In this document: positions 1-20,256 of the stretch, piece after piece | How positions within the stretch are numbered: the first letter of the stretch is position 1 | Layout of the letters: the number at the start of each line of letters is the position of its first letter | IMG/VR virus record: IMGVR_UViG_2734482531_000002 | Source: a virus | Lineage: Duplodnaviria; Heunggongvirae; Uroviricota; Caudoviricetes | Length of the DNA: 20,256 nucleotides | Reading direction: 5' to 3' (one strand) | The notes under the pieces: model-generated | Database searches by the model: none | What the model saw: the letters and a program-made list of their open reading frames with translations, nothing else | What the model was told of the DNA's origin: nothing | Translations under genes and position numbers: made by a program

Positions 1-120
1 GGTCCGGGCATGAAGATACCCCGCGCTCAGCGTGGACTGATGTTCAGACGCCCATGCAGGCGCACCGGATACGGCCAGGCAAATGGCTGCGGACAAAATG
101 GCTGCACAAACTTTACGCAT
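1..120 (-). CDS. Lom/Ail/PagC-family outer-membrane protein, 5' fragment (gene continues beyond window start)
   Basis: Minus-strand ATG at 118-120 preceded by GAGAGG Shine-Dalgarno (~126-131). Translation MRKVCAAILSAAICLAVSGAPAWASEHQSTLSAGYLHAR looks like a signal peptide plus first beta-strand of Lom/Ail-type barrels. It sits where lom lies downstream of J in lambda. Not in the ORF track because it is truncated by the window edge. Confidence 0.55.
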   Translation of the reverse strand, partial: MRKVCAAILSAAICLAVSGAPAWASEHQSTLSAGYLHART

Positions 121-144
121 AATTACCTCTCGCTTTTCTGCAAT

Positions 145-168
145 AAAAAAGGCGTCATTCCTGACGCC
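145..168 (-). terminator. Rho-independent terminator downstream of J
   Basis: Inverted repeat GGCGTCA (151-157) / TGACGCC (162-168) with a 4-nt loop; on the minus strand the stem is followed by a T6 run (plus-strand A6 at 145-150). Lies 23 nt past the J stop codon. Confidence 0.6.
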
Positions 169-190
169 ATTTATTGGGGTTATAAATATT

Positions 191-3100
191 TCAACGAATA
201 CTGATGCCGGAAGCCGCTTTTTTGGTCACAATCACCGTACAGTCGGTGATATTGCCTGCCCCCTGATTGCCTTTCTGGAAAATCTTAAACTCCAGAGTGA
301 CGCTACCACCACCACTAGGCATATCAATAACTGCACTGTAACTACCGGGAATGGCACCTTTAGTTTCTCTGGATGCGATTAATACGCCGTTTTTGCGAAC
401 TTCAAAACCATAACCCGTGTATCGCGTGCCTCCTGGGTTATTTCCGCTCCCCGGATCGTCATACGCTATACCGTTAAAAATAATGGGCGGAATAATAATC
501 TGGCGGTCAAAGTTATGATCATCGCTTATGGTGACTGTAACCGTCCCGTTTGGTGTTTCCGTGTTACCCCACGTACCAGCCTGTTTCGGAAATGATTTGG
601 ATACAGCTTTAACGAAGTCACCTCTGACCTGAGTCGCCTCCAGCATGCCCTTAATCGTACAGTTTTCATTTACCGTGACATTGTTGAGCGTCCCGGCGTT
701 CGCATTCACACTGCCACTGATATCCGCATTTTTAGCGGTCAGCTTTCCGTCCGGAGTCAGGGAAAATGCCGATGGATTTCCACCGCTGGTAATGGTGGGG
801 GCCGTCAGGCGTTTCAGGAACACGTCGTTCATGAATATCTGATCGCCCTGACCAACAAACATCGGTTTTGTGTTGCCATTCGCAGGATTAACCATCGCAA
901 TCCTGTCCGCCGCCAGCAGCACCTGACTCTGCATGCCGTCAGGGGTGTTCTCAATACCGGCACCAATACCCGCGATATAAAGGCGTCCGTCCTGCATCTG
1001 CTGCAGCTTCACAGCCCACATGCTGTTCAGGTTATTATTTGTATCAACCTGAACCTTCTGTATCTGCTGAATTGCCGCACTCTGGTCTTCCAGTTTCTTA
1101 TTGACGGTCTGCGTGATTTCATTGCTGACATCCGTAATGGACGTCCTGATTTCAGCCAGGTCAGGCGCAAGCTGACCGTTATCAATCTGCGTCCACAGCT
1201 CCTGAGCCAGATGGGTTTTCCCTATCTCGCCTTTGAAAAAATCCAGATAACCGGATGCATCATCACTCGGCTGACCAACAGCCTCCACGAATGCCGATTT
1301 GCCAACGGTGTTCACACTGCGGATATAAAAGTAATAATCATGGCCCGGTTTGATATTGATACTGGCGGCTATCCAGTACAGCGCCGTGCCAAGATAGCGT
1401 GCTGTGGTTTCAACCTGCCTGATATCCGCAATCCGCTTTTCCGAGAACCAGAACTCAAACTGTACCGTCGGATCATAAACCGCAAGATGCGGCGTGGCGG
1501 TTATCTGAAAATAGCCCGGCGTCAGCTCAATCCGCGACAGCGCTGCCGGTGCGGCAATCCGGAACGATACCGACGCCGGATCGCCCTGCTGCCCCCACGC
1601 ATTTACTGCCCGGACTGTCAGCCTGTAGTTCCCCAGCGCCAGTTGTGTGAAGCGGTAAGTGGTTTCCGTCGTCCGGGCCGTGCTGACCAGCCGCTCACTG
1701 CCGTCATCCGCTGTTACGGTCAGACGGAGCAGGAAGCTCACGCCCTTCACCACCTTCGGCGTGTCCCAGCGCGCCAGCACCTGATATTCCCCGCTGTCTG
1801 CGGTGACTTCGGCAGTCAGGTGCTGCACCGCTGGCGGCGTGACACCATTCACCGTGCCGCTCTGGTCGCCGTCAAAGTGCGCCCCGTTATCCACGATGGC
1901 TTCTTTTTCCGGCACATGCTGCACGGCGGTGATGGCATACGTGCCGTCGTCGTTCTCACGGATACTCACGCAGCGGAACAATCGCTGGTGCAGCGTCGGC
2001 AGCTTCAGCCCCCACACGCTGTATTCAGCAACACCGTCAGGAACACGGCTCACTTTTACCTTCACGCCGTCGGTGACGGACTGGACCTCCACGCTGACCG
2101 GATTCCCCTGCCCGTCAACCAGGCTTATCAGCGTGGTGCCGGAGGATGGCAGCGTGATTTCACGGTCGAGCGTCAGCGTCCGGGTCTGGCTGTTCACCGC
2201 CAGCACGCGCCCGCCGGTGCGGATACCGGCATAGTCATCATCGCAGATTTCAATGACATCGCCCGGTACATGACGAAGCCCTTCAGCACCCACGCTGAAA
2301 TCCACGGTCTGCGTCTCCAGCAGTTCCGTTTTAATCAGCCACAGCCCGGCGCGGTGTGCCTGCCCCCGGCTGGTACAGCCAAAGGCATCCATCTTCGTGA
2401 CGTTACGACCGTAACGGACAATGGCCTGCGTATCCTCCACAAGCTCTGTCGCCGTCTCCCAGCCGTTATCCGGGTCAATCCAGTTCACCTCAACGGCATT
2501 ATGGCGGTCTTTCAGGGCGCTGAAACTGTAGCGGAACGGCGCGCCATCATCCGGCATCACCACATTACTGCGGTTATAGGCCCACACCTTATCCGACTGT
2601 CGGTCCTGCACGAACGTCAGCGTCTGCCCGTTCCATACCGGCATACAGCGCATCGCCGAGCAGAAATCACTGAGCACATCCCACGCCTTGCGCTGTGTGG
2701 TCAGCCAGGCATTACAGGTGATGCGCGGCTCCGTGCTGCCAAAGCCGTCCGGCACCGACTGGTCACAGTACTGGCCGATGACATACAGCGCCCATTTATC
2801 CACATCTGCCGCACCAAGACGTTTCCCCATGCCATAGCGCGGATGGGTCAGCATATCCCACAGACACCAGGCCATGTTGTTGCTGTATGCCGGTTTTAAC
2901 GTTCCGTCCCAGATACCGCTGTATTGCCGCGTCTGCGGATTATAGTTCGACGGCACCTGCAGAATGCGCCCGCGAAGATGATAATTACGGCTCACCTGCT
3001 GGCTGCCGAACTGCTCCGAATCCACCTGTACGCCGACCAGTGCCGTGTTCGGGTAGCACTGTTTCACATCGATGATTTCGGTGTATGACGACCAGAGCGT

Positions 3101-3688
3101 TTTGTTCTGCAGCTGGTCTGTGGTGCTGTCCGGCGTCATTCTGCGCATCCGGATATTAAACGGGCGCGGCGGCAGGTTATCCACCACCACCGAGACCAGA
3201 TACTGCGAGGTGGTTTTGCCCTTAATGGTGATGTCTTTTTCCGTCACCCAGCCACCGTTACGCTGTATCTGAACCAGCAGGCGAACTTCAGACGGATTCC
3301 TGTCTCCCTTTGAGGTGGTTTCCACCAGTGCCTGTACACCGAAGGTAAAGCGCAGACGGTCGATGTTTGCCGACGTGATGGTCCGGGTGATCGGCGTGTC
3401 ATATTTCACTTCCGTACCCAGCACCGTCTCGGAGCCGGAGGATTCAAATCCCTCCGGCGGTGACTGCTCCTGCTCACCTGCCCGGAACACCACCGTGACG
3501 CCGGAGATGTTGGTATTCCCCTCACTGTCCAGCACCGGCGTACTGTTCAGCAGCACGCTTTTTAATCCATCCACCGGACCTTCAACCGGCCCTTCGCTGA
3601 TGGCATCGATCACACTCAGCAGCTGCGTGGACTTCAGGTTGTCCTTCGCTTCGCGCGGGGTATGCCCCTTACTGCTGCCTTTACCCAT
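191..3688 (-). CDS. J: Tail tip / host-specificity protein J (central tail fibre), 1165 aa
   Basis: Full-length ORF; the N-terminal ~820 aa are recognisably lambda gpJ ([24 protein letters not shown]...). GGAG RBS 8 nt upstream of the ATG. The C-terminal ~350 aa diverge from lambda J (see findings). Confidence 0.96.
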
Positions 3689-3748
3689 TCGTCATGCTCC
3701 ATAAACGATAAAACCGCCCGGAGGCGATTTCACATAAAACATTTTGCA

Positions 3749-4307
3749 TCAGCGACCAATCACCACAACCTGACCACCGTCCCCTTCGTCTGCCGTGCTG
3801 ATCTCCTGAGATACCACACGTGACCCCACGCGCATTTCACCATACAGAACAGGCATAACATTGCCCTGGGCAACCATGTTATCCAGTGAGGAGAAATAGG
3901 TGTTCTGCTTACCGTTATCCGTTGTCTGTGTGCGGGGAGTTCTGGCTTTCGGTGCCAGCATCTGAGCCACACCGCCGAGCACCATACTGGCACCGAGAGA
4001 AAACAGAATGCCGGTCATACCACCGGCACCAATGGCAGCCCCCCATGCTGCAAGGGTGGCTCCGGCGGTAAAGAATGATCCGGCAATGGCGGCTGCTCCC
4101 AGGACAATCTGGAATACACCACCTGACTTGGCCCCGGCGACTCTGGGAACAATATGAATCACAGCGCCGTCAGGCAGAGCCTCATGTAACTGTGCCGTTA
4201 ATCCGGACGTGCTAACATCCTGCCCGGCAATACGCACCTGATACCAGCCGTCGCTCAGCTTCTGACGAAACGCAGGGAGCTGTGTGGCCATCGCCCGGAT
4301 GGCTTCG
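3749..4307 (-). CDS. I: Tail tip assembly protein I, C-terminal ~186 aa visible; 5' end falls in the N gap
   Basis: Frame reads ...EAIRAMATQLPAFRQKLSDGWYQVRIAG...GDGGQVVVIGR, matching the gpI C-terminus including the Gly/Ala-rich segment. The ORF-track X residues are translated Ns. Confidence 0.85.
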
Positions 4308-4582
4308 NNNNNNNNNNNNNNNNNNNNNNNNNNNNNNNNNNNNNNNNNNNNNNNNNNNNNNNNNNNNNNNNNNNNNNNNNNNNNNNNNNNNNNNNNNNNN
4401 NNNNNNNNNNNNNNNNNNNNNNNNNNNNNNNNNNNNNNNNNNNNNNNNNNNNNNNNNNNNNNNNNNNNNNNNNNNNNNNNNNNNNNNNNNNNNNNNNNNN
4501 NNNNNNNNNNNNNNNNNNNNNNNNNNNNNNNNNNNNNNNNNNNNNNNNNNNNNNNNNNNNNNNNNNNNNNNNNNNNNNNNNN
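4308..4582. other. Assembly gap (275 N)
   Basis: Uninterrupted run of n characters. It bridges the 3' end of K and the 5' end of I and creates artificial X-containing ORFs in the track. Confidence 0.98.
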
Positions 4583-4967
4583 AAGCATCCCGGAACAGCG
4601 TGTAACAGTCCGTCACCCCGTGCTCAAAGCGCCGCCCGGTAAGATGTGGCACACAGCGGAACTTGTGAATCGCCCCCCGGCAGACCAGCCACCACGGCAA
4701 ATCACTCTGCACCTGCAGCCGCCGGTCGGCCTCACTCAGCCAGGGCAGACCACCGGGGTGGCTGTGGACCAGTGCCACAATCTCACCCTGCATCTCTGCC
4801 TGCAGCCAGTCTTCCGGCGACATACGGAAATACGCCTCCGGCTCACCGGAGATATTCACGCAGGGGAAATATCTTTCCCCCTCCGGCGTTCTTACCACGA
4901 AGCCGCACGACTCCGCTGGAGCACATCGCCGGGCGTGCGCCAGAATCGCTGATTCTGTCTCTGTCAT
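4583..4967 (-). CDS. K: Tail tip assembly protein K (Mov34/NlpC-P60-like), N-terminal ~128 aa visible; 3' end in the N gap
   Basis: MTETESAILAHARRCAPAESCGFVV...HSHPGG...CYTLFRDA matches the gpK N-terminus. The start lies 6 nt downstream of the L stop. Confidence 0.85.
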
Positions 4968-4972
4968 GGGAT

Positions 4973-5671
4973 TTACTGCGAAAGTTTGTTAATGGAAAGG
5001 AAGCCGCCAAAGTTGCCGACGTTATTGCGAAACTTACAGCCACTCAGGCATTTGCTGCATTTATCCTTCGTGATGTCGGACGTTGGCTGGTCATATTCAT
5101 CCGCGACCGCCGGACCGTGATAACCGCACTCATCGCCGCGATAGGTCCAGGTGCAGGTGTTGGCCAGCATGATACGTCCCGGAAAAACAGCGCCATCTGT
5201 TTCCGTCGGCGTGGACAGTACAAAAGAGGCACTCACCGCGCTCAGTTCGCTGCACTGCTCAATGCGCCAGCGGCTGATCACCTCCTGCTCCGGATCGGCG
5301 TCACTGTTTCCGTTGACGAAGTTCACCGCATCCAGAAAACGGGCGTAAACCTTACGCCGGACCACCGTTCCGCCGACCAGACTCTGTAGATCTTCCGCCA
5401 TCCCGGTGACCATACCGTACAGGTTAGAAACCATCAGCGTGGGGCGCGTACTGGTGCCTTTGCCATTCAGTTCAAAACCACTCCCCTGAATGGGATACGG
5501 CTGATACTGTCGCCCCTGCCAGGTGACCGGCTCACCTTTTTCGTTCTGCTCATTACAGAAAAAATAACGTTCTCCACCGACCTCTGTCAGATCGATTTCC
5601 CAGAGCACCACGCTGGCCGACTGCTCCGCACGGGTGCATTCATTCAGTGTTTCCTGCCGGATATCCTGCAT
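4973..5671 (-). CDS. L: Tail tip assembly protein L, 232 aa
   Basis: Full ORF, lambda gpL-like (MQDIRQETLNECTRAEQSASVVLWEIDLTEVGGERYFFC...), with the Cys-rich C-terminus. ATG overlaps the M stop (ATGA). Confidence 0.95.
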   Translation of the reverse strand: MQDIRQETLNECTRAEQSASVVLWEIDLTEVGGERYFFCNEQNEKGEPVTWQGRQYQPYPIQGSGFELNGKGTSTRPTLMVSNLYGMVTGMAEDLQSLVGGTVVRRKVYARFLDAVNFVNGNSDADPEQEVISRWRIEQCSELSAVSASFVLSTPTETDGAVFPGRIMLANTCTWTYRGDECGYHGPAVADEYDQPTSDITKDKCSKCLSGCKFRNNVGNFGGFLSINKLSQ

Positions 5672-6000
5672 CAGTTCACCACCTGTTCAAACTCTGCGCT
5701 GAACTCAACACGCAGCATACTGACCCGCGACGACCATTTTGCGCAGGTCACCTTTATCTGCCGCCACTCATAAGGCGGCGTCCACAGAAAGGCTTTCCAG
5801 CCCCCGTGCTCTTCCAGAAACGACTCCAGTACCATGGCCTCCTCACGGGGGACAGAAAGCGTCACGCTGTACGTTTTCAGGTTGGCATTCAGCCCGGCAG
5901 GCGCTCGCTGGGAATAGCCATCACCAAAGCGCACCTTTCTTACAGAAGGGGCCGAAGCCACATCCATACCGGGTTTCACTTTCCAGCGGAAGGTTTTCAT
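5671..6000 (-). CDS. M: Tail tip assembly protein M, 109 aa
   Basis: Full ORF, lambda gpM-like (MKTFRWKVKPGMDVASAPSVRKVRFGDGYSQRAPAG...). 4-nt overlap with H. Confidence 0.95.
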   Translation of the reverse strand: MKTFRWKVKPGMDVASAPSVRKVRFGDGYSQRAPAGLNANLKTYSVTLSVPREEAMVLESFLEEHGGWKAFLWTPPYEWRQIKVTCAKWSSRVSMLRVEFSAEFEQVVN

Positions 6001-8558
6001 CGTCCACCTCCGGAGAACAGGCCACCATCACGCATCTGTGTCTGAATTTCATCACGGGCACCCTTGCGGGCCATGTCATACACGGCCTTCATCATCTGTG
6101 GACCTGGCAGACCATTCGTACCGTCGTTCTGAATCACCACGTGATTGTTCTGATTAAAATTAATGCCTTCAGCCCGCCGCATCTGCGCCGGACTTCCGGC
6201 ACCGCCCACATAACCACCTTCCGCATAGCCGCGCATCAGCCGGTAGAGATTCCCCACGCCAATCCGGCTGGTTGCCTCCTTCGTGAAGACAAATTCACCA
6301 CGGTGAACAATCCCCGCTGGCTCATATTTGCCGCCGGTTCCCGTAAATCCCCCGGTTGCAAAATGGAATTTCACCGCAGCGGCCTGAATGGCTGTACCAC
6401 CTGACGCGGATGCGCCGCCACCAACAGCCCCGCCAATGGCGCTGCCGATACTCCCGACAATCCCCACCATTGCCTGCTTAAGCAGAATTTCTGTCATCAT
6501 GGACAGCACGGAGCGGGTGAAGCTGCGCCAGTTCTGTTCACTGCCGGTCAGCATCGCCGCCATATTCTGTGCAATACCATCAAAGGTCTGCGTGGCTGCA
6601 CTTTTAACCTGTGACATACTGTCCGTGGCGCTCTCTTCCCACTCACTCCAGCCGGACTTCAGGCCTGCCATCCAGCTCCCGCGAAGCTGGTCTTCAGCCG
6701 CCCAGGTCTTTTTCTGCTCTGACATGACGTTATTCAGCGCCAGAGGATTATCGCCATACTGTTCCTTCAGGCGCTGTTCCGTGGCTTCCCGCGCTGCCTG
6801 CCGGTCAGTCAGCCCCCGGTTTTTCGCATCAATGGCTGCCCGTTTTGCCCGTTGCTGCTGTGCGAATTTATCCGCCTGCTGCGCCAGCGCATTCAGGTGC
6901 TCCTGATACGTAACCTTGTCACCAAGTGCAGCCAGCTGGCGTTTGTACTCCAGCGTCTCGTCTTTATGCGCCAGCAGGGATTTCTCCTGTGCGGACAGCT
7001 GGCGACGTTGTGCCGCCTCCTCCAGTACCGCGAACTGACTTTCTGCCTTCCACAAATCCCGGCGCTGCTGGCTGATTTTCTCATTCGCTCCGGCATGCTT
7101 CTCCAGCGTCCGGAGTTCTGCCTGAAGCGTCAGCAGGGCCGCATGAGCACTGTCTTCCTGACGATCGCCCGCATACACCTTCACGCCGGACTGTTTCGGC
7201 TTTTTCAGCGTCGCTTCATAATCCTTTTTCGCCGCCGCCATCAGCGTGTTGTAATCTGCCTGCAGGATTTTTCCGTCTTTCAGTGCCTTGTTCAGTTCTT
7301 CCTGACGGGCGGTATATTTCTCCAGCGGCGTCTGCAGCCGTTCGTAAGCCTTCTGCGCCTCTTCGGTATATTTCAGCCGTGACGCTTCGGTATCGCTCTG
7401 CTGCTGCGCATTTTTGTCCTGTTGACGCTGTTGATCTACCCTCTTTTGGGCTGCATCCCGCTCCAGGCGTTTTTTTTCACGATCATCCCAGTAACGCGCC
7501 CGTGCTTCATCGTTAACGAAATAATCATCCTTGCGCAGATTCCAGATGTCGTCTGCTTTCTTAAACGCAGCCTCTGCCTTAATCAGCATCTCCTGCGCGG
7601 TATCAGGACGACCAATATCCAGCACCGCATCCCACATGGATTTGAATGCACGTGCAGTCCTGTCTGCCCAGGTCTCCAGCGTGCCCATGTTCTCTTTCAG
7701 GCGGCGGGTCTGGTCATCAAACCCTTTCGTTGCGGCCTCGTTCGCCGCCTGCAATGCCCCGGCTTCATCGCCGGAACGCTGCAACTGAGCAACATACGCA
7801 ATCTGCTCCGCCGTCACGTTATGGAACTGGCGTGCCATCGCCGTCAGCCCCGACGTCGGGTCTGTGGTCAGCTTCCCGAAGGCTTCAGCGACCTTGTCCA
7901 CCTCCACGCCGGATGCATAGGAGAAACGCGCCACACTCTGGCTGATGGACGCAATCTGAGCCTCACCGCTTACCCCCGCCTTAACCAGTGCGCTGAGTGA
8001 CTCGCTGGTCTGGTTAAACGTCAGCCCTGCCGCCTGCCCGGCTCTGGACAGGACCAGCATACGATCTGCCGTCAGTCCCGCCTGATTACCGGAAAGGACC
8101 AGCGTTTTGTTGAAATCGGACAGGGTTGAGTTGCCCTGATACCAGGCATACGCCAGCGCACCGGTCGCCACCGCCAGCGAGGTGGCCCCCACCATCGGCA
8201 GGGTGATCGCGCCGGCAAGCCCCCTGAACATGGGGATCATCCCGCCGAAGGAGTCCTTAACCTGACCACCCTGTTGCAGCAGGATCAGCCAGGGATTCTG
8301 CCCCCCTGCAAGCTGCGTGGCCACGTCGGTGAACTGTGCAGGCAGCATACGCATGGCGGCTTTATACTGCCCGACGGAAATCCCCGCTTTCTGTGCAGCC
8401 AGCGCCTGTCGGCTCAGCGACTGTTCAACGACTGCCGCTGTTTTTTTCGCATCACTTTCCGTACCGGAAAAATGACGCCTGACTCTGGCCATCTGCTCGT
8501 CAAATCTGGCCGCATCCAGACTCAAATCAACGACCAGATCGCCTACCGGTTCAGCCAT
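5997..8558 (-). CDS. H: Tail tape-measure protein H, 853 aa
   Basis: Full ORF of the same length as lambda gpH. Ala/Gln/Arg-rich coiled-coil centre and Gly-rich C-terminus. Overlaps the T frame at its 5' end. Confidence 0.96.
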   Translation of the reverse strand: MAEPVGDLVVDLSLDAARFDEQMARVRRHFSGTESDAKKTAAVVEQSLSRQALAAQKAGISVGQYKAAMRMLPAQFTDVATQLAGGQNPWLILLQQGGQVKDSFGGMIPMFRGLAGAITLPMVGATSLAVATGALAYAWYQGNSTLSDFNKTLVLSGNQAGLTADRMLVLSRAGQAAGLTFNQTSESLSALVKAGVSGEAQIASISQSVARFSYASGVEVDKVAEAFGKLTTDPTSGLTAMARQFHNVTAEQIAYVAQLQRSGDEAGALQAANEAATKGFDDQTRRLKENMGTLETWADRTARAFKSMWDAVLDIGRPDTAQEMLIKAEAAFKKADDIWNLRKDDYFVNDEARARYWDDREKKRLERDAAQKRVDQQRQQDKNAQQQSDTEASRLKYTEEAQKAYERLQTPLEKYTARQEELNKALKDGKILQADYNTLMAAAKKDYEATLKKPKQSGVKVYAGDRQEDSAHAALLTLQAELRTLEKHAGANEKISQQRRDLWKAESQFAVLEEAAQRRQLSAQEKSLLAHKDETLEYKRQLAALGDKVTYQEHLNALAQQADKFAQQQRAKRAAIDAKNRGLTDRQAAREATEQRLKEQYGDNPLALNNVMSEQKKTWAAEDQLRGSWMAGLKSGWSEWEESATDSMSQVKSAATQTFDGIAQNMAAMLTGSEQNWRSFTRSVLSMMTEILLKQAMVGIVGSIGSAIGGAVGGGASASGGTAIQAAAVKFHFATGGFTGTGGKYEPAGIVHRGEFVFTKEATSRIGVGNLYRLMRGYAEGGYVGGAGSPAQMRRAEGINFNQNNHVVIQNDGTNGLPGPQMMKAVYDMARKGARDEIQTQMRDGGLFSGGGR

Positions 8559-9389
8559 ACCGGACTCCTCCTGCGATCCCTTCTGATACTGTCATCAGCA
8601 TTACGTCATCCTCCGTCATGTCCGCCACATCCGGGGAAGCGGGGATAACTTCATTCCCGTCCGGGCCAAAGCGGACACCTCCGGCAAGCCCTGCCGCTTT
8701 CTGCATCAGCACATCATCTTCAGGCTCTTCGTCAGCCTCGCGCCGGTTCAGCAGACTGAAATCCAGCGGATGCATCTCCGGATCGCTGAAAAACAGGCTG
8801 AGCACGGTGTACGTCAGCCCGGAAAAGTGCATATCCAGCAGAACATCATGAAAATAATGGGTACTGTAAAAGCGGTGCCAGTCGGCATACTCCGTGGATG
8901 ACATCCCGGCAAGCATGGCGCGCCAGTCGGGTCGCCCCATCTCACGCGCCAGTTTCAGGGCAAAACTCAGCTCACCGTCGAACACTTTCCCGCAGAAACA
9001 GGCTCTGCAGGCCCGGCGTCCTCTGCCTGTTCAGGAGCATCATTCACCACAAACTCATACATACCGGACAGCCGGTACACCACGTTTTCAGCATGAGAAA
9101 TTGCCTCTGTGGGCCAGGTGGTAAGCACTTCCTGCTCAATCTGTTTAACGGCTTCATTCATGGACGGCATCTGCGTCTTCTTCGGATGGTTATGCCACAG
9201 GGACATCGCAACCACAAAAGCGCCGGTTCTGATGGCGTCTTCCACAGTAAACTTCCGGTTGCTGTCTGACTCCGCCTGTTCTGCCTGCCGTTTCATCAGG
9301 TCGAGATGCTCAATACGCTGCAGGGCTGACAGTTCAGAAAGCGTGACGGTCACACCGTTATGTTCAAATGATTCGGTTTTCAGGAACAT
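8551..9389 (-). CDS. T: Tail assembly chaperone G-T fusion, made by a programmed -1 ribosomal frameshift at 8985-8991
   Basis: The T reading frame (8551-8985) has no start of its own other than a GTG inside the slippery site and lies in the -1 frame relative to G. The slippery heptamer G GGA AAG sits 16 nt before the G stop, as in lambda G/T. Confidence 0.85.
8967..9389 (-). CDS. G: Tail assembly chaperone G, 140 aa
   Basis: Full ORF MFLKTESFEHNGVTVTLSELSALQRIEHL...SAGKCSTVS, lambda gpG-like. Confidence 0.95.
   Translation of the reverse strand: MFLKTESFEHNGVTVTLSELSALQRIEHLDLMKRQAEQAESDSNRKFTVEDAIRTGAFVVAMSLWHNHPKKTQMPSMNEAVKQIEQEVLTTWPTEAISHAENVVYRLSGMYEFVVNDAPEQAEDAGPAEPVSAGKCSTVS
8985..8991 (-). 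promoter_or_regulatory. -1 programmed frameshift slippery heptamer GGGAAAG (X XXY YYZ = G GGA AAG)
   Basis: Plus strand CTTTCCC at 8985-8991 is GGGAAAG on the minus strand. In the G frame it reads G-GGA-AAG; after a -1 slip the reading continues GKVFDGELSF..., which is the T frame. Confidence 0.85.
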
Positions 9390-9404
9390 CGCTGACTCTC
9401 CGGA

Positions 9405-10145
9405 TTAACTGGCGGTGACGTTGATTTCTGCAACCGCAGCAAACTCACCATTACCAGATACGACCGGAATGTTGACCTTGCCTGCAGCAACACCTTTCAC
9501 GGTGATGGTCATACCACTGACCGACACGGTGGCTTTTGTTTTATCCGCAGACACCGCACGGAAGCTCTTGTCGGTTGCGCCATCCGGCTGGAATGCCACG
9601 GTCAGCGTGGTGCTCTGCCCTTTCACTACGGAAGCACTGGCGGGTGTCACCGTCATGCCGGTCGTCGCCGTCACCGTGCTGCGATCTTCTGCCATCGACG
9701 GACGTCCCACATTGGTGACCTTCACCGTGCGGGTAATCACCTCCTTCGCCGTCACCGCCTTACCGATACTGCTGACCCAGCCACGGAACACATCGACCGT
9801 GCCGTTCGGGAAGCGGATTTTATAGGCACGGGTATCACCTTCATTAAACCACGCCAGCAGCGCCTGCTGCCCCTGCTCTCCGGGCATCCACGCCAGCGTG
9901 AAGCTGGTATCTCCGGCAGATTTCTGCCCCTGCCCGGTCGCAGTCCAGTCTGCATCTTCATCATCGAGATAGCTGTCGTCATAGGACTCAGCGGTCAGTT
10001 CGCCGGGCGTCAGGTCTTTAACTTTTGCCAGACGCGACCAGTCAACGTCTGAAAGCGGGTTCGCATAAGGGTCACCGCTCCCCTTATAAACCCACAGGGT
10101 GGTCCCGGCACCTTTCACCGGCATTGTAGGATTTGGTACAGGCAT
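9405..10145 (-). CDS. V: Major tail tube protein V, 246 aa, with C-terminal Ig-like (Big_2-type) domain
   Basis: ORF track begins at 10175, but the protein matching gpV starts at the internal Met ([22 protein letters not shown]...). The 10 upstream codons overlap the U 3' end; a GAGGA RBS precedes the internal ATG. Confidence 0.93.
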
Positions 10146-10152
10146 AGCGTCC

Positions 10153-10548
10153 TCACATTTCATAGATAATGACATAAGTCAGATCGGCTGAACTCCACAG
10201 GCCCGCATCATCGTCGCGCCGGTAGTCATAGCCGCTGGCCACCATACTGGTGATCAAATCTGACAGTGCCGGGATATCGCTCATCACAGGATAAATCCGG
10301 GACTCCATCCACGAATCCAGCTCTGAATCCGGCACCTGAGCAGGCAGGAAAACTTCAATATGCAGCTCCGCCTGCCAGGTATCGCTGTCCAGCTCTTCGC
10401 CCGTGTATTCAGCGCCGGTGAGATAAACGGCAATTGCCGGAAAATCTTCCTCATCAAAAACAGCGGGGCGACCATCAAAAAGCGTCGCCCCGGTGTCATG
10501 CTTCTCCAGTGCATCCAGTACGGCTGCACGGAGTTCAGTATGTTTCAT
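10153..10548 (-). CDS. U: Tail terminator protein U, 131 aa
   Basis: Full [36 protein letters not shown]..., lambda gpU-like. 4-nt overlap with Z. Confidence 0.95.
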
Positions 10549-11123
10549 CGCTTTATTACCATTCTCAGTTGATGCTGCAGCGCATAGCCCAGCTCTTTCG
10601 GAAGACGTTCACGCCGTATCCGTTCAATATTCTGTTTAAACGCCGTGGTCAGCGGCACCGCCATCGGGATTTTCACCACATCAATGGGGTAACGGTTTTT
10701 CCCGGCCACACGCTGCATAACATGCCACCGGCCGTTTTTCAGTTGCTGAATAAACGCGCCGGGAATACGACGGTTACCCACCACAAGCACGCTGCCGCCA
10801 CCTTTCAGGGATGAACGCTGCCCCTTTTTATGACGCCTGCGGCGGGACAGGACAACCCGCGCATTACCCAGCTTGATTACGGGCAAATCCCCCCGGTTAA
10901 CTTTGATTCTGGCCTGCGGATTTTTGACCGTGGCCCTTTTCAGCCTGGCCCTTTCCTTTACCAGTTTCCGGCGTACCTTTGTCTCACGGGCAACCTGTGA
11001 CGCAGACTGCGATATCGCGGATGAAGCAACGCGGTTAATGGCCATTGCGGCGGCACCGGGCACCGCCGTTTTGCTGATACGGCTGAGGTTTTCAACGGCC
11101 TGCTCAAGACCTTTTATGGCCAT
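10545..11123 (-). CDS. Z: Tail completion protein Z, 192 aa
   Basis: Full ORF MAIKGLEQAVENLSRISKTAVPGAAAMAINRV..., lambda gpZ-like. Confidence 0.95.
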   Translation of the reverse strand: MAIKGLEQAVENLSRISKTAVPGAAAMAINRVASSAISQSASQVARETKVRRKLVKERARLKRATVKNPQARIKVNRGDLPVIKLGNARVVLSRRRRHKKGQRSSLKGGGSVLVVGNRRIPGAFIQQLKNGRWHVMQRVAGKNRYPIDVVKIPMAVPLTTAFKQNIERIRRERLPKELGYALQHQLRMVIKR

Positions 11124-11134
11124 ACATCCCCCTT

Positions 11135-11488
11135 TCAGCGGCGACGGTTAACGGCAGGCGGTACGCCCCGTCCAAGCCAGAGATGACAACTTCCGCCATC
11201 ATCCGGCGAAACCCGATCTACCCAGAAATTTTCCTCACCGATGGTCAGCGTGTCTCCACGCCGCAGCTGCCGCACCTCATCAGTCCGGACAAACAGGGAC
11301 GGGCTGGAGCCTTCAACGCGCACGCCCTGTCCGGCATAGCTGATATTTTCAGGGTCATCAAAAACACCACGTATCACCGCACCTGACTGCTCACCGGATG
11401 TCATGGTGGCTGACGTTCCCATGTACCCGCGTATCGTTTCATCGGCGCGGGCAATGGCAGCATCGAACAGGTTATCGAAATCAGCCAC
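11135..11488 (-). CDS. FII: Head-tail joining / head completion protein FII, 117 aa
   Basis: Full ORF MADFDNLFDAAIARADETIRGYMGTSATMTSGEQ..., lambda gpFII-like. Confidence 0.95.
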   Translation of the reverse strand: MADFDNLFDAAIARADETIRGYMGTSATMTSGEQSGAVIRGVFDDPENISYAGQGVRVEGSSPSLFVRTDEVRQLRRGDTLTIGEENFWVDRVSPDDGGSCHLWLGRGVPPAVNRRR

Positions 11489-11499
11489 AGCGCCTCCCG

Positions 11500-11898
11500 T
11501 TATTGCATTCTGGCCAGGCCGCGCTCTGTCATTTCGGCTGCCACACCGGCAGAGACACGAAACGCCGTTCCCGGCAGCACAAATGCCACAGGTTTATCCC
11601 GCGTGGCGTGAAGTGCATCAGTATGCAGCGTCACCAGTGCCACGACCGTGACCAGTTCAGCCGTATCCTGAATCACGGTATCCGGCTGCGCTGATACCAC
11701 CTCATTTTCATGCCCGGTCAGCACATTTTCCCGGCTGAGAGGGGTGTCCTGACCGGCAGTTTCATCCGTGTCATCAAGCTCTTCTTCCAGCTCTGCCACA
11801 CGAAGCGCCAGTTCTTCTTTCGTTCCCGTCAAACTGACATCGCGGTTCAATTGCTCACCCAGCTCCTGAAGACGGGCAATCAGTTCATCTTTCGTCAT
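11500..11898 (-). CDS. FI: DNA-packaging accessory protein FI, 132 aa
   Basis: ORF track extends to 11937, but the gpFI match starts at MTKDELIARLQELGEQLNRDV... . That ATG (11896-11898) is preceded by a GGAGGAG RBS. The central DTDETAGQDTP linker is present. Confidence 0.9.
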   Translation of the reverse strand: MTKDELIARLQELGEQLNRDVSLTGTKEELALRVAELEEELDDTDETAGQDTPLSRENVLTGHENEVVSAQPDTVIQDTAELVTVVALVTLHTDALHATRDKPVAFVLPGTAFRVSAGVAAEMTERGLARMQ

Positions 11899-11939
11899 GA
11901 ACTCCTCCACAGAGAGAAAATGGCCCCGAAGGGCCATGA

Positions 11940-12965
11940 TTACGCCAGTTGAACGGACACGAACTCATCAGGATCAGCCAGCAGCATCAGCGGTGCTGAC
12001 TGAATCATGGTGAACTCACGCGCCGGATCGCCGGTGGTCACCCAGTTTTTCGGGTAACGGGCAGAAGCGTTAATGCCTTCGCGCTGTGCGTCCGCATCCT
12101 GAATGCAGCCATAGGTGCGCAGACCGCGAGCCTGAGTGTTCCCCAGCACCATCGTGTTGTCCGGCAGGAAGTTCTTTTTGACGCCGTTTTCCACGTACTG
12201 TCCGGAATACACGACGATGGCCACATCGCCATACATTCCCTTATAGGACACCGCTTTGCCCAGGTCTTTTACCGCTGTCTCCAGCTCGGAATGAGAGCCG
12301 CGACGGGTATCCAGCTTCTCCTTGACGGCTTTGAAGGAACGGAACAGCGCCCAGCCTTTCGGGTCAAACACGATGATATTCACCACACCGCTGGCGTTCA
12401 GCGCGTAGGCTTCGATATCGTCGGTCGGGTCATACGTGGACTTGTCACGCTTGCTCCACTCCGTGACGCCGGACTGTGTGATGTTGTTCGCCGCACTGCG
12501 GCCCATATCCACCTCAACCGGATCGAAGGCTTCACCGGTCATGGTGTATTTGCCCTTGAGCACGGCAGAAACTGCCTGCATCTCTTCGACCTGAGCAATG
12601 GCCAGCTCTTCGTCACGCATGTTCTGCATGATGATGCGACGGCGGCGGTAAGCCGGGTCCGCCAGATTCTGCGGATCTTCATCCGGCAGGCGACGCAGGG
12701 TCATCTGCGGATTCACCTCATGCTTGGGTTTGACATATCCCGGCGTAAATTCAGAGGTGGAGCCGCCACGGGAACGGATAACCTCACCGGAAACAATCGG
12801 CGAAACGTACAGCGCCATGTTTACCAGTCCCGGAATTTGTGAGAGATAGACTTTCTCCGTAGTGAAGGGATAGCTCTCACGGAAAAAGAGACGCAGAAAC
12901 AGCGGATCAAACTTAAATTTCTGCTCATTTGCCGCCAGCAGCTGGGCGGTTGTGTACATCGACAT
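11940..12965 (-). CDS. E: Major capsid protein E, ~341 aa
   Basis: ORF track extends to 12992; the gpE match starts at MSMYTTAQLLAANEQKFKFDPLFL... . Start coordinate is approximate (+/- 1-2 nt) because I could not verify the exact base at the ATG by eye. Confidence 0.93.
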   Translation of the reverse strand: MSMYTTAQLLAANEQKFKFDPLFLRLFFRESYPFTTEKVYLSQIPGLVNMALYVSPIVSGEVIRSRGGSTSEFTPGYVKPKHEVNPQMTLRRLPDEDPQNLADPAYRRRRIIMQNMRDEELAIAQVEEMQAVSAVLKGKYTMTGEAFDPVEVDMGRSAANNITQSGVTEWSKRDKSTYDPTDDIEAYALNASGVVNIIVFDPKGWALFRSFKAVKEKLDTRRGSHSELETAVKDLGKAVSYKGMYGDVAIVVYSGQYVENGVKKNFLPDNTMVLGNTQARGLRTYGCIQDADAQREGINASARYPKNWVTTGDPAREFTMIQSAPLMLLADPDEFVSVQLA

Positions 12966-13020
12966 AAAAAAATCCCGTAAAAAAAGCCACACAGGCGGCC
13001 TTTAGTGATGAAGGGTAAAG

Positions 13021-13353
13021 TTAAACGATGCTGATTGCCGTTCCGGCAAACACGGTCCGTTTTTTCGTCTCGTCGCTGGCAGCCTCCGGCCAGAGCACAT
13101 CCTCATAACGGAACGTGCCGGACTTGTAGAACGTCAGTGTGGTGCTGGTCTGGTCAGCAGCAACCGCAAGAATGCCAACGGCAGCACCGTCGGTGGTGCC
13201 ATCCCACGCAACCAGCTTACGGGTGGAGGTGTCCAGCATCAGCGGGGTCATTGCAGGCGCTTTCGCACTCAATCCGCCGGGCGCGGTTGCGGTATGAGCC
13301 GGGTCACTATTGCCCAGCGGCTGGTAATGGGTAAAGGTTTCTTTGCTCGTCAT
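13021..13353 (-). CDS. D: Capsid decoration protein D, 110 aa
   Basis: gpD match begins at [27 protein letters not shown]..., two codons inside the ORF-track start. Confidence 0.94.
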
Positions 13354-13362
13354 AAACATCCC

Positions 13363-13968
13363 TTACACTGGTGTGTTCAGCAAATCGTTAACGGCATCAG
13401 ATGCCGGGTTACCTGCAGCCAGCGGTGCCGGTGCCCCCTGCATCAGACGATCCAGCGCAGTGTCACTGCGCGTCTGTGCACTCTGTGGTGCTGCGGCCAG
13501 AATACGGCGGGCCGTTTCCACGGTCATACCGGGGGTTTCGGCCAGCACGCGTGCCTGTTCTTCGCGTCCGTGAGCCTCCTCACAGTTGAGGATCCCCATA
13601 ATGCGACTGTTTTCTGCCGCAACCGCTGCGGTGATCTGCGCGTTCACGTCCGGCTGCGCCGCGCTGGCGTTCTCGCCCTCCGTCGCTTGCACCACGCCAG
13701 TAACGTCAGCCTGCGAAGCAGTGGCTGAAACAGTTGTTGATTGAGTCTCTTTGGTCATTCGCCCTCCTGAGAGACGGGATTTACGTGCATCCAGTGCATC
13801 ACGCATGACGGTGATCGCATCGGTACTGTTAACAAGTTCATCAGCCAGTCCGGCATCAATGGCCTCCTGACCGCTGTACACTGCAGCCTCGGTATCCAGC
13901 ACAGCCTGCACGGACAGGCCGGTATATGCCGACACCTTCTGTGCAAACATCCGGCGGGTTGCATCCAT
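13363..13968 (-). CDS. Nu3: Scaffolding protein Nu3, nested in-frame in the 3' third of C (coordinates approximate)
   Basis: Placed by analogy with lambda, where Nu3 is the C-terminal ~201 codons of the C frame started from an internal site. The exact internal start was not verified base by base. Confidence 0.55.
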   Translation of the reverse strand: MDATRRMFAQKVSAYTGLSVQAVLDTEAAVYSGQEAIDAGLADELVNSTDAITVMRDALDARKSRLSGGRMTKETQSTTVSATASQADVTGVVQATEGENASAAQPDVNAQITAAVAAENSRIMGILNCEEAHGREEQARVLAETPGMTVETARRILAAAPQSAQTRSDTALDRLMQGAPAPLAAGNPASDAVNDLLNTPV

Positions 13969-14662
13969 CCGGGACTGCAATGTTTCCCGGACATCATCCG
14001 GTAGATGGCTGTAGGGGTTGCCATCCACCTTATGGCTGCCGCTGTAAATCAGCGTGATTTCCACGCCCTGTTTCTCCAGTGCAGCGCCGTAATTACTGTG
14101 AGCCATCATGACGCCGATGGAGCCTGTCCGGGCGGTCTGCGTGACCAGACGCCGGGAGGCGGCACTGGCAAGCAGCTGACCTGCGCTGCAGTTCATGTCA
14201 TTGGCCAGCGCCCATACCGGCTTTATGTCACGCACACGGGCGATGATGTCAGCGCAGTCAAATGCTCCCGCCACCATTCCGCCCGGTGTGTCCATATCGA
14301 GCAGAATGCCGTCCACCATCGGGTCGCTGGCAGCCTGTTGCAGACGGGCGATAATGCCGTTGTAACCGGTCATCCCCGAGTACGGCTGCAGCGCCCGCGT
14401 CCGGCTGACCAGCGTGCCGGACACCGGCAGCACGGCGATGCCGTTCATTACCTGATAACTGCGGGCCTGTCGTGGTCCGTCATCATCACCGGATAACGCC
14501 AGCGCCGCGGGTGCCTCTCCGGCAGTCAGGCTGTCGCCGGATACTGCATCCGTCAGGCAGCTGATCCCAAGCTGGCCTGCAAGCGCACAAAAGAAAACCC
14601 GCGCATAGGCGGGTTCAAGCATCAGCGGCTCATTAAAAGCCATGCTGGCAATATGCGGGAGA

Positions 14663-14682
<20 letters not shown>
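13363..14682 (-). CDS. C: Prohead protease / minor capsid protein C, 439 aa
   Basis: gpC-like sequence begins at VTAELRNLPHIASMAFNEPLMLEPAYARVFF... with an apparent GTG start at 14680-14682. Overlaps the B 3' end by 20 nt as in lambda. The long upstream ORF extension (to 14817) is B-overlapping read-through and is not counted. Confidence 0.9.
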
Positions 14683-18363
<3,681 letters not shown>

Positions 18364-18389
<26 letters not shown>

Positions 18390-18909
18390 TCAGCAACCCC
18401 GGTATCAGTTCATCCAGCGCGGCTGCTTTGTTCATGGCTTTGATGATATCCCGTTTCAGGAAATCAACATGTCGGTTTTCCAGTTCCGGAAAACGCCGCT
18501 GCACCGACAGGGGGATCCCGTCGAGAATACTGGCAATTTCACCTGCGATCCGCGACAGCACGAAAGTACAGAATGCGGTTTCCACCACTTCAGCGGAGTC
18601 TCTGGCATTTTTCAGCTCCTGTGCGTCGGCCTGCGCACGCGTAAGTCGATGGCGTTCGTACTCAATAGTCCCTGGCTGGAGATCTGTCTCGCTGGCCTGC
18701 CGCAGTTCTTCAACTTCCCGGCGCAGCTTTTCGTTCTCAATTTCAGCATCCCTTTCGGCATACCATCTTATAACGGCGGCAGAGTCATAAAGCACCTCAT
18801 TACCCTTGCCACCGCCTCGCAGAACGGGCATTCCCTGTTCCTGCCAGTTCTGAATGGTACGGATACTCGCACCGAAAATGTCAGCCAGCTGCTTTTTGTT
18901 GACTTCCAT
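18364..18909 (-). CDS. Nu1: Terminase small subunit Nu1 (cosB-binding), 181 aa
   Basis: Full ORF MEVNKKQLADIFGASIRTIQNWQEQGMPVLRGGGKGNEVLYDSAAVIRWY..., lambda gpNu1-like with an N-terminal winged-HTH. Confidence 0.97.
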
Positions 18910-18933
18910 TGTTCATTCCACGGACAAAAACAG

Positions 18934-19046
18934 AGAAAGGAAACGACAGAGGCCAAAAAGCCCGTTTTCAGCACCTGTCGTTTCCTTTCTTTTCAGGGGG
19001 TGTTTTAAATAAAAACATTAGGTTACGGCGAAGAAGAACGGAAACG
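18934..19046. promoter_or_regulatory. cosB: terminase (gpNu1) binding elements R1, R2, R3 with intervening IHF-site region
   Basis: Three copies of the R-element core (minus-strand sense CTGTCGTTTCCTTTCT-like): 18934-18949 and 18975-18990 form an inverted pair, and a third copy sits at ~19031-19046 (CGTTTCCGTTCTTCTTCG on the minus strand). They lie between the Nu1 start and cosN as in lambda cosB. Confidence 0.75.
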
Positions 19047-19086
19047 CCTTAAACCGGAAAATTGTCATAAATAGCGAAAACCCGCG

Positions 19087-19098
19087 CGCCTTCCGCCC
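19087..19098. other. cosN (12-nt cohesive-end / terminase nicking site); minus-strand sense GGGCGGAAGGCG
   Basis: Flanks align with the lambda left and right ends: CCCGCG on the Nu1 side and CGTAACCTGTCGGATC.CCGGAAAGGACCCG on the right-arm side. The 12 nt between them occupy the cosN position. Confidence 0.7.
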
Positions 19099-19297
19099 CG
19101 TAACCTGTCGGATCGCCGGAAAGGACCCGCAAAATGATAATAATTATCATCTACATGTCACAACGTGCATCTACGCCATCAAACCACGTCAAATAATCAA
19201 TTATGACGCAGGTATCGTATTAATTGATCTGCATCAACTTAACGTAAAAACAACTTCAGACAATACAAATCAGCGACACTGAATACAGGGCAACCTC

Positions 19298-19531
19298 ATG
19301 TCAACGAAGAACAGAACCCGCAGAACAACAACCCGCAACATCCGCTTTCCTAACCAAATGATTGAACAAATTAACATCGCTCTTGTTCAAAAAGGGTCCG
19401 GGAATTTCTCAGCCTGGGTCATTGAAGCCTGCCGCCGGAGACTGTGCTCAGAAAAAAGAGTTTCGCCTGAAGCAAACAAAGAAAAGAGTGACATTACTGA
19501 ATTGCTCAGAAAACAGGTTAGACCAGATTGA
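19298..19531 (+). CDS. Small ribbon-helix-helix (Arc/CopG-like) protein, YlcI/DUF3950-like, 77 aa
   Basis: ORF MSTKNRTRRTTTRNIRFPNQMIEQINIALVQKGSGNFSAWVIEACRRRL... : basic N-tail, then a beta-strand (NIRFP), helix, G-x-S/N turn, helix, which is the RHH signature. Resembles from memory the YlcI protein found next to the terminase gene in the DLP12 prophage. AT-rich relative to the structural genes. Confidence 0.7.
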   Translation: MSTKNRTRRTTTRNIRFPNQMIEQINIALVQKGSGNFSAWVIEACRRRLCSEKRVSPEANKEKSDITELLRKQVRPD

Positions 19532-19588
19532 AGCAATTTAGATAATCGTGCAGACTACGCCCCCTCATATCACATGGAAGGTACTACA

Positions 19589-19999
19589 ATGGCTCAGGTT
19601 GCCATTTTTAAACAAATATTCGATAAAGTGCGAAATAATTTAAACTATCACTGGTTTTATTCTGAACTAAAACGTCACAATGTCTCACATTACATTTACT
19701 ATTTAGCCACAGAGAATATTCATCTTGTTCTTGAAAACGATAATACGGTTTTAATAAAAGGACAGGGTAAGGTTGTAAATGTAAGATTTTCAAAAAATAA
19801 ATGCCTTATAGAAGCCACCTTAAAAGGATTCAAATCAGGAGAGTTATCATTTTACGAATACAGGAAAAATCTTGCTACAGCAGGGGTTTTCAGATGGATT
19901 ACAAATATCCACGAAAACAAAAGGTATTACTATACCTTTGATAATTCATTACTCTTTACTGAGAACATACAGAACACTACACAAATATTTCCGCACTAA
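19589..19999 (+). CDS. DUF1398-family protein, YbcV-like, 136 aa
   Basis: ORF track starts at 19574 (MEGTT...), but a GGAAGG RBS at 19577-19582 is correctly spaced for the second ATG at 19589 ([45 protein letters not shown]...). Sequence and length recall the DLP12 ybcV product. Low GC and AT-rich codon usage. Confidence 0.75.
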
Positions 20000-20256
20000 A
20001 TCATAACGTCCGGTTTCTTCCGTGCCAGAACCGGACTCGCTGGCATGATGAAATATGTGTACCCGGTAACCCCGGTGTGCATCGTTTTTGATTATTCCCG
20101 CACACTCGCGCAGAAGGAGTTCCCCGTCGGGCTACGGTCTCTGTTAATACGGGAATACGGCGACGATTGGATTTGCCCCTATATTTCCAGACATCTGTTA
20201 TCACTTAACCCATTACAAGCCCGCTGCCGCAGATATTCCCGTGGCGAGCGATAACC

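Follow-up and report, generated by a model that had tools for sequence, protein, structure and literature searches.

Mosaic gene J of a lambda-like prophage, with a 434-type tip domain predicted to bind OmpC

Results

Gene J and its surroundings

The window analysed in this study is the whole contig CWWQ01000075.1 of assembly GCA_001251735.1 (20,256 bases), which is cut at both ends. According to the ORF list and the translation, gene J, encoding the central tail fibre or tip attachment protein, occupies positions 191-3688 on the minus strand, with 1165 codons followed by a stop codon at 191-193. The called genes place it after K and I and before the start of a lom-like gene, in the order I, J, lom-like, colinear with lambda. 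A Pfam search detected six gpJ domains in J, all above cut-off and in the lambda order, i.e., FNIII-A (PF24801), Phage-tail_3 (PF13550), Ig_J (PF24421), Ig_J_second (PF24489), Phage_Tail_Tip (PF09327) and Ig_GpJ_C (PF12421). In addition, the lambda gpJ structure in the PDB (8iyk) matches amino acids (aa) 1-836 of the protein with E=0. J is a member of the gpJ family both by its full, ordered set of domains and by its position in the tail gene cluster.

The DNA from Nu1 to K (window 4583-19086) is 97.4% identical to lambda 13-14516, and because of this near-identity the virion module appears to be almost that of lambda itself, apart from the end of J. Considering the gpJ domains, the neighbouring K, I and lom-like genes and the Nu1-K region together, we conclude that J is a normal central tail fibre gene of a lambda-like prophage.

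Further features were observed in the DNA around J. The first 40 codons of a gene for an outer-membrane protein of the Ail/Lom family lie at 1-120 on the minus strand, where the gene is cut by the contig end; this assignment is based on the translation and on the annotation in matching E. coli genomes. The N-terminus of the product (MRKVCAAILSAAICLAVSGAPAWA...), of which these 40 codons are on the contig, is quite unlike that of lambda Lom (MRNVCIAVAVFAALAVTVTPARA...). Between the J stop codon and the lom start, a pattern scan picked out a GC-rich hairpin at 151-168 on the minus strand (GGCGTCA-GGAA-TGACGCC, then the T run TTTTTTATT), which is a putative terminator by its pattern. The K/I region is interrupted by a run of 275 N (window 4308-4582), the flanks of which align to lambda 14516 and 14887; it replaces approximately 370 bases of lambda-equivalent sequence and probably stems from a gap in the assembly of this contig as deposited. 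At the other end, window 19093-20167 falls outside the part of lambda that was compared (1-23000) and is 98.6-99.6% identical to PhiR49_1, Kati, Chlobot and ev099, in which it is annotated as YbcV, YlcI/YnfO-family and hypothetical proteins. This stretch presumably represents the right-hand, cos-adjacent end of the prophage genome. The mechanical ORF list also contains a 562-aa open frame antisense to J (window 1211-2899, plus strand) in the GC-rich part of the gene, and nothing is annotated in lambda at the matching position.

Modular composition of J

J was aligned with the J proteins of lambda (reference NP_040600, from NC_001416, 1132 aa), cdtI, 434B, lambda h434 imm21, phage 21, 2B8 and 2851, and the shaft, fibre and tip domains were named after the lambda gpJ structure paper (PMC11101478). 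These alignments show a protein composed of a lambda hub, a phage 21 shaft and a 434 tip, joined round a conserved island. We consider it probable that J was assembled from four exchangeable modules, each of them known from other lambdoid phages, and we assign a probability of roughly 80% to this explanation as a whole, including the binding of OmpC discussed below.

An earlier note on this DNA had described J as a mosaic with a lambda-like N-terminal part that departs from lambda near residue 821 (nt ~1230), and as 1165 aa long compared with 1132 aa in lambda. These points agree with our results. Residues 1-816 are 96.7% identical to lambda with divergence thereafter. In the DNA, the identity to lambda is ~98% near window nt ~1363 and down to 70% near ~1184, and the fall was placed at nt ~1273 to ~1184, corresponding to aa ~806-835. 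The identity is back at 88-94% over window nt ~644-868, and falls to 40-65% beyond. Both the ORF and the alignment give the same length, and the extra residues consist of a 28-aa insertion and small indels in the tip. The proposal of a replaced C-terminal region, on the other hand, had to be revised, since this part comprises two modules that assort independently, a phage 21-type shaft and a 434-type tip, with the island between them: 434 and 2B8 combine a short shaft with a 434-type tip, while phage 21 combines the long shaft with another tip.

The first module (aa 1-816; 1241-3688, minus strand) was defined by the alignments and by PF24801, PF13550, PF24421 and PF24489, and contains the hub domains and two FNIII/Ig domains of the lambda type. 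Its identity to lambda is 96.7% in protein and 95.5% in DNA, and the protein is similarly close to 434B (97.3%), phage 21 (97.1%), 2B8 (97.1%) and cdtI (96.9%), but only 72.8% identical to 2851.

The second module (aa 817-945; 854-1240, minus strand), delimited by alignments, covers the alpha-helical shaft and the upper straight fibre. Being 28 residues longer than in lambda and having a matching upper fibre, it is the long shaft of the phage 21/cdtI type, with gap-free identities of 97-98% to phage 21 and 99-100% to cdtI. The short-shaft phages lambda, 434 and 2B8 all reach 42-50% here; in one set of alignments the values were 48-50% for lambda, 49-50% for 434B and 46-48% for 2B8, with 56-63% for 2851. 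Split into sub-segments, the identity to lambda is 42-50% for aa 817-870, depending on the alignment, and 48% for aa 871-945. The alignment gaps place the 28-residue insertion relative to lambda J inside the helical shaft at aa 837-864 (1097-1180, minus strand). Its hydrophobic residues, as read from the sequence, are spaced 3-4 apart, and in a low-confidence AlphaFold2 model aa 843-877 form one helix that spans part of the insertion. Most likely, the insertion does no more than extend the bundle of helices, as it does in phage 21. The model was a single-sequence prediction of aa 800-1165 with a mean pLDDT of 44.7, too low to serve in a fold search, and the fold was instead assigned from sequence matches to solved gpJ structures.

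The third module, also delimited by alignments, is the conserved island in the lower straight fibre (aa 946-998; 695-853, minus strand). It is 92.5% identical to lambda, 98% to cdtI and 85-87% to 434 and 21, and is a likely crossover site between modules. An island had already been suspected at nt ~685-915; it is real, but its true start lies ~15 residues later than was then thought.

The C-terminal tip module

The fourth module (aa 999-1165; 194-694, minus strand), defined by alignments and PF12421, consists of the neck and the Ig-like receptor-binding domain and corresponds to the phage 434 (h434) allele, a predicted OmpC binder. We use the term neck for aa 999-1022, which link the conserved island to the actual receptor-binding domain. 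The neck is 100% identical to cdtI and 2B8, 92% to 434B and 2851, 63% to phage 21 and 58% to lambda. In the tip proper (aa 1023-1165), the identity is 99.3% to 2B8, 97.9% to cdtI and 2851, and 94.4% to 434B and lambda h434, compared with 42% to phage 21 and ~40% to lambda, from which it also differs by four indels of 2, 6, 1 and 6 residues.

The last ~150 aa had been taken to be unrelated to the lambda C-terminus. This reading does not hold: aligned alone, the last 151 aa are colinear with lambda J 988-1131 (E=1.7e-17, ~40% identity), and Pfam PF12421 (Ig_GpJ_C) matches aa 1029-1164 with E=3.2e-25. An unrelated tip is ruled out by these two results. The tip falls in the same domain family as the tips of lambda and A8 (PF12421; PDB 8iyk, 8xcj, 9wca), its best PDB match when searched alone being A8 gpJ (E=3e-26). 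By sequence, it is a diverged member of the lambda tip's own domain family.

Three types of tip were considered. A LamB-type tip would be expected to resemble lambda J closely over aa ~990-1132, contact loops included, and such closeness is lacking here, given the ~40% identity and the indels. A tip of the phage 21/A8 type is likewise not indicated by an identity of 42% to phage 21 over aa 1023-1165 and a match to A8 of only E=3e-26. The segment that defines h434, however, is matched with high identity and without indels: over aa 999-1165, 434B shares 157 of the 167 residues, the remaining 10 being substitutions in a gap-free alignment. Only one residue differs from 2B8, and most of the 10 differences from 434B are common to other natural phages (2B8, cdtI, 2851). 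The J protein of lambda h434 equals that of 434B from aa 681 onward and differs from lambda J at 114 residues. Because 106 of these 114 differences fall in aa 999-1165 (window numbering), the classical 434 host-range allele is essentially the tip module.

Within the tip region, a fine-scale mosaic was observed in the DNA of window 374-733 (J aa ~986-1105). At aa ~986-1045, the DNA is closer to cdtI and 2B8 (97-100% identity) than to 434 and 2851 (87-93%), and at aa ~1061-1105 the order is reversed, with 98-100% identity to 434 and 2851 and 84-89% to cdtI and 2B8.

The GC content falls from 0.587 in aa 1-816 to 0.475 in aa 999-1165, compared with 0.547 in the lambda tip. The drop that had been read as a sign of a horizontally acquired module is therefore real, but it is weak evidence for acquisition by this prophage, since every 434-type tip examined is alike in this respect (0.467-0.481) and the shaft module has a GC content of ~0.50 in both alleles, lambda included. 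On these grounds, we set aside the idea that the low GC reflects recent acquisition here. The composition is consistent with a separate history of the module, and it carries no information on recent acquisition by this prophage.

Discussion

Predicted receptor

From the identity of the tip we infer that the receptor of this J is probably OmpC rather than LamB (probability about 0.8), because the tip is 94% identical to the allele of 434 and lambda h434, which use OmpC. Replacement of lambda J by the 434 gene gives a phage that binds OmpC, which is also the receptor of 434 itself (PMC11101478, PMC3509688), and the 434 fibre has been described as OmpC-targeting (PMC12502783). The suggestion in the earlier note that the phage uses a receptor other than LamB is thus likely to be right, this being the allele that redirects lambda to OmpC. 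Other OmpC-binding tips are those of phage 21, A8 (PDB 9wca; PMC11338833) and phi330, and they are only ~40-50% identical to the tip in the window.

For carriers of the same full allele (cdtI, mEp332, Ayreon, Stx phages), we found no receptor data, nor did the literature on mEp332, the PhiR phages and the Laub-lab temperate panel yield receptor assignments. The supplements of the base-editing paper contained neither the A8 and 1A2 gpJ sequences nor peptides from the window tip, and a receptor-prediction preprint of 2026 covers J of Drexlerviridae, not lambdoid tips. Side tail fibres can also take part in adsorption, lambda Stf with OmpC being an example (PMC11338833); the contig stops within lom, and any side tail fibre genes would lie outside the sequenced stretch.

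Continued use of LamB as in lambda, with the sequence divergence being neutral, would be compatible with the shared domain family and the colinear alignment of the two tips, but it is very improbable in view of the ~40% identity, the four indels of 1-6 residues and the 94% identity to h434, an allele isolated for shifting the host range away from LamB. A few substitutions in a J tip can switch receptor use, as in the switch of lambda to OmpF. The ten substitutions relative to 434B in aa 999-1165 might accordingly direct the tip to a different outer-membrane protein, such as OmpF or some further porin, or restrict it to few of the OmpC alleles. Phage 21 J has been reported to gain new receptors through J mutations (PMC11336670), and the tips of 434, phage 21/A8 and phi330 all use OmpC at a mutual identity of ~40-50%, yet the OmpC-binding tips of A8 and 1A2 accept different OmpC alleles (PMC11338833). 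Such a changed or narrowed specificity nevertheless seems rather unlikely for a tip that is 94% identical to an allele genetically tied to OmpC, and the occurrence of its differences from 434B in many natural phages (2B8, cdtI, 2851) suggests ordinary allelic variation within one specificity class.

A further reading is that the gene sits in a defective prophage remnant and no longer functions in adsorption, whatever its specificity. Many lambdoid prophages of E. coli are defective, and the contig of 20 kb has both ends cut and a run of N inside K and I. We regard a remnant as quite unlikely, however, as the reading frame of J is open over its full length and encodes all six domains, and the Nu1-K region, so close to lambda, has no visible disruption besides the assembly gap. 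It is also conceivable, though on the whole unlikely, that the pairing of a long phage 21-type shaft with a 434-type tip changes the reach of the tip or the relay from binding to tail opening, or that the substitutions relative to 434 retune the tip to the OmpC alleles of the natural host. If true, either effect would make the allele functionally distinct from both parents.

Proposed mechanism

In the structures of lambda gpJ with LamB, the part after the two FNIII domains is divided into an alpha-helical shaft, a straight fibre made of beta-sheet and a receptor-binding domain of the Ig-like type, which reaches into the porin with four loops; on binding, the three tip domains move apart, the fibre is twisted, the shaft flips and the tail is opened (PMC11101478). 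Three copies of the J studied here would, in analogy to lambda gpJ, form the tail tip, and their three Ig-like tip domains would insert loops into a trimeric porin. Rearrangement of the fibre and shaft would then open the tail for DNA ejection. With a tip of the h434 allele, this porin would most likely be OmpC rather than LamB.

Relatives and distribution

Among the closest known relatives is the tail tip protein of phage cdtI (BAF63351.1, AB285204), which has the same 1165 aa and the same four modules and is 97.4% identical overall (98-100% in shaft, island and tip). It differs by ~30 scattered substitutions, the DNA from J to lom is only ~93% identical, and a short stretch inside the tip of the window J (aa ~1061-1105) resembles 434 and 2851 more than it does cdtI. 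The central tail fibre of 434 and of the lambda h434 hybrid (OL657227, OM418627; receptor OmpC) shares the hub at 97% and the tip at 94% without indels, but the 434 protein has a short, lambda-type shaft that lacks the 28-aa insertion, is 42-50% identical in aa 817-945, and is 1137 aa long. Phage 21 (OL657228; receptor OmpC) shares the hub at 97% and the long shaft and upper fibre at 97-98%, but carries another tip allele that is 42% identical with indels and that, judged by eye from the alignments, resembles the tip of the A8 gpJ chimera (PDB 9wca/9wcb). Lambda gpJ (NP_040600; PDB 8iyk, 8xcj) has the same domain order and family, with 96.7% identity in aa 1-816 and 92.5% in the island, but differs in its shorter shaft, in its tip (~40% identical with four indels) and in its receptor, LamB.

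In a translated search of ~50,000 phage records, 24 records share the C-terminal 346 aa at 95-99%, and carriers of this allele include cdtI, phi458, Ayreon, mEp332, ev243, ev099 and several Stx2 phages. The tip alone (143 aa) is present at 90% identity or more in 74 phage records, phage 434 being among them at 94.4%. Of 5426 complete E. coli genomes, 2113 contain the tip DNA, in most cases at 90-99% identity. Chromosomes of E. coli also match the whole stretch from J to lom with identities of up to 97.3%, and the gene is annotated there as gpJ. Judged by these matches, the whole J allele is already known, from phage cdtI at 97.4% and from many prophages. Exchange of the J C-terminus among lambdoid phages has been documented before, as has this allele, and J is an ordinary, widespread mosaic in keeping with textbook exchange of lambdoid J modules. 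What our analysis adds is little beyond annotation, namely a concrete and testable receptor prediction (OmpC) for this prophage, together with a clean example of shaft and tip reassortment round a conserved island in lambdoid J that is useful for host-range engineering.

When one genome per species was scanned for the tip, three loci only were obtained, in Escherichia and on one contig of a Collinsella metagenome-assembled genome, and this result says little about the distribution beyond Escherichia. The Collinsella contig (JAGZNZ010000056.1, 1350 bases) encodes a tip that is 99% identical to that of the window and is almost certainly a mis-binned E. coli phage fragment.

Follow-up and report, generated by a model that had tools for sequence, protein, structure and literature searches.

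The cosN nicking site of phage lambda is rotationally symmetric yet functionally asymmetric, and its asymmetry depends on cosB (PMC4669245). Many mutations within the site's right half, bp 7-12, have a minimal phenotype, and C11G has none at all (PMC4669245, citing Xu and Feiss 1991 and Hang, Catalano and Feiss 2001). Its symmetric counterpart in the left half, G2C, lowers the yield about 10-fold (Xu and Feiss 1991, in PMC4669245). Tolerance of the right half is ascribed to anchoring of TerL by cosB-bound TerS, and the published data on it come from engineered single or double changes (PMC4669245). TerL of lambda gives equal yields with the cosN sites of lambda and N15, and a 2-bp mismatch between ends costs about 4-fold in yield (PMC4669245).

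The right half also varies in nature. Phages phiD326 and N15 depart from the lambda sequence at bp 9 and 12, and Gifsy-1 departs from it at bp 8, 9 and 11 (PMC4669245). The same source concludes that selection acts on cosQ, on the left half and on the CG dinucleotides that flank cosN, but not on bp 7-12. Papers that cite Vahanian et al. (2017), PMC9303873 among them, give the same pattern, in which the initial 4 bp of cosN and 2 bp to either side are conserved. The cosN sequences of N15 and of mEp213/LLS are GGGCGGCGTCCG and GGGCGGCGCGCT, respectively.

A variant cosN in a lambda background

The window studied here is the entire 20,256-nucleotide stretch of a Caudoviricetes record from IMG/VR (IMGVR_UViG_2734482531_000002). 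A segment of 401 nt around its cosN was aligned with lambda/DE3, in which the 12-mer is annotated as 'cos site', and with the relatives PhiR63_1, Turner and 2H10. All four carry GGGCGGCGACCT, which is the cohesive end that a first, sequence-only reading of the window had given for lambda. At the same position and spacing, the minus strand of the window reads GGGCGGAAGGCG (from 19098 to 19087), preceded by CCGACAGGTTACG and followed by CGCGGGTTTTCGCTATTTATG. The two 12-mers are therefore not identical: seven of 12 bases are equal, those at bp 7, 8, 9, 10 and 12 differ, and there are no indels. Direct comparison with NC_001416 returns the same five differences, exactly as the sequence-only reading had described them, with GGGCGG kept.

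The substitutions leave the known conserved elements in place. Read through the site, the window has ACG, then GGGCGGAAGGCG, then CGCGGG, so that the left GGGC and the CG dinucleotide on each side are all retained. GC content is the same as in lambda (10/12). Two-fold rotational symmetry falls to 8 of 16 bp, from 10 of 16 bp in the canonical site. A canonical and a variant overhang could pair at only seven of their 12 positions, with the other five mismatched.

Away from cosN, about 2% of sites separate the window from its closest full-length relative. At this divergence, the expected frequency of changes at five of six adjacent positions is about 9e-6 over the region, which identifies the cluster as a block replacement rather than as scattered drift. 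Inversion of the right half was considered as a source of the block and set aside. The reverse complement of CGACCT, AGGTCG, equals AAGGCG at four of six positions, a match with a chance probability of about 0.04 before correction for multiple hypotheses.

Coordinates of the cos elements and terminase genes of the window
Feature	Position	Strand	Comparison with lambda and remarks
cosQ (GGGTCCT), packaging-termination element	19122..19128	minus	at -30..-24; identical to lambda
CG dinucleotide directly 5' of the top-strand nick	19099..19100	minus	conserved (PMC4669245; Vahanian et al. 2017, as cited in PMC9303873)
cosN cohesive end, variant allele 5'-GGGCGGAAGGCG-3'	19087..19098	minus	position and spacing as for the annotated lambda/DE3 cos site
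Left half of cosN, bp 1-6	19093..19098	minus	GGGCGG, as in lambda; the sequence-sensitive half (PMC4669245)
Right half of cosN, bp 7-12	19087..19092	minus	AAGGCG against CGACCT in lambda; 5/6 changed, C11 kept; adjoins the bottom-strand nick
CG dinucleotide, bp 13-14, just past the bottom-strand nick	19085..19086	minus	conserved (PMC4669245)
cosB R3 (lambda bp 50-65), critical gpNu1 binding site	19034..19049	minus	identical to lambda; equal distance to cosN
Rest of cosB (I1, R2 and R1 by lambda position), to the Nu1 start codon	18910..19033	minus	a few substitutions in the alignment
Nu1, small terminase, 181 aa	18364..18909	minus	3 substitutions; Pfam Phage_Nu1, E = 2.4e-101
A, large terminase, cosN-nicking endonuclease, 641 aa	16464..18389	minus	4 substitutions, none allele-linked

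The surroundings of the site are those of lambda itself. We take the GGGTCCT motif upstream to be cosQ, going by lambda coordinates 48,473-48,479. On the other side, there are no mismatches to lambda from bp 36 to bp 70 and no indels between cosN and R3, whose extent follows the published lambda coordinates (PMC9026076). With cosQ upstream, R3 at the lambda distance and intact Nu1 and A genes adjacent, the site is, as judged from its sequence, a member of the lambda-type cosQ-cosN-cosB family that carries a different cohesive-end allele. The description of gpA and gpNu1 as unchanged, made in the sequence-only reading, was nearly accurate: 4 of 641 and 3 of 181 residues, respectively, differ from lambda.

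In the spacer between cosN and R3, lambda bp 35 is changed from A to C (GAAAAT to GACAAT; window position 19064). The same change is common to a subset of variant carriers and to one canonical carrier (locus L025). Searching the literature for the exact 12-mer and for its complement turned up no phage paper, within a range that reached neither the most pertinent survey (Vahanian et al. 2017, Virology 509:140) nor Feiss et al. (2015, PMC4461450).

Prevalence of the allele

Prevalence was assessed in 5,426 complete E. coli genomes with an exact 37-nt probe that comprises cosN and its right flank only. The variant GGGCGGAAGGCG occurs at 166 places in 155 of these genomes, including those of the ETEC strains H10407 and E24377A, and the canonical GGGCGGCGACCT occurs at 7,413 places in 4,101. 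The variant thus accounts for about 2.2% of lambda-type cos sites in complete E. coli genomes, and the canonical allele for about 98%. An estimate of six carriers among the 5,426 genomes was discarded as an artefact of query design. The query behind it was 106 nt long and took in the lambda-like flank on the cosQ side, whereas the right-flank probe gives 155.

Other collections also hold the allele. A probe of cosN and its right flank finds it in 78 IMG/VR contigs, and it is present in 31 metagenome contigs and in 23 PLSDB plasmids from E. coli, Shigella sonnei, E. albertii and E. fergusonii. YDC107_1 and PhiR46_1, phage records deposited in prophage order and not in cos order, carry it as well. 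A scan of species-representative genomes gave 11 matches, of which one is the variant (Escherichia sp. E1V33) and four are likely lambda contaminants.

Intermediates between the two alleles are scarce. Among 119 cos sites with lambda-like flanks, GGGCGGCGACCG and GGGCGACGACCT were each found at one locus and GGGCGTCAGGCG at two. Together with the roughly 98% share of the canonical allele, this scarcity hints that the right half is not entirely neutral or free to drift.

The sequence GGGCGTCAGGCG constitutes a third allele, in which AGGCG at bp 8-12 is the same as in the window, C7 is kept and bp 6 is changed. The last of these changes falls in the supposedly constrained left half. Its two loci are L129 (cosN from 5457, plus strand of the locus) and L143 (from 13612, in the reverse-complemented locus).

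The canonical site also turns up in non-enteric assemblies, namely those of Raphidiopsis brookii D9, Aeromicrobium sp. PE09-221, Archangium violaceum Cb vi76 and an Alicyclobacillus fastidiosus plasmid (loci L219-L222). In three of the four, the flanks that were checked are those of lambda; the fourth, the Archangium contig, has another flank on the cosQ side. These occurrences most likely represent contamination with lambda or cosmid DNA.

Genetic backgrounds of the allele

The variant is found with 19 distinct 25-nt flanks on the cosQ side and beside three types of cosB and small terminase. The first type is the lambda cosB with Nu1. The second has a different cosB and, after it, a Nu1-family protein with a phage-21-like N-terminal DNA-binding region, which presumably matches that of phage 21 gp1. 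In the third, satellite-like type, a third cosB is followed by a divergent Nu1-family protein of 180 aa beside an AlpA-like gene, and an adjacent large terminase is absent. Carriers of this third type look like satellites or PICI-type elements. Several of the left flanks, and both the lambda-type and the 21-type cosB, occur with either allele, which indicates that the block has been shuffled among backgrounds.

In L154, L159 and 16 other IMG/VR loci, the small terminase is a chimera in which an N-terminal DNA-binding region like that of phage 21 gp1 is fused to a C-terminal half identical to lambda. In these loci it accompanies a non-lambda cosB together with a lambda-type gpA. In the satellite-like element L149 (cosN at about 4116), and also in L157, L194 and L199, the order is a divergent gene of the major-capsid-E family, an AlpA-like regulator, cos and then the 180-aa Nu1-family protein, and the variant cosN lies beside a cosB of its own.

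The variant is strongly enriched in plasmid records, which hold 16 of its 166 places but 19 of the 7,413 canonical places (odds ratio 41.5, p = 4e-18). The plasmids in question are N15-like linear plasmid prophages with a protelomerase, the CyRepA1 replication protein, ParAB, telL/telR and a complete lambda-type virion module. Examples are NZ_CP101200.1 (L210) and PV340565.1 (L212), both of which have the lambda-type module of head, tail and terminase genes.

Probable cleavage by an unmodified terminase

Full-length gpA proteins were compared between the two allele classes, 45 of them linked to the variant and 42 to the canonical site. Five identical proteins occur in both classes, so the same gpA is paired with either cosN. 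Because the changes in the window are confined to bp 7-10 and 12 and identical gpA accompanies both alleles, its cosN is one of the known class of tolerated right-half variants.

What was observed of the allele, that is its sequence, its prevalence, its contexts and the absence of terminase co-variation, fits best with one explanation: the window cosN is quite probably a functional natural allele that gives a different 12-nt overhang, with nick positions and packaging efficiency as we infer them from the lambda system. In such a system, gpNu1 would bind the unchanged R3 at the lambda spacing and position gpA. By homology, gpA would then make two nicks, one in the top strand 5' of G1 and the other between bp 12 and 13 of the bottom strand. 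Placement of the bottom-strand nick is expected to depend on cosB anchoring instead of base recognition, and the changes are confined to the cosB-proximal right half. Since they lie only where the nick is placed by anchoring, an unmodified lambda-type gpA should be able to cut the variant. In the predicted virion DNA, the left end has a 12-nt 5' overhang of GGGCGGAAGGCG and the right end one of CGCCTTCCGCCC, compared with GGGCGGCGACCT and its complement in lambda. Both ends would come from copies of the same cosN, so that they stay complementary and the genome should cyclise normally.

A further proposal, which is speculative and rather improbable, concerns the rarity of such an allele. Canonical and variant sites might form separate cohesive-end compatibility classes, and selection for compatibility with the majority might hold the canonical allele at about 98% despite the mechanistic freedom of bp 7-12. 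If so, a chromosome with ends of different classes would probably fail to cyclise. Chromosomes of this kind could arise, for example, by recombination between co-resident lambda-like elements or by packaging across tandem elements. The same proposal would also explain why the variant is a discrete multi-base block with few intermediates. It would likewise account for concentration of the allele in N15-like plasmid prophages, followed by leakage into chromosomal prophages and satellite-like elements.

Alternative explanations

The variant could instead inactivate or severely weaken cos cleavage, such that its carriers are packaging-defective cryptic prophages and the allele persists only through vertical transmission and through recombination of resident prophages with one another. 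Five simultaneous changes beside the bottom-strand nick go beyond the range of the published mutants, rotational symmetry is lowered, and the allele is a minority of about 2%. Furthermore, among the IMG/VR and metagenome contigs examined, none starts or ends exactly at the variant cosN. However, tolerance of the right half is published (PMC4669245), and the allele spans three packaging specificities, many flanks, several species, and both chromosomes and linear plasmid prophages. At 45 of 52 evaluable variant loci, cos is followed by an intact 641-aa gpA, as against 42 of 78 canonical loci (p = 1e-4), an excess that shows only that the variant does not mark decay, because the canonical set includes satellites and cryptic remnants.

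The virion module of the window is also complete, which speaks against a defective element. Its genes Nu1, A, W, B, C, D, E, FI, FII, Z, U, V, G, T, H, M, L, I and J are co-linear with those for the proteins of PhiR46_1. The Nu1-to-J proteins align with these end to end at 81-100% identity, free of gaps except for a few in J and for K, which is interrupted by a run of N. The apparent defect in K is this 275-nt run at 4308-4582 and not a mutation. PhiR46_1 itself carries the variant allele. Its record names ECOR13 in the host field, holds a complete gene set and was deposited in telL-to-telR (prophage) order rather than in cos order. PhiR46_1 is presumably infective and plaque-forming, going by that host field, and a literature search found no paper that describes it. 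On balance, a defective site is an unlikely explanation for the variant, and the suggestion of a packaging-defective cryptic prophage in the sequence-only reading is not supported, in view of the many backgrounds, the intact gpA genes, the co-linear morphogenesis genes and the occurrence in PhiR46_1.

The stretch of PhiR46_1 that is homologous to the run of N measures about 370 nt, compared with 275 nt in the window. The run is thus a gap or mask of non-native length, and K looks truncated or frameshifted as a result.

A distinct nicking specificity that requires a co-adapted large terminase, making enzyme and site a matched pair, is very improbable. The one candidate for such co-adaptation is L404R in gpA (codon 404 of the window, 17178-17180). 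In a smaller comparison of 15 variant-linked and 41 canonical-linked proteins, this residue was seen only with the variant and in 0 of the 41. It is found in the window and in two other variant carriers, but most variant carriers keep L. In the larger comparison, residue frequencies differ by at most 0.19 between the classes, no position separates them, and residues 504, 509 and 515 are invariant across both. Substitutions at these three residues reportedly extend cosN specificity, in work by Arens and colleagues from 1999. The five gpA proteins that are identical in both classes likewise contradict a matched pair.

A local assembly or sequencing error, which was raised by the sequence-only reading and might draw on the run of N elsewhere in the source assembly, is refuted to near certainty, since 155 complete genomes and more than 130 further independent contigs of viral, plasmid and metagenome origin carry the same 12-mer with its register unchanged.

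Significance

The finding is real and is explained by established biology; it represents neither a defect nor an artefact. Among the possibilities offered by the sequence-only reading, an altered cohesive end is the one that gains support. There was no good reason to call it unexpected, because bp 7-12 tolerate change and vary naturally without any change in terminase (PMC4669245).

The window allele is the most divergent right-half variant found in a true lambda background. It extends a known rule, by which sequence may vary freely in the cosB-proximal half of cosN but stays fixed in the left half and in the CG that flanks each nick, and it carries little weight for basic biology beyond this. 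It does have practical consequences. Searches for lambda-type termini that use GGGCGGCGACCT will overlook about 2% of the lambda-type cos sites of E. coli, a share that approaches half on N15-like plasmid prophages. Oligonucleotides meant to anneal to lambda cohesive ends will not fit variant phages. For the cosB-anchoring model of bottom-strand nicking, the allele further constitutes a natural five-base test.

Comparison with known systems

One of the closest described systems is the canonical lambda cosN. It shares with the window allele its position, the implied 12-bp stagger, the left half, the CG flanks, C11, the GC content and near-identical Nu1 and A proteins. It differs at bp 7-10 and 12 and has the higher rotational symmetry. 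Laboratory point mutants of cosN are engineered single or double changes, whereas the window has a natural five-base block that includes T12G, which abuts the nick.

The natural variants N15, phiD326, Gifsy-1 and mEp213/LLS resemble the window in that variation is restricted to the right half and the left half and flanking CG are kept. Individual bases are also held in common, with G at bp 12 in the window allele and N15, and G at bp 10 in the window allele and mEp213/LLS. In contrast, N15, phiD326, Gifsy-1 and mEp213 have two or three changed positions, compared with five in the window. Moreover, the packaging genes of N15, Gifsy-1 and mEp213 have diverged from those of lambda, whereas the terminase and cosB of the window are lambda's own (99% identical).

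Follow-up and report, generated by a model that had tools for sequence, protein, structure and literature searches.

The two genes that lie right of cos in the window (the whole stretch of 20,256 nucleotides analysed here, a lambda-like prophage whose head and tail genes, likewise lambda-like, form a full set and whose late operon is on the minus strand) are almost certainly, to judge from their sequences, the ynfO-ydfO (ylcI/ybcV) accessory genes. Both families and their exact arrangement have been annotated before, not only in lambda and Escherichia coli K-12 but across most of the 5,426 complete E. coli genomes searched; the pair is a known unknown and not a new system. We consider it probable that the cassette consists of two separable accessory ('moron') genes, one for a ribbon-helix-helix (RHH) regulator and one for a conditionally expressed soluble protein, rather than of a two-component system. 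In lambda-like phages, the place of such ynfO-ydfO (ylcI/ybcV) accessory genes is between the lysis genes and cos. In the scenario we envisage, the first would provide a small, very basic RHH protein acting as a sequence-specific DNA-binding regulator, and the second a soluble, cytoplasmic protein of the YdfO fold, made from a promoter of its own that may overlap a PdhR box at the end of the first gene. In the lysogen, metabolic or chemical stress would bring about expression of the second gene; in the lytic cycle, in which the late transcript passes through it in antisense, it would not be expressed. The cassette as a whole may benefit the host.

Two genes and their products right of cos

The layout is as the first-pass annotation had described it, with two plus-strand genes (Table 1) that are separated by exactly 57 nt and run antisense to the late operon, ORF1 starting about 200 nt right of cos. 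Its description of the cassette as AT-rich likewise agrees with GC contents of 0.444 for ORF1, 0.439 for the spacer and 0.314 for ORF2, as opposed to 0.567 for the late operon (4973-18909); the Nu1 and large terminase genes lie at 0.53-0.54. Both ORFs are real genes, far beyond chance, and under purifying selection. Read in the plus frame, the RHH core of ORF1 (codons 1-50) shows dN/dS ratios of 0.06-0.10 against Stx-phage homologues (dS 0.8-1.5, with synonymous sites near saturation), and for ORF2, compared with its lambda and Qin alleles, they are 0.23-0.30. For ORF2, an upstream ATG at 19574, which many gene callers choose, would extend the protein to 141 aa; this start has no Shine-Dalgarno sequence, and the RefSeq annotation of the ORF2 counterpart gives 136 aa.

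Table 1. Features around cos and the two-gene cassette, in positions of the window
Feature	Position	Strand	Remarks
Terminase large subunit gene	16464-18389	-	late gene
Nu1-like small subunit gene	18364-18909	-	late gene
cosN	19087-19098	-	reads GGGCGGAAGGCG, a minority variant of lambda GGGCGGCGACCT; flanks identical to lambda
Inverted repeat ATCAATTATGACG / CGTATTAATTGAT	19196-19228		13-nt arms, 7-nt gap; 70-100 nt 5' of ORF1; candidate operator
ORF1	19298-19531	+	77 aa, YnfO-type YlcI/YnfO (DUF3950) protein
PdhR-box-like palindrome AACAGGTTAGACCAGAT	19512-19528		overlaps the 3' end of ORF1
Promoter-like site of ORF2	19519-19546	+	TAGACC, 16 nt, GATAAT; 9/12 matches; tentative; best of the region
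Shine-Dalgarno sequence GGAAGG of ORF2	19576-19581	+	serves the ATG at 19589; kept in all spacer variants
ORF2	19589-19999	+	136 aa, DUF1398 protein, YbcV/YdfO subfamily
Right-hand mosaic joint of the module	20167-20168		homology with most relatives ends at 20167

ORF1 belongs to the YlcI/YnfO family, as seen from matches to Pfam DUF3950 (E 2e-20; 72.8 bits, cut-off 25), to NCBIfam YlcI_YnfO_N (NF041551; 35.2 bits, cut-off 30) and to phrog_949 (E 6e-33), and it conforms to the family pattern of 60-80 aa proteins encoded on the opposite strand beside the cos and terminase genes of lambdoid prophages. The protein (pI 10.9, without a hydrophobic segment) is made up of a basic N-terminal arm and an RHH core (aa 1-50), in which the arm and beta-strand RRTTTRNIRFP are nearly invariant, followed by a variable C-terminal tail (aa 51-77) that comes in at least five unrelated versions among homologues with a nearly invariant core. 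Its predicted strand-helix-helix core is the hallmark of ribbon-helix-helix proteins and, together with a G-x-x-N/S turn, resembles that of Arc/Mnt/CopG-type repressors and of RHH antitoxins, and the strand motif xNIRFP recalls FNLRWP of Arc and FNFRMP of Mnt; unlike the toxin-binding tail of antitoxins, the C-terminal tail of ORF1 is not conserved. An hhalign comparison with eight RHH sequences placed TRNIRFP in register with QFNLRWP of Arc (E 0.0067, at a probability of only 5.7%), and searches of PDB and Pfam gave no significant sequence matches to solved RHH proteins. Most likely, we infer, ORF1 codes for a sequence-specific DNA-binding regulator.

That the second protein is a DUF1398 member, as previously proposed, is borne out by a match to the entire Pfam model (E 3e-43). 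It also has the YdfO fold, with E 3e-67 and 75% identity by global alignment to PDB 2HH8 (YdfO of E. coli K-12, solved by NMR), and this combination of profile match and fold identifies ORF2 as DUF1398/YdfO-like. Identities to YdfO, YbcV and the lambda copy are 75-77%, and E. albertii and phages PhiR49_1, Kati and ev099 carry copies 100% identical to ORF2. Residues Y35, N43, W103, R112 and Y114 of YdfO/YbcV are invariant. Predicted properties (basic, pI 9.4, no hydrophobic segment or signal peptide) are those of a soluble, cytoplasmic product. The secondary structure runs through a helix-helix-strand-strand-strand pattern twice and the two halves align locally in hhalign (E 0.011), which weakly suggests an internal duplication within DUF1398. 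The fold itself is an orphan that has no assigned function and no similarity to any toxin.

ORF1 and ORF2 share a reading frame, with one TGA and 19 sense codons between them, and protein databases hold 'fusions' of the ORF1-ORF2 type (P0014, 233 aa, 761 members). A fusion made by stop-codon read-through was rejected on two grounds. The 233-aa entries have W at the position of the stop, where the DNA has TGA, and the DNA does not yield them under table 11, so that in our view they stem from gene calling with a code that reads TGA as Trp. Among 79 related loci, moreover, 28 have the two genes out of frame, owing to a poly-C tract of varying length, and 11 carry an additional in-frame TAG. Programmed read-through is refuted.

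Relatives in K-12, lambda and other genomes

The closest known arrangement is that of ynfO (b4533) and ydfO (b1549) in the Qin prophage of K-12, where the order is identical (nohA, ynfO of 77 aa, 57 nt, ydfO of 136 aa) and the pair stands in the same strand relation to nohA and cos. YnfO is 97% identical to ORF1, including the 77-aa type of tail, and YdfO is 75% identical to ORF2, the DUF1398 allele of the window being a distinct variant. Qin further differs in being a remnant, in contrast to the window prophage with its full lambda-like head and tail genes. In K-12, DUF1398 has a solitary paralogue, too (ycgX).

Contrary to the first-pass annotation, which held that lambda carries different ORFs right of cos, homologues of both genes are present at the lambda right end, where an unannotated ylcI-like ORF, lambdap80 (ybcW-like) and lambdap79 (ybcV-like) lie between bor/Rz and cos and in the orientation seen in the window. 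DLP12 similarly has ylcI, ybcW (on the other strand) and ybcV beside nohD. Identity to lambda at the DNA level is about 98% over window positions 16401-19460, a stretch spanning the terminase genes and the RHH core, and the same PdhR box precedes the DUF1398 gene in lambda and DLP12. What sets these two apart from the window is about 560 bp with ybcW on the other strand, which is inserted between the two genes, so that some 730-850 nt, including a gene of opposite direction, separate the RHH gene from DUF1398. The RHH protein of lambda and DLP12 also has a different, shorter tail (the 64-aa YlcI type), and their DUF1398 allele is 76-77% identical to ORF2. Homology of the window with lambda and DLP12 ends within the RHH tail, at 19460, and restarts after the ybcW insertion at 19511-19515 (19515 for lambda, 19511 for DLP12 and one other locus), near the PdhR-box-like palindrome. 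Taken together with those at 19058 and 20167, this gives mosaic joints at 19058, 19460, 19511-19515 and 20167.

A moron-like character of the cassette is upheld by its deviant GC and its opposite strand. Further in line with it, the Stx phages examined (YYZ-2008, JLK-2012) lack DUF1398, and lambda has ybcW inserted. In deviating in GC, in being transcribed against or independently of the late operon and in being dispensable (present or absent among related phages), the cassette resembles bor, lom and other lambdoid morons. Bor and Lom, however, are outer-membrane proteins with known phenotypes, whereas the ORF1 and ORF2 products are predicted to be cytoplasmic.

For a census in E. coli, a query of 1257 bp (window 19000-20256, from cos to the window end) was compared with 5426 complete genomes. 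At least part of it is matched in 5205 of them and at least 80% of its length is covered in 2634, with a median of four matching places per genome for this cos-to-cassette query. Genuine distant members of DUF1398 occur in Enterobacteriaceae and Bacteroidota. An even broader spread (Brevibacillus, Arcanobacterium, Pedobacter, S. aureus and others) was rejected as it looks like contamination with lambda control DNA, the contigs being about 3.5 kb or about 48.5 kb long.

Sequence elements and expression

In the cos region, the cosN form of the window is found in eight of the related loci and the canonical form in 80. GGGTCCT at 19122-19128 (minus strand) is a cosQ-like element, and the surrounding region is about 98% identical to lambda. 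The inverted repeat upstream of ORF1 is kept in lambda and missing upstream of the Stx-phage homologues, and a search for an operator or DNA motif that lambda-type and Stx-type RHH genes have in common in their flanks found none; the repeat is a candidate operator only. A promoter search of the window sequence revealed no good sigma-70 promoter upstream of ORF1, the terminator signal 3' of ORF2 is not significant (z -1.0), and Rfam gave no credible RNA family in 18800-20256. With neither an ORF1 promoter nor a terminator after ORF2 found, the classic anatomy of a moron is therefore incomplete.

At the junction of the two genes, the palindrome AACAGGTTAGACCAGAT, the promoter-like site of ORF2 and the restart point of lambda homology coincide. 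PdhR boxes with the same core as this palindrome were mapped by genomic SELEX between ybcV and ybcW and at ynfO/ydfO; both ybcV and ybcW are PdhR-dependent, and deletion of pdhR lowers ybcV mRNA 10-fold (PMC7660256). Based on the promoter-like site, the PdhR box and these published data on the K-12 homologues, ORF2 is probably transcribed from a promoter of its own which overlaps the PdhR box. Conservation of this promoter-like site is imperfect, since the -10 element of the lambda copy, as read off the alignment, lies 3 nt further from the -35.

Such an overlap between promoter and PdhR box would make expression of ORF2 in the lysogen conditional, and gene order implies that in lytic growth the late transcript must run antisense through both genes. 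The K-12 homologues reside in cryptic prophages without late transcripts, yet according to the literature they are transcribed and regulated. In addition to the PdhR dependence of ybcV, ydfO rises 116-fold (by qPCR) under an imidazolium ionic liquid in a growth-phase-dependent manner, and its expression changes upon DicC induction. Hence the earlier suggestion that the cassette is expressed in lysogens finds support in the transcription of the cryptic-prophage homologues, albeit in a conditional and not a constitutive sense.

Two further observations on expression and fitness were set aside. A reading in which H-NS silences these genes drew on ybcV and ybcW going up more than 1000-fold when T4 MotB is expressed in BL21(DE3), but S and R of lambda DE3 rise equally, and the signal may stem from read-through of the late operon or from the DE3 copy by cross-mapping. 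A TraDIS call of ydfO as 'essential' is uninterpretable for a multi-copy gene.

One module or two separate genes

Whether the two genes form one module can be judged from their distribution. In phage records searched by tblastn, the RHH gene is found in 155 and DUF1398 in 43. Stx phages YYZ-2008 and JLK-2012 have the RHH gene alone, between the lysis and packaging modules and diverging from HNH-terS-terL. Conversely, DUF1398 occurs alone, with no RHH or Nu1 gene nearby, in Klebsiella, Raoultella, Pseudocitrobacter and Kluyvera, and as a single gene in Epilithonimonas and Chryseobacterium (Pfam E 2.5e-32) as well as in three metagenomic contigs with varied neighbours; distant DUF1398 neighbourhoods (aryl-polyene cluster, fimbrial operons, esterase, ttcA/dbpA) showed no recurrent partner. 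The two genes are separable. Among the 80 closest viral loci 79 keep both genes adjacent, with spacers of 56-59 nt in relatives owing to a poly-C tract of varying length, and a functional link is possible because of this adjacency, though these loci are near-identical to each other and not independent. The same adjacency, and the succession of a small RHH gene and another small gene on one strand, speak for a type II toxin-antitoxin system in which an RHH antitoxin represses the operon and neutralises a DUF1398 toxin via its C-terminal tail. The first-pass annotation had likened the cassette to toxin-antitoxin and phage-exclusion modules, a comparison that our findings do not support. Type II systems are obligate pairs and these genes are found apart; where an antitoxin would have a conserved toxin-binding region, the tail of ORF1 is hypervariable while DUF1398 is kept, and a variable tail on an invariant core (dN/dS <0.1) is the opposite of what a toxin-binding role would lead one to expect. 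In lambda and DLP12 the pair is even split by the ybcW segment, with the RHH tail replaced and DUF1398 retained. Nor does ORF2 resemble known toxins or, like ORF1, have a credible match in PADLOC, and it appears to have a promoter-like site of its own. The NMR structure of YdfO is that of a single chain (2HH8), and the protein was presumably made in E. coli without a partner, as is usual practice in structural genomics. Expression of ybcV from a T7 promoter came with no report of toxicity, and a ybcV::kan mutant exists. To our minds, a toxin-antitoxin function of the pair is very improbable.

Superinfection exclusion or anti-phage defence expressed from the lysogen, as had also been suggested, would suit the position and orientation of the cassette, which are like those of bor and other lysogen-expressed genes, its AT-rich accessory DNA, the transcription of the K-12 homologues from cryptic prophages and the orphan fold of DUF1398. 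We nevertheless hold it to be distinctly unlikely. PADLOC-DB 2.0 returned only Csx23 at E 0.023 for ORF2, which is not credible, and nothing for ORF1; DUF1398 also occurs as a lone gene on chromosomes, Bacteroidota included, in non-phage surroundings that vary; no phenotype of either gene was found in the literature searched; and near-universal presence in E. coli, at a median of four query-matching places per genome, fits a diversifying defence gene poorly. Another reading sees the RHH protein in the service of the phage, as a regulator or DNA-binding factor at the lysis-packaging junction or at cos, and DUF1398 as an unrelated passenger. It gains from the finding that the RHH gene occupies the same antisense place beside the first packaging gene whether the packaging system is Nu1/A, as in lambda, or HNH-terS-terL, as in Stx phages YYZ-2008 and JLK-2012, and from the strongly constrained core and wider occurrence of the RHH gene compared with DUF1398. 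The RHH gene is, moreover, among those listed for capsid-forming PICI satellites of Enterobacter. Because the gene is transcribed against the late operon, however, synthesis of its product late in infection is improbable; lambda-type and Stx-type flanks have no DNA motif in common, and the gene is kept in long-dead cryptic prophages. The cassette region is not known to be needed for lambda growth, and on balance we regard a phage-serving role of this kind as unlikely. The least credible of the alternatives, and one we regard as scarcely tenable, is that the DUF1398 gene codes for a structural protein, as stated in many database records. PHROG 413 is labelled 'head protein', and GenBank/RefSeq records say 'putative envelope protein' or 'head protein', but these labels carry no evidence. 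They are unsupported by a basic protein without signal peptide or hydrophobic segment whose gene is antisense to the late operon and whose homologues include single chromosomal genes outside phages and a small, soluble monomer solved by NMR.

In a variant that we consider doubtful, the YlcI/YnfO protein would be an unrecognised, near-universal lambdoid regulator instead of a passenger, and DUF1398 a separately acquired, PdhR-wired and stress-responsive one. In its favour are a DNA-reading arm and strand that hardly vary, the PICI listing and an antisense location kept across phages whose terminase systems are unrelated. Given that no shared operator lies nearby, the RHH protein could then recognise a conserved site in host or phage, and if so it could control read-through of the late operon into the packaging genes or, in the lysogen, host genes. 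Of the two genes, the RHH gene is the better experimental target: it is much more strongly constrained, more phages have it than have DUF1398, and its place is always the lysis-packaging junction. Its DNA target, if found, could explain a conserved, unstudied piece of the lambda genome.

For annotation, our findings mean that the two genes should not be labelled or screened as a toxin-antitoxin or defence pair. They are 'y-genes', named, nearly ubiquitous in E. coli and with one solved structure. ybcV was overexpressed in work on sabinene tolerance, but the three genes that brought an improvement did not include it. YdfO overexpression has been said to raise resistance to oxidative stress (PMC4077768, citing Wang 2010). 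Wang 2010, though, reports on YfdK, YfdO and YfdS of CPS-53 and never mentions ydfO. We therefore reject an oxidative-stress function of YdfO; the only published phenotype for the cassette goes back to a mix-up of gene names with YfdO.

Lambda right-end DNA in public assemblies

The lambda right end (S, R, Rz, bor, ybcV, ybcW, ylcI) is present in dozens of public assemblies from unrelated taxa, where it takes the form of ~3.5-kb contigs or of the ends of ~48.5-kb contigs, and these copies are almost certainly sequencing-control DNA. The Nanopore control strand is itself a 3.6-kb amplicon from the lambda right end. The apparent host range of the DUF1398 and YlcI/YnfO families is inflated by such contigs, one of which a paper presents as an Arcanobacterium hippocoleae plasmid.

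Related loci (L-numbers) and related proteins (P-numbers) from the searches, with a labelled reference gene
Feature	Locus or record	Coordinates	Source	Proteins
YlcI/YnfO gene	L151	2501-2728	Stx phage YYZ-2008	
YlcI/YnfO gene	L152	2501-2701	Stx phage JLK-2012	
Lambda right-end copies	L019-L047			P0019-P0048, P0147, P0202
Example of such a copy	L024		Arcanobacterium 'plasmid'	
Example of such a copy	L023		Brevibacillus	
Example of such a copy	L032		Pedobacter	
DUF1398 gene under a phage-record label	NC_001416.1	47048-47452		

The cohesive end and the borders of homology

The cosN of the window (19087-19098, minus strand) reads GGGCGGAAGGCG as against GGGCGGCGACCT in lambda, while the sequence that flanks it is identical to lambda's. 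This variant is common to eight related loci, the canonical form being found in 80. The window thus pairs a different 12-nt cohesive end and a lambda-like terminase (~98% DNA identity), which could affect cross-packaging. In Stx phages YYZ-2008 and JLK-2012, the YlcI/YnfO gene sits at the junction where lambda has it too, although their packaging module is unrelated: here, the gene is divergent from that of an HNH endonuclease, which lies ~40 nt away and precedes terS-terL. Beside the YlcI/YnfO gene of these two phages, DUF1398 is absent.

On the right, homology between the window and most of its relatives stops at 20167, and the following 77 nt (20168-20244) match E. coli IH5 sequence situated next to a 'chaperone of endosialidase' fragment upstream of nohD. 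An ORF across this border (20045-20254) matches phrog_20197 in its C-terminal part. To our minds, 20167/20168 looks like a mosaic joint or a rearrangement at the place expected for lysis genes.

Within the tail genes (K/I region), 275 consecutive N occupy 4308-4582, and GC in the composition profile falls to ~0.19 there. An AT-rich island at this position was considered and rejected, the dip being due to masking or an assembly gap.

The DUF1398 gene, its product and its labels

Between a -10-like element and the Shine-Dalgarno sequence of the DUF1398 gene (ORF2) lies a C run (19558-19565) that varies from 4 to 7 C among 79 related viral loci, which is why their spacers between the YlcI/YnfO gene (ORF1) and ORF2 range from 56 to 59 nt. 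Homopolymer sequencing error may account for this variation, or the slippage may be real. The ORF2 protein (19589-19999) appears to consist of a two-helix, three-strand unit duplicated in tandem: its secondary-structure pattern recurs in residues 1-66 and 67-130, and hhalign of the two halves gives a local match (E 0.011).

The sole published functional statement for YdfO is resistance to oxidative stress (PMC4077768). We reject this statement as a mis-citation, since the source cited for it (PMC3105296) treats YfdK, YfdO and YfdS of prophage CPS-53. In RefSeq and INPHARED phage records, the DUF1398 gene is named either 'head protein', a name taken from PHROG 413, or 'putative envelope protein'; both names suit poorly a protein that is soluble and whose gene runs antisense to the late operon.
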